From Nitrosopumilus sp. (GTDB lineage Archaea > Thermoproteota > Nitrososphaeria > Nitrososphaerales > Nitrosopumilaceae): a stretch of 64,000 bases of DNA. Location of the stretch: NCBI GenBank assembly GCA_965219345.1, contig OZ244732.1:608001-672000 (forward strand), written 5' to 3'. Of the stretch, positions 1 to 64,000 are shown piece by piece (the first letter of the stretch is position 1; the number at the start of each line of letters is the position of its first letter). The position numbers were made by a program, and so were the translations under genes. The notes under the pieces are model-generated. The model had not been told where the DNA came from. It made no database searches and saw nothing but the letters and a program-made list of their open reading frames with translations.

Positions 1-123
1 AATTACCAAATTAGAAATTATTTTAGCTTTAGCAAATCTATCATATGTTTTTGATATTGCAATTATTTCATCACTTGCAAGCTCTGGATAATCTTTAGAT
101 AAAATAAAAAAACTTTCTGGCAT
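1..123 (-). CDS. N-terminal part of a probable tRNA m2G10 methyltransferase (Trm11/TrmG10-like); runs off window start
   Basis: Manual translation MPESFFILSKDYPELASDEIIAISKTYDRFAK..., start overlaps the prs stop; resembles N-termini of archaeal THUMP-methylases. Confidence 0.55.
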   Translation of the reverse strand, partial: MPESFFILSKDYPELASDEIIAISKTYDRFAKAKIISNLVI

Positions 124-1004
124 TATATTATTGCCTGTGCAATTGTATTAGAAACATCAACGATTGATGTTTTACTTGGAATTGTATTTGCACAAACAAT
201 CTTTGAAACTCCTGCTTTTCCTATCCTTTTTTCAGCATCGTTCATTAAAAGAGCATGTGTACATGCAACATATACTCTATTACATTTTTGTTTTTTAAGA
301 AATTGTGTGGCTTTGATTATACTCCCTCCTGTACTAATCATATCATCAACTAAAATAAGATCTCTACCCACAACTTCATCTGTGTTTTTTGTTTTAATTT
401 GCACTTTGCCTGTTTTTCTATCCCTCTTCTTTTCTAGAGCAATATACTCTGATTCAAACTCTTTTGCAAATTCTTTTGCTCTGTCTTTTCCACCTTGATC
501 AGGAGATACAACTAAAGGGTTTTTCAGGCTCAATTTCTTAAAATATTTTGCTAGATCTGGAATTGCAGTTACATTTTTTGTTTTGATGGTAAAGTGCTTG
601 AACCCAATTATACTGTGAATATCAACTGCAATAATTTTTGATGCGCCAGCACCTTTGAATAATTTACCAAGAACTTTCATCGTAATAATTTCTCCTGGTA
701 AAAATTCTCTATCTTGTCTTGCGTATCCCATATACGGAATCACAGCAACTACTTCAGATGATTTTTCTTTAGCTTTTGAAATCAATGATAATACTTGAAC
801 TAGATTGGTATCAACAGGAGGATAAATTGATTGTACAACAACGGTTTTTCTTTTGGATAAATTTCCACTAAGCGTAATCTTACTTTCTCCGTCAGCAAAA
901 ACTCTAACTTGTGATTTTACAAGATTTGCCTTTATCTTTCTAGATAACTTTCTTGCTAAATCTTCAGAAGATTTACCTGCAATTACTGATAGTTTAGTCA
1001 ACAA
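123..1004 (-). CDS. prs: Ribose-phosphate pyrophosphokinase
   Basis: FADGE, PYMGYARQDR, VSPDQGG, ILVDDMISTGGS motifs. Confidence 0.97.
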   Translation of the reverse strand: MLTKLSVIAGKSSEDLARKLSRKIKANLVKSQVRVFADGESKITLSGNLSKRKTVVVQSIYPPVDTNLVQVLSLISKAKEKSSEVVAVIPYMGYARQDREFLPGEIITMKVLGKLFKGAGASKIIAVDIHSIIGFKHFTIKTKNVTAIPDLAKYFKKLSLKNPLVVSPDQGGKDRAKEFAKEFESEYIALEKKRDRKTGKVQIKTKNTDEVVGRDLILVDDMISTGGSIIKATQFLKKQKCNRVYVACTHALLMNDAEKRIGKAGVSKIVCANTIPSKTSIVDVSNTIAQAII

Positions 1005-1043
1005 GAAAATGTGATTTAATGGGATTCTTAAGTTTTGAGAAGA

Positions 1044-2786
1044 TCACTCATCTTCGCCACTACCACGACCAAGATCCCCTACACCATATTCATCAACAAC
1101 TCCCTTTCTCTGCTCATCAAGCTTGCTAATCTCCTCATGTTCACGCTTTTCATCTCCTTGGTATACTGTTCTAATTGGCCATGGAATTCTAATATCATAT
1201 CTCTTGAACTCTTCATACATGATTATTCTCATGTCTGTTTTAGTTTTGAACTGTGCACCATAATCTCTAACATAAACCCATAATGAAAAATCTAATGAGG
1301 AATCATTGAATTGGTTAAATCTTACAACCGGTTGATTTATGTCGACATGAATATCTTTATCACAACCGCAACTTGGTTGATTATTTTTTAAGTATGGACA
1401 TCGCATTTGTCTAATAAGATGTTTGCCTTTATCGTCAACTATTTCCTTCATTGCACGTTTTCCAACTTTTACAAGAATTGCTGAAACTTGTTTAGGATCA
1501 TTAAGATATGAAACACCTACGTCTACAATGGCGGGCACCATCTTTATTCCCTGTGTATAATTAATTACTTGAGCATTAACCAATTGTCTTGTCGGAATTA
1601 TTGCCACTGATTCGTTCAATGCATCTCTAACATAGGTTATCCTAGGCGTAATTTTGTGTATATAGCCATTATACCCTGTATCGAGTTTTACACGCTCACC
1701 TTCCACAAATATCTTATCCTTTCGAATGAAGATATAGGCAAAATAATTTTGCATAGTTTCTTGTAATGCCAAACCTAACCCGATTGCCAATCCTCCTGTG
1801 GCTGTAGCAAGTACAATCAAGTCTACTCCCCACCATGCAACTACGCCCAAAATTGTTGCAATAAAAATTCCTATTGGAAGAATTTGTTTTGCAGACTTTG
1901 GAATTCCTTCTCTTTTCTTTTTTGCATATCCTGGAGGACGAGAGCTTGGAATTAATGGTTCAAATCCATTTATTCTCTTTTCTTCTCTCCAAACATCAAT
2001 TGGAAATATCTCATCAGGCTTTGTACCTGGTTTTAACTTTCTTCCAGATTGATTATTACCAGTGATACAATTCTGATAATATTTTTCATATTTTGTACGT
2101 TCTGATTTTTTCCATTCTTCAAATGGTTTTTCAACTAATCTTTCATGTCCTCCAATTGGGTTTCCTTTTGTTGTACGAAATTGTTCCAATTGATCAATTC
2201 CTTTTTCTGTATTTAACAACTCCTGAAACTCTCTTTCATCAATATCTTCTGGAGTAGTCTTTGGTGGAACCCACTTGTACAATTTATGAAATAGATCGTC
2301 TTCATCATCAACAAATCCTCTCATTTCAAACCAAGCATCAAAATCCTCTCTTTCTAAGGTAGATTTTTCACGTTTAGCAAGGCTAATTGGAATAAGATGA
2401 GAAATAGTATAACCAATTACTAAAATGTTGAAAGTGTTGAGAATCTTTGCAAATGTTTCTTGAGGCGATATCTCTTCATTTCCAATTACCGCCAAGTCTT
2501 CTCCTAACAAAACACCAGTTTGTATGTGAACATTGATTGCAGTAATTAACGCAATTGCAAAAAATGGGAGAATAGCTCTACGTACAAATCTTGAAAAATG
2601 TGGTTTTTGGTAATAAAATTTCTGTGAACCTACCCAAGATGAAAGTTTTCTATAACCAATAGCTATTACAATTATACCTACAATCATTACAAAAAATGCA
2701 ATTTGAAGTGATTCAGATGATGCTAAAAGCTGTGATACAGTTTCAAATTCTCCTACAGAAATCTCTGTAACTCCTTCCTCAGCCAT
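1044..2786 (-). CDS. mscS: Small-conductance mechanosensitive channel (MscS family) with large insert
   Basis: GLAIGLGLALQETMQNYFA TM3 motif, FNQFNDSSLDFSL, IRIPWP. Confidence 0.9.
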   Translation of the reverse strand: MAEEGVTEISVGEFETVSQLLASSESLQIAFFVMIVGIIVIAIGYRKLSSWVGSQKFYYQKPHFSRFVRRAILPFFAIALITAINVHIQTGVLLGEDLAVIGNEEISPQETFAKILNTFNILVIGYTISHLIPISLAKREKSTLEREDFDAWFEMRGFVDDEDDLFHKLYKWVPPKTTPEDIDEREFQELLNTEKGIDQLEQFRTTKGNPIGGHERLVEKPFEEWKKSERTKYEKYYQNCITGNNQSGRKLKPGTKPDEIFPIDVWREEKRINGFEPLIPSSRPPGYAKKKREGIPKSAKQILPIGIFIATILGVVAWWGVDLIVLATATGGLAIGLGLALQETMQNYFAYIFIRKDKIFVEGERVKLDTGYNGYIHKITPRITYVRDALNESVAIIPTRQLVNAQVINYTQGIKMVPAIVDVGVSYLNDPKQVSAILVKVGKRAMKEIVDDKGKHLIRQMRCPYLKNNQPSCGCDKDIHVDINQPVVRFNQFNDSSLDFSLWVYVRDYGAQFKTKTDMRIIMYEEFKRYDIRIPWPIRTVYQGDEKREHEEISKLDEQRKGVVDEYGVGDLGRGSGEDE

Positions 2787-2911
2787 ATCTACTCAATTAA
2801 ATCACAGTTTAATATAGAATACAAAGTTAACTTCTATTATCATTCTTGATTGAAATTTTTATGCGTAACAGGCCTGTAACTTTTATCAAGGGTTAACATG
2901 CTATTTTCTGA

Positions 2912-4258
2912 ATGACCTATCAAGAATCGATTTGGGATGATTCACCCTCACTTAAAACATACACATTATCAAATTTTCGTGAACTTCCACAAATTCAGAA
3001 TCTTTCTGAAGAAACTAGATTTGAGATGGAAGTTGTAGGAAATGTTTTGCCATTTAAAGCAAACAACTATGTTGTTGAACAATTAATTGATTGGAACAAT
3101 ATCCCAAATGATCCAATGTATGTTTTGACTTTTCCCCAAAAAGGAATGTTGAAACCAGAACATTATGAAAAAATGGCAACTCTTTTAAAAAATAATCCTG
3201 ACAAAAAAGAAATAGCATCTGTTGCAAATGAAATTCGTTTACAACTAAATCCGCATCCAGCAGGACAAATGGAACTTAATGTACCAACACTAAAGGATGG
3301 AACCAAGTTGTATGGTATGCAACACAAATACAAGGAAACTTGTCTCTTCTTTCCAAGTCAAAGTCAAACTTGTCACGCATATTGTACTTTTTGTTTCAGA
3401 TGGCCACAATTTGTTGGAATGGATGAAATGAAATTTGCAATGCGAGAGGGTGAACAACTTGTTCAGTATCTTACAGAACATCCAGAAATTAGTGATGTAC
3501 TCTTTACAGGTGGTGATCCAATGATTATGAATGCAAAAATGTTTTCTAAATATATTGATGCTCTTGTTGAATCTAAACTCCCAAACCTCAAAACAATTAG
3601 AATTGGAACAAAAGCCCTTTCTTATTGGCCTTACAAATTTTTAACAGATTCTGATTCACCAGAAATGTTAGACATTTTTAGAAAGATTACTGATAACGGA
3701 TTACATCTAGCAATTATGGGCCACTTTAATCATCTGAATGAATTATCAACAGATGCTGTAAAATCTGCAATTAAGGAAGTTAGAAAAACTGGTGCTGAAA
3801 TTAGAACACAATCTCCACTTTTAGCACGTATCAATGATGATGCAGAAATGTGGGCAAAAATGTGGAGTAAGCAGGTTCAGTTGGGATGTATTCCGTACTA
3901 CATGTTTGTAGTTAGGGATACTGGTGCCCAACACTACTTTGGAATTCCTCTAGTGAAGGCATATGAAATTTTTACTAAGGCATATTCTGCTGTAAGTGGA
4001 TTAGCAAGAACTGTTCGTGGACCTAGTATGTCTGCAACTCCAGGAAAAGTGCAGGTTGTTGGAACTACCAATATCAATGAACAGAAGGTAATAATTCTGA
4101 GATTTTTGCAGGGTAGAAATCCTAATTGGGTACATGAACCATTCTTTGCAAAATATGATGAGAATGCAATTTGGTTAGATGATCTAAAACCGGCATTTTC
4201 TGAAAAATTCTTCTTTGAAGATGAATTAAACAATATCAAAACATCAAAAATGAATTAG
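2912..4258 (+). CDS. KamA-family radical SAM aminomutase (lysine/glutamate 2,3-aminomutase-like)
   Basis: CHAYCTFCFR, VLFTGGDP, IRIGTK, HFNH, QSPLL, IPYYMF. Confidence 0.9.
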   Translation: MTYQESIWDDSPSLKTYTLSNFRELPQIQNLSEETRFEMEVVGNVLPFKANNYVVEQLIDWNNIPNDPMYVLTFPQKGMLKPEHYEKMATLLKNNPDKKEIASVANEIRLQLNPHPAGQMELNVPTLKDGTKLYGMQHKYKETCLFFPSQSQTCHAYCTFCFRWPQFVGMDEMKFAMREGEQLVQYLTEHPEISDVLFTGGDPMIMNAKMFSKYIDALVESKLPNLKTIRIGTKALSYWPYKFLTDSDSPEMLDIFRKITDNGLHLAIMGHFNHLNELSTDAVKSAIKEVRKTGAEIRTQSPLLARINDDAEMWAKMWSKQVQLGCIPYYMFVVRDTGAQHYFGIPLVKAYEIFTKAYSAVSGLARTVRGPSMSATPGKVQVVGTTNINEQKVIILRFLQGRNPNWVHEPFFAKYDENAIWLDDLKPAFSEKFFFEDELNNIKTSKMN

Positions 4259-4325
4259 ACTTTATCATATAGTGTAATAACCTACAAGTATGGAATCATG
4301 AAAAATTAACCTGGTTGGTGTAAGT

Positions 4326-5480
4326 ATGGCAGAAAACAATTATGATATTTTAGGAATCGCGGAAGGTTCAACTAAGAAAGAAATTCGAGATGCATTTAGA
4401 CGATTAGCATTACAATTTCACTCAGATCGTGGTGGGGAAAATGAGCAATTCATAAAAATAAAACAAGCATATGAGGATCTCAAAATCGGTAAAAAATATC
4501 CTGATACAGACATTGAAAAAATAAAAAACTCTAGAGTATTTTCTGGTGATACTGAAGCTGATGTTAGAAGAAAGAATCAGATTCTAGGCCAACAATTATC
4601 CAAAGAAATGAAAGCTGCTGAGGAATGGGCAGCAGCCTTGAACAGATCAAATTCAACTGCAACAAGACTATTTGGATCAAAAACTCTTGGAGAAATTGAA
4701 CTAGAAAGAAAAGCAAATGGCGCTTTATCAATTAAAGGAAATTTCATGGCTGGAAATCTAACATATGATGGTCCAATAGTTATGCAAGGAAGTATAACTA
4801 GTCCATCATGGACACAAGAATTTAAAACAAACATACGTCTGACTAAAGGAGATTTCAAATTTGTTAATCCTTTAGAAACTAAATACAAAATTGAGAATGG
4901 CGCTAGAATTATTGTAGATAATGGAGATATTATAGTAGGAAATATCTTTGGTAGAAAATATAGAGTTGAAGATCCAGATGGAAGAGTTGGCATCTTTCAT
5001 ATTCAAGAACATAGAACACATATTTCAGCCCCCAATGGAAAAATTATTGCTGAAAATGTAGTAAACACTGTTTTACTTGATGCTGATACAATTATTATTC
5101 TCAATATTGAAGATGATGTAACATTATCTGCACGTGAAATTTTATTTTATGGAGGCAAATTCACCCATGATTCTGTAATTGAATTAAAACAAGGTGGCTC
5201 AATACGATTTTTTGAAAACTTTTCAATTCAAGGATTAAGTGGTGATGCAATGATTAAACTTGAAAATGGTAAACAAATTCGATTGTTCGATCTCAAAATC
5301 AAAAAAATTAAAGATTTAGCTGATGAATTTGTACCTAACAAGGAGAACTATGCAAAAGATGCTACTATGATCGGATTTGGATTTATAATTACATATGATA
5401 TGTTAGATAATCTTTCAAAGAAACCAACTAAAAAACAAAAAAATGGGTGGGCATCAAAATTTGGTTTTTCTAAAAATTAA
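4326..5480 (+). CDS. J-domain protein with beta-rich C-terminal region
   Basis: NYDILGI...AFRRLALQFHSDRGG...FIKIKQAYE. Confidence 0.85.
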   Translation: MAENNYDILGIAEGSTKKEIRDAFRRLALQFHSDRGGENEQFIKIKQAYEDLKIGKKYPDTDIEKIKNSRVFSGDTEADVRRKNQILGQQLSKEMKAAEEWAAALNRSNSTATRLFGSKTLGEIELERKANGALSIKGNFMAGNLTYDGPIVMQGSITSPSWTQEFKTNIRLTKGDFKFVNPLETKYKIENGARIIVDNGDIIVGNIFGRKYRVEDPDGRVGIFHIQEHRTHISAPNGKIIAENVVNTVLLDADTIIILNIEDDVTLSAREILFYGGKFTHDSVIELKQGGSIRFFENFSIQGLSGDAMIKLENGKQIRLFDLKIKKIKDLADEFVPNKENYAKDATMIGFGFIITYDMLDNLSKKPTKKQKNGWASKFGFSKN

Positions 5481-5543
5481 TCAACAATATAGCTGAAAAC
5501 AACCTAAAATAATAAAAAGAAATTAAAAAATGATTGAACTAAT

Positions 5544-5843
5544 CTAATCGATTAATTCGGTCCAACCTTTTACGAAGACTGAGTCTTTGTGAAGTGGAAC
5601 TGGTTGTCCAACTGTAAAGTCCATTGGTCTCATCCAAAAGATTGCTTTTGTTGGGCATACACCTATGCATGCACCATCTGTGATGCATCTTTCTGGATAA
5701 AATACAAATGCTTTACCTCTCTTCCAGCCTTCTACTGGTTTTACTCTAAGGACATCTGGACCAAGTGTTGTACAGATTTCTACACATAGTGCACAACCTA
5801 TACACATCTGTTCACTGATGTCTGGAAGTATTGCTACTGGCAT
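5544..5843 (-). CDS. 4Fe-4S dicluster-type ferredoxin
   Basis: CIGCALCVEIC and CITDGACIGVCP. Confidence 0.93.
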   Translation of the reverse strand: MPVAILPDISEQMCIGCALCVEICTTLGPDVLRVKPVEGWKRGKAFVFYPERCITDGACIGVCPTKAIFWMRPMDFTVGQPVPLHKDSVFVKGWTELID

Positions 5844-5937
5844 TATGAAAAATTTTATAATTTTTGGCTTAATATAACTTGCCTAAAAATATCGAGCTAT
5901 AACGGCGTTTCAAATTTTGATCGCATAAAAATCAAAA

Positions 5938-6561
5938 TCAACCATTTTCTTGTTCTATTTTGAATATCTTTGAATTTGTATCAATATCTTCAAGAGTTCT
6001 GATCACTAAATGATTTTCAATTTTTTTAAGAAAATAAATCCCTGTTTTTCTTGATTTTATGAACTGTTTTCCTCCTGGTGATAATATCCATTCATTATTT
6101 TCTTTCTTTCTTGCTATCGCAGTTACAACAACAGATGAACTTGTTTTTCTCCCAACAGATGAGAGTAACATGATACATGAATTGATGAATCTTGCAGATT
6201 CAAGATCATCAAACATATTGTAAACTCCATTAAACGAATCAATTACAACTAGGAATTTCTTCTTTGATACTTCACTTATGATCTCTGATAATTTTTCTTT
6301 CCAACTTACTTTGTTAGGATGAAAAATTATCACATTATTTTTTTTCTGAATCATTCCAGATTCAACATATCCAGTATAAAGTAAATCCATATCTACAAAA
6401 ATTATTGGGCTTGTAACAGAATTGATTAGTCTGTTAAGAAACTCTGCTTTGTGGAAGGGTTCTGAACATAACACAATACTTGGTATGTTATCCTCAAATT
6501 CATTTTTAATATATATTAAATTATTATCTAAAATCTGCTCAGGACTTTTATCCAACACCAC
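5938..6561 (-). CDS. Hypothetical protein, possibly a degenerate RecA/KaiC-like fold
   Basis: 207-aa ORF; LVVIDS Walker-B-like motif, no intact Walker A. Confidence 0.55.
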   Translation of the reverse strand: MVLDKSPEQILDNNLIYIKNEFEDNIPSIVLCSEPFHKAEFLNRLINSVTSPIIFVDMDLLYTGYVESGMIQKKNNVIIFHPNKVSWKEKLSEIISEVSKKKFLVVIDSFNGVYNMFDDLESARFINSCIMLLSSVGRKTSSSVVVTAIARKKENNEWILSPGGKQFIKSRKTGIYFLKKIENHLVIRTLEDIDTNSKIFKIEQENG

Positions 6562-6584
6562 TTTAGCATTTTACAGATATAATA

Positions 6585-7736
6585 ATGAATTTAGTATCAG
6601 AAGATATTTCAGGTGATTTTCCTAATTCCGGTAAAATCTATCTAAACAATGCATCAGTATCTCTAATTCCTTCTCAAAGTATTGAAGCTATGAAAGAATT
6701 TCTGATCTCATACAATTCAATTGGACCCGATTCTAAGGATTCAGAAACATTTGTTACTGAAAAACTACGTAACGTAAGAAAAATAATTGCAAAGATCATA
6801 TCCTGTCAACCTGATGAAGTTGTTCTTACTCAAAGTACTACTGACGGGATCAATATTGTGGCAAATGGTCTCTCTTTTGATGCTGGCTCCAACATAATAA
6901 TTCGTGGAATGACACACGAACATCATTCAAACTTTTATCCATGGATTAAATTAAAAGAAAAAATTTCAATAAAAAATCTTCCCATTGACAGAAACGGTTT
7001 TTTCAAATTAGATGATCTAGAATCCTATATTGATGTCAATACAAAACTAGTATCTCTAAGTCATGCTTTGTATAATACTGGTTCAATATTGCCTGTGGAA
7101 GAAATCGGAAATATTCTTCAAGATAGAGTTCCATTCTTTATTGATAGTGCACAAACTGTAGGATGTGTAGGAGACATTGATGTGTCTAAGATTAAATGCA
7201 ATTTCATGTCATTTAACGGCTCCAAATGGCTTTGTGGCCCAATGGGAACTGGCCTGTTTTACTGTAATAGAAAATCAAGCGAATTATTAGAACCAGTGAC
7301 AATTGGTGGTGAATCTGCAATAATTTATGATGATACAAATCTTGCTTTCAAAGAACTACCAGACAAATTTCAAACTGGTTTTAGAAATTATGTAGGAATA
7401 GTTGGATTGGAATCATCTATAAGCTACTTACTAAACTTTGGGTTAAAAAATATTCGTGAAAAAAATCAATACTTGTCAAATCTTTTCAGAGAAGAATTAT
7501 CAAAAATTCCTAATGTAATTTTGTATGGACCAGAAGATCCAAATGATAGAACCAGTATCGTATCTTTTAATATCGATGGTTTTGATTCACAAGAAATAGT
7601 AGATAAACTTGAAAAACAAAATATTATTTTGGCAGTAAGAGAAATTATGGAAAAAAAGATTGTACGAGCATCTCCTCACTTTTTTAATACAGAACATGAA
7701 ATGCTTCAGGTAATTGATGCAATAAAGAAACTATAG
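6585..7736 (+). CDS. Class V PLP aminotransferase / cysteine desulfurase-like
   Basis: YLNNASVS, EHHSN, IDSAQ, FNGSKWLCGPMGTG, RASPHFFN. Confidence 0.92.
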   Translation: MNLVSEDISGDFPNSGKIYLNNASVSLIPSQSIEAMKEFLISYNSIGPDSKDSETFVTEKLRNVRKIIAKIISCQPDEVVLTQSTTDGINIVANGLSFDAGSNIIIRGMTHEHHSNFYPWIKLKEKISIKNLPIDRNGFFKLDDLESYIDVNTKLVSLSHALYNTGSILPVEEIGNILQDRVPFFIDSAQTVGCVGDIDVSKIKCNFMSFNGSKWLCGPMGTGLFYCNRKSSELLEPVTIGGESAIIYDDTNLAFKELPDKFQTGFRNYVGIVGLESSISYLLNFGLKNIREKNQYLSNLFREELSKIPNVILYGPEDPNDRTSIVSFNIDGFDSQEIVDKLEKQNIILAVREIMEKKIVRASPHFFNTEHEMLQVIDAIKKL

Positions 7737-7988
7737 GTTTTCTTGTTCTTCTATTACCATCATAGTCAATGTTGATTGAACTTTGCTGATTTTTCTGACT
7801 TTATCAGTGATAATTGCACGTAATTTTTCACCATCATCAGAAGACAACTTCAAAACAATGTCGTATACTCCATACACTCCTTGAACCTCAGATGTGACAT
7901 CTTCTTCAGCAAGAATCTGCTTAACTTCATTAATGATTGACTCATCTGATCCTAAATCAGAATTTAATAAAACATACGCAGTAGGCAC
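7731..7988 (-). CDS. Lrp/AsnC ligand-binding (RAM) domain protein
   Basis: AYVLLN...VYGVYDIVLK...KVRKISKVQSTLTM. Confidence 0.9.
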   Translation of the reverse strand: MPTAYVLLNSDLGSDESIINEVKQILAEEDVTSEVQGVYGVYDIVLKLSSDDGEKLRAIITDKVRKISKVQSTLTMMVIEEQENL

Positions 7989-8063
7989 ATGAAATTTTTC
8001 ATTAAACAGTATTTAACCTTTCATAGTTTGAAAACTGATTAATTACCATTCTGATTTGTTGAT

Positions 8064-8705
8064 ATGAAACCAATAGATCTAACATTAACAATATCAAAAT
8101 CTATTCCAACCTTTCCTGGTTCTCCAAAACCTCAATTCATTTATTGGTCTAATCTCAAGGATGATGGGTATAATCTTGAATTATTGTTCTTAAGTTCGCA
8201 CACTGGAACACATCTTGATGCACCATATCATTTTGTAAAAAATGGTCTTAAAATCCACCAAATTCTACTTAATAGGCTAGTAGGAAAAGCTACAATAATC
8301 AAACTCCAAAAAACTAAGAATACTGCAATTACTAAATTAGATATTACTACATTTGAAAAAAAGAATGGAAAGATTTCCAACCACACATCCGTCTTCTTCT
8401 TTACTGGATGGCAAAAAAATTTGAAAAAAGATAATTACTTTACAGAAAATCCAGGATTGTCCACATCAGCCGCTAAATATCTTGCATCAAAAAATATCAA
8501 TCTAGTTGGAATAGATTCTCCAAGCATAGATCTCGGAAAAGATGAGTCATTTAGTGTTCATCATATTTTGTCAAAAAATAATATCTTGATTGTAGAAAAT
8601 TTAGCAAACTTGAATAAAATTTCATCAAAGGAATTTAATTTTACAATTCTTCCACTAAAGCTTAAAGATGCTACGGGTTCTCCTGTAAGAGCAGTAGCAT
8701 CATAA
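8064..8705 (+). CDS. Cyclase family metal-dependent hydrolase (kynurenine formamidase-like)
   Basis: HTGTHLDAPYH, GIDSPS, IVENL, GSPVRAVA. Confidence 0.93.
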   Translation: MKPIDLTLTISKSIPTFPGSPKPQFIYWSNLKDDGYNLELLFLSSHTGTHLDAPYHFVKNGLKIHQILLNRLVGKATIIKLQKTKNTAITKLDITTFEKKNGKISNHTSVFFFTGWQKNLKKDNYFTENPGLSTSAAKYLASKNINLVGIDSPSIDLGKDESFSVHHILSKNNILIVENLANLNKISSKEFNFTILPLKLKDATGSPVRAVAS

Positions 8706-8760
8706 TTTACTCATATCAAATTCCGTAATGTCTAAAATATAGAAAATATCAACATCTCAT

Positions 8761-9255
8761 ATGAGCAAGCCTGGAAATATTTGGAGAAAGGTTCATGGTA
8801 AAATAACAAAAAAACCAACTAACTTTTCTTGGCTAATTGAAGAAAAATTAGCTGGTTCTGGAATGCCAACAAGTTTTGATGAATTTGATTGGGTTCTAAA
8901 CCAAGGAGTAAAATCAATTGTAACTATGACTGAGAACGCTTTACCAGATAGCTGGATAAAAAATATTAATTATCTGCATGTGCCAACCCCTGATCTTACT
9001 GCTCCTGATATGGATGAAATAGATTCAGCAGTAGATTTTATCCATGAACAAATCAAAAATGATCAGGCAGTCATGGTCCATTGTGCTGCTGGAATGGGAA
9101 GAGCAGGAACAATTCTTGCATGCTACTTTGTAAAACACAAAAAATTTTCAACAGATGAAGCAATTAAAAAAATTAGAGATGAAAGACCTGGCTCCATTCA
9201 ATCTGAAATACAAGAACTAGCTATTGGTTTTTATGAAAAACATGTAAGAAATTAG
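8761..9255 (+). CDS. Dual-specificity protein phosphatase
   Basis: VHCAAGMGRAGT (HCX5R). Confidence 0.95.
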   Translation: MSKPGNIWRKVHGKITKKPTNFSWLIEEKLAGSGMPTSFDEFDWVLNQGVKSIVTMTENALPDSWIKNINYLHVPTPDLTAPDMDEIDSAVDFIHEQIKNDQAVMVHCAAGMGRAGTILACYFVKHKKFSTDEAIKKIRDERPGSIQSEIQELAIGFYEKHVRN

Positions 9256-9256
9256 T

Positions 9257-9403
9257 TTAGACGAATTCTGAAACTAATTTTTCATCTACAACCTTTATCT
9301 TCAAAGTCTTGTCATCTTGAAAGATCAGAGTTAATCCGCCTTCTGAATCAGGATCTTCTATCTTTACAAGTTCTACCATTTTGATTGAATCATATTTTCC
9401 CAT
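9257..9403 (-). CDS. 48-aa small protein, paralog of 9414-9566
   Basis: MGKYDSIKMVELVKIEDPDSEGGLTLIFQDDKTLKIKVVDEKLVSEFV; GGTGA SD upstream. Confidence 0.8.
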   Translation of the reverse strand: MGKYDSIKMVELVKIEDPDSEGGLTLIFQDDKTLKIKVVDEKLVSEFV

Positions 9404-9413
9404 TTACATTCAC

Positions 9414-9566
9414 CTATTCTGGAATCGATACGGTCTCAATTTTTCCATCAACTACTTTTACGAACAAAAACCTGTTGTCTTTAATAATAAAGGTAATTCC
9501 ACCTTCCTTATCTGGTTCTTCTACTTCGAGTATTGGTTGTCCTAACAGACCATCGTATTTTGCCAT
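9414..9566 (-). CDS. 50-aa small protein, paralog of 9257-9403
   Basis: MAKYDGLLGQPILEVEEPDKEGGITFIIKDNRFLFVKVVDGKIETVSIPE. Confidence 0.8.
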   Translation of the reverse strand: MAKYDGLLGQPILEVEEPDKEGGITFIIKDNRFLFVKVVDGKIETVSIPE

Positions 9567-9714
9567 GTTGATTCAATTAAAAAGTTCCTTATATCCCTAA
9601 TTGACTAGAATATTTTTTTATAATAACCGACATTTCAGTCACATGTCAGTCCGTTACAGGACTGCATTTGTTGACCAGTTCTATTTTTTCCTATTTTGTA
9701 ATTTTTTGAGCCTG

Positions 9715-9990
9715 ATGGTGACAAAAAAAGCAGTATTTTTAGTAGATTTACTGTTGGAAGGAGACATCAGGCTACGAGATGGAATGATTGATCCTTCAAA
9801 GATGTGGAATTCTGAAAATGATCAGTTTCACAGTTTAGTTCAAACATTTGCCGGACTATTGGATCAGAATATTCTGATTTTGAAAACATTGAGAAAGGAG
9901 CTTGTAGGAAATTGCAAGCATCCCAAAAGAATGAGAGATAAAACCTCCAAAGGACAGTGGTATTGAATGAATTGTAATTTAGATTTATGA
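9715..9990 (+). pseudogene. C-terminal Zn-finger protein (CxH...CxxC) with in-frame TGA at a conserved Cys
   Basis: ...CKHPKRMRDKTSKGQWY*MNCNLDL aligns to ...CKHPKKYQDRMKNGSLYCMNCNIDL of 37644-37913; TGA at 9964-9966. Confidence 0.8.
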
Positions 9991-10006
9991 TTTGTTTTTC
10001 TTAATA

Positions 10007-10654
10007 TTATGGATCTCTACTTGTATCATCACCATTCATTGTTATTTTACCAACACATGGATCCTCTACATCAACAAATTTCTCTGCGTCACTCATAACT
10101 CTCATCATGGCAAATGCTCTAATCTTTGCGTTTGGAAATGCTTCGGCTAATCTGTTCACTCCTCCCATAATTGTAGATCCGCGTGTAATTATGTCATCCA
10201 CCAGAACAATTTCTTTTGGCTCAAACAGCAATTCTTTCACTTTCATTGATTCATAGTGTTGAAATGCTTTCGGTCTATTTGCCCCAACTCTCTGACCAGA
10301 TGATCTTGTAACAGCTATCGCTCTCTCTAAACATTCTTCTGATGATTTACCTAATCCGTTATTGATCATTGCGGATGTGATACGTTGTGGTACCCAAAGT
10401 GTACCTGGTTTTATCAATGAACTCTTGGGAGTTGGTACTAGAATTGTATTTGAATTAAAATAATCTGCAAATGGAAATGTATCGATTTCTTTTTTCATCG
10501 CCTGAACAATATATTCTGATGTTAAAACACCTGAATTCAAAACATTATCATTTTTTAGATTAATCATTGCTGTTTTTGCTCCCTTGGCTTTTTCTGAACT
10601 TCCACGTGGAGCGTACGTGAGCAACGAACCAAATTCAACTTCAGATACGTTCAT
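10007..10654 (-). CDS. Type I phosphoribosyltransferase (ComF-like, conflict-associated)
   Basis: LVPTP and IVLVDDIITRGSTI PRPP-binding loop. Confidence 0.88.
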   Translation of the reverse strand: MNVSEVEFGSLLTYAPRGSSEKAKGAKTAMINLKNDNVLNSGVLTSEYIVQAMKKEIDTFPFADYFNSNTILVPTPKSSLIKPGTLWVPQRITSAMINNGLGKSSEECLERAIAVTRSSGQRVGANRPKAFQHYESMKVKELLFEPKEIVLVDDIITRGSTIMGGVNRLAEAFPNAKIRAFAMMRVMSDAEKFVDVEDPCVGKITMNGDDTSRDP

Positions 10655-10659
10655 CGTGA

Positions 10660-11355
10660 CTATCTTTGAAACAATTCTGGCATTTTAACATTTGATGGAA
10701 GGACTTCTAAAATATCTAAAGGATCATCAAGTTCTATCGCGCCATATTCTATCATTTCTTTTGGCCATTTTAATTTTGGATTGTGTACCACTTGTTTACA
10801 GATAAACAATGGTCTTCCCAAACGTATTGTTTCCCATCCTTGATATAATGTTCCACTGCCATCTCCTGCTTCTACAATTACAGAAGCATCAGAGATTAAT
10901 GCCATTGTACGATTACGTAAAGCAAAATCTTTAGGAGTAGTTTTGTAACCTACTTGATATTGAGAAATAACTAGATGATTTTTCATAATCTCTTCTTGCA
11001 ATTCCGCATTTTCTTTTGGATATGTTTTGTTTAATGGTGTTCCAAGTACTGCAATTGTTTTACCGCCATTTTTAATTGCTGTTTTATGTCCTACCGAATC
11101 AATTCCTTTTGCAAGTCCACTCACAATTGTAACATCATGTTCTATGAGAATTTTTGAAACTTCTTCGGCAGCTAAAAGTCCCTCTTCCGTTGGTTGTCTT
11201 GTACCAATAATGGAAACTCTTGCACATGGTAATGGTGGTGTTATTTTTCCTTTATAGTAAATTATTGGAGGCGCATATTTTTTTTCAATATCATTTAATG
11301 GACGACCAAGTAAATTCTTCAAGTCAATGGATTGATATTCTAATTCTTCTTCCAT
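10660..11355 (-). CDS. dprA: DprA/Smf (SLOG superfamily) stand-alone Rossmann domain
   Basis: SIIGTR, IVSGLAKGIDSVGH, TIAVLGT, YPKEN, FALRNR, IVEAGDGSGT. Confidence 0.93.
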   Translation of the reverse strand: MEEELEYQSIDLKNLLGRPLNDIEKKYAPPIIYYKGKITPPLPCARVSIIGTRQPTEEGLLAAEEVSKILIEHDVTIVSGLAKGIDSVGHKTAIKNGGKTIAVLGTPLNKTYPKENAELQEEIMKNHLVISQYQVGYKTTPKDFALRNRTMALISDASVIVEAGDGSGTLYQGWETIRLGRPLFICKQVVHNPKLKWPKEMIEYGAIELDDPLDILEVLPSNVKMPELFQR

Positions 11356-11524
11356 TTCCTTTCATATATTACGCGATCGGGTCTTTTTTAAAACTTTCAG
11401 GAAGGGGTTAGCTAACATGAACATAATCATACTCCAATTTACCTATTCTAGAATTAAAAATTACTCATCAATATACAGAAATCTCAAGTCAGTATTTTTA
11501 CCAAATTCTAATTCTTCTTCCATT
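11337..11524. repeat. 20-bp direct repeat duplicating the dprA start region
   Basis: ATTCTAATTCTTCTTCCATT at 11337-11356 and 11505-11524; both read MEEELE on the minus strand. Confidence 0.8.
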
Positions 11525-11650
11525 CATATCAGATTCATGATTGAAGAGCGAAATACCATCTCCAAATAGTCTCAAATGAGCCTAACGGAGTATGATATTG
11601 TAATCTTTGAGCATGAAAAGAGACTCATAACTTTCTTTGTATATCTGTGG

Positions 11651-12586
11651 CTAATCAGGAGAATAGAAACTCTTTCCAGCACACAAGATGTCTACATGTC
11701 TAGCACCATTATCCATCAACAATTTAGCACATATCTCTATCGTACCACCAGACACCAACACATCATCAACTAACAAAATCTTTTTGTTGATTATTTCACT
11801 ATTGTTTAAAATTCTATGTTGCTCTTCAGCTAATTTTTTTCTTGCATATATGCCTAAATTTTTACGATTATCTTCTGATTCTTCTATTTTTTCTAATGCA
11901 TCTAACACACATGGCTTTCCAAGCTTCTTTGCAAGACTTAATGCAATAGATACACCTTTACAAATTTGTGGATTATCTGATTCGTGGTTTGGAGCTGGAA
12001 CAATTACATCAATGTTGAGCTTGTTATTTTCCTGTAAATATTCCAACATTCTTGTACTGATAATTTCAGATGAATCTCTTGATTTGTTTGTGTAAATTTG
12101 CATAGAAAATTTGTCTTTAATGGCTTTTTCATAATCTCTTTTTCTGGTATAATAATCTCCACAATAATTTAATTCAAATTCACGTTTTTCCAATTCATGT
12201 TTTAAATTATTTAATAATCTGGGATGTTCACCATCTTTAATTCTAGAAATTAAATCATCATATTCTGGATATAGTCTTACATCTGGATCTACAAGTTTTT
12301 TTAACAATTTTTCATAATGCATTTTCATTTTATCACCTATTCTAGAATCTTCTATTGAATCAAAAATTTCAGTCATGATGTTCTCTATTGCCTCACAATA
12401 CATCTTTTGAGCAAAACTTTCTCTTCCTTGTCCATAAAGTGAATCGCCTTTCAATTCTAAAATTTCAGATTCATTTTCTCCTGCTTTGATTAATAATTGA
12501 AATGTATCTTCGGCCGCCCTGAAATTCTTCTCTTTCAAAAATTCTTTACCTTGTCGAATTAGCTCGTCTTTTTTTATTTTTGACAT
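11651..12586 (-). CDS. N-terminal TPR-like repeat fused to a ComF-like phosphoribosyltransferase
   Basis: TPR-like helices (LIRQGKEFLKEKNFRAAEDTF...LELKGDSLYGQG); IVPAP; ILLVDDVLVSGGTIEICAKLL. Confidence 0.85.
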   Translation of the reverse strand: MSKIKKDELIRQGKEFLKEKNFRAAEDTFQLLIKAGENESEILELKGDSLYGQGRESFAQKMYCEAIENIMTEIFDSIEDSRIGDKMKMHYEKLLKKLVDPDVRLYPEYDDLISRIKDGEHPRLLNNLKHELEKREFELNYCGDYYTRKRDYEKAIKDKFSMQIYTNKSRDSSEIISTRMLEYLQENNKLNIDVIVPAPNHESDNPQICKGVSIALSLAKKLGKPCVLDALEKIEESEDNRKNLGIYARKKLAEEQHRILNNSEIINKKILLVDDVLVSGGTIEICAKLLMDNGARHVDILCAGKSFYSPD

Positions 12587-12592
12587 AATTGC

Positions 12593-12931
12593 TTATGAAA
12601 AGATGAAATTAACATTTTGTAATGAGCATGTACACGTGGAATAATGCCAAAAACATGCCTTTTCTATATGAGATCGATTATTTTCATGCCTAGACAGACT
12701 CAAATCTTCTTTTCTGATAGGAGACTCCAATTTCATATTTGCAGCTTCTATCCATCTGTTTTTCCATTCATTGTTTATTCTAATAATATTCAATGTAGAA
12801 CTACACATTTTACATTTGTACAAGAGACCACTGTTCCTACCAGAATTCATTAATTTTCTTTCAATCTGAGTGCCATACAATCTATGATTATGTCCACAAA
12901 TTCCACACGTAATTGTTCTCTTATTGGACAT
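12593..12931 (-). CDS. Cys/His-rich zinc-ribbon hypothetical protein
   Basis: CGICG, CKMC, C-terminal H..C..H..CTC; stop 6 bp before the TPR-PRTase start. Confidence 0.6.
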   Translation of the reverse strand: MSNKRTITCGICGHNHRLYGTQIERKLMNSGRNSGLLYKCKMCSSTLNIIRINNEWKNRWIEAANMKLESPIRKEDLSLSRHENNRSHIEKACFWHYSTCTCSLQNVNFIFS

Positions 12932-13032
12932 TTTTATCGAAAAAAGCAGAATGTATTGTCATCAGATACATTTCTTGCAAGAACCTAATGTATCAGATCG
13001 ATCAACTCTATTTACAAAACATGTGAGATTAT

Positions 13033-13365
13033 TTGATATCATTTTTGTTGTATTGCAACTATGAATATCGTAGACGCAAGGTCATTCTTGATGAGGATAT
13101 ACTAAAAGTCTCATCAAGTCAAGAACTAAAAGAACAATTCACACAAGTAACATCAATAGGAAAAATCAAGGAACTACCAGCAGGCTCAAAGGATGAAAAA
13201 ATTGGTGCCTATTGTTATGAGCATGGCTGTGACTTGATCATAGCAGACAAACGAGCTTATGACAAATTCTTCAGAGATGCACGCATAAAATCAGTGATAA
13301 TTTCAAACTATGGTATATTCAAAGAGGGAAAACGACTGATATACAGAATACAAATTATCAATTAA
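13033..13365 (+). CDS. PIN-like (DUF5615/Mut7-C N-terminal type) protein; start uncertain
   Basis: KVILDEDI...GSKDEKIGAYCYEHGCDLIIADK acidic PIN pattern. Confidence 0.6.
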   Translation: MISFLLYCNYEYRRRKVILDEDILKVSSSQELKEQFTQVTSIGKIKELPAGSKDEKIGAYCYEHGCDLIIADKRAYDKFFRDARIKSVIISNYGIFKEGKRLIYRIQIIN

Positions 13366-13374
13366 CTAACAATA

Positions 13375-14300
13375 TTACATTCTTTTAGGACGTGGAAGTT
13401 TGAATCCCGATTTTGTAGGAATATCTTCTGGAATTGCTTCATGATATCCATGTAACAGTTGATACATTACTTTATTCAGAAGTGGCATTTCAAATCTACC
13501 TTCTGAGTAATCCATATAGAAATCCAATGATTCATCATCCTGATAGAAAAACTCTACAATTGATTCATACCAATCATTTCTTGGTTTTTTATCATAGATA
13601 ATCACCTTTCTCATCTCTTCAATCTCTGAAAATACAGAGCTGTTAAAACTTCTACTGAGAATTAATGATTTTCTCTTTTCATAAAGTCTGACTCCTATCG
13701 TATCAGCTATTATTCCAAAATTCAAATACATTTCATCATCAAGATCTATTCTTTTCTTTTGATAAGATCCTTAATGGGAATCAAACTCAAATCTTTTACA
13801 AAATTCAAAGAAGTTTTTTCTAACAGTTGTTTTAAAAAACAAAAGAAGAGATGATTTCTTGCAGCATTATCTATTAAAGAACTTAATTGTTGATTATTCA
13901 GTTCAAAACCTAATGCAAAAAGACACCCCTTGATAGAAAGAAAATACATAGATGTCTTTGTAGTGACAACAATCTTATCACCAGTTTGAATAACATAGTT
14001 ATTCTCAATTAAACCTGGATATCTTTTTCCAATCTTTTTTCCTCCAGATTTTTTCTCATATCTCCCATTAATTATTACGTTGTATTTGTTACGCAATGTG
14101 TTTTTTTGTAGAGGATTGTTTTGATAGTAGTTTGAATTTGAAACAAATTTTTCCATTTCTGATGTAATACTTGGTCCAAGAATTGCTAATGATAAAACAA
14201 TCTCAAATGCGTGTCTTTTTCCTCTTTCTTTTTCATAAAGATTTGGTGTGTCTTTTGAAAAATATGTTGAAATAATATCTGTATCGGGAATTAACAACAT
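13375..14300 (-). pseudogene. Putative wHTH-like regulator split by a 1-nt frameshift near 13750
   Basis: KDLIKRKE* continues as RIDLDDEMYLNFG in the adjacent frame across AAAAGAAAAGAATAG. Confidence 0.65.
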
Positions 14301-14329
14301 ACCATAGAATACTGGCTATGGTATACCAT
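14299..14329. promoter_or_regulatory. Operator-like inverted repeats in a divergent promoter
   Basis: ATACCATAG-N8-CTATGGTAT (14299-14324) overlapping the palindrome ATGGTATACCAT (14318-14329). Confidence 0.6.
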
Positions 14330-14350
14330 TAATTAATTATTAACTAATTC

Positions 14351-14491
14351 ATGCCCAAAATCATAACATCGGTATCAATTCCCTTGGAATTACTACGAGA
14401 AATTGATGAGAAAAGAGATCACATCTCAAGAAGCAGTTTTTGTCCGAGTCTTATTGAGATTGGCCTAAAACAAAAGGAGATATCCAAATGA
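14351..14491 (+). CDS. Ribbon-helix-helix (CopG-like) DNA-binding protein, 46 aa
   Basis: MPKIITSVSIPLELLREIDEKRDHISRSSFCPSLIEIGL, typical RHH pattern. Confidence 0.8.
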   Translation: MPKIITSVSIPLELLREIDEKRDHISRSSFCPSLIEIGLKQKEISK

Positions 14492-14580
14492 AAGACACAA
14501 GTCTTGGATTTCTTACTTCGTATTCTTTGCATGGTAAAATCATTATTGCAATAGAAGAAAAATGGAAAAATTTCTTCTAG
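14488..14580 (+). pseudogene. Short or truncated ORF translationally coupled (ATGA) to the RHH gene
   Basis: MKDTSLGFLTSYSLHGKIIIAIEEKWKNFF*. Confidence 0.4.
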
Positions 14581-14584
14581 GATT

Positions 14585-14736
14585 CCACAGAATTTCAAGA
14601 ACCCTTTTGTTTTTCCTGTGATTGCATTCTTGTAACCATTAACAGTTGCAGTACTATGTGAAACTGCATAACAAGAATCAAGATATTCTTGCAAAGCTTG
14701 TTCTGAATTTTCAAAATTCATTCTAACTGTCATCAA
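14585..14736 (-). pseudogene. Probable N-terminal stub of a tyrosine integrase
   Basis: ALQEYLDSCYAVSHSTATVNGYKNAI resembles the SxxTxxxY N-terminal helix of tyrosine recombinases; no catalytic domain follows. Confidence 0.5.
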
Positions 14737-14801
14737 GACAGGTAATTCGATTACTGTTAAAAATCCCTAGTCGTTATTTTTAGTAAATCTTGAGCCTAAC
14801 C

Positions 14802-15338
14802 CTAATTGATTATGATCTCAATCTCGCTGGAATTATTTTTGATACTTCCTGGTTCTGTATAGTCATGCTTTTGCCATGATGCAAATGCTTCAGCCCCAAC
14901 CTTGTGCTTACCTTTTCCCAAATCTGATGCTTTGAATACAAATTTTTCATTAAAATCAAATAATTCTTGTCTTACCTCTTCTTCTGAAAGTCTGATAAAT
15001 GGCTCAAAGTTTTTGGCCACTTGAACCCATATTCTTCTATCTTTCATAGGATTGACTAGTTTTGGGTTTCTTGTCCAAAAGATTGATGCCTTTCTGTAGG
15101 TATCAACAGTCCTACCTAATTCCTTCTTTCTGAATCCTCCTGACGTCAATTTTACACCGTATTTCATTTTGAATCCGACATCATTGTTGTTGTATGCTTT
15201 TGTCCAATTTGTCTCATTGAACGTATCTCTAATGTCTCCTTCAACTAAAAACTGGACCTCTATCTCAATATTATCATCAGATGGGTACTCATCCTGGGAC
15301 TTTACTAATCGAATCTCTGAAATCTTGCTTTCTGTCAT
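14802..15338 (-). CDS. Hypothetical protein
   Basis: 178-aa ORF with host-like composition, divergent from rpo11. Confidence 0.75.
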   Translation of the reverse strand: MTESKISEIRLVKSQDEYPSDDNIEIEVQFLVEGDIRDTFNETNWTKAYNNNDVGFKMKYGVKLTSGGFRKKELGRTVDTYRKASIFWTRNPKLVNPMKDRRIWVQVAKNFEPFIRLSEEEVRQELFDFNEKFVFKASDLGKGKHKVGAEAFASWQKHDYTEPGSIKNNSSEIEIIIN

Positions 15339-15389
15339 TCTAATCGTTCATAATGATTTATATCCACAATAAGTTCTTTTTCCGAATAC

Positions 15390-15668
15390 ATGAACGCTCA
15401 GGTGATTAGTTTAGAACCTAAGGAAATCAGCATTTCAATAAAAGATACTGATATAGGAATTTTATACATTATTCAACACGAGCTTCTAAAGAAATCAAAT
15501 ATTGATTTTGCAGGTGTTATCATAAAGCATCCACTTACCAATGAAATTTGGATGAGAATCACTTCTAAAACAAAACCACTAGGAGAGATGAAAAAAGCTG
15601 CAGATTCAGCAATTAAAATAGCAGAAGAGTTCAAAAAATTATTTAATTCTAAAATTAAGGTAAATTAG
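15390..15668 (+). CDS. rpo11: RNA polymerase subunit Rpo11 (RpoL)
   Basis: IDFAGVIIKHPL motif; adjacent to TFS. Confidence 0.9.
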   Translation: MNAQVISLEPKEISISIKDTDIGILYIIQHELLKKSNIDFAGVIIKHPLTNEIWMRITSKTKPLGEMKKAADSAIKIAEEFKKLFNSKIKVN

Positions 15669-15669
15669 A

Positions 15670-15987
15670 TTGAAATTTTGCCCCAAATGTGAGGTCAAAT
15701 TAAAAAAGAGTGTTTCTGGCCTTCAATGTTCAAAATGTGGCTACACTGAAGGACAAAAAACAAAACCAGCAAAAAAAATTACTAATGAACAAGAACCAGA
15801 TAACTCCCTTCTTGCTTTTGAAGGAAATGAAGGGGAAGAATCTTATTCAACAATCAAAATGGATTGTGCAAAATGTGGTCATGATGAAGCAGTTTGGTGG
15901 ATGTTTCAGACTAGAAGCGCAGATGAACCAACAACCAGATTTTATCGTTGTCAAAAATGTAAATACACTTGGCGTGATTACACATAA
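15670..15987 (+). CDS. tfs: Transcription factor S
   Basis: FCPKC...QTRSADEPTTRFYRCQKC. Confidence 0.95.
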   Translation: MKFCPKCEVKLKKSVSGLQCSKCGYTEGQKTKPAKKITNEQEPDNSLLAFEGNEGEESYSTIKMDCAKCGHDEAVWWMFQTRSADEPTTRFYRCQKCKYTWRDYT

Positions 15988-16021
15988 CGTTTAACTGGAA
16001 CATAAAGTCAAGAAGGTTGAT

Positions 16022-16768
16022 TTGACTTTTGGAGCAAAAACAAGTGGTTCAGACGATCTAAAAGCTATAATCTCTGCAATATCTACACTTGTTGAAGAAG
16101 CTACTTTTGTTGCAAACTCGGAAGGAATTACTTTTAGAGGAATGGATCCATCACATGTTGCTCTTATTGATATATCCTGGCCAAATTCCGCATTTGAAAA
16201 ATATGAGTGTGATAGTGACATTAAATTTGGAGTACGAATAGATGAATTTTCAAAACTCATCAAAAGAGCAGATAAAAAAGATAGTATAGAGATTAGTATC
16301 TCAGATCAAAACATGTTACTTGTAACAGTTGGAAAAAATAAAAAATACAAAATGCGTTTAATTGAAAGTTCTGCAACTGATACTCCACTACCAAAAATTC
16401 CTTATGCTTCAAAAATTACTTTGTCTTCTTCAAAGTTTGACAAAATTCTTGGTGATGTACAGGTTGTATCTGACTATCTAACAATTCAGACATCTGATTC
16501 AAAAGCAGATTTTTCAGGTAAAGGTGACTCTGGTGAAGTTGTAATTGATCTTGATAAAGATGATGAAGACATTGAAGAAATTTCTTCAAAAGAAGATAGT
16601 ACTGGAACTTACAGTCTTGAATATCTTAATCCAGTGATAAAAGCCGTAGGAACTACTGCAGGCTTGATTACATGTGAGTTTTCAAGCGCAAAACCTCTTA
16701 GAATTGAATTCAAAGTCGCAAATATTGGTAGAATTCACTTTTACTTGGCTCCACGCGTGGAAAGTTAA
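16022..16768 (+). CDS. pcn: DNA polymerase sliding clamp PCNA
   Basis: GMDPSHVALID, YSLEYL, FYLAPR. Confidence 0.97.
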   Translation: MTFGAKTSGSDDLKAIISAISTLVEEATFVANSEGITFRGMDPSHVALIDISWPNSAFEKYECDSDIKFGVRIDEFSKLIKRADKKDSIEISISDQNMLLVTVGKNKKYKMRLIESSATDTPLPKIPYASKITLSSSKFDKILGDVQVVSDYLTIQTSDSKADFSGKGDSGEVVIDLDKDDEDIEEISSKEDSTGTYSLEYLNPVIKAVGTTAGLITCEFSSAKPLRIEFKVANIGRIHFYLAPRVES

Positions 16769-16803
16769 AGCATTTAAAGATTAACTAATTCAGGTATTTT
16801 GAA

Positions 16804-18207
16804 ATGAGACTTGTTATAAAATATGGTGGAACATCAATTTCTGCTGCAAAAGATATTCAAGCTGTAGCTAAACACATTAACACATTATCAAAAAAACATC
16901 AGATACTAGTTGTTTGTTCTGCAATAAGTAAAACTACTGATAATCTTATAGAAATATCTGAGTCTATAAAGAAAGAAAATAAATCAAAAGCTGAACGACT
17001 TGCATCAAAAATTATCAGTAGACATATACAATTAGCAAAACAAACAATCAAAAAATCTGATGTACGAAAGAAATTACTAGAAAAATTAGATCAAGACTTT
17101 GCAGAACTTCTTGCATTAATTGATGGAATGGTATTACTAGGTGAAGTTACACCCAGATCAATGGATTACCTAATTTCACTTGGTGAAAGATTATCAATTA
17201 AATTAGTTTCGTCAGCAATTAATGATTCAGGCAAAAAGTCAATTCCTCTTACTGGCAAAGAAATAGGAATTGTAACTGATTCTAAGTTTGGTGAATCTAA
17301 ACCACTTTTGGATACAACTAGACTGAGAGTATCAAAGACAGTGGATACTCTGTTCTCAAAGAAAACAATACCCGTTGTAGGAGGATTTGCAGGTGCAGAT
17401 CAACATGGACATGTAACTACATTTGGCAGAGGAGGTTCTGATTATTCTGCAACAATCATTGGTTCTTGTATTAAAGCAGACGAGATTTGGTTGATGAGTG
17501 ATGTAGATGGACTTATGACAGCAGATCCAAAGATAGTCAAAAATGCAAAACTACTCAAAGAAGTATCATACATAGAAGCAATTGAAATGGCTCTGTTTGG
17601 TGCAAAACAGATACATCCACGAACATTTGAGCCTCTACTCACGAAGAAAATCCCAATGAAGATTAGGAATTCTTTCAATGTAAAAAATGAAGGAACCATA
17701 GTAACTGCATCTACTTCTTTATCTGCTAAAAATACCGTAAAGTGTGTAAGTAATATTCAAAATAATGGGCTAATCGATATTCAAGGTGGCAGTATGGTTG
17801 GAACCCCAGGAACTGCAGCAAAAATATTTGTCACACTAGCAAAAGCTGAAATCAACGTAATGATGATCTCTCAAAATCCCTCCGAATCAAGTATTACAAT
17901 TGTAGTAAAGAATACAGATCTTGACAAAGCAGTTAGTACATTAGAAATGGAGCTGTTAGGAAAAATTATTAAAAAACTAGAAGTCACAACGGATGTAGCA
18001 ATTATCGCACTAATTGGTTCAGGAATGCGAGGAACTGTTGGAGTTGCCTCAAAAGTTTTTGGGGCAATTGGGAAAAACAAAGTTAACGTATCTATGATTA
18101 CTCAAGGTTCATCTGAGCTTAATCTTGCATTTGTTGTAAAAAATTCTGATACAAATTCAGCAGTACAGGCTATACATAATGCATTTGCACTTGATAAAAT
18201 TAATTAA
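16804..18207 (+). CDS. lysC: Aspartate kinase
   Basis: KYGGTS, GRGGSDYSA, SDVDGLMTADP, two ACT domains. Confidence 0.96.
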   Translation: MRLVIKYGGTSISAAKDIQAVAKHINTLSKKHQILVVCSAISKTTDNLIEISESIKKENKSKAERLASKIISRHIQLAKQTIKKSDVRKKLLEKLDQDFAELLALIDGMVLLGEVTPRSMDYLISLGERLSIKLVSSAINDSGKKSIPLTGKEIGIVTDSKFGESKPLLDTTRLRVSKTVDTLFSKKTIPVVGGFAGADQHGHVTTFGRGGSDYSATIIGSCIKADEIWLMSDVDGLMTADPKIVKNAKLLKEVSYIEAIEMALFGAKQIHPRTFEPLLTKKIPMKIRNSFNVKNEGTIVTASTSLSAKNTVKCVSNIQNNGLIDIQGGSMVGTPGTAAKIFVTLAKAEINVMMISQNPSESSITIVVKNTDLDKAVSTLEMELLGKIIKKLEVTTDVAIIALIGSGMRGTVGVASKVFGAIGKNKVNVSMITQGSSELNLAFVVKNSDTNSAVQAIHNAFALDKIN

Positions 18208-18244
18208 GACAAAATCATTTAAGGGAATAAACTAATCAGATTCA

Positions 18245-19708
18245 TTGAACAAATTTATTGCTATTTTGATTATTGGAATTTTTGCTGCTAGTATCATTTC
18301 TATTTCTTCAATATCTGATCAATTTGTTGATGCGGGTTCTAGAAAAAAAATTCACTTTACTCAAACTATTACGTCCTCTCAAGATCCAGGACAAGGACAT
18401 CAAAATCATCAATTAGCACTTGTTCTATCACCAAACGAAGGAACTCTTTATGACGGTTCTATGACATTTACCTCAAGTGAGTCTGTTCAGATAGTTGTTT
18501 TACACGAAATTAACTCTCAAGAGGCAAAAGGCCAACCTATCTGGACTGTTGATGGAAATACTGTTTATGGCTTATCCCTCATTGATTTAGAGGAAAAATC
18601 AGGTTCTTTTGAATTTACAGGAGCTGCACTTGCATTACATTCTCCTAATTCGAAAGAATTCACTGTAACTGTAAGTGTTGATGGTTGGATACGAGGACAA
18701 CCTATTGAAGTAATAATGCAAAAAATGGAATTTGAAAAAGAAGATCCATCATTGTTACTTTCAAGAACAAATGTTCCAGCTACAATTCCAATGCATAAAG
18801 GAATCTATGGAGGAAATCAAATTCTCTACATTATAACTGACGGTAGCGATGAAGATTACGCAAAAATTCTCTCAGAAAAACAAGGATGGAATGTTGAACT
18901 TGCTTCAGCGATTGCAGATGTACCAGAAGATGCTCTTCAAAAATTATTTATTTTTAAAAATGGGATTAAAGGTGATGGAATTTATGGATTTCAAGATGAA
19001 GTTTTTTCTAGTACTCCATCACAAGAATCAGAGTACAGCGCGTTAAATTCTATAATTGAAGTTACATGGAAAATAGGTCAAAAAGAAATAGTGTTTGAAT
19101 CTGCAGCTGATGTAATTGCTGCTGAAGAAGGTGGTCGAGTTGAATTTAATGAAACAGGAATTGTTCTTAACACTCCTCAAATTACCTGGCCTGATGGGCA
19201 GATGACAGTACGTTCTGACAAAGAAATTACAGATGAAATGTCATATGGTGGAGGTCAGATAATTGAAATTAATGAGAAAGAATTGAATGTAACCTTTGTA
19301 GCTCACAGAGGTTGGGGACCAAATGGTATATCCATTTACTATATTGTTACTGATGCTACTCCCTCAGGACCTGCAGAAACAATGGGGGTTGTCTCATCTC
19401 CTACTTCTGCAAATCTACTAACTCATTATGGAGCAGTTGATCTTTTCCAATTTAAAAATGGAATTAAAGGCTCTGGTCCACTAGGATTCCAGCCTGGAAT
19501 TGCTGGAGCAGCTCTTGGTGATGCAAATTACAGCCCAATGTGGCGAATTTATCTAGTAGAATGGAATGATACGGAATCAGCAAAAATTCTAGAAACAAAA
19601 TCAGATATTGACTCATTTCGTGCGGATGATTTGATAACTGTAAGCATTGCACGACCAACCAACGCTGATCATATAGTTAATTGTCCATTCATAGATCCAT
19701 TCCAATAG
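18245..19708 (+). CDS. Secreted hypothetical protein with two internally repeated domains
   Basis: Signal peptide; repeated YIITD/YIVTD...FKNGIKG.G..GFQ...YS motifs. Confidence 0.8.
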   Translation: MNKFIAILIIGIFAASIISISSISDQFVDAGSRKKIHFTQTITSSQDPGQGHQNHQLALVLSPNEGTLYDGSMTFTSSESVQIVVLHEINSQEAKGQPIWTVDGNTVYGLSLIDLEEKSGSFEFTGAALALHSPNSKEFTVTVSVDGWIRGQPIEVIMQKMEFEKEDPSLLLSRTNVPATIPMHKGIYGGNQILYIITDGSDEDYAKILSEKQGWNVELASAIADVPEDALQKLFIFKNGIKGDGIYGFQDEVFSSTPSQESEYSALNSIIEVTWKIGQKEIVFESAADVIAAEEGGRVEFNETGIVLNTPQITWPDGQMTVRSDKEITDEMSYGGGQIIEINEKELNVTFVAHRGWGPNGISIYYIVTDATPSGPAETMGVVSSPTSANLLTHYGAVDLFQFKNGIKGSGPLGFQPGIAGAALGDANYSPMWRIYLVEWNDTESAKILETKSDIDSFRADDLITVSIARPTNADHIVNCPFIDPFQ

Positions 19709-19756
19709 AAATTTCACTAAACGGATAAATTACTTAACAAAAGATTTGTTGTAAAA

Positions 19757-20551
19757 TTGACTGGTAAACTCTACATTGTAGGTGTTGGTCCTGGTAACCA
19801 TGACCACATGACATTTCGAGCAAAAGAAGTAATTGTTGAAAGTGATACAATTGTTGGATATGAAACTTATGTGAATTTAGTTCAAGATCTAATTGAAGGT
19901 AAAACAGTTTATCGTTATGCAATGACACAAGAAGTTGAAAGAGCTCATCAATGCATTGATCTTGCAAAATCAGGTAAAATTGTTTCACTTGTATCAAGTG
20001 GAGATCCTGGAATTTATGGAATGGCTGGACTAATTTATGAAACACTAGCTGAAACTGGTTGGAATCCTAAAGATGGCCTTCAAGTTGAGATCGTTCCAGG
20101 TGTATCAGCACTTAATTCTTGTGCATCAATAGTTGGTTCACCATTAATGACTGATTTTGCAGTTGTTAGTATGAGTGACTTGTTAGTTCCATGGGAAATT
20201 ATTCAAAAAAGAGTTGAAGCTGCGGCACAAGGTGATTTTGTAATTGTTATTTACAATCCTGCTAGCAAGAAAAGAATTCATCAATTACAAGACACTAGAA
20301 AAATTCTTCTAAAATATAGAAAGTCTACAACCCCTGTTGCAATTATCAAAGGAGCATTTAGAAAATCTGAAACGATTGTTATGACTGATTTGGAAAATTT
20401 ACCTAATCATTCAGACAAGTTAGGCATGATTAGTACTGTAATTATCGGAAATTCGTCCACATATACTTACAAAGATTTGATGATAAATCCAAGAGGATAC
20501 AAATCAAAATATAATTTAGAAGAACAGAGTAATCCAGATCTTAAAGTCTAA
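19757..20551 (+). CDS. cbiH: Cobalt-precorrin-3B C17-methyltransferase
   Basis: LYIVGVGPG, SSGDPGIYGMAG, PGVSA, YNPAS, NPRGY. Confidence 0.95.
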   Translation: MTGKLYIVGVGPGNHDHMTFRAKEVIVESDTIVGYETYVNLVQDLIEGKTVYRYAMTQEVERAHQCIDLAKSGKIVSLVSSGDPGIYGMAGLIYETLAETGWNPKDGLQVEIVPGVSALNSCASIVGSPLMTDFAVVSMSDLLVPWEIIQKRVEAAAQGDFVIVIYNPASKKRIHQLQDTRKILLKYRKSTTPVAIIKGAFRKSETIVMTDLENLPNHSDKLGMISTVIIGNSSTYTYKDLMINPRGYKSKYNLEEQSNPDLKV

Positions 20552-21594
20552 TAGTTTTTCTCTATTATATCGTGCAGTTCTTCACTAATATTTAGCTTTT
20601 CTCTAATTGGGGAAATTATTTTTATCAAATAATTTCCGACAGTTTGTTTTAAATCATCTGGGTGTAATTTCTTTTCAGCAAAGTCTGTTTCCAATTGATT
20701 ATAATCTGTATATGATATATTGCCACCAAATTTTTCAGGTCTTTCAATATTCATTTCATTAAATTCATGAAAGATCACTGTTCTTGCAATCTCTAATAAT
20801 GGATTGTTCTGAGTATTTGCTTCTTCACACCATGCTTTGCTAATCTTTTTCTTTATTTTATCATCTGAATTATGAATAAAGACACCTGAATTTGGATCTG
20901 ACTTGCTCATCTTTCCTAATATCTGAGAATTACTAATGTCTTCAGGTTTTGAAAGTCCTGGTAATAGTTTATGATGAACCGCAACCGGAACTTTCCATTT
21001 CATTTTGGGGAAAATCTCTCTTACTAACATGTGGATCTTTCTCTGATCCATTCCTGCATGAGCAATATCTACATCCAAATAATGAATATCAACTGCTTGC
21101 ATTGGTGGATAGAGTAATTTTGCTAGTTCAATTTTCTCTTCATTTTCAGAACGTCCCATTATTGTTAAAGTTCTCATTGTTCTAGCAAGTGACATATGTT
21201 TTGTAAATTTAACAAGTTCAGTCCAATATTCTGTATTTTCTTCGTACAATTTTGAGCCTAAAACTATTTTTGCATCAGGACAAACTAGCTTGAAAGCATT
21301 TTGATAATATTTTGAAACTTTTGAAATTGTTTCCCAGTCTCCACTTAGTTTATCATTAATTAGAGTATGCCAATCTGCAAGAAAAACTGTGCATTTAACA
21401 CCTGCCTTAACAAAATCATTAATTTTGAAACCCGTGCTGATTAAACTGCCAAGATGTAAGAAGCCAGAAATTTCTAAACCTATGTAATGTTTTGGTGAAG
21501 AATTTGTCTTGAATAACTGAATTAACTCATCATGTGTTACTATTTCTTCAGTTGGTGGTCTTTCAATCAAACCTACTTTTTCTAAAATATCCAA
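20548..21594 (-). CDS. tyrS: Tyrosine--tRNA ligase
   Basis: HLGS, YPPMQAVD, GMDQRK, KMSKS. Confidence 0.96.
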   Translation of the reverse strand: MDILEKVGLIERPPTEEIVTHDELIQLFKTNSSPKHYIGLEISGFLHLGSLISTGFKINDFVKAGVKCTVFLADWHTLINDKLSGDWETISKVSKYYQNAFKLVCPDAKIVLGSKLYEENTEYWTELVKFTKHMSLARTMRTLTIMGRSENEEKIELAKLLYPPMQAVDIHYLDVDIAHAGMDQRKIHMLVREIFPKMKWKVPVAVHHKLLPGLSKPEDISNSQILGKMSKSDPNSGVFIHNSDDKIKKKISKAWCEEANTQNNPLLEIARTVIFHEFNEMNIERPEKFGGNISYTDYNQLETDFAEKKLHPDDLKQTVGNYLIKIISPIREKLNISEELHDIIEKNY

Positions 21595-21651
21595 ATCAAA
21601 ACAACTTTTGAGATCTAAACGTATAAAGTTATTCTAAACAATTCTAAATTT

Positions 21652-21840
21652 TTACTTACACTTTTTCTTATGTTTTCTTAAATCATCTTCGGTATTAAAT
21701 TCAGTCCCACAAACTCGACATTTCTCTTTTTTCTTGTTATGTGCTTTTTCCTGGTGTCTCTCTAATCTTTCAGGATCTGATAGAACTGTCCCACATTTTT
21801 TACATTTTAATTCGTTTTTGCCAGATCCAAATAATCCCAT
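21652..21840 (-). CDS. Small C2H2-type double zinc-finger protein
   Basis: CKKC...HQEKAH; CRVC...HKKKC. Confidence 0.85.
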   Translation of the reverse strand: MGLFGSGKNELKCKKCGTVLSDPERLERHQEKAHNKKKEKCRVCGTEFNTEDDLRKHKKKCK

Positions 21841-21909
21841 GCTAAAAGTAATTCTACATACTAGAAAAAATAGTTTTTACGTAATATTAATACAAAATAT
21901 CTGATCGAG

Positions 21910-22518
21910 CTATATTTTTGACTCATCTAAGCTTTTTCTAGGTTTGATGCTTAGATAAAATGCATGAGTACTAATGATAAAACCTGCAAGAAATACTTTG
22001 GTTGCAAAAACTAAATTCCATGGCCTGTCTGGATCTGGATAAGCAACTGATAATCTATCAATATCTGGAACTATTCCATCAATAATCCCTGCAGTAATCT
22101 GTGCGTTTAACACTGTAAAATTGTATAATACTTCATAGAGTGTAATAATTGAAAATCCTAGTAACATTAACTGAAGTAATGCCATTTTTGTACCAACAAT
22201 TTTGTTTCCAGCAGTTCTTCTCCAACCAATTCTAGTAACACAATACCATCCAATTATAGTAGAAAAAAATATCCAAGTTGTTACTCTTGCAAAATTTTCA
22301 AAAGGAATAGTTGTATTATGAATTGCTTCTCCCATTACATAAGTGCCATTTTCTATCCACTCAACCATTGTTACATACACACCAAAAACTAACGATGATA
22401 CCATGATGAATCCACAAACATAGAAAATGTACAGATAAACCTTGTAACCTGTATCAGTTTTTTCAAGATGACGTGGTTTCATAATGCGTTTGCCTGATTT
22501 TGAAATATAAAAATTCAT
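21910..22518 (-). CDS. Multi-pass membrane hypothetical protein (likely start 22482)
   Basis: Four hydrophobic segments. Confidence 0.75.
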   Translation of the reverse strand: MNFYISKSGKRIMKPRHLEKTDTGYKVYLYIFYVCGFIMVSSLVFGVYVTMVEWIENGTYVMGEAIHNTTIPFENFARVTTWIFFSTIIGWYCVTRIGWRRTAGNKIVGTKMALLQLMLLGFSIITLYEVLYNFTVLNAQITAGIIDGIVPDIDRLSVAYPDPDRPWNLVFATKVFLAGFIISTHAFYLSIKPRKSLDESKI

Positions 22519-22563
22519 GCATGCTCGACGAGATTTATAGACTAGTTATTAACAGAATTACTA

Positions 22564-23646
22564 TTGAAAATTGCAATTAACATTCCCATAATAGGCAAGA
22601 AAGAGATCTCTGTAGTTACTTCTTTACTTAGAAACGGTGCTTTAACCTCATCTGCTAATCAGGGTGGCAAACATGTCCAAGCATTTGAAAAATCTGTAAC
22701 CTCCTTTGTAAAATCAAAATATGCCATTGCTGTCAATTCTGGCACTGCTGCCTTACAGGCTGCACTTTATGCACTAGATATCAAAAAAGGCGATGAAGTT
22801 CTAGTCCCATCATTTACTTTTGTTGCAACAGCAAATGCCATTGTTTCAACAGGGGCGAAACCCATTTTTGTTGATATTCTAAAAGAAAACTACACTATAG
22901 ATCCAGATGATCTACAAAAAAAGATTACAAAAAAAACCCGTGCCATTATTCCTGTCCATCTTTATGGAAATGTAGCTAATATAGAAAGACTCTCTGAAAT
23001 TGTTAAAAAATATAACCTTCCTATTATTGAAGATTCTGCACAGTCTTTAGGTTCTACTTACAAAGGAAAACATACTGGTACTTTCTTTGAAATGGGATGT
23101 TATAGTATGTATCCTGCAAAGGTAATGACTTCTGGAGAAGGCGGTTTTATTGTAACCAACAACAAAAAACTCAGAGACAAATTATTGATGATTAGAAATC
23201 ATGGAATGATTAATGGATATGATACTAGAATATTTGGCTTAAACTTACGATTACCTGAAATCAATGCTGCACTTGCAACTATTCAAATAAAAAAGCTTCC
23301 AAGCTTTCTAAAGTCTAGAAAAAAGAATGCAGAACTTTTATCAAGACTGATCTCTGATCTTAAAATTAAACTTCCTCACCAACGAAAAAATGAAATTGTT
23401 AATTGGTATCTTTATACTATTGCAACTGAAAATCGTGATAAACTTTTGAAGAAACTAAACAAAAAAGGAATTGGTGCTGTATCGTACTATCCTACACCAG
23501 TTCACAAAACTCCATTTTACAAACTAAAAACAAAACTTCCTGTTACTGTCTGGGCTGCTTCACATGTTGTTTCTTTACCAATTCATCCAAAAGTAACCCA
23601 AAAAAATATTGAATTCATTGCTAAAACTATACGTGATGTACTGTGA
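22564..23646 (+). CDS. DegT/DnrJ/EryC1/StrS aminotransferase
   Basis: NSGTAAL, FTFVAT, IEDSAQ, SMYPAKVMTSGEGG, SLPIHP. Confidence 0.95.
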   Translation: MKIAINIPIIGKKEISVVTSLLRNGALTSSANQGGKHVQAFEKSVTSFVKSKYAIAVNSGTAALQAALYALDIKKGDEVLVPSFTFVATANAIVSTGAKPIFVDILKENYTIDPDDLQKKITKKTRAIIPVHLYGNVANIERLSEIVKKYNLPIIEDSAQSLGSTYKGKHTGTFFEMGCYSMYPAKVMTSGEGGFIVTNNKKLRDKLLMIRNHGMINGYDTRIFGLNLRLPEINAALATIQIKKLPSFLKSRKKNAELLSRLISDLKIKLPHQRKNEIVNWYLYTIATENRDKLLKKLNKKGIGAVSYYPTPVHKTPFYKLKTKLPVTVWAASHVVSLPIHPKVTQKNIEFIAKTIRDVL

Positions 23647-23698
23647 ATGCTTTAGGCAAAACAATTGGAGAACTATGTAAGATTATTTTACCCATACG

Positions 23699-23923
23699 AT
23701 GCTTACAGAAGAACAGGTTGATGGGCAGAATAAAATAAAAAACCTGTTGCGGGAAGGCGAGAAGCCACAAAGCAAATATCATATTGACATGCCACTTGAA
23801 CTCAGAGAGACGAAAGATGGCGAAGTAGAGTCACTTCCAGAAACTTCCAAGATGGGTGATACAATAATGATAAGGTTTCACTTTGCAAGAATCAGGGATC
23901 AGTCAGTGGGTTATTTACGATAG
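23699..23923 (+). pseudogene. Short hypothetical ORF or gene remnant in an eroded patch
   Basis: 74-aa ORF, more GC-rich than flanks, no recognisable motif. Confidence 0.35.
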
Positions 23924-24222
23924 ATGACGGCGACATTGAATTAGGAACCTATTATCCACGTGCAGAGCATGAGTTGATTTCTAATGCAAGCAATACAGAA
24001 GAGACGGTTTCTGGCTATTAGTTGGATAGGTCGTTTGAAATAGTTCTTCCACAATAACCCGCCCTCCTTTTTTTCTAAAATTTTTCTAAGTAACATAATT
24101 CTAAACGTAATCCTGGATGTACTGTTTCTGTTCTGCTGGATTGGTGCTAGTCCAGTTGAATGACCTTGCAGAAGCTGAAGCCTGTTTCTCCTCTTTCTTG
24201 TCTTCAGCTTGGGACTGCATAC

Positions 24223-24236
24223 GGGGGGGGGGGGGG
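24223..24236 (+). repeat. G14 homopolymer
   Basis: 14 consecutive G residues. Confidence 0.95.
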
Positions 24237-24350
24237 TCATGGAGTGGAGTTATCGCATGGCGTTCCAACATGCCAGCAATTTAAAAAAAATGTGCCAATT
24301 GTGACAGATATTTTGAATCTTCATTTGACTGTGATGTCTCCCTGTGTGAT

Positions 24351-24382
24351 AACTGCCCAAAGATAACAACTGCCCACAGATA
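24351..24382 (+). repeat. 15-bp tandem repeat (17-bp period, 1 mismatch)
   Basis: AACTGCCCAAAGATA / AACTGCCCACAGATA. Confidence 0.8.
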
Positions 24383-24579
24383 TAAAATGCAATACAACAA
24401 AAACGTCATTCAAAAAAACAGATCTTCGGCAGATAAATTCACAAAACCTTAAAAATAGTTTCAGATCCATATCTTGCTGTTTCTAAATCAGAGATACAAT
24501 ATTTTCAAAACAACATAACTCTTGTTAATTTAATCAATGAAACTAATTTTGAAATAATTTCAGATAAAATTAGAATTTC

Positions 24580-24936
24580 CTAGTATCCATTTCTCTGTCT
24601 TTCTCGATTAATTTCGTTTTTCTTTTTGTACTCATCTACGATATCATCAGGCGTTAGATTTAGCTCAAGTGATGCCTGAACAACAAAATGCCATATGTCA
24701 ATTAATTCTTCTCTTGCTTCATCTTGATTAAATTCAGTTGGTGTTTTCCACCATTTCCAATTTGTTGTCCTTTGTAGCTCTACTGCTTCATGCATAATTG
24801 CAGTACACAAAGCAGAAACTCTTCCTTCAGAATCTTTTGGATATCTGTCTAGATTCATCATATCTGATAGACCTTCTTGAAGTTTGAAAATTGTATATAG
24901 TCTATCTTTTTCTTTTTCAGACATTTCTTGTGACAA
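24580..24936 (-). CDS. All-alpha (dimeric) dUTPase / MazG-like pyrophosphatase
   Basis: EAVEL...WKWWK...EELIDIWHF...KKNEINRERQRNGY. Confidence 0.9.
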   Translation of the reverse strand: MSQEMSEKEKDRLYTIFKLQEGLSDMMNLDRYPKDSEGRVSALCTAIMHEAVELQRTTNWKWWKTPTEFNQDEAREELIDIWHFVVQASLELNLTPDDIVDEYKKKNEINRERQRNGY

Positions 24937-24975
24937 TGATAAATAAATTTGAGAAATAACTGAACTTAAGTCTTT

Positions 24976-25869
24976 TTAGAATTGGATCATTTTTTCATAC
25001 ATCTTAAATCGTTTTGCAATATCACCTTTTTTGATCTTTAGTAATCCGTCTAATCCGTATCTCTCAACTGCAAAAGATCCTAAGACATTTCCATAAATAA
25101 CCGCTTTTTTAATCTCAGATATGCTGATTGATTTTTTGCTTGCAAGATATCCTATCATCGCCCCTGCAAAAGAGTCTCCTGCGCCTGTGGGGTCTACAAC
25201 ATCTTCTAATGAAAAACCTACTGTTGGGAAAATTACATCATCATAAAACATCAAGGAACCATGTTCGCCTTTCTTAATGATTACATATTTTGCGCCCCAA
25301 CGCATCATTTTTTTTGCACATTTTATCAAGTTGAATTCTTTTGTAAGGAGTTTAGCTTCGTCATCATTTATTACAACTGCATCAACAGCTTTTATCATCT
25401 TAATCACTGCCTCTCGTTTGGTAGAAATCCAAAAATCTATAGTATCACACATAGAAAATTTTACCCTATCAAATTCCTTGATTAGTGAAACATTCTGTTC
25501 AGGATCATTGTTTGCAAGATATACAAACTCAGATTTTCTATAAGCTTCAGGTACAGTTGGTTTAAAATCTGCAAGTACATTTAATTCAGTTTTTAAAGTA
25601 GATCTAGTACTTAGCGTATTATCATAACTTCCATCGTAACGAAATGTTTTGCCCTCTTTGATAGTCAATCCTTGTAAATCAAGATATTTAGATAAAACAT
25701 TACGATACTGTTTTGGAAAATCTTTTCCAACTACTGCAATTAATCCAGTATTTACAAAATTGCTTGCAGAAATTGCTGCAAAAGTTGCTGCTCCTCCTAG
25801 AACATTTTTTAATATTTTTTTTGGTGTTCTAATTGTATCTAATGCAGTAGAACCAAAAACGGTAAGCAT
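24976..25869 (-). CDS. PfkB family carbohydrate/nucleoside kinase
   Basis: LGGAA, NDDEA, DPTGAGDSF. Confidence 0.95.
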   Translation of the reverse strand: MLTVFGSTALDTIRTPKKILKNVLGGAATFAAISASNFVNTGLIAVVGKDFPKQYRNVLSKYLDLQGLTIKEGKTFRYDGSYDNTLSTRSTLKTELNVLADFKPTVPEAYRKSEFVYLANNDPEQNVSLIKEFDRVKFSMCDTIDFWISTKREAVIKMIKAVDAVVINDDEAKLLTKEFNLIKCAKKMMRWGAKYVIIKKGEHGSLMFYDDVIFPTVGFSLEDVVDPTGAGDSFAGAMIGYLASKKSISISEIKKAVIYGNVLGSFAVERYGLDGLLKIKKGDIAKRFKMYEKMIQF

Positions 25870-25880
25870 TTAAGAAGAAA

Positions 25881-26348
25881 TTAATTTTGATGTATAAATT
25901 CTCTTGCTTGGTCTTCCGTTGGATAGAAAACAAATGGAACATCAATTGATGTAAGGAATAAATCATATTTTGTTACTCCAGAAATTTTTATAGATTGAGA
26001 TTTTTCATCAATGTTAGAATCTGTTTGAAAAGTACCTTTGACATAACTATTGCCTAATGGTTGTAATGTGAATGGTTCTAATTGACCTGTACCTACCATT
26101 TCATTATTAGCAATAATAAAGAATTCAGTGCTGCCTGCATCTAGTGTCAACAATGAAGGATTTTCAAACTGTAATTCAATATTATAGTTTGAACCTCTTT
26201 TGTTCTCATTCAATAATTCACTCTGAGTAATGCTTACTCCTATCTGTGATGCAGATGCATACTGTGAATATCCAAAAATACTTATGCCTAGTACGAAGAG
26301 AACGATCAGACCCACTTTTTTGGATGATTTCATGGTTAAATCTTTCAA
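25881..26348 (-). CDS. Membrane-anchored LEA2/Ig-like hypothetical protein
   Basis: N-terminal TM helix, LQFENPS motif. Confidence 0.7.
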   Translation of the reverse strand: MKDLTMKSSKKVGLIVLFVLGISIFGYSQYASASQIGVSITQSELLNENKRGSNYNIELQFENPSLLTLDAGSTEFFIIANNEMVGTGQLEPFTLQPLGNSYVKGTFQTDSNIDEKSQSIKISGVTKYDLFLTSIDVPFVFYPTEDQAREFIHQN

Positions 26349-26464
26349 AATAACATTTTAACTCAAAAGGAAAAAAATCCCAATTAATTGTGTAAAAGTT
26401 TTGATCTAATCTTAAAGCTCCTTAGAGCTAGCAAAATAAATTAAAACTCGATGATTATTGCTTA

Positions 26465-26950
26465 GTGGCCCGAATTAAACTCAAAATTGGAGAAAATGAG
26501 ATCGAGGTTGACTCTAGAGATTTCTACGTAGATAATCAAACGATAGGTGAAATCATAGATAATATTTCACAACATTTACCAGAAAATCATGCAAAAATTG
26601 TGCATGGAACTGAATCTATCCGAAAATCAACTCAAACTGACCATCTAACTCAATCTGGCTTAGAATACCTAGATGATGCTGAAGTATATGAACCAGAATT
26701 TAGTGAACCAAAATGCATCACTCCTCATGAAATTAAATCAAAATTACGAATTTTAGAAACAAGCAGATTCTTTGATTCTCCAAGAACAGTCACTGAAACT
26801 GTTCAACAACTCAGGGAATATGGTTGGGTTACAGGCTTGTTAGATGTATCAAAAGCTTTAGCAAAAATGGCATCACAGAAAGAACTTATGAAAAACTCCC
26901 ATGATGATCGAGCTCATTATTTTGTTCGAGAATCATTAATATCTAACTAG
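26465..26950 (+). CDS. Hypothetical protein with C-terminal wHTH-like region
   Basis: RIKLKIGENEIEV...FFDSPRTVTETVQQLREYGW. Confidence 0.75.
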   Translation: MARIKLKIGENEIEVDSRDFYVDNQTIGEIIDNISQHLPENHAKIVHGTESIRKSTQTDHLTQSGLEYLDDAEVYEPEFSEPKCITPHEIKSKLRILETSRFFDSPRTVTETVQQLREYGWVTGLLDVSKALAKMASQKELMKNSHDDRAHYFVRESLISN

Positions 26951-27134
26951 AAGAATAATTACACTTTTCACAAATAGAAAAAGTCTCTCCGGCTAAATGA
27001 TCAAAATGTGTATTACATTGGTTGCATGTATGATGCACATCAAAATATCCATCCTTCTCAACTTCTCCAACTTTATTTGATTTAAGATCTGTACTTTTAC
27101 ATTTTATACAATGACAACCACATTCAACTTTCAT
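26943..27134 (-). CDS. Small Cys/His-rich zinc-binding protein
   Basis: CGCHCIKC...HHTCNQC...CEKC. Confidence 0.75.
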   Translation of the reverse strand: MKVECGCHCIKCKSTDLKSNKVGEVEKDGYFDVHHTCNQCNTHFDHLAGETFSICEKCNYSSS

Positions 27135-27182
27135 GATTTTTCTCTGATAACGTATGTATAGTTGCAATACCTATACAAATCA

Positions 27183-27338
27183 TTGGAAAAGAAAAGGGAC
27201 ATTCCATTAGAAATTGATGATCATTTCAAGCTTTATGGAAAGGAACCATGGGAAGTAAACTATGGCGAAAAATGCCCAGTTTGTAATGTTAGAATTGATG
27301 AATACGGATTCTGTTCATGTGGTTCTAGCGGAGATTAA
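27183..27338 (+). CDS. 51-aa zinc-ribbon protein (not in ORF track)
   Basis: TTG start; MEKKRDIPLEIDDHFKLYGKEPWEVNYGEKCPVCNVRIDEYGFCSCGSSGD. Confidence 0.75.
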   Translation: MEKKRDIPLEIDDHFKLYGKEPWEVNYGEKCPVCNVRIDEYGFCSCGSSGD

Positions 27339-28218
27339 ATTTTTTTATTAGTGGTACAACAAGAATCATCAAAAACCCTGCCGCCAATGGAGCAATTATT
27401 GGAAATTCAGGAATTACTGTAGTTCCTATAATTGCAATTTCTCCTGAAGTTTCAGGTCTTATACTAAGCCAAACATGGGTTCCATTATTTATGAATTCAT
27501 GATATGATATTCTTTCTTCATCAAGAAGTATCGTATACGGTTTCCATAATAATTCTAATGGAATTATAGTAGTAACAAATTGATTATCATCACCTACTTT
27601 AAAACTAATTTTTTTATTAAGCCAATCAAAATCAAAATTTTCTATTTCTGCAAGAGTTTTAATCTCCACAAGAAATTCTCTATCTTCCCAATTGACTTGT
27701 TTAATATCACTTGGTACATTAATTGAATATTCTAAAGTAATCTCACAAAAATGACATGAAATTCCCTTTTTTTCACCCAAGAAAACAGGGCTTTGATTCA
27801 TATATATCAAATCCACTTCTTCAGGAAAAATAAATGTAGTTGTTTCTGTATATTTGAAATTCCATGTCCATAAGTTATCTTTTTGAGAAAGTACATGATC
27901 AAGGTCATATTCTATGATGGAATCTCTCTGGGATGGAAAAATCATTACTTCACTAACTCCAATTGCTATGAACTCTTTTTCTTCTCCTTGTTCATTTGTT
28001 ACTACAAGATTTGAAACAGTTCCATCAATTAATTCAACTTGGCTTGGCAATTTTGATGAAACAACAACATGTTTGACATGAACTTCACCATCTAAATTTA
28101 TAATAACTTCTACTGATTTCTGAACAGCTTTTTGACCAAGTGAAAGTTGGGCATCAGCCACAGGAATTACAAATATTATTGAAAGAATTACTAAAAATCC
28201 AAGAGACTTGATATTCAT
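27325..28218 (-). CDS. Secreted surface protein with PEF-CTERM-type sorting signal
   Basis: Signal peptide; C-terminal GTTVIPEFP + TM helix + basic tail. Confidence 0.85.
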   Translation of the reverse strand: MNIKSLGFLVILSIIFVIPVADAQLSLGQKAVQKSVEVIINLDGEVHVKHVVVSSKLPSQVELIDGTVSNLVVTNEQGEEKEFIAIGVSEVMIFPSQRDSIIEYDLDHVLSQKDNLWTWNFKYTETTTFIFPEEVDLIYMNQSPVFLGEKKGISCHFCEITLEYSINVPSDIKQVNWEDREFLVEIKTLAEIENFDFDWLNKKISFKVGDDNQFVTTIIPLELLWKPYTILLDEERISYHEFINNGTHVWLSIRPETSGEIAIIGTTVIPEFPIIAPLAAGFLMILVVPLIKKFNLR

Positions 28219-28695
28219 TTATTCCACACTTACACGAATCATCTGTGTTTTTTCTAGTGGACAATCGTTGCCGCCTCTTTCAAGATTTACAATTTTGTCT
28301 GCAACATCCATGCCTTCTGTCACTTCACCAAATACAGTGTATTGCCTATCTAGGAATGTACTATCGGCTGTTACTATGAAAAATTGTGAGCCTGCACTAT
28401 CTGGATCTTGTGATCTAGCCATGGAAACTATACCTCGCAAATGAGATCTTGAACTAAATTCGGCCTTGATATTATATCCAGGCCCTCCCATTCCCCATGA
28501 ACCCTTGTTATCGGTTTTTGTGTTTGGATCGCCTCCCTGAATCATAAATCCAGGAATCACTCTGTGGAATAGAGTTCCATCATAGAATCCATCTCTAGCT
28601 AATTTTTCAAAATTTCTGACTGTTTCTGGTGCTAACTCAGGTAAAAGTTTAAATGAAATCTTTCCAAAATTTGTTTCAATATTTGCTGTAGTCAT
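28219..28695 (-). CDS. Cyclophilin-type peptidyl-prolyl isomerase
   Basis: FHRVIPGFMIQGGDP, SMAR, SAGSQFFI, YTVFG. Confidence 0.97.
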   Translation of the reverse strand: MTTANIETNFGKISFKLLPELAPETVRNFEKLARDGFYDGTLFHRVIPGFMIQGGDPNTKTDNKGSWGMGGPGYNIKAEFSSRSHLRGIVSMARSQDPDSAGSQFFIVTADSTFLDRQYTVFGEVTEGMDVADKIVNLERGGNDCPLEKTQMIRVSVE

Positions 28696-28931
28696 AAAAT
28701 TTGTTCCACTATCTTATCATATGAGTCTTTTGTGAAAATCTCTTTGAAAATTTTTATAGATATTTTAAGTATGTTGAAAAATTCATATCAATCAATACGT
28801 TTCTCGTTGACAAATTTAATCATTGGAGACTTGATTTTTTTATTAAGTAAAAAAATGAATTTTTTAAATATAGTATTTTAGAAATTCAGCAAGTTATAGT
28901 CTTATATAGAACAAACAAAATTTAGTATTCG

Positions 28932-29159
28932 TTGAATCGTACAAATCAAAGCACGATAATTAAAGAAGCAATTAATTCTTATCTTGACAAAGGAGTGACC
29001 AACAAACAGGATATCTATACCAAAGTTGTTGATGAACTTGGGGTTCCAAGACCAACAGTAAGAAGAGTTTCAAGAGATCTGAGAACCGAATTATTACAAA
29101 AGATCCAAATCTTACAATCTGATATGCCTAAATCAACTATTTCTGAGAAAGACGATTAA
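28932..29159 (+). CDS. Small HTH-like hypothetical protein
   Basis: IYTKVVDELGVPRPTVRRV. Confidence 0.75.
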   Translation: MNRTNQSTIIKEAINSYLDKGVTNKQDIYTKVVDELGVPRPTVRRVSRDLRTELLQKIQILQSDMPKSTISEKDD

Positions 29160-29243
29160 ACTCGACTCTTTTTTCTTTTTAATTATATTATTTTCATGAT
29201 TTTCAGCATCACTCTTATAAACAATAATTTTTTCAAATAAATA

Positions 29244-29723
29244 ATGGGTTATTTAGGGAATCACTTAGCAACAGTAACCACCGGAGTTTTTGCGGCAGTA
29301 CTAACAGGACTTTGGCCATACTTTATGGACTTTGCACCAGTATTGGATTTTATTTTCATCATGGCAGTTTCTATTACATGGTTTCTCACATTTGCGTGTT
29401 GGATGTCACAGAAAAGTACAGATTACGTGCATAAACAGGCACCAGAACACACCAAGCAAAAAAAAAGCTTGGGTAACACACAAACTATTGTTACTACAAC
29501 TACAGGCAGGCAAGCCAGTATTTCCAACATAAAACAAGTACAAAATGAATTATCTTCTGAACTTAATGATCTGAAAGAATCTATGAAACTAAAAGATAGT
29601 GAAATTGAAAGATTAAATCAGGAAATTTCTAACCTACAAACCCTTGTTCAGATTGAATCATTAAAAACTGAATTAGCCACCCTGAAAATGTTAGCTTCTA
29701 AAAGAAAAATTAAAAATAAATAG
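29244..29723 (+). CDS. Two-TM protein with C-terminal coiled coil
   Basis: Hydrophobic N-terminus, heptad-rich C-terminus. Confidence 0.75.
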   Translation: MGYLGNHLATVTTGVFAAVLTGLWPYFMDFAPVLDFIFIMAVSITWFLTFACWMSQKSTDYVHKQAPEHTKQKKSLGNTQTIVTTTTGRQASISNIKQVQNELSSELNDLKESMKLKDSEIERLNQEISNLQTLVQIESLKTELATLKMLASKRKIKNK

Positions 29724-29725
29724 TT

Positions 29726-29845
29726 CTAATCTTTACAATGGCAACATTCTATGCCATGATTATTTTTACAACTAGGGCAACTTACTGCACCACCATAATG
29801 GCATTTACATGAACACAATTCAGTTGGATCTTTTTTCAAACTCAA
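29726..29845 (-). CDS. 39-aa Cys/His-rich metallothionein-like peptide (not in ORF track)
   Basis: TTG start; MSLKKDPTELCSCKCHYGGAVSCPSCKNNHGIECCHCKD, 8 Cys and 3 His. Confidence 0.65.
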   Translation of the reverse strand: MSLKKDPTELCSCKCHYGGAVSCPSCKNNHGIECCHCKD

Positions 29846-29927
29846 TAGTATAATTTCTATGTCATGTTAATATTTTACCTTTCAAGTCAGAACATAAATG
29901 AATTAGAACAAATTTTTTTTTCCAAAT

Positions 29928-30113
29928 ATGGGTTTTTCTATAATATCTAAAAATATAATCTCCCAAAGTAATGTTATTGTTAGTTTGTTAATTAATGAAT
30001 TACACTCTGCTCAAAGTACTGTAAATGAAGATGATTCTAACAAATTCAGATACTATGATAATTTTAACAGTATTACTGCTATCAAAGAATCTTGGTTTGA
30101 CCTTTGTGTTTGA
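29928..30113 (+). CDS. Small hypothetical protein
   Basis: 61-aa ATG ORF filling an intergenic gap. Confidence 0.45.
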   Translation: MGFSIISKNIISQSNVIVSLLINELHSAQSTVNEDDSNKFRYYDNFNSITAIKESWFDLCV

Positions 30114-30127
30114 GTCAGCACTATATT

Positions 30128-30658
30128 CTAATCTTGACGCAATTTAGATGCAATCTCCAAAGTTTCATCTACCATCTCTTTTAGTCTATTTTGTGCATTC
30201 ATATCTGAAACAGAATTATCAGTGATAGCTTCAGTGGTTAGAAATACAGCCTTAGGATTTGCTACTACTCTAAAGTATGATAACAATTGTGTGATTAACG
30301 TCTGGACATCGGTAAAACCAATATTTCCAGAAGCTAAAATTGCCATTCCAGATACCTTTCCTGCAGTTTTTTTATAATTGATATATTCAAACAAATTTTT
30401 CAATGCTGAGCTAAAAAACGAATTGTAGATTGGTGTTCCTATTAACCATACATCTGCATCTGTGATGTCATCAGATGCTGTCTTTGTAGCTTCATTGTAT
30501 TCTTCACCATATCCTCTATAACATTCAACTTGACCATCTGAAAGATTGATCAATTTTGTGTCTTGGTTTTTTGATTTAGCATAATCATAAACATACTTCA
30601 TCATAACTTGTGTAAGCGCATTTTTTCTTGGACTTCCAGAAATAACTACAACCTTCAT
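30128..30658 (-). CDS. NADPH-dependent FMN reductase
   Basis: ISGSPRK, TPIYNSFFSSALKNLFE. Confidence 0.92.
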   Translation of the reverse strand: MKVVVISGSPRKNALTQVMMKYVYDYAKSKNQDTKLINLSDGQVECYRGYGEEYNEATKTASDDITDADVWLIGTPIYNSFFSSALKNLFEYINYKKTAGKVSGMAILASGNIGFTDVQTLITQLLSYFRVVANPKAVFLTTEAITDNSVSDMNAQNRLKEMVDETLEIASKLRQD

Positions 30659-30710
30659 ATCTCAAATCACCTATCTTTGTATATAAATTTCCATGACTTT
30701 TAAAATTTAA

Positions 30711-30802
30711 CGGGCTTGGAGGGCTTCGATCCCTCGACCTGTAACTTAGGAGGTTACCACGCTATCCATATTTCGCGTCAAATGACTCTGCGCCACAAGC
30801 CC
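30711..30802 (-). tRNA. tRNA-Arg(CCT) with a non-canonical ~17-18 nt intron in the D-loop
   Basis: Acceptor GGGCTTG/CAAGCCC, anticodon arm GTAAC-CTCCTAA-GTTAC, T arm GAGGG-ATCGAAG-CCCTC; 92 nt with extra AGTCATTTGACGCGAAAT in the D-loop. Confidence 0.9.
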
Positions 30803-30827
30803 AGCAAAAAAAAACACTCTTAATTAT

Positions 30828-31538
30828 TTAAGCGTAATCAAGATTATCCCTGATCATTTCTTTAATGCCGTTCCAATTTTTATTTTCTTTGTCATTCCAT
30901 TTTTCAAAATATACAACATCTTTTAGATCAAGTCTTGGTAACCAACCTGCAGTTTCAAGATCTGGTTTTCCTGCAAACTCATCAACATATCCCAAACACA
31001 AGTATGCAACAGGAATAACATGTTCTGGTAAAGCCAGAGTCTCTTTTAGAGTTTCATTTGAAAGAATACTCACCCATCCAAGACCCACTCCTTCTGCTCT
31101 TGCTGATAACCATAAATTTTGGATTGCACAGCATACACTATATAGTCCTGCTTCAGGCATGCTTGATCTCCCAATAACAAAAGGCCCAAATTTTGTAGGA
31201 TCATATGTTACACAAAGATTTACTGAAGACTCTAAAATTCCTTCTAGCTTGAATGAAAGATATTTTGATCTCTTTGGGTCTTCAACTAGTTTTGATGAAC
31301 GATTTTTTTCTTCCTCAAAAGATTCTTTGATTTTCTTTTTTGTTTCAATCTCTTTTATCAAGATGAAATTCCATGGTTGAGAAAATCCTACTGATGGGGC
31401 ATGATGTGCAGCATGCAGAATTTTTGATAAAATATCATCTTCTATAGGCTTGGAGATAAAATGAGTTCTAACATCTCTTCTTGAATAAATTGCCTTATAG
31501 AATCCTCTTTTTTCTTCCTCAGTAAAATCCTCTGTCAA
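30828..31538 (-). CDS. bluB: 5,6-dimethylbenzimidazole synthase
   Basis: RRDVR, APSVGFSQPW, CAIQNLWLSARAEGVGLGWVS. Confidence 0.95.
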   Translation of the reverse strand: MTEDFTEEEKRGFYKAIYSRRDVRTHFISKPIEDDILSKILHAAHHAPSVGFSQPWNFILIKEIETKKKIKESFEEEKNRSSKLVEDPKRSKYLSFKLEGILESSVNLCVTYDPTKFGPFVIGRSSMPEAGLYSVCCAIQNLWLSARAEGVGLGWVSILSNETLKETLALPEHVIPVAYLCLGYVDEFAGKPDLETAGWLPRLDLKDVVYFEKWNDKENKNWNGIKEMIRDNLDYA

Positions 31539-31620
31539 CTATTTCACGCTTCCTTTCTTTTTATTCATTCTTTCTTTTGTTAAACGTTAATAATGCCAGC
31601 ACCTAGTCTTGTTTTTCAAT

Positions 31621-31694
31621 GGGCCGGTAGTCTAGCTGGTTAGGATACCGCCTCGACACGGCGGTGATCGTGAGTTCGAATCTCACTCGGCCCA
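31621..31694 (+). tRNA. tRNA-Val(GAC)
   Basis: Acceptor GGGCCGG/TCGGCCC, anticodon arm CCGCC-TCGACAC-GGCGG, T loop TTCGAAT, followed by a T-run. Confidence 0.96.
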
Positions 31695-31703
31695 CTTTTT
31701 TAA

Positions 31704-32198
31704 TTAAAAACCTGTTTTGAATTCTTTGTCAATAGTCATCCATGAAGATTGAGTAGTAATGCTTCCTTCTGCTGAAAAACTAATGATTCTATTTTCTATG
31801 GCATCTTGATAAATTTCTGAATTACCTTCAGACTTATCAAGAATAAATATACTTTTCAAAGGAAGTTCTATCCCTGGAAAAAATCCGGCTCTTCCTGGCA
31901 TTGAAATATCTACTGTAGAGTACTGTCCAGAACCCAACAGAATCCCATCACCGTAAAGATCATATGCAATCAGTGGAACTGTAAATGTTTTATCACTTGG
32001 ATTCTTTACAAGAAATGTAACATCAAATTTTGCTTGATTATTTATGGTATCAACATCTCTTAGTTCTACATTTGTTAATTCAATCTCAACTTGCTCAATC
32101 TGCACGGAATCTAGATTTCCATAGTAAAAAATTCCTCCCATCAAAGCCAGAACCCCAATTAATGCAGCATAAATTGTCATCTTGCTTTGAAGTGCCAT
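31704..32198 (-). CDS. LEA2/WHy-like membrane-anchored protein
   Basis: N-terminal TM; FLVKNPS...IAYDLYGDG. Confidence 0.75.
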   Translation of the reverse strand: MALQSKMTIYAALIGVLALMGGIFYYGNLDSVQIEQVEIELTNVELRDVDTINNQAKFDVTFLVKNPSDKTFTVPLIAYDLYGDGILLGSGQYSTVDISMPGRAGFFPGIELPLKSIFILDKSEGNSEIYQDAIENRIISFSAEGSITTQSSWMTIDKEFKTGF

Positions 32199-32280
32199 TT
32201 CAATGCTATCAGATTATGTACAACTAAAAAAGGTTGTTAAGATCCAAATACATAATATTTGATTTAAAATATCATATTCC

Positions 32281-32778
32281 ATGACTGTACTGGAGCAAGC
32301 AATTCTTACTTGGATTCATCTTGTTGCAGCTGCAATATGGGTAGGCGGTTCACTTTTTATTGGTATTGTATTTTCTCCACTTTTAAAAACAATGACTAAT
32401 TCTCTTGAAGAAAGAATGCAAATAATGATTCGTGTTGGAAGACGATTCAACATAATTGCTGTTCCATCATTAATTATTCTAATGGCAACTGGATTGTATA
32501 GTTCTCATGTGTTGCTAGGTAAACCCGAACTTCTTGTTTCAACAAGTTATGGAACATTTCTAATTGTTAAGATAATTCTTGTTATTGTTCTAATAATTAC
32601 ATATGCAATTCATGTTAGAGTAATTCGTAAGGACGTTGAAGAAAAAATTATGTTAAAGAAAATGTCAGAACCTCAAATTCAAAAATTAAGGAAAAAAATT
32701 ATTATTCTTGGCGAAATCACAGTAGTTTTATCACTAGCAATCCTGTTTTTTGCATCTCTACTTGATGCTGGAATCTGA
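32281..32778 (+). CDS. CopD-like membrane protein
   Basis: WIHLVAAAIWVGG, SYG...KIILV, 4 TM helices. Confidence 0.85.
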   Translation: MTVLEQAILTWIHLVAAAIWVGGSLFIGIVFSPLLKTMTNSLEERMQIMIRVGRRFNIIAVPSLIILMATGLYSSHVLLGKPELLVSTSYGTFLIVKIILVIVLIITYAIHVRVIRKDVEEKIMLKKMSEPQIQKLRKKIIILGEITVVLSLAILFFASLLDAGI

Positions 32779-32891
32779 GACTCTATCAATAATTACTCTA
32801 TATCCACGATCAATTTTTAGACAATTCATAATTATTTTCAATTACAACTCCTTGTGATAGTTTTTTAAAAAGAAATTTTCTATATTTCTAT

Positions 32892-33386
32892 ATGAACGGT
32901 TTATTGATCGGAAGATTCCAACCTTTTCACTTGGGGCACCTTGAAGCATTTCGGTTTGCACTATCAAAAGTTGACAAATTATGGGTTGGTCTAGGCAGTT
33001 CCAATAAACCTTCACAAAAAAACGATCCTTTCTCTGCTGAGGAACGAAAAGAAATGATTCTAACTTCAATTGATGATTCAATGAAAGACAAAATTTCAAT
33101 CTATTTTATTCCAGATTTGGAAAATCATATCAAATGGATTGAAAAAATAGATACCATTGTTCCAAATTTTGATATAGTTTTTTCAAATGACGAACTAACA
33201 AAACATCTCTATTCAACAATATCTGTCCAAGTAATTTCTATTCCCTTTTTGAAAAGAGATGTGTTATCTGGAACCAAAATTCGTAATCTAATTATCAATG
33301 ATCAAAAATGGAATGATCTTGTTCCTGATGGCACAAAAAATTTTTTGATTAACATTAGTGTAAAAGAGCGTTTGAAAAATCTCTAA
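32892..33386 (+). CDS. nadM: Nicotinamide-nucleotide adenylyltransferase
   Basis: GRFQPFHLGH, PFSAEER, SGTKIR, LVP. Confidence 0.95.
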   Translation: MNGLLIGRFQPFHLGHLEAFRFALSKVDKLWVGLGSSNKPSQKNDPFSAEERKEMILTSIDDSMKDKISIYFIPDLENHIKWIEKIDTIVPNFDIVFSNDELTKHLYSTISVQVISIPFLKRDVLSGTKIRNLIINDQKWNDLVPDGTKNFLINISVKERLKNL

Positions 33387-33428
33387 TTATAAATAAACCC
33401 CATATCTCCCTGTCATTGTCGATAACAC

Positions 33429-34577
33429 ATGGAATATCTTTCAATGCTTCCAGGTCCAACAAATGTACCTAATAGAGTAATGAAGGCAATGCTTGCACCC
33501 ATCATTAATCACAGAAGTGATGACTTTGTTGAATTATACACTGATGTTGTTGAAAAAACTCAACAAGTTTTTGAAACACAAAATGATATTGTAGCATTAT
33601 CTGCATCTGGAACAGGTGCAGTAGAAGCAGGAGTAATTAATCTAGTTAAAAAAGACGATAAAATCATAATTCCTGTAAACGGAGAATTTAGTAACAGACT
33701 ATCACAACTTATTGAAGGTCAGGGGGCTAATGTTATCAGACTTGAAACTCCACCAGGACAAAATGCAACTTTTGATCAAATAAAAGAAGCATTTGATAAC
33801 AATAAAGATGTTAAAGCATTCTATGTTGTCCACAACGAAACTTCTACTGGAACAATGGTAGACTATCTTGACAAAATATCTGACTTGACATCCAGAAATG
33901 ATGCATTCTATGTTGTAGATTCTGTTTCTTTACTTGGTGGTGTTGAACTTCCAGTAGATAAATGGAATATTGATGTGTGTCTAACTGGGGCACAAAAAGC
34001 ACTTGCTGCACCTCCAGGCATTTCTCCGATATCTGTAAGTGCTAAAGCCAAAAAATACATGATAGAAAATCCACCATCCACAATGTACTTCAATTTAGCA
34101 AGATACTTCCAATATTATGAAGAATCAAAGCATACTCCTTTCACTCCTGCATTACCTTTACTTTATGCGTATAGAGAAGCCCTAACAATAATGTTAGAAG
34201 AAGGATTAGAAAATGTCTATAAACGTCACAAGGTTTGTTCTGATGCATTGTACGCTGGGTTAAGTGCAATTGGTTTAACACCATATGTTGCAAAAGAAGA
34301 AGATCGCTCGATTTCTATTGTTGCATTAAATTATTTGGATGGACTAGAAGACAAAACTTTCAGAAACACACTAGCAAACAAATTCAAAGTCTTAGTGGCA
34401 GGTGGATTTGGAGATCTTAAAGGAAAGGTATTCAGAGTTGGATGTATGGGAGAAGTTAGTCCATATCATGTAATGAGAACTATTTCTGCAATTTCATCTA
34501 CATTAGCAATGATGGGATATGAAACAGATGCTAAAACAGGACTTAACACTGCAGAAGAAAAACTAAAAGCTCTCTAA
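33429..34577 (+). CDS. Class V aminotransferase (alanine-glyoxylate/serine-pyruvate type)
   Basis: LPGPT, HNETSTG, DSVS, GAQKALAAPPG, FRVGCMG. Confidence 0.94.
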   Translation: MEYLSMLPGPTNVPNRVMKAMLAPIINHRSDDFVELYTDVVEKTQQVFETQNDIVALSASGTGAVEAGVINLVKKDDKIIIPVNGEFSNRLSQLIEGQGANVIRLETPPGQNATFDQIKEAFDNNKDVKAFYVVHNETSTGTMVDYLDKISDLTSRNDAFYVVDSVSLLGGVELPVDKWNIDVCLTGAQKALAAPPGISPISVSAKAKKYMIENPPSTMYFNLARYFQYYEESKHTPFTPALPLLYAYREALTIMLEEGLENVYKRHKVCSDALYAGLSAIGLTPYVAKEEDRSISIVALNYLDGLEDKTFRNTLANKFKVLVAGGFGDLKGKVFRVGCMGEVSPYHVMRTISAISSTLAMMGYETDAKTGLNTAEEKLKAL

Positions 34578-34738
34578 ACCCTGTTAACTTAATTATCATG
34601 AAGTGAATCTTTCGTGTTAACATTTTCCTGAATCATAGTTTATAGGATTACTTCTTTCTTAATTATTACAAGTTACTATAGAATCATACGTAAATAATTT
34701 TGTAATATGTTCATATACTCTAGACTGATCAAATTATC

Positions 34739-35409
34739 ATGGGCAGTATTCTAAATGATGTAAATACACTTATTGCAAAACGAGTAGGTGGTTCAGCAAG
34801 GCTAAAACACATCAAAGAGACTTGAAAATAATAAACAATTGTATGATTCTGATCGTAAATATTTGGATGAATTAATAGGAAAACATCTCTTTTCAAAGAC
34901 TCAATTTGAGCATGATTCTCCCCCAAATAATATCGAACAATCTGCAAATAAGCCATCTAATCCTAAAACTGAGAATAATCCAAAACCAGAAAACAATCTT
35001 GAAAATAATCCCAAAACTCAAGAATCATTTTGTGGAAATTGTGGAGCATCAAAAGCTAAAGAACATGATTTTTACAAAGTGTGGACAACAAAATAATTCC
35101 AATTTTCAAAAATCTAAAAGAAGCAACTTTTGGTATCTACTTCCAATAGTTTTTGGTATTGCTGGTGGATTGATTGCTTATCTTGTTTTGAGAAAATCTG
35201 ATTCAAAAAAAGCAAGAAACTGTTTGATTATTGGTGTTGGTCTTACTTTAATTGGTTTATTCATTTTGTCGGCTGTTGATTTTTTCCCAAATGATAGTAA
35301 TAATGTTGATTTGGGTAATGAGGATTGGGTTGAAGAATACTGGGCACAACATCCAGATGAAGATCCATGTAATGATCCAACTGCTAGAGCGTTTGGATTG
35401 TGTGGATAA
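34739..35409 (+). pseudogene. Zinc-ribbon membrane protein with two frameshifts (~34823, ~35072)
   Basis: MGSILNDVNTLIAKRVGGSARLKHIKET / LENNKQLYDSDRKYLDEL...FCGNCG...HDF / TKCG...WYLLPIVFGIAGGLIAY spread across three frame segments. Confidence 0.75.
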
Positions 35410-36017
35410 TGAGATTTGCAATAATTATCGCAATAGCATTTGTTTTATTGATTCCAACCACTGTTTTTGCACAATCATCAAGTCAAGACGATAACTGTCC
35501 TATTGGAACAAAACCTGTGGTTAAAGGTACAACGATTGAATGTGTCCAAATCAGTAATGTGAAAAAAACTTGTCCTGACGGAACTTATCAAGGCAAAGAT
35601 AATCAAGGAAATTTTGCTTGTAGAGATATCAAATCAAACCAAATTGTTGATCCTAATACTGGACTCATGTATGATTCTCAAACTGGTGAAATGATTCTTG
35701 ATAACGATCAATCAACGTATGTTGGAATTGGTATTCTTATTTTGATTGTAATTATAGGGGGAATTATTGCCATATCTCGTAAAAAAACACCTTACAAGGA
35801 TTTACCTAGAAAACATTTTTCAGATTCTATAAAAGAAGAAGTATTGCGAAAACAAAATCATAGATGTGCTGATTGTAATCGTGTTTTAGATGTAGTAGAT
35901 TTCGATCATATTGATGCTGATAAAACTAATAATGATATTTCAAACTGTCAAGCTCTTTGTCCAAACTGTCATGCTAAAAAAAGTAGAAATGAACGAAGTA
36001 TAATGATGAATAAATGA
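35409..36017 (+). CDS. Signal peptide + Cys-rich ectodomain + TM + HNH endonuclease
   Basis: MRFAIIIAIAFVLLIPTTVFAQ; TM VGIGILILIVIIGGIIAI; CADC..DFDHID...NN..SNCQALCPNCHAKK. Confidence 0.88.
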   Translation: MRFAIIIAIAFVLLIPTTVFAQSSSQDDNCPIGTKPVVKGTTIECVQISNVKKTCPDGTYQGKDNQGNFACRDIKSNQIVDPNTGLMYDSQTGEMILDNDQSTYVGIGILILIVIIGGIIAISRKKTPYKDLPRKHFSDSIKEEVLRKQNHRCADCNRVLDVVDFDHIDADKTNNDISNCQALCPNCHAKKSRNERSIMMNK

Positions 36018-36294
36018 AATCTGCATCATCTCTAGGAAGTTACCATATTAATTTTATCAAAAATATCCACAGATACAGTAAAGTTGGATAATCATCTTAT
36101 AAATAAGAATATTGGATAATCTATTCAGTATTCTTTTTTGTTTCTAAATTCACATTTGATTTTACAACGTAACTCAGAAGATTCTTCTCACAGTTGAATA
36201 GATTCTTTGCATTTGATTTTAGGTTTGAACTGTCCTCTCTAGTCATCTTGGTAAACAAAGTAGGAAGATCTTACTAATAACAATAACGTTGAAC

Positions 36295-37290
36295 CTATAT
36301 TTTTAGAACTATACCTAGAATAGCTAAGGATATAGGAATAAAGAACCACCATTTGAATTTCTCACGTACATCTAGATTGTGAATTAATCCTGCTATTATC
36401 AAAGCAGCCCCCATAACTGCAATATCTATTTCTAGAATTTTTGTAGAAATCAAATCTAAATCAAATATGGATGGTATCCATGAACAATTCTCATTCATAG
36501 GATAACATGATTTTGATAACATCGTAACAAGTGGCGCAATAATCAATATACTGAGAATACCTTTCACAAATGATTTGGTTTTCTTAGTAGGTGTAAAAGA
36601 ATAATTCATTGAAGTTTTTGCTGATGATCTTGGATTAACTCTGATTGCAATAGAATCTGAATATTTATTATAATAAATTGTATCTCCCTTTTCATTTTTC
36701 CAACCTTTAGAATAATCTTTCTTAAATTCTTCTCCCGAACTATCATTAATGGTAATTTTCTTCTTATCAAATTCATAATCTTTTGGTGGTATTATGATAT
36801 AGAAAACCTCATGGTCAGAGACTGAAAGAAATTCAAGATCAAATGAAGTGTTAATATTTTCTTTTTCTGCATCATATTCCATAGTAATAACTCTAGAATC
36901 ATTAGGATAGAATTTTTTATCATGTGGTAATTTTATCCATAAAAGAAATGTTCTGTATTCTTGTATATCTTCTAAAAGAGATGTAAGCGATGTTATAATA
37001 TTTTCATCTTCAGATTCATCTAAAGTTTCTTCAATTAGTGCAATAGTGTATTTGTTAGTAATCAAAGGAAGTTTTGTTCCATCTGAATCATAGATTTTGA
37101 GATTTGGTAATAATTTTGTAACTTTAATGAAAATATTATCAACTCCATCCTCATTGTCTGTTCTTGAAATTAAAGTAAATTCACGTTTTAATTTCCTACT
37201 GTCTATTGTAACATGATCTATAAAGAAACGTTCTCTTAAAATTTCAATTTCTGTTCCTATTATGTTAGATGAATTAGAATTATCTGACAT
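36295..37290 (-). CDS. Hypothetical protein with soluble N-domain and about 3 C-terminal TM helices
   Basis: 331-aa intact ORF with GGAG SD. Confidence 0.75.
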   Translation of the reverse strand: MSDNSNSSNIIGTEIEILRERFFIDHVTIDSRKLKREFTLISRTDNEDGVDNIFIKVTKLLPNLKIYDSDGTKLPLITNKYTIALIEETLDESEDENIITSLTSLLEDIQEYRTFLLWIKLPHDKKFYPNDSRVITMEYDAEKENINTSFDLEFLSVSDHEVFYIIIPPKDYEFDKKKITINDSSGEEFKKDYSKGWKNEKGDTIYYNKYSDSIAIRVNPRSSAKTSMNYSFTPTKKTKSFVKGILSILIIAPLVTMLSKSCYPMNENCSWIPSIFDLDLISTKILEIDIAVMGAALIIAGLIHNLDVREKFKWWFFIPISLAILGIVLKI

Positions 37291-37293
37291 TTT

Positions 37294-37410
37294 TTATATC
37301 TCCGTGGATAAAATTATTGCATTTGAAATTTTTTCATGACTGAAAACCGTTACTACGCCATTGCGTTTACGGATATCAATAATTGTATTTTCTATTTGTG
37401 AATTGGCCAA
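37294..37410 (-). pseudogene. Truncated ATP-cone fragment (ribonucleotide reductase-like N-terminus)
   Basis: MANSQIENTIIDIRKRNGVVTVFSHEKISNAI matches the ATP-cone pattern KRxG...F...KI..AI; GGGAG SD upstream. Confidence 0.7.
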
Positions 37411-37643
37411 TAATAATCTCCCGCAGTGGTTAGAAAGAATACGGGTATTAATGGTTCTACAGTTTTTTCTTAAAGTTCAGTTCAATAATATTGACACCAT
37501 TACTATGAAGTTCATACAGACATAACATTGATCGCATATAACGATGATCGCAATGTCGAAACTGTTCAAAAAGTTTTAAAAAATGTCTGTAACTAGTTTT
37601 TTCTTTTTGAATTTTAGATTACATATAGAATTTTAATAAAAAA

Positions 37644-37913
37644 TTAGAGATCTATATTGCAGTTCATACAATATAGAGATCCATTTTTCATTCTATCTTG
37701 ATATTTTTTAGGATGCTTACATTCAGGCACAATTTGTGTTCGTAACATCTTTAAAATTACAAGTTCTGATTCTAGATTTTTTCTTATTAATTGAGCAATT
37801 TCAAACGGATCTTTTTGAGAAAATGATCTCTCTAATGAATAGATCTCTTCATGATGTTTGGTTTTCTCACATAGATAGTAATCTAGACGTTTGATCGCTT
37901 TTACTAAAGTCAT
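37644..37913 (-). CDS. Zn-finger protein (CxH...CxxC), paralog of 9715-9990
   Basis: CKHPKK...YCMNCNIDL. Confidence 0.8.
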   Translation of the reverse strand: MTLVKAIKRLDYYLCEKTKHHEEIYSLERSFSQKDPFEIAQLIRKNLESELVILKMLRTQIVPECKHPKKYQDRMKNGSLYCMNCNIDL

Positions 37914-37966
37914 TAACTCATTAATTTCATCAAATGCTTAAGTTCATAATTCATGTAGTAGATTTA

Positions 37967-38437
37967 TTGAGTGATTACAAACCAAAGCATATAGTTTTTG
38001 ATAAAGACAAATTTGTAGAAGAAAGAGTAAATCTTGGTGGATTAGCTCAAGTAGGAATGAATACTACTGGCGGAACTGACATCGATTAGGTAATTGAACA
38101 TAGGGGAGGATTCATCATAATGGAAAACAAGACTTTCTCAAAAGATTGGATAAGTATTCCAATAGGTCAGATACTTACTTTTGAACAAATGTATAAGAAA
38201 TTAAATGCAGATGGAAAATGTCATTTCCTTATTTTTGGACTAGAGAATGATATTGATTGGACAAATTCTGATTCTGAAATGTGGTATTTTGAGATGGAAG
38301 ATTGGAATAATGGAAAGATTTGTCCTAATAGAACAATTTCGTTCAAAAAATACGGTGTTCATAAACGAGAAATGACCAAAATTACAATTAAAGAATATAG
38401 AGATCTGATGGAAAAATATTGGAAAGAATTTGAATAA
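37967..38437 (+). pseudogene. PD-(D/E)xK nuclease-like gene with in-frame TAG
   Basis: GTDID*VIEHRGGFIIMENK; TAG at 38087-38089; same frame as ORF 38120-38437. Confidence 0.7.
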
Positions 38438-38606
38438 GATTTATAATTTCTTTTTCAAGAAATTTTCAAATTTTTATGTGTGGATCCGATTATACCATTA
38501 CAGGTTTTATTGCTCGTGGAAATATGCCTGTTAATTTGATATTATCTGTAGTCAGTTTGATTTGAATCGTAATCTTTAATCATCATAGTCACTTGATAAC
38601 AATTCT

Positions 38607-38813
38607 ATGGAGTTTAAGGATAGAGTATGTTGTGTGTGTGATAAACACAAGAAATTTCTTGCACGTATCAACGCGGGTTAAAAACTCTATTGTATGCAAT
38701 GTTAGGCAAAAATTACCAAAGAACATGGTCAGGGATACTGGAAACCTTGTTCTTTTGAAGAATTCCTAGAGGCACCATCATCTGCCATTAGAAACAAATA
38801 CGAAAATTGTTAA
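38607..38813 (+). pseudogene. Small zinc-finger gene with two internal stops
   Basis: MEFKDRVCCVCDKHKKFLARINAG*KLYCMQC*AKITKEHG... Confidence 0.55.
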
Positions 38814-38822
38814 TACCTATTT

Positions 38823-39656
38823 TTAACAAGAACTTCTTCTTGCTATTTCATCAATGATATTTTTCAACATTAATCGAAGATCACTACCTTTTGAATAATT
38901 ATTTGAATATATTCCATAATTTGTTCGTCTTCCTCTTGCAAGTTCGTATGTTCTTTTTGGATTTTGTGTACCCATTATTCCAATGCAATGTCCACCATTA
39001 CTTCGTACTGCAGAAAAACATGGAATATCACTAGGTCCATCTCCAATATAGATCATATTTCCAAATGGTATTCTACGTTGTTCATTTTTTATTGAATCAT
39101 TTACTAAATATGGATATTTACGTAGATTATCTTTATCAATTCCTTTGTTAATTGCATAAAGAAATTTTGTTTTTTCTGTAAAAGTCACTGTCGAACTTAT
39201 TGCATTGTATTTTCCAGTTGTAGAATCTATACTATAATTAGCTGCAAAAATATCTTTGAATTGTTCTGCAAATAAACAACCTTTCACGAGATCTTCTATT
39301 CCTGCAGAAATTATGTATCCTTCAATATTGATTCCAGATTTAATGCAATCAGGATCATTTGAAACATATTTTTGTAATTCTTTAATGAAAACATTAACAC
39401 CATTATACGGTTTGATTTTTTTTGCGAGTTTTTGCATTTCCTTAGGATTATTTTGCTTAATTTTTCCATTTTTCATTAGCCTCAAAATTTCATGAAGATA
39501 TGCTTGCGGTGGATCCCAGCCTTTTTGGATAAAATTTTCATCTATATCTTTCCAGAATTCCTTTAAATCAATTTTATTTTCTTTGAGCAAAAATTCAGTA
39601 GTATCAGAAACTAATGTTGCATCACAATCACAAATTATAGCAACAGTATTGTGCAT
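38823..39656 (-). CDS. HAD-superfamily hydrolase
   Basis: DCDATL (DxD), IISAG, EKTKFL, YIGDGPSDIPCF. Confidence 0.9.
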   Translation of the reverse strand: MHNTVAIICDCDATLVSDTTEFLLKENKIDLKEFWKDIDENFIQKGWDPPQAYLHEILRLMKNGKIKQNNPKEMQKLAKKIKPYNGVNVFIKELQKYVSNDPDCIKSGINIEGYIISAGIEDLVKGCLFAEQFKDIFAANYSIDSTTGKYNAISSTVTFTEKTKFLYAINKGIDKDNLRKYPYLVNDSIKNEQRRIPFGNMIYIGDGPSDIPCFSAVRSNGGHCIGIMGTQNPKRTYELARGRRTNYGIYSNNYSKGSDLRLMLKNIIDEIARRSSC

Positions 39657-39760
39657 ATTCTCATTTTGTCATACATAATAAAAAACGATCCTAGAACCAA
39701 TATACTTAAAATCATAAGATAGGGTTTTGATGAATATGCCTTGGTAGAATCAGATCACAA

Positions 39761-39893
39761 ATTGAACAGTGTCGAATTTTTGTGGAATTAAACTAGTTTT
39801 TTGAGATCCAAAACTGAACACTTGGATAAAATTTATCATGTCCCTAGTTTACAGCAATTTGGACAGATCCCGTAGATTGAACAGTGCCGAATT
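39761..39893. repeat. 18-bp direct repeat (1 mismatch), with an inverted partial copy at 37556-37569
   Basis: ATTGAACAGTGTCGAATT (39761-39778), ATTGAACAGTGCCGAATT (39876-39893); rc TTGAACAGTTTCGA at 37556-37569. Confidence 0.75.
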
Positions 39894-39988
39894 GGTTCCT
39901 GCGCGTGCGCCTGATCCATCGCAATTCCGGACGCGGCCAACAGAAGGAGGCCGAGCGCGACGTGTTGGTATTGCATGCCGTTAATCAT
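39890..39988 (-). pseudogene. Signal-peptide stub of a truncated secreted protein
   Basis: MINGMQYQHVALGLLLLAASGIAMDQAHA|QEP, ending where GC drops. Confidence 0.6.
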
Positions 39989-41304
39989 GTTTTTCACCGC
40001 TCCTCACTTTGGCCGATTCTGGTATGTCTATTCTCTCAAGCCAGTCCTCGTCCAATTTCGAGATCTGGCCGATCCAGGCTATCTCGCCTGCAGTTGCCTC
40101 TATTGCGATCACCTGGGCCATTGAGCCACCATGGCCACCCCTCTCAACAAACGGAGGGTATTGGCAATATCCCACGAGCACAGTATAGAAAGGCACTCCG
40201 GCACGCATACCACGTCCAGCCAGTTCACCTTCATCAGCAGGTTCGAATGTGCACTTTTCTTCATCGTACAAATCCACATGCCTCATGGCAAAGTCAAAGG
40301 CAAGTTTTTCTATCTGGCTTGCTGGCAACAGGGTGCCTTCCTCATAATCATCAACCTGCAAGCCGCGAAATTCCAGTAGCAAGTACGGCTTGATGAAATC
40401 GTAATCGACGAAGCTCCAGACGCTCATGTTAAGCCAGCTTCCATACACAATTGTACCTGTACGTCCGCTGTTTAGTCCGAAGATTGGAAACCCTGCATTC
40501 TCCATGAGGGATCTGAGTAATTCGTCGCGCTCTCCGTATGGGATATTCTCGTATATCCTGTACTCTATCCTCGTTATGACATCCGGGTATTCCGAGTTTG
40601 ACCACGTACGGAACTTGTTGCCCATTTCGGTTACATATGTGACATGGCCGTATTCCGACCTGCTAACTGCCGGGAGGATCAGCTTGTCCCCGATTCCGCT
40701 TGCAAGGCGGGGCATGACGGTATTTACTGCCTCTTCCGTCAGGACCGGTAACCAGACTCCAGACGGGTTTGCCATTCTTTTTTCTACCCCGGACAGGGTT
40801 ATCTTGTTGTCTGCCACGTAGTAGAGCGGCTCGTACACGGATGTCAGGCTTTCATTTGCGGGGGGTGCATGGCCTGACACGGGCAGACTCGGGGACGTTT
40901 CAGATGCATCCGCGGGGGCACTTGGTTGTGCCGAGTCCGGGGTGCTGCCTGACTCTGGAGTGCCCGTTTTTTGTTCTGGTTGTGGCAACGCCTCCCATCC
41001 GCGCAGGACCAGTCTTTCTGCCGTGTCTGGATAGACGCATGCGATCGTGCCGCTGGGAGATCTTAGGAGGATCTTTTCATCATTGCACCGGACGTCGGCA
41101 ACTGCCACGCCCTGTTGCAGCTGCTTTAGGGGCGACGGCGCGTAAAGATGCGTCGGTGCCGCGTGTGCTGCCAGAGACCAGCAACACTGCCATCACGATG
41201 CAGAAAAGCGCGATAGTTGGGATGCCCAAGGCCGCGTTTTGGGAAACGCGCGAAAAGTGATCACCATGATGACAAGTTGTGGAATGCATGGGAACCATTA
41301 CCAT
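39981..41304 (-). pseudogene. GC-rich secreted protein with the thaumarchaeal SPLKQ...C...ACV...L..RGW domain; frameshift in signal peptide near 41175
   Basis: Frame A ...CIVMAVLLVS joins frame B LAAHAAPTHLYAPSPLKQLQQGVAVADVRC...IACVYPDTAERLVLRGW. Confidence 0.75.
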
Positions 41305-41406
41305 AATCCAAATTCAAAGTTAATAAGGAATTCTTCAATCGGTTCTGTAACATCTTCGGATGTTAGACATAAAATCAGATCTTATTCGTGTTAACTGCCG
41401 TCGCTT

Positions 41407-41547
41407 TTACAGAAAAAAGAATAGTGTTACCTTCAACCATCCGATTGCCCTCTCAAGAACATTGACATCCTCGTTGAATTTACCAATGCTAGAATTACAG
41501 CTTCCACATATCCGGCCCCTTATTTTCCTGTCTTGTGATTATGATAA
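41407..41547 (-). pseudogene. Endonuclease VII-family (His-Me) C-terminal remnant
   Basis: YHNHKTGK/(I)RGRICGSCNSSIGKFNEDVNVLERAIGWLK with a 1-nt frameshift. Confidence 0.7.
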
Positions 41548-42483
41548 GCCCTGTCATTTTGTGTGCATGGTTTTCATCATGTTTTCTTGTAGCTAATGTA
41601 AAGGAATATGCCCTAAAACTATGAGATGTAATTTTGTAAAATCCGTTTGATGAGTATTTTTCATTATATCCTAATCTTTCCAAGACACTTGCCATTGTCA
41701 TTCGTTCTGCTCTTCCCCTAGTTTTGAAATCTCCTGTACTATTTGTAAAAACATAATCATCATCATTTAATTTGTGAAAATAAGTCATAATTTTCTCTCC
41801 ATATTCTTTTGAAACAAATGTTGTTCTACCAGCTTTGGTTTTTGTATATTCAGCATCAATCCTAATTGTTATTCTATCCAATGACAAATCCAAATCTTTT
41901 TTCTTAATGTGCAGTGCCTCCCCTGATCTCATTCCAGAACTACTGCAAGCCAAATACAATGCCTGTCTCTTTAGATTACGTGCTTGAGCTATACCAAATC
42001 TCTTAGTTCTTGTTTCTTTAGTGGATATTTTTCTTCAACAATCTTTCTTGGAAATCTTAGTATCTGTTTGATGTCTTGAGGATTTGTTTTTACTCCTAGA
42101 GAATAAAGAAATGTTCTGAGTATACTAAATCTAGTTCTGATTGTATAAGCTCCTGCTTTCTTTGAAATATTCCAGTCTATCCATTCTTGAAGGAAACTAT
42201 ACAGTGCATCTTCATATTCTTCGTCTCCTTGTTGCTTTTTTATTATAATTAACTCCCCGCAGATTTGATCAGGTGTACTTTGATGCTTTTCTAGAACAAA
42301 TTTCTTAAAATTATTAATCGCAGCTTGAATATTTTCTCGTGAGTTTGTAGGTAACGAGACATGTATCACCGAGTTCTGTGCCTATTTTGATTTGGCTTGA
42401 ATATTTTCTCGTGAGTTTGTAGGTAACGAGGCTAATTTTTCTTCATAATCCCTTGTTGTTTTCTTTTTGGTAAGAATACTCAT
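41548..42483 (-). pseudogene. Tyrosine recombinase/integrase, disrupted by a 72-bp insertion, a frameshift near 41990 and C-terminal truncation
   Basis: SSGMRSGE (R), TKTK (K), HSFRAY (HxxR), ends at KMTG before the second His and catalytic Tyr. Confidence 0.9.
42323..42430. repeat. 36-bp perfect direct repeat flanking a 36-bp unique insert
   Basis: GCTTGAATATTTTCTCGTGAGTTTGTAGGTAACGAG at 42323-42358 and 42395-42430. Confidence 0.95.
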
Positions 42484-42609
42484 CTTTTCTCACCTCTATT
42501 GATTAGTTTTGATAAAATAGCTATTTGCGAATTTACGGGTTTTCTGGGAACTAATTTGCATAGGCCGTCTAGGTTTAACTTAATATAAGGAAATTCGAGA
42601 CCGAACACA

Positions 42610-43356
42610 TTGACTTTCGATAAAGGCTCATTAATTCTAGTAGACTATACTGCAAAGGTAAAAGATAGTGACGAGGTCTTTGATACCACCATTGAAGAGG
42701 ATGCAAAAAAACATTCTATTCATGAACAAAATGCCAAATATCAACCAAAACTAGTTTCAATTGGTGAAGTATCTTATCCTGTACTCAAAGGATTAGATGA
42801 AGCACTTGCAAAAACATCTGTTGGAGATAAACTTACAGTTGAAGTTACGCCTGACAAAGGTTTTGGTGAAAGAGATTCTAAAAAAGTTAGAATGATTCCT
42901 GTTAGAAAATTAGGTGACGATGCAGAGAAAGTTTCAGTAGGTGATACAATTGAAGTTGATAATAAAAGAGGAATTATACGTTTTATTGGATCTGGTAGAG
43001 TCCAAATGGATTACAACCATAGATATGCAGGAAAAACAATTCTATTTGATGTAAATGTAATCAAATCACTTGATTCTCCAAATGACAAGGTAGATGGAAT
43101 TCTTAAAAACAGACTACCTGTTGAGGACACAAAAATTACCTTTGACTTGAAGGATAAAGAAGTAAGCATTACAATTCCTGAGGAAATTCTACGTGCTGAT
43201 GGTTTACAAATAATGAAACACTTTATTCAATTAGATATTTTCAAGTTTGTTACAACCTTGGGAAAAGTGAGTTTTGTCGAAACACACGCCAACAAACAAA
43301 CTCAAGAAAAGAAACCTGAAATAAAAGAAAAAGTACCTGAACAAAAGGCTGCTTAA
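42610..43356 (+). CDS. FKBP-type peptidyl-prolyl isomerase (long SlyD-like)
   Basis: VDYTAK..VFDTT, KGLDEAL, PDKGFGER, DYNHRYAGK. Confidence 0.93.
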   Translation: MTFDKGSLILVDYTAKVKDSDEVFDTTIEEDAKKHSIHEQNAKYQPKLVSIGEVSYPVLKGLDEALAKTSVGDKLTVEVTPDKGFGERDSKKVRMIPVRKLGDDAEKVSVGDTIEVDNKRGIIRFIGSGRVQMDYNHRYAGKTILFDVNVIKSLDSPNDKVDGILKNRLPVEDTKITFDLKDKEVSITIPEEILRADGLQIMKHFIQLDIFKFVTTLGKVSFVETHANKQTQEKKPEIKEKVPEQKAA

Positions 43357-43357
43357 A

Positions 43358-44422
43358 TCAAATTACTTTAGTACTCTTTGCAAGGCTTAGTGCTCTTTTT
43401 TCAGTCATTTTAATTTCTTTTAAAATTGTATATCTCTCTGGTCTTAATCCTTGTGCCATAGTTAGAGCTTTTATTATTACATCTGGTTTAAGACCAATTT
43501 GTTTTGCAGTCGTTGGGGCTTTAACATCTTTCAATGTCTTAACAATTTTTTTCCAATCCTGTTCATGTAATTTTGCCATCATTATGGAACCAATTCCACA
43601 TTTTTCTCCATGTAATCCAATACCGGGAGCAATTTTGTCAAGTGCATGTGAAAAAAGATGCTCTGCACCAGAACACGGTCTACTACTTCCTGCAATACAT
43701 GATGCTACTCCTGCGCTGATCAACCCTTCTACAATCACTCTTGCATCTAATCCATTCTTTGCAAACTTGGAAGAATTTTCCATAACTATCTTAGCGCTCA
43801 TCATTGCTAGATCTGCAGCATATCTTCCATAGTATTCCTTCTTCTTTTTGTGACCTAATTGCCAATCTTTCACCGCTATAATGTTTGCAATAAGATCTCC
43901 ACAACCACTAGCTAACAATCTGTCTGGAGCTTTTCTAATTACATCAATATCTACAAAAACACCCATTGGTGCAGATGCCACAATTGAGTGAGGCTTATCA
44001 CTTTTTACAGAAACAAATGGACTAGCCATTCCGTCATGAGAAGCTGCAGTTGGAAGGCTAACAAATGGCTTACCTAAATTATATGAAATTAATTTTGCTG
44101 TATCTACAGAACGACCTCCACCAATACCAACAATCAAATCAGAATTATCTTTTTTAACTGCTTCTTGAATTTGATTCAATGACTTTATTTGATTATCTTT
44201 TGACGTGTGCCAAATAAATTGGATTTTCTTTGATTTGAGTGATTTTTCAATTTTTTTCCTTAAAATCTTTTGAACATTTGTTCCAGCTATCAAAGAAACT
44301 TTTTTTGGTTTGTTTAATGAATTTAGAAATCTTCCAAAATCACAAATATTTTTCTCACCAATTTCAATGAGCCTAGGTAATTCCATCGTATGCGATTGCA
44401 TGCGATCTTGATTCTTTGTCAT
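43358..44422 (-). CDS. egsA: sn-glycerol-1-phosphate dehydrogenase
   Basis: GIGGGRSVDTAK, PTAASHDG, SRPCSGAEHLFSHALD, LHGEKCG. Confidence 0.96.
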   Translation of the reverse strand: MTKNQDRMQSHTMELPRLIEIGEKNICDFGRFLNSLNKPKKVSLIAGTNVQKILRKKIEKSLKSKKIQFIWHTSKDNQIKSLNQIQEAVKKDNSDLIVGIGGGRSVDTAKLISYNLGKPFVSLPTAASHDGMASPFVSVKSDKPHSIVASAPMGVFVDIDVIRKAPDRLLASGCGDLIANIIAVKDWQLGHKKKKEYYGRYAADLAMMSAKIVMENSSKFAKNGLDARVIVEGLISAGVASCIAGSSRPCSGAEHLFSHALDKIAPGIGLHGEKCGIGSIMMAKLHEQDWKKIVKTLKDVKAPTTAKQIGLKPDVIIKALTMAQGLRPERYTILKEIKMTEKRALSLAKSTKVI

Positions 44423-44499
44423 TATTTATGATTTCAGGGGATCAAAAAGTTATTTAAAAGGGTGACATGCCACTTACTTTATCTTAATAGGTGTATTTT

Positions 44500-45132
44500 T
44501 TGTCGAACAACGTTGAAGAAAAAATTCTGCACGGGACTACCACTGTAGGTATCAAGGCTAGAGACGGTGTCATATTATGTGCTGATATGAGAGCCAGTGC
44601 GGGTTATTTTATTGCAAACAATAACACAATGAAAATTCAAAAAATTGACTTGCACGCAGGATTAACCTTGGCTGGTGGTGTAGCAGACGCACAAAATATT
44701 GTTGATATTTTACGTTATCATTCTAATCTGCATAGAGTTGAAAAACATGGTTCAATCCCAATTAACTCACTTGCAAGACTTTGCTCATTGATATTTCATC
44801 AAAATAGAGGTTATCCATTCATGGCCGATATCTTGGTTGGTGGTTATGATGCAAACGGTCCTGCGTTGTTTAACATCGATATGTTTGGGTCAGTTGAAGA
44901 AAAATCATATGTTACAACTGGTAGCGGTTCACCAGTAGCTTATGGTTTACTTGAAGAGGAATATCATGAAGATCTTACAGTTGATGAAGCAAAAAAAATA
45001 GCTCTAAGAGCTGTTAAAGCCGCAATAGTCAGAAACATTGGTACTGGCGATGGAATTAACATCGCAATAATGGATAAAGATGGATTCCGTCTTTTGACCG
45101 ATGAACAAAAGAAAGCAGTCATCGAACTCTAG
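44500..45132 (+). CDS. psmB: Proteasome beta subunit
   Basis: HG|TTTVG, ADMRAS, TGSGS, TGDG. Confidence 0.97.
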   Translation: MSNNVEEKILHGTTTVGIKARDGVILCADMRASAGYFIANNNTMKIQKIDLHAGLTLAGGVADAQNIVDILRYHSNLHRVEKHGSIPINSLARLCSLIFHQNRGYPFMADILVGGYDANGPALFNIDMFGSVEEKSYVTTGSGSPVAYGLLEEEYHEDLTVDEAKKIALRAVKAAIVRNIGTGDGINIAIMDKDGFRLLTDEQKKAVIEL

Positions 45133-45139
45133 TGATTTA

Positions 45140-47077
45140 ATGCAAAAAAAACAACAACAAAAAGAATTACCTTCTAGCCAAAATATAATGGCCACCATAC
45201 TGCAAAGTATTCCCAAAGAGGCAAATATTACAAAAATAGAATATGAAGGACCTCGAATTGCTCTTTACACAAAAACTCCTCGTTATCTAATGGAAAATAA
45301 TGAGACAATATCAAATCTTGTAAATGTAATCAAAAAAAGAATTGTTGTAAGGACTGATGAATCAATTAGAAAACCTGAAGATGAAGCCAGACGAATTCTT
45401 GCAGAATGTGTTCCAAAAGAAGCAAACCTACAAGGAACTCTCTTTGATACAGCTACTGGTGAAGTCTCAGTTGAAGCAAAAAGACCTTGGTTACTACAAA
45501 GAGACGCAAAGGAATTCAATCATGTTGAGGTTACTGAGAAAATAGGATGGAGATTACGTATTAGGAAATCTACAACTATACCTTCACGTACAGTCCAAAC
45601 AATCAATGCAACCCTAAAACAATCTACTTCTGAGCGAAGTAAACAACTCAAACAAATTGGTGATGAAATTTTTAGACCAAGACTATCTCAAAGGACTGAA
45701 GTTTCTCTTCATACCCTTGGCGGATTTGGTCAAGTAGGAAGATCTTCAATGTTATTATCTACACCTGAAAGTAAGATCCTCATTGATTGTGGAATTAATC
45801 CAGGTGCACGCTCTCCAATGGATGCATTTCCGAGATTAGATTCTCTAGATATTACATTAGATGATCTTGACGCAGTAGTTATTGGACATGCACATTTGGA
45901 TCACACAGGATTTTTACCAACATTGTGCAAATATGACTACAAAGGTCCAATTTATTGTACAGAACCAACTCTTCCCATGATGAATCTAATTCAATTAGAC
46001 GCAATCAAAGTAGCTACTGCACAAGGTAGAACTCCAATTTACTCAGAACGAGATGTTAAACAAATTATGAGACAGACAATTACTTTGCCATATGGAACTG
46101 TCACTGATATTTCTCCTGACATAAAATTAGTTCTTGCCAATGCAGGTCACATTCTAGGTTCTGCTTTATGTCATTTTCATATTGGAAATGGTAATCATAA
46201 CTTTGTTTATTCAGGTGATATAAAATTCGGGAAAAGTATTCTGTTTGAAGCTGCTAGTTGGAATTTTCCAAGAGTAGAAACATTGTTGATCGAAAGTACT
46301 TATGGTCTTAAAGAAGATATACAACCAACTAGACAAGAGGTAGAATCTTCTTTCATTAATGCAGTAAACAACACTTTGGCAGATGATGGTAAAGTTTTGA
46401 TACCTATTCCTGCGGTTGGTCGTGCACAAGAAATTATGATGGTAATTGATCATTATATGAAATCTGGAGAAATGGTTGAAGCACCAGTATTTACAGAAGG
46501 AATGATTTCTGAAGCATCAGCCATTCATGAATCCTATCCAGAATATCTGGCAAGAGAACTCAAACAAAAGATCTTAGAGACTGATGATAATCCATTTGAT
46601 TCTGAATATTTCACTAACATCGAACATGCGGATTCTCGAGAAGAACCAATGAGAGAGAACTCACCATGTATTATTTTAGCAACATCGGGAATGTTAGAAG
46701 GCGGTCCTGTTTTAGAATACTTCAAAAACATTGCACCTGACAAAAAGAACAAAGTACTGTTTGTCTCTTACCAAGTTAATGGAACTATGGGAAGAAGAGT
46801 TCTTGATAGTTCTAAACAAGTATCCATGTTAGGAAAAGAAGGTAAAGTTGAAGTTGTTACTATCAATTGTAGTGTTGAAAAACTGGATGGGTTCAGTGGT
46901 CACAGTGATTATAATCAATTAATGTCATTTGTACAAAGACTAAGACCAAAACTTCGAAGAGTACTAGTTAATCACGGAGAACGTAAAAAATCAGAAAATC
47001 TTGCTATGAACATTAGACGAATGTATAGGGTACCTGCACATTATCCTCAAATCCAAGAAGCAATAAAATTATTTTAG
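45140..47077 (+). CDS. fttA: aCPSF1/FttA beta-CASP ribonuclease (KH-MBL)
   Basis: KH domains, HAHLDH, AGHILGS, ESTYG, FSGHSD. Confidence 0.96.
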   Translation: MQKKQQQKELPSSQNIMATILQSIPKEANITKIEYEGPRIALYTKTPRYLMENNETISNLVNVIKKRIVVRTDESIRKPEDEARRILAECVPKEANLQGTLFDTATGEVSVEAKRPWLLQRDAKEFNHVEVTEKIGWRLRIRKSTTIPSRTVQTINATLKQSTSERSKQLKQIGDEIFRPRLSQRTEVSLHTLGGFGQVGRSSMLLSTPESKILIDCGINPGARSPMDAFPRLDSLDITLDDLDAVVIGHAHLDHTGFLPTLCKYDYKGPIYCTEPTLPMMNLIQLDAIKVATAQGRTPIYSERDVKQIMRQTITLPYGTVTDISPDIKLVLANAGHILGSALCHFHIGNGNHNFVYSGDIKFGKSILFEAASWNFPRVETLLIESTYGLKEDIQPTRQEVESSFINAVNNTLADDGKVLIPIPAVGRAQEIMMVIDHYMKSGEMVEAPVFTEGMISEASAIHESYPEYLARELKQKILETDDNPFDSEYFTNIEHADSREEPMRENSPCIILATSGMLEGGPVLEYFKNIAPDKKNKVLFVSYQVNGTMGRRVLDSSKQVSMLGKEGKVEVVTINCSVEKLDGFSGHSDYNQLMSFVQRLRPKLRRVLVNHGERKKSENLAMNIRRMYRVPAHYPQIQEAIKLF

Positions 47078-47347
47078 ATCGTATTCTGGTTTCCAGATCT
47101 TTATACTGGATGGGGCAACAATAATTCTTTCTTCTCCTAATCTTGCAATATCTGCACCAGCAGCTTTTGCAATTGAATACAACTCTTCAACTACTTTACG
47201 AAGTTGTTCCACGTCTTTTTGTGCCAATGGCGTAACTCTTAGAATCAAAATCATGTCTTTTTTGATATCTTCTTTGATAGAATGAACATCACTGATGTCT
47301 CTAATCGTAATAGCCTTTAGATATGTAGGAGTTTCTTGTTTTTGCAT
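47069..47347 (-). CDS. sepF: SepF-like (DUF552) protein
   Basis: ILILRVTPL...ADIARLGEERIIVAP. Confidence 0.8.
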   Translation of the reverse strand: MQKQETPTYLKAITIRDISDVHSIKEDIKKDMILILRVTPLAQKDVEQLRKVVEELYSIAKAAGADIARLGEERIIVAPSSIKIWKPEYDLK

Positions 47348-47420
47348 ACTAGCTGAAAATGCGATCTACTTCCACAAAAACTCTTCCTTAGTCATAACTA
47401 ATTTTTAAAAAATTTCACGC

Positions 47421-48431
47421 CTACATTCTAAATTTAATGTAAGCTTGTTCTTCTGCACTTTCAGTACTAACTTCTTCAGATGAATTCTTGTTTTTTACTG
47501 TAACAATCCCTTGTTGATCTTTTGGCGCATCTGAATATCTTAGCGTCACAGATGATGCAAATTTAACATGATCTTTTGCATTCTTGCCACGTAAAATTGA
47601 AACTGGTCCTACGTAGTCTCTAGCTTCAAGTAAAATGTCTCCTAGTAATGCTATTGCTTTGATCATTTCATTTTCATCTTTATTTCTTCCAACAACAAAT
47701 TTAGTTTCATCATCTAATCTAAAATGTCTTCCAATCTTTAATAAATCAACATCATTAATTGTTGGAGTCTCAATATGATCAAACAAATCTTTTGCTTTAA
47801 CTCCAAATTGTGGTTCTGTTAACAAACAACCGCCACCTGCATTTGGTGGATTTTCAATTCCATATTCTTTTGCCATTTGTAATTGAGTTCTTCTCGTTCT
47901 ACCTTTAATCATCCCAAGATTTTCTCTTTTGATCAATCCTTCTTTTTCAGGATCTGTTTCTGGTAGTAATGCAGCTGACAACGGTCTTACAATTTTTCCA
48001 ACTAGATCTGATTCTTTTTCAATAGTTCTTAATGCAGGTCCATGTTGACTCATTGGACGTTGGCCTAACACTTCACCTGAAATAATAAATTCTGCCCCAA
48101 TTTCTTCCATGTGTTTTTTTGCAGCATCAAACATCATTGCTCTACAATCAATACATGGATTAAAACCAGCACCAATTCCATGTTTTGGGTGCTTTAACAT
48201 CTCAATGTATTCATCACCAAGATAAACTGTCTTTAACTTAACATTAAGATCATCAGCTCTTTCTCTAATTTCAAATCCACATCCTCTTCCACAATCAAAA
48301 TCACAAAAAGGAGTTTTTATTGCAACAGCCGAAACTTCAAAACCTTGTTCTTGCATCATTCTAACTGCAAGTTGACTATCTAAACCTCCTGAGAGTAATG
48401 CAACTACTTTCTTCTTCTTTTCTTCTGCCAT
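47421..48431 (-). CDS. PP-loop tRNA thiolase-like protein (ThiI/MnmA-related)
   Basis: LLSGGLDS, NPCIDCR, GEVLGQRPMSQ, GGCLLTE, GRHFR. Confidence 0.85.
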   Translation of the reverse strand: MAEEKKKKVVALLSGGLDSQLAVRMMQEQGFEVSAVAIKTPFCDFDCGRGCGFEIRERADDLNVKLKTVYLGDEYIEMLKHPKHGIGAGFNPCIDCRAMMFDAAKKHMEEIGAEFIISGEVLGQRPMSQHGPALRTIEKESDLVGKIVRPLSAALLPETDPEKEGLIKRENLGMIKGRTRRTQLQMAKEYGIENPPNAGGGCLLTEPQFGVKAKDLFDHIETPTINDVDLLKIGRHFRLDDETKFVVGRNKDENEMIKAIALLGDILLEARDYVGPVSILRGKNAKDHVKFASSVTLRYSDAPKDQQGIVTVKNKNSSEEVSTESAEEQAYIKFRM

Positions 48432-48502
48432 AAAGATCCGATCTAAATTTCCATATACAAACTTTACATCATACATAAATTGAGAAACAGAGATTTTTTT
48501 GT

Positions 48503-49567
48503 GTGAAACAACGTAGAAAAAATCTTCGAAAATATGCTCAACAGATCGATTGTAATACACTAGTCACATTTGAGCCTGAGAATTTGTTTTACATGACTGG
48601 ATTTTGGGGTGAGGCAATAGGATTGCTTGAAAAAAATGGAAAAACAACCATTATCGCTCCAGAACTTGAAGTGGGAAGAGCAAGAGAAGAATCTGAAGAT
48701 TGTGATGTAATAACAGCGGAACGTGGAACCGGCCTGATCTCATCTCTAATAGGAAAAATTAAGAAAAATCGTGTTTGTACTGATTGTCAAAATTATTCTA
48801 TTATGATGTCTCTGAAGAAATCTATTCCAAAAATAAAATCATCTACAGAACCATTTTGCAATTCTCGTATAATTAAAGACGAAAAAGAACTCCAAATACT
48901 CAAAAAAGCTTCTAAAATCATCGATGAGATGTTTGATATTTGCTTAAAAAAGATGAAGGTAGGTCAAAAAGAATCAGAATTACAAACAATTTTGATGAAA
49001 TATGCAATAGAACAACAAATGTTTGATATCGGATACAAATCAACACTTAACCCTCTGATTATTGCAGGGGGACCAAATGGTGCTCTCCCCCATGCTCAAG
49101 TTAGTAAAAGAAAATTCAAGAATGGTGATCTTGTAGTTACTGATCTTACACTAAGATACAAGGGATATGTTTCTGACGCAACTAGAACATTTGCACTTGG
49201 GAAAATTTCAGCTAAAGCAAATGAAGCTTATGAAATTGTTAAGGAATCTCAAAAACTTGGTTTGAAAGCTGTTAAACCAAATGTATATTGTAAAGATGTA
49301 GATATTGCTTGTAGAAAATATATTGAAGAAAAAAACTACGGTCAATACTTTATCCATTCTACTGGTCATGGAATAGGATTAGAAGTACACGAACTTCCAA
49401 CCGTTTCTTCTAAAAGTGATACAAAATTAAAAGAAAATATGGCAATTACTGTAGAGCCGGGAATCTATATTGAAAACAAATTTGGAATTAGAATAGAAGA
49501 TTCACTAATTGTAAAATCTCGACCCATTATTATGCACAAATTTACTAAAGATTTAGTCACAATTTGA
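48503..49567 (+). CDS. Xaa-Pro aminopeptidase (M24)
   Basis: ALPH, SDATRT, HSTGHGIGLEVHE, TVEPGIY, GIRIED. Confidence 0.95.
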   Translation: MKQRRKNLRKYAQQIDCNTLVTFEPENLFYMTGFWGEAIGLLEKNGKTTIIAPELEVGRAREESEDCDVITAERGTGLISSLIGKIKKNRVCTDCQNYSIMMSLKKSIPKIKSSTEPFCNSRIIKDEKELQILKKASKIIDEMFDICLKKMKVGQKESELQTILMKYAIEQQMFDIGYKSTLNPLIIAGGPNGALPHAQVSKRKFKNGDLVVTDLTLRYKGYVSDATRTFALGKISAKANEAYEIVKESQKLGLKAVKPNVYCKDVDIACRKYIEEKNYGQYFIHSTGHGIGLEVHELPTVSSKSDTKLKENMAITVEPGIYIENKFGIRIEDSLIVKSRPIIMHKFTKDLVTI

Positions 49568-49569
49568 GC

Positions 49570-50043
49570 CTAATCATAAAAGTCTACTAAATCAATGATG
49601 TATTTTGATTCCTGATTATTTGATGTAATTTTTCCAGAATTCATATCTACATTCCAATTATAATTCATTTCTCCTTTGTGTGACTCAAAATTCAAAACAA
49701 CTTGATACTCTTCTGAATCTACACTTGATACAGTTAGTTCTACATTAGTTTTTTTGTTGTCATAAATTTTTTCATCTGGGTATTCTTCGCTAATTTTCAT
49801 TGAAATTGCATCCATTACAGTTAATCCAGATTCATTTGGTCCATTATACCCCATTAAGATGTCAACAACTTGTTGTTCTTCAGATGAAAGTTCTGGAAAA
49901 TTGCTTTCCAAGTCTCCTTTTGTTAAATCAGGAACTATGAAAATTATAAACAATCCAATCAAACCAAGATAAATCGGTGCTCTTTTTCTAAGAAATGCTT
50001 TAAAATCATTCTTTTTTGGTTTTTCTTCTTTGTCTTTACCCAT
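49570..50043 (-). CDS. Membrane-anchored hypothetical protein
   Basis: Single N-terminal TM helix. Confidence 0.75.
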   Translation of the reverse strand: MGKDKEEKPKKNDFKAFLRKRAPIYLGLIGLFIIFIVPDLTKGDLESNFPELSSEEQQVVDILMGYNGPNESGLTVMDAISMKISEEYPDEKIYDNKKTNVELTVSSVDSEEYQVVLNFESHKGEMNYNWNVDMNSGKITSNNQESKYIIDLVDFYD

Positions 50044-50060
50044 TTTTATCTCCTAAACCT

Positions 50061-50903
50061 CTAGTATTTTGCAGTTAAAATTAAAACTTGCCATGGAAAT
50101 AAAATTTTACCATTTTTCTTTGTGTATTGAGTTGTTTTCTCTTTCACTATCTGTTTCAATTCTTTTCTTTTTGAATATTCTAGTGCATCTAGCTTTTCTT
50201 TTAGAGGTTTTGGAATGTATTTGATATAATTTCTCCAATAATCTTCAAATTTTCCAGGACTGTATTGAAAAACAAATTCTTTTACTACTATCTTTGAGAA
50301 TCCTGCTCTACTGATCTCTTTTTTTAATGCAGATTTTGTACCAAATCTGTCAAGATTTGGTAAACCGGGTGGTACATAATCTGGGATGAATTGAGTTACT
50401 GAATCTAAAATACTGCTAAAAAAAGGAACATTCTCGTTACTCCCATGAACTGAAATTCCTATCGTGCCTGACTTTTTGAGGCTATTTCTCATATTTTTTA
50501 ATGCTTTTTGGGCATTTGGAAAGAAGAACAATGCATACTGACAAGTTACAACATCAAATTTTTTTAAAAAATAAAATTTTTCTGCATCAACATTTACAAA
50601 ATCTAAATTTGATTTTTTTTCATTCCACTTTTTTGCTATTTTAATTGCAGTAATAGAAGTATCAGCACCTACAACATATCCTGAATTACCAACCTTGTTT
50701 CGAATTTTTTTTGTTACTACACCTGTACCACATGCAAGATCTAATACTGTATTCCCTTTGTTGATATTTACTAATTCTATTAATTTTGCAGTACTCTGAA
50801 ATGGCCCCACACTTACACTGGCCCATCTTTTATGATAACGAGGAGCAACCTCATTCCAAATTTTCACATTTCTTTGTTTATATTCAGAATGCTTGAGTTT
50901 CAT
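50061..50903 (-). CDS. Class I SAM methyltransferase (UbiE-like)
   Basis: VLDLACGTG motif. Confidence 0.9.
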   Translation of the reverse strand: MKLKHSEYKQRNVKIWNEVAPRYHKRWASVSVGPFQSTAKLIELVNINKGNTVLDLACGTGVVTKKIRNKVGNSGYVVGADTSITAIKIAKKWNEKKSNLDFVNVDAEKFYFLKKFDVVTCQYALFFFPNAQKALKNMRNSLKKSGTIGISVHGSNENVPFFSSILDSVTQFIPDYVPPGLPNLDRFGTKSALKKEISRAGFSKIVVKEFVFQYSPGKFEDYWRNYIKYIPKPLKEKLDALEYSKRKELKQIVKEKTTQYTKKNGKILFPWQVLILTAKY

Positions 50904-52162
50904 TTTATTTTTTGTTCAATTTGTTTTTTGATAAACTTTGCAATTTTTTGTTTGTTCATCCATTTTGACACAACAACTTTCTCAGTATCTACAATAATTA
51001 CCTGATTGTTTTGAGGATTTTTCTTATATCTTGACGAACCAATGTCGTTTGCCACTATTATATCTGAAGATGATTCTTTTAATTTTTTTTGAGCTGATTT
51101 GATTAATTGATTTTTTGTTAGATTTGTTTCTGCCTTAAAACCTACTAACAATACATTTTTTTGAAATTTTTTGACTTGATCTATAATTTTTGGTGCTTTT
51201 CTGAGGCTGATTTTTATTTCATTTTTTGAACTTTTGATCTTTTTCTTGCTTGGATTTGTTGGGATATAATCTGCAATTGCTGCAGTCATTATTACAATAT
51301 CAAATTTTTTCTTTAATTCTGTTTTAACAGCATTGAGCATTTCTTTACTAGATAAAACATTGACAATCTTTGCACCCTTTGGTGGCTTTTCTTCTCCTGG
51401 ACCATAAACAAGAGTAACTTTGGCTCCTGCAGAAACTAATTCAGATGCTAAACTTACTCCCGTTTTTCCTGTACTTTGGTTTGTAATTACTCGTACAGGA
51501 TCTATATGTTCAATTGTTGGTCCTGCAGTCATTAACACTTTTTTATTTTTTAATACTGACGAGAATCCAAATTTCTTTAAAACATATTCTAAAACGTCTT
51601 CTGGTTCTGAAGCTTTTGCTTTTCCTTCAATCATTTGGGGAGAAATAAACTCAATTTTATTTTTTAGAAACTGTATATTCTTTTTTACAGCTGAATTACC
51701 ATACATCGACTCATGCATAGCCATACACATTAAGATTGGAATCTTTGATCCAAAACCTACAGTAAGTACAGTTGAAATTGGTGTATCATCAATACCACTT
51801 GCTAATTTTCCTAATGTATTTGCAGTCGCAGGATATACTATTATTAGATCTGATTGATTATAATCTGCTAATCTAATATGTTCTAGCTCACCTGTGAGTT
51901 TTGTAATAACCTCATTCCCAGTAGCCCATTTGAAATAATCAGGCTGTATTAGTTTTGTAGCAGCATTACTTGCTACACATGTTACATCTGCCCCATGTCT
52001 CATGAGTAATCTTGCAAGTTCGATTGCTTTGTATGCTGCAACGCTTCCTGCAACACAAAGTACAATTCTTTTTCTAGATAATTCTACACCGTATGAACTA
52101 ACAATATCTAAAGATGGGTGATCTTTTTTCTTTATCTTCTTTTTAGCTACCAATCTGCCCAC
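50900..52162 (-). CDS. coaBC: Phosphopantothenoylcysteine decarboxylase/ligase
   Basis: GSVAAYK, PATANT, TAGPTIEHIDPVRVITNQSTGKTG, GFKAET. Confidence 0.97.
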   Translation of the reverse strand: MGRLVAKKKIKKKDHPSLDIVSSYGVELSRKRIVLCVAGSVAAYKAIELARLLMRHGADVTCVASNAATKLIQPDYFKWATGNEVITKLTGELEHIRLADYNQSDLIIVYPATANTLGKLASGIDDTPISTVLTVGFGSKIPILMCMAMHESMYGNSAVKKNIQFLKNKIEFISPQMIEGKAKASEPEDVLEYVLKKFGFSSVLKNKKVLMTAGPTIEHIDPVRVITNQSTGKTGVSLASELVSAGAKVTLVYGPGEEKPPKGAKIVNVLSSKEMLNAVKTELKKKFDIVIMTAAIADYIPTNPSKKKIKSSKNEIKISLRKAPKIIDQVKKFQKNVLLVGFKAETNLTKNQLIKSAQKKLKESSSDIIVANDIGSSRYKKNPQNNQVIIVDTEKVVVSKWMNKQKIAKFIKKQIEQKIK

Positions 52163-52982
52163 GTAATTTTTTTAGCTCTTCTTCATTCATTGAGAACCAG
52201 TGCTCTACTGCAGGAAATGCACCTGATTTCACATCTTTTTTGAAATTTCCAAGTGATTTTACAATGTCTTCAGATAAATTCATGTATCTTTTTGCAAATT
52301 TTGGTTTTATCTTATCATACATTCCTAACAAATCTTGAACAACTAGTACTTGACCATCACAACCTGCTCCTGAACCAATTCCAATTGTAGGTATACTAAC
52401 CGTTTTAGAGATTATCTCTGCAACCTCGTGATTTACCATTTCCAATACGATACTGAACACGCCTGCTTCTTCAAGCTCTTTTGCATCTTCAATTAACTTC
52501 ATTGCAGTATCTTTTGTTTTTCCTTGTATTCTGTATCCCTGTGAAAGCATTGTTGTTTGAGGCTGTAGTCCAATATGACCCATTACTGGAATCCCTACAT
52601 CTACAATGGCACCAATTGTTTCAGCCATTATTGAACCCCCTTCAAGTTTTACAGCATCAGCTCCTGCTTTGATTAGTCTACCAGAATTATTGATAGCGTC
52701 TTCTATACTTGCTTGGTATGACATGAATGGCAAGTCTGATACTAGTAGTGAAGTTTCTCTTGCCCTACTAACTGCTTCTGTAAACATACACATTTGATCC
52801 ATTGTTACGGGAATTGTGTTTTCATAACCAAGCATTACCATACCTGCACTATCCCCAACTAACAAAACATCCATTCCTGCTTTATCACATAGAGAAGCAA
52901 GAGTGTAATCATAACTTGTAATTACTGAAATTTTCTCCTCCTTCTTTTTCATATTTAGAATATCTTGTACTGTTTTATGCAA
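52143..52982 (-). CDS. panB: 3-methyl-2-oxobutanoate hydroxymethyltransferase
   Basis: LVGDS, DLPFMSY, VKLEGG, GHIGLQPQ, CDGQVLV. Confidence 0.97.
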   Translation of the reverse strand: MHKTVQDILNMKKKEEKISVITSYDYTLASLCDKAGMDVLLVGDSAGMVMLGYENTIPVTMDQMCMFTEAVSRARETSLLVSDLPFMSYQASIEDAINNSGRLIKAGADAVKLEGGSIMAETIGAIVDVGIPVMGHIGLQPQTTMLSQGYRIQGKTKDTAMKLIEDAKELEEAGVFSIVLEMVNHEVAEIISKTVSIPTIGIGSGAGCDGQVLVVQDLLGMYDKIKPKFAKRYMNLSEDIVKSLGNFKKDVKSGAFPAVEHWFSMNEEELKKLRGQIGS

Positions 52983-53739
52983 CTCTAGCCCTCCTTGTAA
53001 GATTATTTTTTATTTGAATGACATTTTCTGTGAGATTTTTCTTATTATCGAAATCATTTACAATTTTTTGAAGAATTTTTCTATTCTTTTTAGACAATTT
53101 TTTAGATTCATCAATTAACAAATCAATTGCTCGTGTAACATTATCTACAATTGTAATGGTGGCTGTTTGTGAAGTTCTAGAAAGAGGATTTAGATCAAAT
53201 GTAATAACCGTCTTTCCTGCCTTTCTAAGTGCCATTGTTCTGTCACCATCTTCTAGAGGCACAACTACAACATCAGCCACAAAAATTCCATTTTTATCCA
53301 TAATTCTCCTAGCTGAATCAATACCTGATAATTTTGTAGATGAAGTAGAATTAGTACCTAAAATTTCTCCTGCTCCATTCTTTTTGAGTGTCTTAATAAT
53401 TGCCTGTTGTCTCTTTTTGTTAGCATAGAACAGATTTACCTCAAGTTTTGCTTTGATCTGTTTTGACAGTCTTACGATTTGTTTGGGACATAATGCTGCA
53501 ATATTTCCATTAACTGAAATTACAGGCATATCAGCCAAAAGAAGTTGTGCTGCCGCAGCCTTAATGGCCTGTTTTGCAGCCTTGCCTGTTTTTTCTCCTA
53601 GTAGGTAATCAAAAGCTTCACCCCTACCTTGAGCCAAGAGTCCCTCTTTTGCAACCAATCCACTATCAAATCCATTTACAAGTTTTTCACGAATTAAAAG
53701 TGATTTAGCTCTTGGATGTGATTTGGGAATTAATGGCAT
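52975..53739 (-). CDS. pps: 4-phosphopantoate--beta-alanine ligase
   Basis: SHPR, GRGEAFDYLLGE, SVNGN, VPLEDGDR, DLNPLSRT. Confidence 0.95.
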   Translation of the reverse strand: MPLIPKSHPRAKSLLIREKLVNGFDSGLVAKEGLLAQGRGEAFDYLLGEKTGKAAKQAIKAAAAQLLLADMPVISVNGNIAALCPKQIVRLSKQIKAKLEVNLFYANKKRQQAIIKTLKKNGAGEILGTNSTSSTKLSGIDSARRIMDKNGIFVADVVVVPLEDGDRTMALRKAGKTVITFDLNPLSRTSQTATITIVDNVTRAIDLLIDESKKLSKKNRKILQKIVNDFDNKKNLTENVIQIKNNLTRRARVA

Positions 53740-53749
53740 GCAATTTCAA

Positions 53750-54661
53750 TTAATTGTAAAGAACTCTTGCTCCATTATCATCTAATTCTGATTTTATTAC
53801 TATTCCATCAGAATATTTTTGTAAAATCTGTAAAACTTTATCTTCCTCTTCTTTTGGAATCATTGAAAAAACTGTCTCTCCAAAAAATGCAATTCCACAT
53901 TTAATATTATTTTTGGATAATTCATTAACTAATTTTTGCATTCTTGGAGTTATAACATCAACAAATTTTGCAAATTCTAATGACATGTCCTGAAAATGTT
54001 CATAATTTTTTGATTCTAATAATCTGTTTACCATTTTTCCACCAAGACCATTAATTTGAGATAAACGTTCTTTGATGAATTTATTTGTAGAAATTGGAGA
54101 GAAACATATCATAATTACAGAGATTTCATCTGTAAGGATTTTTTCAACATAGCCAATTCCTGGCGCACCAGGTTTTACACGAATTTCAAAACCTCCATGA
54201 AATGATGCTAAAACATCTCCTAATCCAGTTTTACAATCAACTTCTGCATTATGTGCAATTTGTCCAATTGTTGTTTTATCTAATTTTGTTTCAAGAGCTT
54301 GATCTAATGCAAATGATAGTGATAATGCAACTGCACTACTAGAACCTAAACCATATCCAACTGGAATTGATATCTCATGTTCAATATCAAAAAACTTGTT
54401 TGAAAATTTTCCAAGCTTTAAGAATTCATTTAAAACAAATTCTGAAACATCTGTTTTATCCGATTGATACCCCTTTGTTGTGATTCTAAAGTTTGATTCT
54501 TGATTATCTTTCGTATCTACTTTTACTCTTGTTGTAACTCCTTGTTTAATTGAGAATCCAGCTCCCGCAGATCCAAAATTTTCTAAAGAATTTTGATTTT
54601 GATCTAAATGAGCTTTGAAAAAACCTGTAATGTGAGCAGGACAAAATGCCGTAGCCTCCAT
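53750..54661 (-). CDS. pok: Pantoate kinase (GHMP family)
   Basis: PAHITGFF, PVGYGLGSS, AHNAEV..KTGLGDV, PGAPG. Confidence 0.93.
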   Translation of the reverse strand: MEATAFCPAHITGFFKAHLDQNQNSLENFGSAGAGFSIKQGVTTRVKVDTKDNQESNFRITTKGYQSDKTDVSEFVLNEFLKLGKFSNKFFDIEHEISIPVGYGLGSSSAVALSLSFALDQALETKLDKTTIGQIAHNAEVDCKTGLGDVLASFHGGFEIRVKPGAPGIGYVEKILTDEISVIMICFSPISTNKFIKERLSQINGLGGKMVNRLLESKNYEHFQDMSLEFAKFVDVITPRMQKLVNELSKNNIKCGIAFFGETVFSMIPKEEEDKVLQILQKYSDGIVIKSELDDNGARVLYN

Positions 54662-54726
54662 TGATCTTAGTTTAAATTTTACACAAAATATAAGAATATG
54701 GCTTAAATTAATTAAATTAGTATAAA

Positions 54727-55707
54727 TTGACTAAATTTGTTCGACGACTACAAAGAATTGGAAGTAGTATTCTTGTTTCACTGCCAAAAGAGTGGGTTGA
54801 TGCAAATAATCTAGATAAAGGTAATCAAGTAGAACTTGAAACTGGACAGGATAGTATTTCAATATCTGCAAACAAAGAGATGCGTCCTACCAAAGAACTT
54901 GTAATTTCATACCCCTTACCTAAAGAAGAAAATATTGTAGCAAACATTACTGGGGCTTATCTTTTAGGATATGATGTCATTCAAATAAATTCAAAATCAA
55001 TCATTCCGGCGGAAGATAGGGAAAAAATTCGTAATTCTATGCGAAGATTAGTCGGGATGGAAATCATTGAAGAAGATGCATCTCATATCAACACACAATT
55101 TCTTTTAGATACAATAACACTTAATCCAGAAAAAATTCTCAAACGAATGAGCTCAATTGCTCTTGGTATGTATGATGACACATCAAATGGATTAATTTCA
55201 GATGACAAGTCTGATTTACAAACATTATCAAAACGTGATATTGAGGTAAATAGACAGTATTTCTTACTTGTCCGCTTAATTCGTAGTATCCTTGTTGATA
55301 AAAGATTAGCTAATGCATTTAATTTAGAAAATATTGATATTATTGATTATAGAGTTGCAGCAAATCTCCTTGAAAATGCGGGTGATTCAATTGTTGAACT
55401 TTCAAGTTTCATTTATAACTCATCTTTATCAAAGGAACATTCAAAAAAAATCTTTGATATAGTCAAGGATTTCAGTAAACTTGCAGAAAAATCTATTAAT
55501 GCATTTACAAAACCTGATAGACTTTTGGCTATTGAAGCAATATCATTACATAAAAAATATGCAGGAAATCTCAGTAAACTGAGGGTTACATCGGATAATA
55601 AAAAACAGATTCCGATAGATTTTCTTGATTTAGTGTATATGTTTGAAAGAATAGCAAAATCTTGGGCTGATGTAGCAGATCTTGTACAGCCTATCTATAA
55701 TGAATAA
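54727..55707 (+). CDS. AbrB-PhoU phosphate uptake regulator
   Basis: RRLQRIGSSILVSLPKEW; PhoU helices. Confidence 0.9.
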   Translation: MTKFVRRLQRIGSSILVSLPKEWVDANNLDKGNQVELETGQDSISISANKEMRPTKELVISYPLPKEENIVANITGAYLLGYDVIQINSKSIIPAEDREKIRNSMRRLVGMEIIEEDASHINTQFLLDTITLNPEKILKRMSSIALGMYDDTSNGLISDDKSDLQTLSKRDIEVNRQYFLLVRLIRSILVDKRLANAFNLENIDIIDYRVAANLLENAGDSIVELSSFIYNSSLSKEHSKKIFDIVKDFSKLAEKSINAFTKPDRLLAIEAISLHKKYAGNLSKLRVTSDNKKQIPIDFLDLVYMFERIAKSWADVADLVQPIYNE

Positions 55708-56223
55708 TTAGTATAATTTCTTTTTAGCAGCATAAGTCAAGACCGCACAAATTGTTTTTGAATCTTGAATTTTTCCAGATTTTATCATTCTAAGCAGCTT
55801 TGGTAAATCCATTTTTACTACAGATAATATCTCATCATCATCTAGTTTCAAACCAGCAATTTTCTTCGATCCTGAGGCTACAAAACAGTGAATTATCTCA
55901 GAATTATAGCCAATTGATGGATAGTAGGTGACTAGTGGTGTCATCTTTTTTGCCTTATATCCAGTTTCTTCTTCTAGTTCTCTGAATGCACATTTTATTG
56001 GCTTTTCTCTTTTTTCTAATGTTCCTGCAGGAATCTCCAAAACATATCCATGCGGGAATCTATGTTGTTTAACAAGAATTACTTTATTTTTTTCATCAAA
56101 AGCAAGCATTGCTGCAGCACCTCGATGTTCTATTATTTCACGTTTGACCCTTCTTCCTTCTATTTTTCCATCATAAACACTAAGTCCTAAAATTTTTCCC
56201 TCATAGATTTTCTTTTTCTTCAT
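55708..56223 (-). CDS. NUDIX hydrolase (ADP-ribose pyrophosphatase-like)
   Basis: EIPAG...RELEEETG. Confidence 0.95.
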   Translation of the reverse strand: MKKKKIYEGKILGLSVYDGKIEGRRVKREIIEHRGAAAMLAFDEKNKVILVKQHRFPHGYVLEIPAGTLEKREKPIKCAFRELEEETGYKAKKMTPLVTYYPSIGYNSEIIHCFVASGSKKIAGLKLDDDEILSVVKMDLPKLLRMIKSGKIQDSKTICAVLTYAAKKKLY

Positions 56224-56248
56224 AAAAAATCTTAGAAACTGTTATTAT

Positions 56249-57151
56249 TTAATTTGTTTGATATGTTAGATGTAATCTAGATGATTTTTTAAAATCATTA
56301 ATAGCCTTTTCTAGCCATTTGATATAAAACAAAATTTTTTTTGGAATGAATAAATCTGCTGATTTTACATTTTTGATAGTTCTAACTTTCTGGGTTAATT
56401 CATCCATCTTGAAAATATTATCACTATACATAAACAATACAATTTGATTTTTTGCAATAAAAGGAATTTGTAAATATGATTCAGAAAAAGTATTATTCAT
56501 ATTTTCTAATGTTTCTTTTAGATCCCCTTCTATCCAAGTAAGTATGGCATGAGGAATAAAATTTTCAATTTTTCTAGAATCATAAATTAAGGTAAACTGA
56601 ACTCCATCGTTTTCCTGTAACTTTTCAATACATCTTGTTATTGTTTTTGTTGACAAATTTGTACTTTTAGCAATATTTTCAATTTTCTGTCTAGGATCTG
56701 TTATTAATTTTTCTAGAATTTCTAAATCTGTTTTTGTAAGATTTGAACTAAATCCTGTATTCTCTGCTTCAAAAATTGATAGGACTCTAACATCCTTCAT
56801 TAATTTGCTTGTAAGCTCAATTTTTTGTTTCATATTCTCTTTTATGACAATACTACAAACTGAAATTCCACCTACACATGGTACCACAAAATATGGCTCA
56901 CCTACAAGACCTACTTGGTCTAAAATCTCGTCAATGTTTTCTCCTGATACAACAAAGTACAAAACACCATAACCAAACACAGATGGTTCAACTTTAATGA
57001 AAAATTCTCCAATAACCTCTCTTTCTTCCATTTTTCTAATTCTAGCACGTACTGCTCCACCAGATATTCCCAATTTCATGCCTATTTGTCTGTCAGATTC
57101 TCTACAATTATTCAATAGTCTGCTTAGAATTTTCATATCTAAATTGTCCAT
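56249..57151 (-). CDS. Double-HTH AsnC family regulator
   Basis: MDNLDMKIL..., second HTH TDLEIL...DPRQ. Confidence 0.88.
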   Translation of the reverse strand: MDNLDMKILSRLLNNCRESDRQIGMKLGISGGAVRARIRKMEEREVIGEFFIKVEPSVFGYGVLYFVVSGENIDEILDQVGLVGEPYFVVPCVGGISVCSIVIKENMKQKIELTSKLMKDVRVLSIFEAENTGFSSNLTKTDLEILEKLITDPRQKIENIAKSTNLSTKTITRCIEKLQENDGVQFTLIYDSRKIENFIPHAILTWIEGDLKETLENMNNTFSESYLQIPFIAKNQIVLFMYSDNIFKMDELTQKVRTIKNVKSADLFIPKKILFYIKWLEKAINDFKKSSRLHLTYQTN

Positions 57152-57267
57152 TTTATCACCTAAAATAGCTCCATAGAATATAGTATTTACTTATTTTATA
57201 TAAAATTGTCTATAATTATAGAATTATACATCAAATACATTAAATATCAGACTATTTTATTACTCCT

Positions 57268-58455
57268 GTGGATTATAGATTAAGATTAGCAAAAAGAATG
57301 CTTTTCAATAAAAAAAGCAGTTTGATTGGTGCAGTCTTAGCTGTAACCATTGGGATTTTGGTAATTCACGTTAATTTTGTAATATTTCAAGGATTGTTTG
57401 ATGCTATAGTTAGAGATATCAGTAATTACCGAAACGGTGATGTTCTTGTAACTGACGATGCTGATTATATCGATAAATCAGATTTATTACTTGTAAACTG
57501 GTTTGAAAGAATTCCATATGTTGAAGCGGCTACTCCGCGGCTTTCATCAACTGCCGAAATGAATATGACAAAAAATGGAAAACGAATTGAAGAAACTAGA
57601 GTCCCAATTGTGGGTGTTGATCCATTTCGTGATATTAGAGCATCAACTGTTCATGAAACTATTTCAGAAGGAAGCTATGTCTTCTCAAGAAATTCTATCG
57701 TGTTAGGATCTAATGTAGCAAATGATCTTGGAGGAGCTCAAGTAGGTGATAGTGTTAAAGTTCTTGTAGTTGATAGATGGGGAGAAGATCAAATTCGAAG
57801 ATTTACCGTTTCTGGAATTGCAAAATCACCTGGTGGTCAAGGATTTGATTATACGGCTGTTGTACATATTGATGCTTTACGTGATATGATGAGTAGATCT
57901 GGAGAAACTGGTTCACTTATGGTAAAACTAAATGATCCTTCTAAAGCATTAGAAGTAAAAGAATTCTTTTTGCGTTCTTTTCCTAACGATGATTTTCTTG
58001 CAGAAACTATAGAAGAATCAGCAGAACAACAACTTGCTGGTTTTAGATCTGGCATTGCAATGATCAATATGATAGGCTACTTTGGAATGATGTCATCAGC
58101 ATTTGCTATTGTTACAATTCAGATGATGTTAGTGAATGGGAAAACTAGAGAAATTGGTGTTATGAGATCAATAGGGGCTAAAAGAAAAGATATTCTAATA
58201 ATTTTCATTTTTCAAGGAATGATTATTGGAGCAATTGGTGCTGGGGTAGGAACTGCTGCTGGATTAGGCTATACGTTTTATGCAAAGGAAACAAAAATGT
58301 CATTCAATAATAGCCTCCCTCTTGAAGTCACCTATAACTGGGAAAAAATTTCACAAACTGCTCTGACTTCATTTTTCTTGGCAATTATTGCTTCACTATA
58401 CCCGTCGTATAGAGCAACCAAGCTGTTACCAGTGGAGGCTATGAGAACTGTCTAG
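57268..58455 (+). CDS. ABC transporter permease (LolE/MacB/FtsX type)
   Basis: KTREIGVMRSIGA, YPSYRATKLLPVEAMR. Confidence 0.93.
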   Translation: MDYRLRLAKRMLFNKKSSLIGAVLAVTIGILVIHVNFVIFQGLFDAIVRDISNYRNGDVLVTDDADYIDKSDLLLVNWFERIPYVEAATPRLSSTAEMNMTKNGKRIEETRVPIVGVDPFRDIRASTVHETISEGSYVFSRNSIVLGSNVANDLGGAQVGDSVKVLVVDRWGEDQIRRFTVSGIAKSPGGQGFDYTAVVHIDALRDMMSRSGETGSLMVKLNDPSKALEVKEFFLRSFPNDDFLAETIEESAEQQLAGFRSGIAMINMIGYFGMMSSAFAIVTIQMMLVNGKTREIGVMRSIGAKRKDILIIFIFQGMIIGAIGAGVGTAAGLGYTFYAKETKMSFNNSLPLEVTYNWEKISQTALTSFFLAIIASLYPSYRATKLLPVEAMRTV

Positions 58456-59152
58456 AGTACTTGAAGTCAACAATCTGACTAAGATTTACGGAGAAGGAGA
58501 ATTCAAAGTAAAGGCTCTTGATAATGTATCATTTTCAATTGAACGGGGAGAAATTGTATTAATTGTTGGAAGTTCTGGTTCCGGCAAATCAACATTACTT
58601 AACATGATTGGATTATTGGATCGTCCAACAAACGGAAAGATCTTCATTGATGGAATTGGTACTACAACACTTGATGACAACAAAATTTCCTCATTTAGAA
58701 ATAGAAAATTGGGATTCATCTTCCAATTTTCTAATTTACTTAGTGATCTTTCAGTATTGGAAAATGTATTGTTACCCATGCAAATTGCTAAAACTATTGA
58801 TACTGCTGAAAAAGATGCTAGAGACTTACTAAAAGCAGTTGGACTTGAAAACCAAATGAATAACCGTGCAAATAAGATTTCAGGTGGACAAGCGCAAAGA
58901 GTAGCAATTGCAAGAGGATTAATCAATAAACCTTCAATTGTTTTAGCGGATGAGCCAACTGGTAACCTTGATTCAGTAACTTCAAAAACAATCGTTCAAT
59001 TAATGAAATCAATGGCAAAAAAACTCAATCAAACATTCATTATAGTTACACACGATGGACAACAATTTGGTGATGTAGATAGAGTAATAACGATAAAAGA
59101 TGGTAAAGCCTTCGAAGATGATCAGTCCTCAGAAATGGAGGTTTTAGCATAA
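58448..59152 (+). CDS. ABC transporter ATP-binding protein (LolD-like), probable CTG start
   Basis: Walker A GSSGSGKST lies upstream of the first ATG; ISGGQ, LADEPTGNLD; GGAGG SD 9 nt before CTG. Confidence 0.9.
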   Translation: MSRVLEVNNLTKIYGEGEFKVKALDNVSFSIERGEIVLIVGSSGSGKSTLLNMIGLLDRPTNGKIFIDGIGTTTLDDNKISSFRNRKLGFIFQFSNLLSDLSVLENVLLPMQIAKTIDTAEKDARDLLKAVGLENQMNNRANKISGGQAQRVAIARGLINKPSIVLADEPTGNLDSVTSKTIVQLMKSMAKKLNQTFIIVTHDGQQFGDVDRVITIKDGKAFEDDQSSEMEVLA

Positions 59153-60456
59153 TGAATCTAAAATTCTTGTTGTCATTATTTTTAATTGGACTTGTACCAT
59201 TTGCTTTTGATAATTCATTTGCTCAAATAACATCTGGAGGATTTGGTGAATCTCCTTTTGACAGAGATTTTGGAGATGTTAAATTTTTAAAAGCACACTT
59301 TGGTACACTAAATGAAAAAATCGAAATTGAAGCAGGAGATAGTAATGTTCCATTTACGGTTGTATTTGCAAATGTAGGAACTCAAGATATCACTGGAATC
59401 AAAGGCCAGTTGTCGTTACCACTTGGTTTTTCCTCATCTGCTGGTCCAGGCACAATTCATGCTACCAGTAACTCAAATTCATTAGCAGGAGAAAGTTTTC
59501 ATCTGACTTTTTTTGTAAATATCGATAAAAACGTAAAAATTCAACAGTATCCTGGGACTGTAAAAGTTGATTATTCAAGATTAAGAGAATCTGGAATCCG
59601 AACTTCATTTGAAGATTTTAATTTTCTAGTAACAGGTGATAGTGTAATAAATGTTAGAGCAGTGGAACCATTTCTTACATCTTTGAGATCTAATAATATA
59701 GTAATTGAAATTGCAAATGATGGAACTGCTCCAATTTCTAGTGTAGATATTACTGCAACTAACACACAGACAGAACTTGCATCAACATCATCATCAACTA
59801 CTAATATAGAAAATGTTGTTATTTTAGAATCAAGCTGGGATGTTGGAAACATTGATCCAAAGTCATCTAGATTACTTACTGCAACAGTATATGTTCCTGA
59901 AGGGCTTAAGGGCGATACTCTACGAATTCCTTTATCCATTTCATACTATAATGCACATGGTGATCAACAAACGATTTCAAAGATTGTGGATTTTTACATT
60001 AAAGGGTTGATTGATCTTCGTGTTTTTAATGTAGATGTAATTGAATTATCTGGAATACAAATGGTTATTGGAGAAATCATTAATGAAGGAAATGATGATG
60101 GGCTATTTGGTTTTGTAACTATTGATCCTCGAGGAAATTCTAATATCAAATCAAATACTCAATTTATTGATGAAATTGAGACTGATGCGCCTGTACCATT
60201 TAATTTACCAATAGAATTTGATGGCGAAACAAAATATGGAGAACATGACATTACTATTACTGTAAGATACAAAGATGGTGTTAGAGATGAGATCTTTCTA
60301 ACTCATGATGCAACAATCTTTGTTAAAGAACCATCAAACGGTAATAAAGATAGTCTTGATCCAACAATGATAATTATTCCAATTATTTTAGCTATAGGAG
60401 TAGGAATTTACATTATGCGTAGGCGTAAAAAAGCAGCAATTGAGGCTAGCAATTAA
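59152..60456 (+). CDS. COG1361-like S-layer/Ig-domain membrane-anchored protein
   Basis: Signal peptide, repeated ..NxG Ig motifs, C-terminal TM + RRRKK. Confidence 0.85.
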   Translation: MNLKFLLSLFLIGLVPFAFDNSFAQITSGGFGESPFDRDFGDVKFLKAHFGTLNEKIEIEAGDSNVPFTVVFANVGTQDITGIKGQLSLPLGFSSSAGPGTIHATSNSNSLAGESFHLTFFVNIDKNVKIQQYPGTVKVDYSRLRESGIRTSFEDFNFLVTGDSVINVRAVEPFLTSLRSNNIVIEIANDGTAPISSVDITATNTQTELASTSSSTTNIENVVILESSWDVGNIDPKSSRLLTATVYVPEGLKGDTLRIPLSISYYNAHGDQQTISKIVDFYIKGLIDLRVFNVDVIELSGIQMVIGEIINEGNDDGLFGFVTIDPRGNSNIKSNTQFIDEIETDAPVPFNLPIEFDGETKYGEHDITITVRYKDGVRDEIFLTHDATIFVKEPSNGNKDSLDPTMIIIPIILAIGVGIYIMRRRKKAAIEASN

Positions 60457-60494
60457 ATTTCAAATCTAAATCAGGAAAATAAGGTAAATTCAAA

Positions 60495-60827
60495 ATGAGG
60501 TTAACTATTGTTGTTCTAATTTCGGTTTTAGCTGTTGGAAGTATTGTCATTTTTTTAGGTTTTCTTACAAATCAAGAATACATCGAGATCTCTGAAATCT
60601 CTAGTCAATATGAAAATTTAGAGAAATACAAGAATGAATTAGAGAAACTCAATCAATACAATCAACAAATCTTAGAAGATCTGGAAGATCAATTCAAAAA
60701 CTCTGATACTATCAATCTAGATCAACTAAATGAAGAGATCGAAGTAATAAAACAAGTTGTTAATGAAAACAAGGAAGAACTTGAACAGGTAATCAAAAAA
60801 TTGTCCCAAATTGAATCTAAACCCTAA
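60495..60827 (+). CDS. TM + coiled-coil hypothetical protein
   Basis: 110-aa ORF. Confidence 0.7.
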   Translation: MRLTIVVLISVLAVGSIVIFLGFLTNQEYIEISEISSQYENLEKYKNELEKLNQYNQQILEDLEDQFKNSDTINLDQLNEEIEVIKQVVNENKEELEQVIKKLSQIESKP

Positions 60828-60857
60828 GATTATAAGCAATTACTAGATCTTGCGATC

Positions 60858-61232
60858 ATGCCAGGTGATGAAATTGAAGTTCCAAAGGAATTACGAGAAT
60901 TCATGCTAGAGAAAGCAGAAGAAACTTTGCTTGGACAAAAAAATGGCGCACACAAACAATTTCGTTATGGCAATTTACACATTAGAGAATATGATGATAA
61001 ATTTCTAGTTCATACAGACAAAGTTGATCCTAGAGAAAATCCACTTGGACATCTGATTCATGATGCACCTGAAGTTCTAGTTGGTCTTGCATGCGCCGTA
61101 TTAGGTGGTGTAAAGGTAAGCTCAGCTCTAAAGCAAAAAAAATCTCCAGTTGCAGGAATCATAAGTTCTTTAGTTTTAGGTTATGTAGGATATATAATTA
61201 CAAAAAAGCTCAAAGACTTGAAGGTGAAATAA
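60858..61232 (+). CDS. Hypothetical membrane protein
   Basis: LHIREY...HTDKVDP...HLIHDAPE followed by 2 TM segments. Confidence 0.8.
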   Translation: MPGDEIEVPKELREFMLEKAEETLLGQKNGAHKQFRYGNLHIREYDDKFLVHTDKVDPRENPLGHLIHDAPEVLVGLACAVLGGVKVSSALKQKKSPVAGIISSLVLGYVGYIITKKLKDLKVK

Positions 61233-61236
61233 TATC

Positions 61237-62781
61237 TTAACTATTCATACAATCCATGTTATCATCAAGCTTTTACCATCTCTAATAACTCTAAAAAAAC
61301 ACCGAAAAGAATGGGTACAAAAAGAAGGAAAAAACATTGATCAAGAAAAGTACCGCAAAAATGCAAGACGCGTTCTAAAAGTCTGCATCGAGCTAGGACC
61401 TGTTTACATCAAGCTAGGACAATGGCTTTCATCTCGTGCAGATATCTTACCACAACCATACATGGAGGAGCTTGCAAAGCTGCAAGATGATGTTCCAGCA
61501 GTACCATTTGATAAAGTCAAACCAACTATAGAAAAAGACATTGGAGATATTAATGAAAAGTTTGATGAGCTTGAAACAAAAGAACTATCTGGAGCTTCAC
61601 TAGGTATAGTATATCGAGGAAAAATAAACGGACAACAAGTTGTAGTCAAAGTAAAGCGTCCGGGAATTGAAAAGATGGTTGATGATGAACTACAAGTTCT
61701 AAAAAAAATTCTGCCAATTGGGATGCGCTTTGTTGATCCTAATTTACGATTCTCAGTTGATGCAATGCTTGCACAATTTATCGAAACTATTCATGAAGAA
61801 ATGAATTACATGAAAGAGTCCCAAAATCTAAAAACAATTTCAAAAAATGTCAAAGAATACAAAAATGTCATAGTGCCCAAAGCGTATGATGAGTATACTT
61901 CAAAAAATATAATTACAATGGAGTATATTCCAGGCATCAAAATTACAGATATTGAAGCACTTGATGAATTGGGACTAGATAGACAAAAGCTAGTCATCGA
62001 TGTACACAAGGTCTTTTTCACAATGCTACTTAGGCATGCAATATTTCATGCAGATCCACACCCAGGTAACATATCTGTTGACAAGGATGGCCAGATAATT
62101 CTGTATGACTATGGAATGGTTGGTAGAATAGACAATGAAACAAGATTGCGATTAATCCGATTATACTTGGCACTAGTTGAAAAAGATCCATCTAGAACCG
62201 TAACAGCAATGAGTGATCTTGGAATGCTAATGCCTGACTATAACAAAACAGTAATTGAAAAAGCAGTACGGATGACAGTGCAAGCAATGCATGGAAGAAA
62301 ACCAGAAGAGATGGAAGTCAAAGCGTTAATGGAGCTTGCAAACAAGACAATGAGCAAGTTTCCATTTATGTTGCCCAAAAATCTGGCACTGTATATGAGA
62401 ATGTCTTCAATTATAGAGGGAATCTATCACACACACAAAGTCAATTTCAAGTTTGTTAAAGTTCTAAAACAGATTCTAGAAGAAGAACACCTAATCAAAG
62501 ACGCATACATCGAAGAAATAAAACATTCTTTTACAAAATTTGCAAAATCAATTGAAGATACTATCACAATAGCTCCTGAGATAAAGCGATTCATGGATGA
62601 GAATCGGGTGTATATGCAAATGCAAAGACCAAAGTCTAATGTTCTTTTAGCAGGAAGTATTTTGTCTTCTGCATTCTTTATTGGAGGTGCACTGGTTTAT
62701 CCAGCAAATGAAACAGCTGGTATTACTGGAATGATTGGCGCTCTAGTTGTTATGGCAATATTTGCAAAATTTAGAAAGTAG
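61237..62781 (+). CDS. ABC1/UbiB/AarF atypical kinase; no canonical start codon before the conserved N-terminus
   Basis: LGPVYIKLGQWLSSRADILP lies upstream of the first ATG (61462); ASLG, VVVKVKRP, FHADPHPGN, DYG. Confidence 0.88.
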   Translation, partial: LTIHTIHVIIKLLPSLITLKKHRKEWVQKEGKNIDQEKYRKNARRVLKVCIELGPVYIKLGQWLSSRADILPQPYMEELAKLQDDVPAVPFDKVKPTIEKDIGDINEKFDELETKELSGASLGIVYRGKINGQQVVVKVKRPGIEKMVDDELQVLKKILPIGMRFVDPNLRFSVDAMLAQFIETIHEEMNYMKESQNLKTISKNVKEYKNVIVPKAYDEYTSKNIITMEYIPGIKITDIEALDELGLDRQKLVIDVHKVFFTMLLRHAIFHADPHPGNISVDKDGQIILYDYGMVGRIDNETRLRLIRLYLALVEKDPSRTVTAMSDLGMLMPDYNKTVIEKAVRMTVQAMHGRKPEEMEVKALMELANKTMSKFPFMLPKNLALYMRMSSIIEGIYHTHKVNFKFVKVLKQILEEEHLIKDAYIEEIKHSFTKFAKSIEDTITIAPEIKRFMDENRVYMQMQRPKSNVLLAGSILSSAFFIGGALVYPANETAGITGMIGALVVMAIFAKFRK

Positions 62782-62783
62782 AA

Positions 62784-63155
62784 TTATTGGATCGGAATAT
62801 TTTTTTCAGTTTTCTTAATTGGAATGGTAATTGTTAGAACGCCCTCAGCATATTTAGCAGAATCAACCTGCTCTTCACCTTCTTTAATTCTAATTGGAAG
62901 TTGAATTTTTTTATCAATAATGTTTGGTCGTTGTTTCCAGATTACAGTACCAGCAACCTCATCTTTTTTTGCATTAATTGAGAGAACATTTCTATGAATC
63001 GATAGTTTGATATCTTTTTTTGAAAATCCTGGAATGTCAATTTTAATTATTAGATTGTCGTTTTTTTCGATCATGTCAACTGGTGGCAATACAAACTCAT
63101 AGAATTCTCTTGATTTGTTTCCAATCTCTTTTATTACTTCTTTGACAAGTCCCAT
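62784..63155 (-). CDS. Small heat shock protein (Hsp20)
   Basis: PPVDM..IDIPG..AKYAEGVLTITIP. Confidence 0.93.
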   Translation of the reverse strand: MGLVKEVIKEIGNKSREFYEFVLPPVDMIEKNDNLIIKIDIPGFSKKDIKLSIHRNVLSINAKKDEVAGTVIWKQRPNIIDKKIQLPIRIKEGEEQVDSAKYAEGVLTITIPIKKTEKNIPIQ

Positions 63156-63256
63156 TTTGTGTTATATACTCAATTTTTGGTTATAAACCTTATAGGTCTC
63201 AACAAAATTTCTTTCACAAACTTTAGAATGAAAATATTTTTAGTGAAACAAAAAGT

Positions 63257-63382
63257 TTAGAATTTCTTAGTACTTCCTTCGAGAATTCCTGAATCTCCAT
63301 GTATTCTATCTATGTGTTTTGAAAGATCTTCTTTATCCTCAAAAATTGATTCACAGTAAGGACATGAGTATGTATCAGCCAT
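63257..63382 (-). CDS. 41-aa C2H2 zinc-finger protein (not in ORF track)
   Basis: MADTYSCPYCESIFEDKEDLSKHIDRIHGDSGILEGSTKKF. Confidence 0.8.
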   Translation of the reverse strand: MADTYSCPYCESIFEDKEDLSKHIDRIHGDSGILEGSTKKF

Positions 63383-63474
63383 AATGATAAATCTACAGAG
63401 TTTCTATTAAATTATTTGCAAATTACCAAACATGATAGATTTTTAATCAATTAATTTCTTTGACATGTTAACTC

Positions 63475-64000
63475 ATGATAATTGTAATTGAAGGTGGAGA
63501 CCAAGCAGGTAAGTTAACACAATCAACTTTATTGGAAAAAGCGCTTAAAAAAAGAAAGATCAAAACAAAAGTATTTCATTTTCCCGACTACAAAACCCCA
63601 ATAGGAAAAGAAATCAGAAAATATTTGGATGGAAAAAGAAAATTTCCTCCCCAAGCAATTCATTGTCTTTTGGCCGCAAATAGATGGGAAAAATTAAATG
63701 AAATTTTAGTAGCTCAAGAAAAAAATTCAATTCTAATTATGAATCGTTATTATCATTCTAATTTGATTTACGGCATAGCAAATGGCATGAAGCAAAAGTG
63801 GCTTGAGAATCTTGATGTTGGCCTTCCAAAAGCTGATCTTGTAATTTTACTTGACGTTACACAAAAAGAATCATTTCATAGACAGAAAACTCATAGAGAC
63901 AAGTTTGAAAAAAATGAAGAATTTTTGAGAAAAATATCTAAAACCTATCGTACAACTGCTAAGAAAAAACATTGGCAGATAATTGATGCATCAAAGTCCA
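63475..64000 (+). CDS. tmk: Thymidylate kinase (runs off window end)
   Basis: MIIVIEGGDQAGK, FPDY, AANRWE, NRYYHS, LPKADLVILLD. Confidence 0.95.
   Translation, partial: MIIVIEGGDQAGKLTQSTLLEKALKKRKIKTKVFHFPDYKTPIGKEIRKYLDGKRKFPPQAIHCLLAANRWEKLNEILVAQEKNSILIMNRYYHSNLIYGIANGMKQKWLENLDVGLPKADLVILLDVTQKESFHRQKTHRDKFEKNEEFLRKISKTYRTTAKKKHWQIIDASKS

Follow-up and report, generated by a model that had tools for sequence, protein, structure and literature searches.

Gene content of the locus

The window analysed here is a stretch of 64,000 nucleotides from Nitrosopumilus sp. An ORF check of the window confirmed the four co-directional minus-strand ORFs that an earlier note had described (Table 1). 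From left to right they encode proteins of 215, 231, 311 and 112 aa and are separated by gaps of 5, 295 and 6 bp; the two short gaps, between the DprA-like and short PRTase genes and between the Zn-ribbon and 311-aa PRTase genes, also agreed with that description.

Table 1. Features of the locus (positions in the window)
Feature	Position	Strand	Remarks
attL-like direct repeat TATCCCTAATTGACTA	9592..9607	.	left island end; repeat family D13
Small island ORF	9601..9966	+	convergent to short PRTase; lacks the C-terminal CxxC-bearing end of its homologues
Short ShosT-like PRTase, putative toxin, 215 aa	10007..10654	-	PADLOC ShosT match
DprA-like Rossmann-core protein, putative antitoxin (ShosA-like), 231 aa	10660..11355	-	PADLOC ShosA, Pfam PF02481
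TATA-like box TTTTAAAAAA	11384..11393	-	~34 nt upstream of DprA ATG
Relic of DprA 5′ end	11478..11524	-	inside the 295-bp gap; repeat of DprA start
Rare ComF-like PRTase, helical N-terminal region, 311 aa	11651..12586	-	Pfam Pribosyltran
Zn-ribbon ORF, 112 aa	12593..12931	-	~75-aa family member plus 35-aa read-through extension
Three orphan island ORFs	13033..13365; 13375..13731; 13746..14300	+; -; -	within 13033..14300
Tyrosine-recombinase gene remnant	14587..14736	-	first ~50 codons
attR-like direct repeat TAACCCTAATTGATTA	14797..14812	.	overlaps stop codon of conserved flanking gene 14802-15338

The island is a small integrated element

All four genes are carried as cargo by a site-specifically integrated element of 5.2 kb (9601-14801). 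The site was empty in 5/5 congeners checked, with a single att core at the junction in four of them, and the same att repeat pair flanks the island in genome G177. These are the marks of an integrative element, its flanking repeats being a single copy at empty sites, and its integrase is present as a remnant only. This remnant is 88% identical to residues 1-50 of a 207-aa G177 gene, which matches Pfam Phage_integrase at 1.6e-4, below the cut-off. The locus is a documented case, in ammonia-oxidising archaea, of a small integrative element whose att sites are defined.

The small ORF at the left end gave no family match in profile searches; its homologues beside the pair in the closely related metagenome contig L039 (94 aa) and in G177 (91 aa) end ...GQWYCMNCNLDL, while the window copy stops at GQWY. 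For the three orphan ORFs there was no passing Pfam, NCBIfam, PADLOC or PHROG match and no relative among 20 family loci. The description of the island as pseudogenised thus holds for the integrase remnant and the C-terminally truncated small ORF, but the other island ORFs are intact orphans. At the same integration site, congeners hold divergent cassette alleles, a remnant, or nothing.

A minimal DprA-PRTase pair of the ShosTA class

Pfam PF02481 matched the DprA-like protein at 1.4e-50 over residues 26-206 of 231, and the PADLOC ShosA model PDLC03961 matched it at 4.5e-73 (244 bits) but aligned only from model position 92 of 303, confirming the earlier description of the protein as the Rossmann core only. 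Absent is the N-terminal SAM domain of E. coli ShosA, which spans residues 1-94 in the available text of PMC11961720 and whose deletion destabilised ShosA (PMC12961424). Weaker matches were to the PsyrA model (6.4e-24), the long-form model PDLC02997 (only 9e-22) and Pfam SLOG cluster4 (8.4e-6, 25.9 bits against a cut-off of 26.3). Among solved structures the nearest relative was a true ssDNA-binding DprA, 3uqz (1e-28), and ShosA itself (9vzo) matched at about 5e-22.

When ShosA residue numbers were mapped onto the 9vzo chain with an offset of 4, inferred from the chain, R53 and R147 of the DprA-like protein aligned to ShosA R139 and R234, the arginines essential for ssDNA binding and antitoxin function (PMC12961424); both were invariant in 16 sequences. 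The ShosA RecA-contact residue K200 corresponds to K114 (mostly basic in the family) and R206 to Q120 in this alignment, the host having RadA and not RecA; K95/N96 stand in place of the ShosA dimer residues L181/F182. In a tree made with FastTree only, bacterial plasmid and phage copies of DprA formed a separate outer branch and archaeal copies fell in clades of their own.

The 215-aa PRTase matched the PADLOC ShosT model PDLC03962 at 2e-18, with about 65 bits compared with only 32 and 20 bits for the housekeeping PRTases of the host genome; the long-form ShosT model PDLC03012 gave no match to it. The N-terminal pyrophosphatase-like domain of ShosT is absent, and outside the PRPP loop we found no specific similarity to E. 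coli ShosT, whether the crystallised or the P2-type protein. The PRTase domains that had been assigned to both the 215-aa and the 311-aa protein were borne out, with intact PRPP loops (VLVDDIITRGST and LLVDDVLVSGGT, respectively). D153/D154, G159 and T161 are invariant across 16 short-PRTase homologues; in E. coli ShosT, a D331A/D332A mutant had its toxicity abolished, according to the available text of PMC11961720.

Taken alone the PADLOC models are unspecific, since at E<=0.001 ShosA hit 10/14 and ShosT 13/14 control genomes. The scores of the pair (244 + 65 bits) are comparable to those of a short pair on a Chryseobacterium plasmid (250 + 83 bits), and the two model matches together with the conserved pairing described below support the earlier assignment of DprA and PRTase to a ShosTA-class toxin-antitoxin/defence module.

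Pairing and preferential PRTase decay in relatives

An alignment of 16 PRTase sequences was too divergent for a locus scan, and an 8-sequence subset served to collect PRTase-seeded loci. In 75 of 80 such loci, most of them archaeal, the gene immediately preceding the PRTase on its strand was DprA, and three of the five exceptions lie at contig ends. Conversely, a PRTase homologue was found directly downstream of DprA in 25/29 family loci. The order DprA-then-PRTase also appeared in all plasmids (3/3), phages (2/2) and IMG/VR contigs (4/4) inspected, the phages including E. coli P2_4C9 (349 aa + 424 aa, 1-nt gap between the genes).

Within the family the pair is patchy, occurring in 32/200 other genomes and 13/27 genera (9 weaker DprA matches uninspected). 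In a set of 32 loci DprA was intact in 31 and the PRTase in only 19; of the other loci, 8 had a broken PRTase and 5 lacked it. In the PRTase-seeded search only 2/26 genomes had a PRTase match without a DprA match, and both matches were broken fragments. The PRTase thus decays far more often than DprA, as expected if the PRTase is the toxin, and such toxin-first decay among relatives backs the assignment of toxin and antitoxin in archaea indirectly, at the genomic level; we found no experimental work on any archaeal ShosTA member in the literature searched. The breaks are ordinary nonsense mutations, such as TGA at the invariant W87. TGA recoding was considered for the broken homologues and rejected, because stops occur at W87, R127 and other ordinary positions and include TAA and TAG.

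Comparison with L039 indicated purifying selection on all three of the genes compared, with dN/dS of 0.07 for the DprA-like gene, 0.18 for the short PRTase and 0.29 for the 311-aa PRTase. The retention of the pair while its mobile island decays is consistent with addiction or selection, as had been proposed. On the other hand, an uninterrupted PRTase with DprA broken or absent was seen in 3 loci of 80 (L113, L117 and L128), which, unless they are assembly errors, would argue against strict addiction.

The gap upstream of DprA

The TATA-like box in the 295-bp gap is the putative promoter of the DprA cassette itself. It lies within a block of roughly 110 bp that is near-identical in L039, the remainder of the gap having diverged, and DprA is preceded by a recognisable copy of the box in 5/17 other loci. 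The gap also holds a relic of the DprA 5′ end, located ~125 nt downstream of the 311-aa PRTase stop. A perfect 20-nt repeat of the DprA start (11337-11356 and 11505-11524, repeat D4) is part of a similarity that runs for about 45 nt, the relic reading MEEELEFGKNTDLRFLYIDE* and the real start MEEELEYQSIDLKNLL...

The 311-aa PRTase and the Zn-ribbon ORF as probable lineage-specific cargo

Pfam Pribosyltran matched the 311-aa PRTase at 2.9e-7, and the PsyrT and ShosT models matched it at 7e-12 and 1.2e-11, respectively, the latter with 48 bits and thus above the housekeeping PRTases. The TPR label that the earlier note had attached to its N-terminal part was weak: TPR_16 scored 15.9 bits (E 0.018) against a cut-off of 32.7, and TPR_2 14.8 against 27. 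The AlphaFold model has an all-helical N-terminus that is confident only at residues 1-50 (mean pLDDT 58.6), and a fold search with this low-confidence model gave no TPR structure match, only weak PRTase-domain rows with E of at least 0.025. With a 77%-identical homologue standing in for the protein, Atlas TPR clusters scored only 0.76-0.78, and residues ~124-308 of that homologue superposed on ComF-family models.

The gene is rare. Only 5 close homologues were found among 5.8 billion clusters, the N-terminal 165 aa occurred in 0/400 other phylum genomes sampled, and scans of genome contigs and viral contigs gave no match. It adjoins the DprA-PRTase pair in 0/29 family loci and 0/80 wider loci. 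A TPR-PRTase that never co-occurs with the pair, an outcome that the earlier note had itself named as refuting its proposal, is essentially what was observed, L039 being the sole co-occurrence. This contig keeps the order 311-aa PRTase, gap, DprA, PRTase, but another gene stands where the window has the Zn-ribbon. Its DprA is 95% identical to that of the window, and dS between the two loci is 0.28-0.44.

In the Zn-ribbon ORF the CxxC...CxxC motif is visible. The 6-bp spacing to the 311-aa PRTase is the product of a lost stop codon: compared with the sole database homologue (77 aa) and five same-genus homologues (about 73 aa), the ORF carries 35 additional C-terminal residues. Zn-ribbon homologues were found in 5/150 congeners, in different settings, and two of these homologues immediately precede a PolB-exo-like gene; none adjoins the DprA-PRTase pair (0/29 and 0/80 loci), and viral contigs gave no match. 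A split ComFC, with Zn-ribbon and PRTase as separate ORFs, was rejected on account of these other contexts and the differing upstream gene in L039. Both genes are probably cargo peculiar to this lineage, carried in the element's variable part, and are not conserved components of the cassette.

Discussion

The host of this minimal ShosTA-type cassette is an ammonia-oxidising archaeon, in which the cassette sits on a small decayed mobile island. The earlier note had proposed a four-gene system with two PRTases, the TPR-fused one acting as a sensor. We consider it probable that this finding combines two unrelated things on one mobile island, a self-contained minimal ShosTA-type cassette carried as cargo of the 5.2-kb integrated element, and a ComF-like PRTase with a Zn-ribbon as lineage-specific cargo. 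This corrects an over-extended reading, in that the conserved unit consists of two genes, not four, of ShosTA type. Nor is a thaumarchaeal variant new as a category, because ShosTA is already recorded as widespread in archaea in the available text of one survey (bioRxiv 10.1101/2024.10.26.620412), and defence surveys, as far as their available text goes, count it among the commonest archaeal systems.

The cassette would run from its own promoter through the DprA-like gene and the 5-bp gap to the short PRTase gene. By analogy with E. coli ShosTA, the PRTase would be a toxin that interferes with nucleotide metabolism and replication, its invariant DD loop binding PRPP. The DprA-like protein may act as an antitoxin indirectly, through ssDNA binding by R53 and R147, and probably by recruiting a recombinase, which in an archaeon would be RadA. 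Should the antitoxin fail, because of a shut-off imposed by a virus, because viral ssDNA titrates it or because the element is lost, the toxin could then arrest or kill the cell, with abortive infection and/or addiction to the element as the outcome.

It appears unlikely that the 311-aa PRTase serves a system of three or four genes as its second effector or its sensor, for example as a second toxin under the same DprA (T-A-T) with the Zn-ribbon as an accessory. The co-directional genes, the PsyrT and ShosT matches, the low dN/dS and a PRPP loop that is invariant in the family of the 311-aa PRTase speak for such a system. In addition, the trio kept under purifying selection in L039 and the DprA relic behind the 311-aa PRTase, which suggests an old adjacency, make a functional link possible in this lineage. 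Yet L039 is too close for its synteny to count, the 295-bp gap, which carries the cassette's own conserved promoter-like box, lies between DprA and the 311-aa PRTase, the canonical order is DprA then PRTase (E. coli included), the N-terminal domain is found nowhere else in the phylum sample, and neither extra gene accompanies the pair in other loci. Somewhat less likely still is a specific form of this idea, in which one minimal DprA antitoxin of this Nitrosopumilus lineage, working via RadA, guards two PRTase toxins, the short ShosT-like one and the rare ComF-derived one, the latter sensing a viral protein with its variable helical N-terminus; if true, this would give the DprA family its first function in archaea.

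A comparably small chance attaches to the same pair with another mode of neutralisation, in which the DprA/SLOG fold binds or hydrolyses a nucleotide made by the PRTase, like a LOG-type phosphoribohydrolase, or binds the PRTase directly (type II-like). The near-cut-off SLOG cluster4 score would fit, and the invariant Gly-rich stretch VEAG..SG...QGWE of the DprA-like protein recalls the LOG-family motif, PGGxGTxxE. The missing SAM domain, RecA contact R206 and dimer residues point the same way, as does an archaeal partner that would be RadA, no DprA-RadA interaction having been found in the literature examined. Against this stand the two invariant ssDNA-binding arginines, the closeness to 3uqz and, for direct binding, the absence of mutual binding between E. 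coli ShosT and ShosA in two studies (PMC11961720, in its available text, and PMC12961424). That the genes serve competence-type DNA uptake or processing (ComF + DprA), and not conflict, is very improbable. The DprA family match and the ComF-like features of both PRTases (TIGR00201 at 4.5e-11 for the 311-aa and 5.4e-4 for the short PRTase; ComF-family structural neighbours) would suit it, but scores fall under the curated cut-offs (TIGR00732 dprA, 148 bits against 191; TIGR00201 comF, 43 and 20 bits against 233) and ComEC (PF03772) was not found in the 99.5%-complete genome although the same family was found in 11/14 controls. Grouping with competence ComF/DprA, an outcome that the earlier note had named as refuting its proposal, is not supported. 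Moreover, the double zinc ribbon of ComF, present in relatives, is missing from both PRTases, and the pair is patchily distributed, is carried here by an integrated element and is also found in plasmids and phages.

Comparison with known systems

The two-gene cassette can be set beside the ShosTA of E. coli, a DprA-like ShosA with the PRTase ShosT (Pu 2025, PMC11961720, and the Millman 2022 preprint and Rousset 2022, PMC9122126, all in their available text; Yang 2026, PMC12961424). In both systems the DprA-like gene stands immediately ahead of a co-directional PRTase gene; both also have a mobile-element location, matches to both family-wide PADLOC models, and conserved PRPP-loop aspartates and ssDNA-binding arginines. 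In contrast, the window pair is half the size (231 versus 349 aa, without SAM; 215 versus 424 aa, without the pyrophosphatase-like N-domain), lacks comparable long-form model matches, and has a toxin without pairwise similarity to ShosT beyond the PRPP loop; the recombinase would be RadA, not RecA.

Closer in size are short pairs of bacterial plasmids and P2-like phages (Paracoccus p7, Chryseobacterium p1, Allochromatium pALVIN01 and Burkholderia phage Mana), with about 223-282 aa + 203-225 aa in the same order and genes overlapping or near-touching. Their DprA proteins are 43-52% identical to that of the window and the plasmid PRTases 29-31%, and among the genes next to them are replication/partition genes, other TA genes and integrases; they differ in having bacterial hosts and in their separate branch of the DprA tree. 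PsyrTA/RqlHI, a RecQ-like helicase-PRTase toxin with a DprA-like antitoxin, shares the antitoxin type, and the PRTase domain of PsyrT resembles the 311-aa PRTase, but the helicase domain is absent at this locus and scores are much lower than with the ShosTA models. The competence PRTase ComFC, with its N-terminal double zinc ribbon, resembles the PRTase core of the 311-aa protein, in which a helical region of ~165 aa replaces the zinc ribbon; the protein scores far below the ComF cut-off in a genome without ComEC. Among ShosTA systems the archaeal form is the smallest version, a Rossmann core plus a bare PRTase, and shows which domains are dispensable; its compactness suits it to testing how a DprA-like protein holds a PRTase in check in a host that has RadA as its recombinase.

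A DprA-PRTase pair among four minus-strand ORFs

The window has a G+C content of about 0.32 and comes from a 1.91-Mb genome that is 99.5% complete, the records of its relatives being titled Nitrosopumilus and Nitrosopumilaceae. The four minus-strand ORFs listed in the earlier note were confirmed at the place it gave, and the gaps between them measure 5, 295 and 6 bp, in order. Its description of the DprA-like protein as a bare Rossmann core also held, PF02481 (1.4e-50) covering residues 26-206.

Positions of genes and elements in the window
Feature	Position	Strand	Length
Short PRTase	10007-10654	-	215 aa
DprA-like protein	10660-11355	-	231 aa
Second PRTase	11651-12586	-	311 aa
Cys-rich ORF (Zn-ribbon)	12593-12931	-	112 aa
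Relic of DprA 5′ end	11478-11524	-	~45 nt
Island	9601-14801		
TATCCCTAATTGAT core, left copy	9592-9607		
TATCCCTAATTGAT core, right copy	14797-14812		
Left flanking ORF	9385-9600		
Right flanking ORF	14802-15338		
Tandem small ORF	9257-9403	-	48 aa
Tandem small ORF	9414-9566	-	50 aa
G+C-rich patch	39884-42369		
ORF within patch	39981-41108	-	375 aa
Recombinase-like fragment	41495-41959	-	
Recombinase-like fragment	41989-42369	-	

The PADLOC ShosA model (DprA-like antitoxin) matched the DprA protein at 4.5e-73, and the ShosT model (PRTase toxin) matched the 215-aa PRTase at 2e-18. Because these models alone were unspecific, matching 10/14 (ShosA) and 13/14 (ShosT) control genomes, bit scores were calibrated on other systems.

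Bit scores with the PADLOC ShosA and ShosT models
Query	ShosA	ShosT
E. coli P2_4C9 system (349 aa + 424 aa)	284	180
Burkholderia phage Mana short pair	323	141
Chryseobacterium plasmid pair	250	83
Window's pair	244	65
Window's 311-aa PRTase		48
Housekeeping PRTases of source genome		32 and 20

Gene pairing was stronger evidence for the identity of the pair than the model scores. DprA was matched in 32 of 200 other family genomes and 13 of 27 genera, and in 1 of 16 sampled congeners; a short-PRTase homologue lay directly downstream in 25 of the 29 loci that this DprA-seeded search returned. When 185,579 species genomes were scanned with the PRTase as seed, 205 relatives were obtained, the best 80 of which were used. 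Among these best 80, 76 titles were archaeal (Nitrosopumilaceae, Nitrosotalea, Nitrosotenuis, Nitrososphaeraceae, Bathyarchaeia, Woesearchaeota, Nanoarchaeota and Methanosarcinales) and 4 were bacterial, and a same-strand DprA lay directly upstream of the PRTase in 75; the other five were three contig ends, one PRTase fragment and one locus (L113) truly without DprA. Bacterial plasmids (245 records matching DprA) carried the short pair, likewise with DprA first and often with overlapping genes, in 3/3 inspected, P2-like phages (39 matching records) carried it in the same order in the two inspected, and it was present in 4/4 IMG/VR contigs found. DprA also precedes the PRTase in the long form of E. 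coli, and the order in the window is therefore canonical.

In a FastTree phylogeny of 76 DprA sequences, from which 8 of the 80 loci were excluded as short or interrupted matches, ammonia-oxidisers (44 rows, support 100) and Bathyarchaeota (18 rows, support 97) formed clades, and plasmid and bacterial rows fell outside both. Two sequences titled Leptospiria bacterium (L083) and Paceibacter (L074) nested within the Nitrosopumilaceae clade, the former being almost identical to a Nitrosopumilus sequence; both are probably mis-binned archaeal contigs.

Proposed toxin and antitoxin roles

We infer that the short PRTase would be the toxin and DprA the antitoxin from work in E. coli, conserved residues, asymmetric decay of the two genes and selection. 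According to PMC11961720 and PMC12961424, E. coli ShosT is toxic and its toxicity requires the PRPP-loop aspartates; ShosA rescues without binding ShosT, and rescue requires both ssDNA binding (R139, R234) and RecA binding. The acidic pair D153/D154 of the short PRTase was invariant among 16 sequences. ShosA R139 and R234 aligned to DprA R53 and R147, both invariant, and K200 aligned to K114, which is mostly basic across the family. Conservation was not seen for R261 (aligned to W174), the RecA contact R206 (Q120) or the dimer residues L181/F182 (K95/N96).

At the 32 family loci, an inspected set lying apart from 9 weaker DprA matches of the 200-genome search, DprA was intact in 31, and the PRTase was intact in 19, with broken copies in 8 and no detectable copy in 5. 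The PRTase lesions were ordinary nonsense or frameshift mutations. As a control for DprA seeding, the same 200 genomes were searched with the PRTase: 26 matched, of which all but two also matched DprA, and those two (G195 and G097) held broken fragments. Counter-examples, with an uninterrupted PRTase and a split, stopped or absent DprA, numbered three among the best 80 of 205 PRTase relatives (L117, L128 and L113). When the closely related contig L039 was used for comparison, dN/dS was 0.07 for DprA, 0.18 for the short PRTase and 0.29 for the 311-aa PRTase, the last comprising 0.41 for the N-terminal part and 0.18 for the PRTase domain.

The 311-aa PRTase and the Zn-ribbon ORF

The earlier note had joined all four ORFs into one system with two PRTases. 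Such a system is not supported, as the 311-aa PRTase adjoined the pair in 0 of 29 family loci and in 0 of the best 80 of 205 PRTase relatives. The sole exception was L039, a metagenome contig of the same lineage (DprA 95% identical), where the gene upstream of the 311-aa PRTase encodes a predicted membrane protein of 216 aa in place of the Zn-ribbon. The TPR label attached to this PRTase is also weak, the best TPR model reaching 15.9 bits vs. a cut-off of 32.7. Its AlphaFold model, built on a 7-sequence alignment, had a mean pLDDT of 58.6 and a helical N-terminus (residues 1-133) that was confident for residues 1-50 only, and a structure search with it returned weak PRTase rows only.

Close relatives of the 311-aa PRTase were few. 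Among 5.8 billion protein clusters there were only five (67-77% identity) and one further match, a 30%-identical 'ComFC'. A profile search of 1.84 billion representatives recovered its own cluster and one 432-aa protein that differs at the N-terminus but shares 44% identity across residues 91-307. The remaining matches, thousands in number, were ComF-like proteins of ~230-250 aa bearing a double zinc ribbon. None of 400 other genomes drawn from across the phylum matched its first 165 residues, and the 200 family genomes contained no close relative, the best match being a ComF-like gene of 29% identity in G048. At L032 700-3492 in G048, a ComF-like PRTase (249 aa, CxxC motif) is flanked by a Cys-rich protein of 411 aa and by a protein of 262 aa with a zinc-ribbon motif at its start. 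G048 gave no DprA match with the window's DprA as query, and this arrangement is possibly a different PRTase-based system.

The Zn-ribbon had a single database homologue (77 aa, 88% identity), and further homologues occurred in 5/150 congeners. All of them end near residue 77, and therefore the window copy carries a 35-aa read-through tail, which creates the apparent 6-bp coupling to the PRTase. None of the five congener homologues was followed by a PRTase, and in two congeners the downstream gene was PolB-exonuclease-like. In the two congener loci L141 and L142, a Zn-ribbon gene of ~73 aa immediately precedes a PolB-exonuclease-like gene of 258-259 aa and lies opposite a conserved gene, which encodes 340 aa in L141 and 108 aa in L142; such an arrangement possibly represents a small mobile module in Nitrosopumilus. 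L039 735-790 contains an A/T box (TTATAAAA) ~30 nt before the ATG of the 311-aa PRTase. At this site, inside the read-through tail, window positions 12593-12700 appear ~11 nt shorter, so that the window's 311-aa PRTase gene may depend on upstream transcription.

The island and the region upstream of DprA

Homologues of the two flanking ORFs abut in 5/5 other congeners examined, with a single TATCCCTAATTGAT at the empty junction in 4/5. In the window the TATCCCTAATTGAT core is duplicated, the copies being 5205 nt apart and the right one overlapping the flanking gene's stop codon, and beside the island's right end is the beginning (~50 codons) of a gene resembling tyrosine recombinases. The repeats, empty sites and recombinase remnant therefore identify the four genes as cargo of a decayed integrative element. 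The same repeats surround a 5.3-kb island in the congener G177 (L052 5899-11211). On that island the pair is present as a divergent allele, with 58% and 49% identity compared with 82-94% for the flanking genes, together with transposase-like ORFs, a gene for a PIN-domain protein and a recombinase fragment of 207 aa. In the congener G195, only the 3′ two-thirds of the PRTase was kept at the island site. The putative att site behaves like a hotspot whose cargo can be exchanged; the cassette is the island's conserved left-end module, and its variable cargo consists of the 311-aa PRTase, the Zn-ribbon and three orphan ORFs.

Just outside the left end, two tandem paralogous small ORFs (containing ...EDPDSEGGLTLIF... 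and ...EEPDKEGGITFII...) overlap the plus-strand ORF that served as a synteny marker. Elsewhere, the G+C-rich patch (0.47 vs. about 0.32), with its 375-aa ORF and two adjacent fragments resembling a split tyrosine recombinase, is probably another foreign insertion.

In archaeal promoters the TATA box lies about 26 nt ahead of the transcription start. Within the gap of 295 bp, the ~110 bp nearest DprA were almost identical between the window and L039, and the remainder had diverged. This block contains TTTTAAAAAA about 34 nt before the DprA ATG, a box recognisable upstream of DprA in 5/17 other loci and a candidate for the cassette's own promoter. The gap also holds the DprA relic, 168 nt upstream of the real start and containing an exact 20-nt repeat of the sequence around that start codon, which suggests that an earlier cassette was replaced by recombination.

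Relation to known systems

The pair forms a genuine minimal cassette of the ShosTA type, well conserved and carried by a small integrative element. A competence reading was rejected, as dprA and comF models scored below their cut-offs and the source genome contains no ComEC. ShosTA and DprA-PRTase pairs are described as toxin-antitoxin/defence systems in the Millman preprint and Rousset 2022, and one survey reports ShosTA as enriched in Asgard archaea (PMC11291487). No experiments on an archaeal or minimal form were reported in the literature searched. Both the E. coli P2_4C9 system and the window have DprA followed by PRTase, with a gap of 1 nt in the former and 5 bp in the latter, and the E. 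coli proteins are 349 and 424 aa long compared with 231 and 215 aa in the window. E. coli ShosA has a SAM domain, assigned to residues 1-94 in PMC11961720, whereas the window's DprA, to which the PADLOC ShosA model aligned from model position 92 onward, consists of the Rossmann core only.

Follow-up and report, generated by a model that had tools for sequence, protein, structure and literature searches.

A repeat-spacer-repeat unit inside a Nitrosopumilus integrase gene as a probable footprint of ectopic spacer integration by the resident type I-G CRISPR system

Introduction

An integrase gene of Nitrosopumilus sp. carries a 36-nt sequence twice, in perfect copies on both sides of an unrelated insert of the same length, and we were interested in which process could have produced such a unit. 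The gene lies in a window of 64,000 nt, the whole stretch of DNA analysed here (contig OZ244732.1 of assembly GCA_965219345.1, positions 608,001 to 672,000). An earlier note, made from the letters of the window, had read the unit as an off-target event of CRISPR adaptation that seeded a one-spacer neo-array and disrupted a mobile element.

Results and discussion

Structure of the unit and of its host gene

A repeat search returned two copies of GCTTGAATATTTTCTCGTGAGTTTGTAGGTAACGAG that are 100% identical and lie 72 nt apart from start to start (Table 1). Since the neighbouring bases of the two copies are different on either side, the duplication and the insert are each exactly 36 nt long. When the whole genome of 1.91 Mb was searched, the 36-mer was found only at these two sites and the insert only once; according to our own arithmetic, a perfect 36-nt repeat at a spacing of 72 is not expected by chance. 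Translation of the minus strand, on which the integrase is encoded, gave MSILTKKKTTRDYEEKLASLPTNSRENIQAKSK-stop-AQNSVIHVSLPTNSRENIQAAINNF..., reflecting a duplication of the peptide SLPTNSRENIQA and an in-frame TAG brought in by the insert. The perfect duplication, the unique insert and its stop codon, all pointed out in the earlier note, were thus confirmed by repeat search, genome search and translation.

Table 1. Features of the integrase pseudogene and the unit within it (window coordinates)
Feature	Position	Strand	Evidence or remark
Tyrosine-integrase pseudogene hosting the unit	41495..42483	-	PF00589 at window 41495-41959, E=1.9e-10
15 nt upstream of the target, TGAAGAAAAATTAGC	42431..42445	-	CRISPR leader end TGAGAAAATGACAGG matched at 8/15
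Copy 1 of the duplicated 36-nt target (pseudo-repeat)	42395..42430	-	first on the gene's strand: CTCGTTACCTACAAACTCACGAGAAAATATTCAAGC
Inserted 36-nt spacer	42359..42394	-	minus-strand sequence CAAATCAAAATAGGCACAGAACTCGGTGATACATGT
In-frame TAG stop, carried by the insert	42382..42384	-	translation (42384-42382 as read)
Copy 2 of the duplicated 36-nt target	42323..42358	-	single copy in G004 and G036 orthologs
Second lesion: 1-nt deletion (frameshift) relative to G004	41992..41993	-	alignment column 109
Third lesion: G004 homology ends, last ~68 codons missing	41550..41560	-	tblastn covers residues 1-305 only

The pseudogene is 92% identical to an intact integrase of 373 aa in another species of the genus (G004), which adjoins the same FKBP-type gene and reads ...EEKLASLPTNSRENIQATLNNF. 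Alignment of the DNA with this ortholog and with that of a further species (G036) showed a gap of 72 columns corresponding to one repeat plus the insert, and both integrases hold the 36-mer in single copy, representing the empty site. The suggestion that removal of 72 nt would restore the integrase is therefore borne out by two natural orthologs that lack exactly these 72 nt.

As 72 nt equal 24 codons, the unit might also be regarded as a native protein repeat of 24 aa, or as a tandem duplication, generated by replication slippage or by template switching, whose middle has diverged. In the related genome G018, some matches at period 75 do have blurred edges and the appearance of native protein repeats. 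The two copies in the integrase are, however, fully identical and sharply bounded, the middle is related neither to them nor to anything nearby, the whole 72 nt are absent from the orthologs and the insert holds a stop codon, which leaves an origin of this kind exceedingly improbable.

Two further lesions, a frameshift and the loss of the end of the gene, were detected in the pseudogene, and the open reading frame list gives two separate integrase frames (41989-42369 and 41495-41959). The insertion can hence not be named as the first inactivating lesion. The breakpoint of the third lesion is located directly after AAAATGACAGG, an 11-mer that occurs five times in the genome and is identical to the 11 nt at the end of the CRISPR leader.

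Sequencing support and search for the source of the insert

Verification with reads, as proposed in the earlier note, was obtained at the level of contigs and not of raw reads, with the repeat-insert junction being present in run contigs from three studies. In X19, record 3 runs without differences from 42329 to 42424 (96 nt), from one repeat across the insert into the other, and the depth of the 36-nt contig is roughly double that of the neighbouring contigs. The whole unit lies within X23 record 14, which is 1341 nt long and extends over 41300-42580 without gaps, and X24 record 22 covers 41589-42397, where uncovered parts of the stretch carry no weight. Runs X1-X18, with shares of 0.20-0.25, are not counted as evidence. 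As the 36-nt repeat is longer than the assembly word, such contigs are blind to cells without the insertion. Artefacts such as adapter sequence, read chimerism or the wrong joining of repeats could be invoked in so far as this evidence consists of assembled contigs and X19-X22, the best holders of the junction, may be the source data of the genome assembly itself. Yet the junction recurs between studies, about 30 units with a geometry matching that of the CRISPR array are found genome-wide and others in a second species (see below), and an artefact would not copy pieces of 36-40 nt from distant loci and at the same time duplicate a target of exactly 36 nt; we therefore regard an assembly or sequencing artefact as very improbable.

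No second copy of the insert was found near or far in the 1.91-Mb genome, and the origin from nearby sequence by template switching, which the earlier note had considered, thus finds no donor there. Likewise, searches for exact matches to the insert in viral_contigs and metagenome_contigs were negative, as were a comparison with 300 other genomes of the family at up to three mismatches and a blastn search of 50,697 phage records. Neither a protospacer nor, consequently, a PAM was found for this insert.

The resident type I-G system and its array

A complete type I-G locus is located about 1 Mb from the unit and encodes a Cas4/Cas1 fusion, Cas2, Cas3g, Cas8g, Cas7g and Csb2. The Cas4g/Cas1g fusion, an open frame of 561 aa, reached 754 bits (cut-off 560), Cas2 follows it directly, and Cas2, Csb2, Csb1/Cas7g, Cas8g1/Csx17 and Cas3g also scored above the curated cut-offs (all six with NCBIfam models), with additional matches in Pfam. 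These genes flank the single array (C1:1641728-1653821), whose 164 repeats have a conserved unit of exactly 36 nt; the columns next to this unit are not conserved (at most 77/163). Array spacers are 35-53 nt long, with 36 nt as the commonest length (37/163). The comparison with cas1, cas2 and the array geometry, as suggested by the earlier note, thus led to a Cas1 system in which the repeat (36 nt) and the modal spacer (36 nt) have the same length as the duplication and the insert in the integrase, respectively. A leader comparison across four species gave no obvious defect in the leader of this genome (G000). The only other Cas1 match was a fragment at C1:1123019-1123234, covering profile positions 210-281 in an open frame of 83 aa. 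'Array A' (C1:1127417-1130746), a candidate for a second array, turned out to be a 60/120-nt tandem repeat within a reading frame of 1600 aa.

The integrase site also loosely resembles the natural substrate at its ends. In addition to the leader-like 15 nt upstream (Table 1), the last 8 nt of copy 1, ATTCAAGC, match the 3' end of the true repeat, ATTGAAGC, at 7/8 positions, and the combined score for leader and last 8 nt is equalled by only 0.019% of the genome positions, although this metric was chosen after the site had been seen. Over its full length, the pseudo-repeat matches the true CRISPR repeat at 13/36 positions, and it does not form the 7-bp hairpin of the latter (-3.9 vs -8.3 kcal/mol upon folding).

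From the geometry, the type I-G locus, the empty sites in the orthologs and the sister units described below, all in support of the off-target adaptation event proposed in the earlier note, the 108-nt unit is very probably an ectopic spacer-integration footprint of the genome's own type I-G Cas4/Cas1 and Cas2 complex, as judged from sequence. Carrying a 36-bp prespacer of probably foreign origin, the complex would have bypassed the leader-repeat junction and engaged the 5' part of the integrase gene, possibly guided by the loose mimicry of the leader end (8/15) and the distal repeat end (7/8) on the minus strand. Two strand-transfer attacks on opposite strands and 36 bp apart, the stagger used on a true 36-bp repeat, would then have been followed by gap repair, by which the 36-bp target would have been duplicated.

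Some archaeal viruses carry mini-CRISPR arrays against competitors, and as the unit resides in the gene of a mobile element and the prospective crRNA 5' handle part of the true repeat is preserved at seven of the last eight positions of the pseudo-repeat, a functional mini-array of that element aimed at competing elements may be considered. Such a function is nevertheless highly unlikely given the low overall similarity to the host repeat and the missing hairpin, the position of the unit within a reading frame that it interrupts, its absence from the orthologous elements and the location of sister units in ordinary cellular genes. A repeat outside the family of the system, no processing hairpin, one spacer only and self-matches among the sisters are what was found, and the unit, here taken as an integration footprint, is most likely inert as CRISPR because the pseudo-repeat has no processing hairpin and the self-matching spacers of its sisters would be lethal if used for interference. 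Of the one-spacer neo-array in the earlier note, the one spacer is indeed present; that an array was seeded is overstated, since no ectopic unit shows a second, different spacer and the hairpin is missing.

Sister units across the chromosome

A genome scan for events of the same kind, also proposed in the earlier note, was productive: 30 isolated repeat-spacer-repeat units with periods of 70-76 nt are distributed over the chromosome and account for 30 of the 50 compact two-copy clusters (binomial P=3.8e-21). For the 17 events with perfect repeats, lengths of 35 (1), 36 (9), 37 (4) and 38 nt (3) were observed, which fits a fixed duplication of 36 nt plus chance matches in the flanks. The implied ectopic spacers are 34-40 nt long, not different in length from those of the array (KS P=0.42), and ectopic and array spacers have the same mean GC content of 0.42, compared with 0.36 for the genome. 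Unrelated targets show the same duplication of 36 bp, which suggests that the repeat length is set by the complex itself, acting as a ruler.

Spacers derived from the own chromosome were detected in 8/29 unique ectopic units and in 0/163 array spacers (Fisher P=1e-7), a contrast suggesting that autoimmunity is selected against in the array. Six of these eight self-matches are perfect over the full length, one has one mismatch and one is partial, and they derive from distant loci. Type I-G systems are expected to use a PAM of the TTN type, and such a flank was seen, inconsistently, at only 3/7 self-derived protospacers of the sister units.

Empty sites in relatives were found for four more events, namely 426363 (in G002), 43479 (in G354), and 869602 and 1504869 (both in G018). 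Besides the integrase, an ABC permease, a UDP-glucose dehydrogenase, an FMN reductase and a transposase are interrupted by such units. Within this genome, no ectopic unit had gained a second, different spacer.

Other species

A repeat identical to that of G000 is present in G354 in 131 copies, and a scan of 1.2 Mb of this species gave 13/29 clusters at a period of 71-73 (P=7e-8). All three perfect repeats in G354 are 36 nt long, one spacer is self-derived, and for some of its events G000 has the empty site. G018, without Cas1 and without such a repeat, had been chosen as a negative control and was not clean, with 8/13 clusters at a period of 71-75 in 0.8 Mb, of which about five are sharp but decayed units (period 71-74) and three look like native repeats. 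G002, which also has neither Cas1 nor such a repeat, was then taken as the clean control in its place and showed 1/12 clusters in the band seen for G354 over 0.8 Mb (P=0.62). The decayed units in G018 may be read as fossils of a lost CRISPR system.

Another integrase with a target duplication of 36 bp, such as a casposase or another recombinase, or a tiny mobile element could have acted instead of the CRISPR Cas1. Nitrosopumilus genomes carry casposons (PMC8464041, in its accessible text), a second Cas1-like fragment is present in G000, and G018 contains similar units with no Cas1 today. However, this fragment is short, the inserts have no sequence in common and follow the spacer distribution of the array in length, the duplication has the length of the CRISPR repeat, the Cas1-free G002 shows no excess, and casposon duplications, as far as described in the same text, are 13-14 bp long and accompanied by terminal inverted repeats, all of which makes this explanation unlikely. 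With a duplication of 36 bp and a 36-nt insert without cargo, the unit does not look like a transposon or casposon, and no intact casposase was found in this genome. The reference to casposons in the earlier note is for these reasons beside the point.

Relation to known systems

Isolated repeat-spacer units far from cas genes are said to have been described by Shmakov et al. in 2020, with off-target integration as one possible origin. Orphan arrays usually have repeats of a recognisable CRISPR family, and in this they differ from the units described here, where the 'repeat' of each unit is the local target sequence.

Off-target 'neo-CRISPR' integration has been reported for E. coli (Nivala, Shipman and Church, Nat Microbiol 2018), according to the text available from 10.1101/148544 and PMC7054753 in a laboratory strain over-producing the type I-E Cas1-Cas2; for two other species, 10.1101/148544 speaks, in the part accessible, of 'circumstantial evidence' only. 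A spacer-length insert outside of arrays, a duplication of repeat length and a resident adaptation machinery are shared with that work, as far as its text covers them, whereas the events in Nitrosopumilus are natural and fixed, number about 30 and are assigned to an archaeal type I-G Cas4/Cas1 fusion, with many self-derived spacers, disrupted genes and no growth of arrays. For type I-G Cas4/1-Cas2 the accessible text of PMC10504553 describes spacer-side integration as less exact than leader-side integration, and unprocessed prespacers as leading to products at non-specific places. The protein family is the same and the expected prespacer size fits that canonical adaptation, as described there, but the target is here a coding sequence, and no more than three of the seven sister protospacers are TTN-flanked. 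Similarly, the type III-A Cas1-Cas2 of Thermotoga profunda integrates promiscuously in vitro without host factors (PMC13769266, accessible text), which agrees with our case in that the integrase alone separates CRISPR from non-CRISPR DNA poorly; that work differs in its use of plasmids in vitro and of another CRISPR type, and its text, in the part available, describes no genomic footprints. Casposons of the same genus (PMC8464041, likewise in part) have in common with the present units a Cas1-family integrase, a target duplication and a ruler-like mechanism, but with kilobase cargo, terminal inverted repeats and a duplication of 13-14 bp instead of 36 bp.

A published description of such footprints in Nitrosopumilus was not found in the literature search; supplementary files could hold natural examples. 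Judged by the part of 10.1101/148544 available, off-target integration in vivo was previously known only from E. coli over-producing Cas1-Cas2, with 'circumstantial' evidence in nature, and the present units would be its counterpart in nature and on a large scale, where engineered E. coli has so far been the main source of evidence. About 30 scars suggest that CRISPR immunity comes at a recurrent cost, with genes broken by such misfires. Extending this to marine Nitrosopumilus with this type I-G system, we lean towards the view, as the somewhat better bet, that the adaptation complex is a frequent natural insertional mutagen with a fixed, repeat-independent stagger of 36 bp, and that its footprints are an unselected record of capture, about a quarter of it self and purged from the array, which may outlast the CRISPR system as in G018. 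If this is true, the hidden cost of natural CRISPR adaptation and its raw sampling bias would become measurable by scanning for footprints, and such scans could reveal CRISPR systems since lost by a lineage. With some 30 fixed events and those of a second species, the repeat-length ruler, the capture of self DNA, the cost to the host and target features become accessible from sequence. For annotators, the result is a warning that a lone repeat-spacer-repeat unit within a gene may be a scar instead of an array.

Target sites and distribution of the events

The target sites weakly resemble the natural substrate, as judged by a mean of 17.6 matches to the leader (15 nt) and repeat (36 nt) compared with 15.15 +/- 0.53 for random sites (P<2e-4). 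At the 28 ends of the 14 events of exactly 36 nt in G000, a half-site was apparent with G/C at +1 (21/28), T at +2 (16), A at +7 (17) and G at +4 (19/28, P=9e-9), the latter being absent at the canonical repeat ends. In G354, by a hand count of five exactly-36-nt events, G at +4 was not reproduced (2/10 ends), and the half-site motif in G000 is thus unconfirmed. An impression by eye that the targets are palindromic was rejected, since neither the folding energy (-4.23 vs -4.17 for GC-matched random 36-mers, P=0.45) nor the mean longest stem (4.00 vs 4.03 in random sequences, P=0.58) set them apart. The ectopic events are moderately clustered along the chromosome, with seven gaps below 6.1 kb compared with 2.5 expected (P=0.007).

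An interrupted integrase gene

A gene on the minus strand carries, in its 5' part, two identical copies of a 36-nt sequence that flank a 36-nt insert, and as the nucleotides immediately adjoining one copy differ from those adjoining the other at both edges, the lengths of repeat and insert are both exact. The 36-mer occurs twice in the 1.91-Mb genome, both times at this unit, and the insert once. Translation gave MSILTKKKTTRDYEEKLASLPTNSRENIQAKSK*AQNSVIHVSLPTNSRENIQAAINNF..., indicating that 12 codons are duplicated and that the insert supplies an in-frame TAG, so that the unit reported in an earlier note on this DNA was confirmed in copy identity, lengths and reading frame. The host gene encodes a tyrosine integrase (PF00589 match at window 41495-41959, E=1.9e-10). 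When its N-terminal fragment was searched against 61 relatives' genomes (source genome G000, with the window at C1:608001-672000, counted in), an ortholog with 92% identity, an intact 373-aa frame and the same adjoining FKBP-type gene was found in G004, the flanks aligning with 82% identity over 1448 nt. DNA alignment showed a single copy of the 36-mer each in G004 and in a second relative, G036, with a gap of exactly 72 columns. Two further lesions became apparent against G004, namely a 1-nt deletion near 41992 and an end of homology from ~41550 onward, the last ~68 codons being missing from the whole genome. On the minus strand, this homology ends right after AAAATGACAGG (window 41550-41560), an 11-mer that also terminates the CRISPR leader and has only five occurrences in the genome; G004 carries AAAATGACTGG at this position. 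The motif's presence at the breakpoint could be due to chance, or Cas1 may have attacked this leader-like site in a second event that was aborted. Adjoining the truncated integrase end is a GC-rich island (window 39800-41400; 50-60% GC vs ~33% around), in which a 375-aa frame (39981-41108, minus strand) gave no Pfam match.

To the junction itself, contigs from four sequencing runs of three studies, possibly including the assembly's own data, were compared over window 41300-43300. In run X19 a 96-nt contig (42329-42424) without any difference bridged repeat, insert and repeat at a depth of 82 vs 96-105 in the flanks, and a 36-nt contig had a depth of 170, as expected of a two-copy word; the pattern in X21 was the same. 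A gapless 1341-nt contig of X23 extended over 41300-42580 and one of X24 over 41589-42397. The junction is thus present in contigs of all three studies, a data type in which a minority allele is invisible. X23 also contains an abundant relative (depth ~6000 vs ~4 for the strain) with a ~90% match to the FKBP-type gene, and as it diverges left of window 42470, the integrase is absent there at this site.

The resident CRISPR-Cas system

A profile search of G000 led to a Cas1 (PF01867) match at C1:1640274-1641116 on the chromosome (313 bits). It belongs to a 561-aa Cas4/Cas1 fusion gene, which is followed by Cas2 and the CRISPR array, with Csb2, Csb1/Cas7g, Cas8g1/Csx17 and Cas3g beyond the array on the opposite strand; as all proteins exceed the NCBIfam cut-offs, the type I-G locus is complete. 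The array repeat comprises 36 conserved columns, adjacent columns being unconserved (commonest base at most 77/163), and the spacers are 35-53 nt long, most commonly 36 (37 spacers), 37 (35) or 38 nt (34). The comparison with Cas1, Cas2 and array proposed beforehand therefore yielded a type I-G locus with the geometry of the integrase unit. A second array-like region was rejected, as it is a coding tandem repeat, and the sole other Cas1 match is a fragment (L005:7020-7235, C1:1123019-1123234; profile positions 210-281), so duplication and insert match a single resident system. The fragment, an 83-aa open frame with no array nearby, could be left over from either a casposon or a second system. 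Casposons had been mentioned in the earlier note; Nitrosopumilus casposases generate a 13-bp duplication (PMC8464041), which compared to 36 here excludes this route.

Features of the integrase unit, the CRISPR array and genes interrupted by other units
Feature	Position	Strand	Remarks
36-nt repeat copy	window 42323-42358	minus-strand gene	identical to copy at 42395-42430
36-nt insert	window 42359-42394	minus-strand gene	between both copies
36-nt repeat copy	window 42395-42430	minus-strand gene	identical to copy at 42323-42358
CRISPR array	C1:1641728-1653821		164 copies of ATTTCCATAACGAAAAAGTTATGGCCCCATTGAAGC, 163 exact
ABC-transporter permease, interrupted			Pfam: BPD_transp_1 in both halves
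UDP-glucose/GDP-mannose dehydrogenase, interrupted			Pfam: N-terminal and central domains on separate pieces
IS1595-type transposase, interrupted			Pfam
FMN reductase, interrupted			Pfam
Big_9-domain protein, interrupted			Pfam

Among 61 genomes sampled from the genus, G000 counted in, five had Cas4g/Cas1g above the cut-off. Relative to the array repeat shared by G000 and G354 (CCATAAC...GTTATGG, L003:19729-19764), that of G009 and G014 (CCGTAAC...GTTACGG, L022:3621-4590 and L023:3620-4609) shows a compensatory exchange of one hairpin-stem pair. The Cas4/Cas1 fusion has its closest relatives beyond Nitrosopumilaceae in sequences labelled Caldilineaceae and Dehalococcoidia (50-57% identity, L162-L189), which suggests that the system was transferred horizontally between distant lineages. 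Two array spacers (C1:1645417 and C1:1653455) share 23-24 nt, read in opposite directions, indicating that one foreign region had been sampled on two occasions.

Ectopic units throughout the genome

Self-comparison of G000 for exact two-copy repeats of at least 28 nt outside the array (spacings 20-200 nt) detected 33 isolated cases, 23 of them with a period of 70-76 nt. With mismatches allowed (at least 29/36 matches, spacing 40-130, compact single-period clusters counted), 30 of 50 clusters in the whole genome fell into this band (uniform expectation 7/91 periods; binomial P=3.8e-21). As a single event, copied along with a duplicated element, accounts for both 37490 and 243305, 29 unique events result, and the search for further units of this geometry, likewise named beforehand, was successful. 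A repeat-spacer-repeat-spacer-repeat arrangement at C1:1432749-1432916 (period 73, same spacer twice) was left out of the count; it looks like an ectopic event with a later tandem duplication by recombination between the repeats. Perfect repeats were observed for 17 events, with lengths of 35 (1), 36 (9), 37 (4) and 38 nt (3), a spread that a fixed 36 nt with an occasional chance match of the next base would give. Taking the duplication as 36 nt, the implied spacers are 34-40 nt long (median 37), not different from array spacers (KS P=0.42; Mann-Whitney P=0.053), and mean GC is 0.42 for both, compared to 0.36 for the genome.

In silico removal of one repeat and the spacer lengthened the open frame at many sites, rejoining for example 439 and 257 to 666 aa, 185 and 173 to 303 aa, and 138 and 192 to 261 aa. 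A 75-nt ectopic unit at 88227 lies in frame within a 4943-codon open frame (C1:77523-92351, minus strand; L030, C1:87600-93000), and a second unit, at 92343, is located at its 5' end. Empty sites were detected in relatives' genomes for events 426363 (G002), 43479 (G354), and 869602 and 1504869 (both G018). The matching geometry of the Cas1 system, the empty sites and ~30 sister events support the reading of the integrase unit as ectopic CRISPR spacer integration, and it exemplifies a natural phenomenon that extends over the genome.

The event is also of an already known kind. Off-target integration has been shown in E. coli over-producing Cas1-Cas2, with, according to a citing preprint, only circumstantial evidence from two other species (10.1101/148544, PMC7054753), and when host factors are left out, Cas1-Cas2 integrates promiscuously in vitro (PMC13769266). 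In the literature searched, no prior description of such footprints in Nitrosopumilus was found. What makes the finding of high interest is that such events occur naturally and on this scale, and that ectopic units and array differ in self-derived spacers. Of the 29 unique ectopic spacers, eight have a match elsewhere on the chromosome (six perfect and full-length, one with a single mismatch, one partial), whereas no full-length self match exists for any of the 163 array spacers (Fisher P=1e-7; 9e-7 without the partial match). These inserts therefore resemble prespacers in having been copied from loci far away and not made locally. Self spacers confined to ectopic sites are expected if the units are unused in interference, and we infer that they are tolerated for this reason. 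For the integrase insert, no source was found in the genome, viral and metagenome contigs (exact matches), 300 family genomes (up to 3 mismatches) or, by blastn, 50,697 phage records. Although protospacer numbers are small, three of seven self-derived ones (C1:523291, 561910 and 575144) lie within 52 kb near the cumulative GC-skew maximum (~580 kb), and another (C1:1636412) ~3 kb upstream of cas4/1.

Related genomes and target preference

The same scan was applied to three relatives. G354, with 131 copies of the identical repeat, had 13 of 29 clusters at 71-73 in its first 1.2 Mb (P=7e-8), or ~10 unique events once copies within repeated elements were set aside; its perfect repeats were all 36 nt (3/3), one spacer was self-derived, and G000 holds empty sites for events 935517 and 416383 and, less cleanly, 786587. 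Cas1 and such a repeat are lacking in G002 and G018, for which the first 0.8 Mb were scanned. G002 had 1 of 12 clusters in the period band (P=0.62), and G018 had 8 of 13 at 71-75. About five of the latter (L068-L107; e.g. 239962, 414492, 418790, 497855, 749913) are sharp-edged units with period 71-74, 0-3 mismatches and lengths of 32-38 nt, and three further units resemble native repeats. The sharp-edged, decayed units are possibly fossils of a lost CRISPR system.

Compared with the natural substrate (36-nt repeat preceded by the final 15 nt of the leader), ectopic sites showed a slight but significant resemblance, with a mean of 17.6 matches vs 15.15 +/- 0.53 at random sites scored in the better orientation (P<2e-4). 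This difference is qualified by the extra offsets allowed for ectopic repeats longer than 36 nt and by the higher GC content of the targets than of the genome (0.44 vs 0.36). A folding test revealed no hairpin enrichment in ectopic targets. A half-site preference for G at +4 was strong in G000 (P=9e-9) and was not reproduced in G354 events. On the minus strand, the integrase site agrees with the leader end in 8/15 nt and with the final 8 nt of the repeat in 7/8, a score that, with a metric picked post hoc, is reached by only 0.019% of genome positions.
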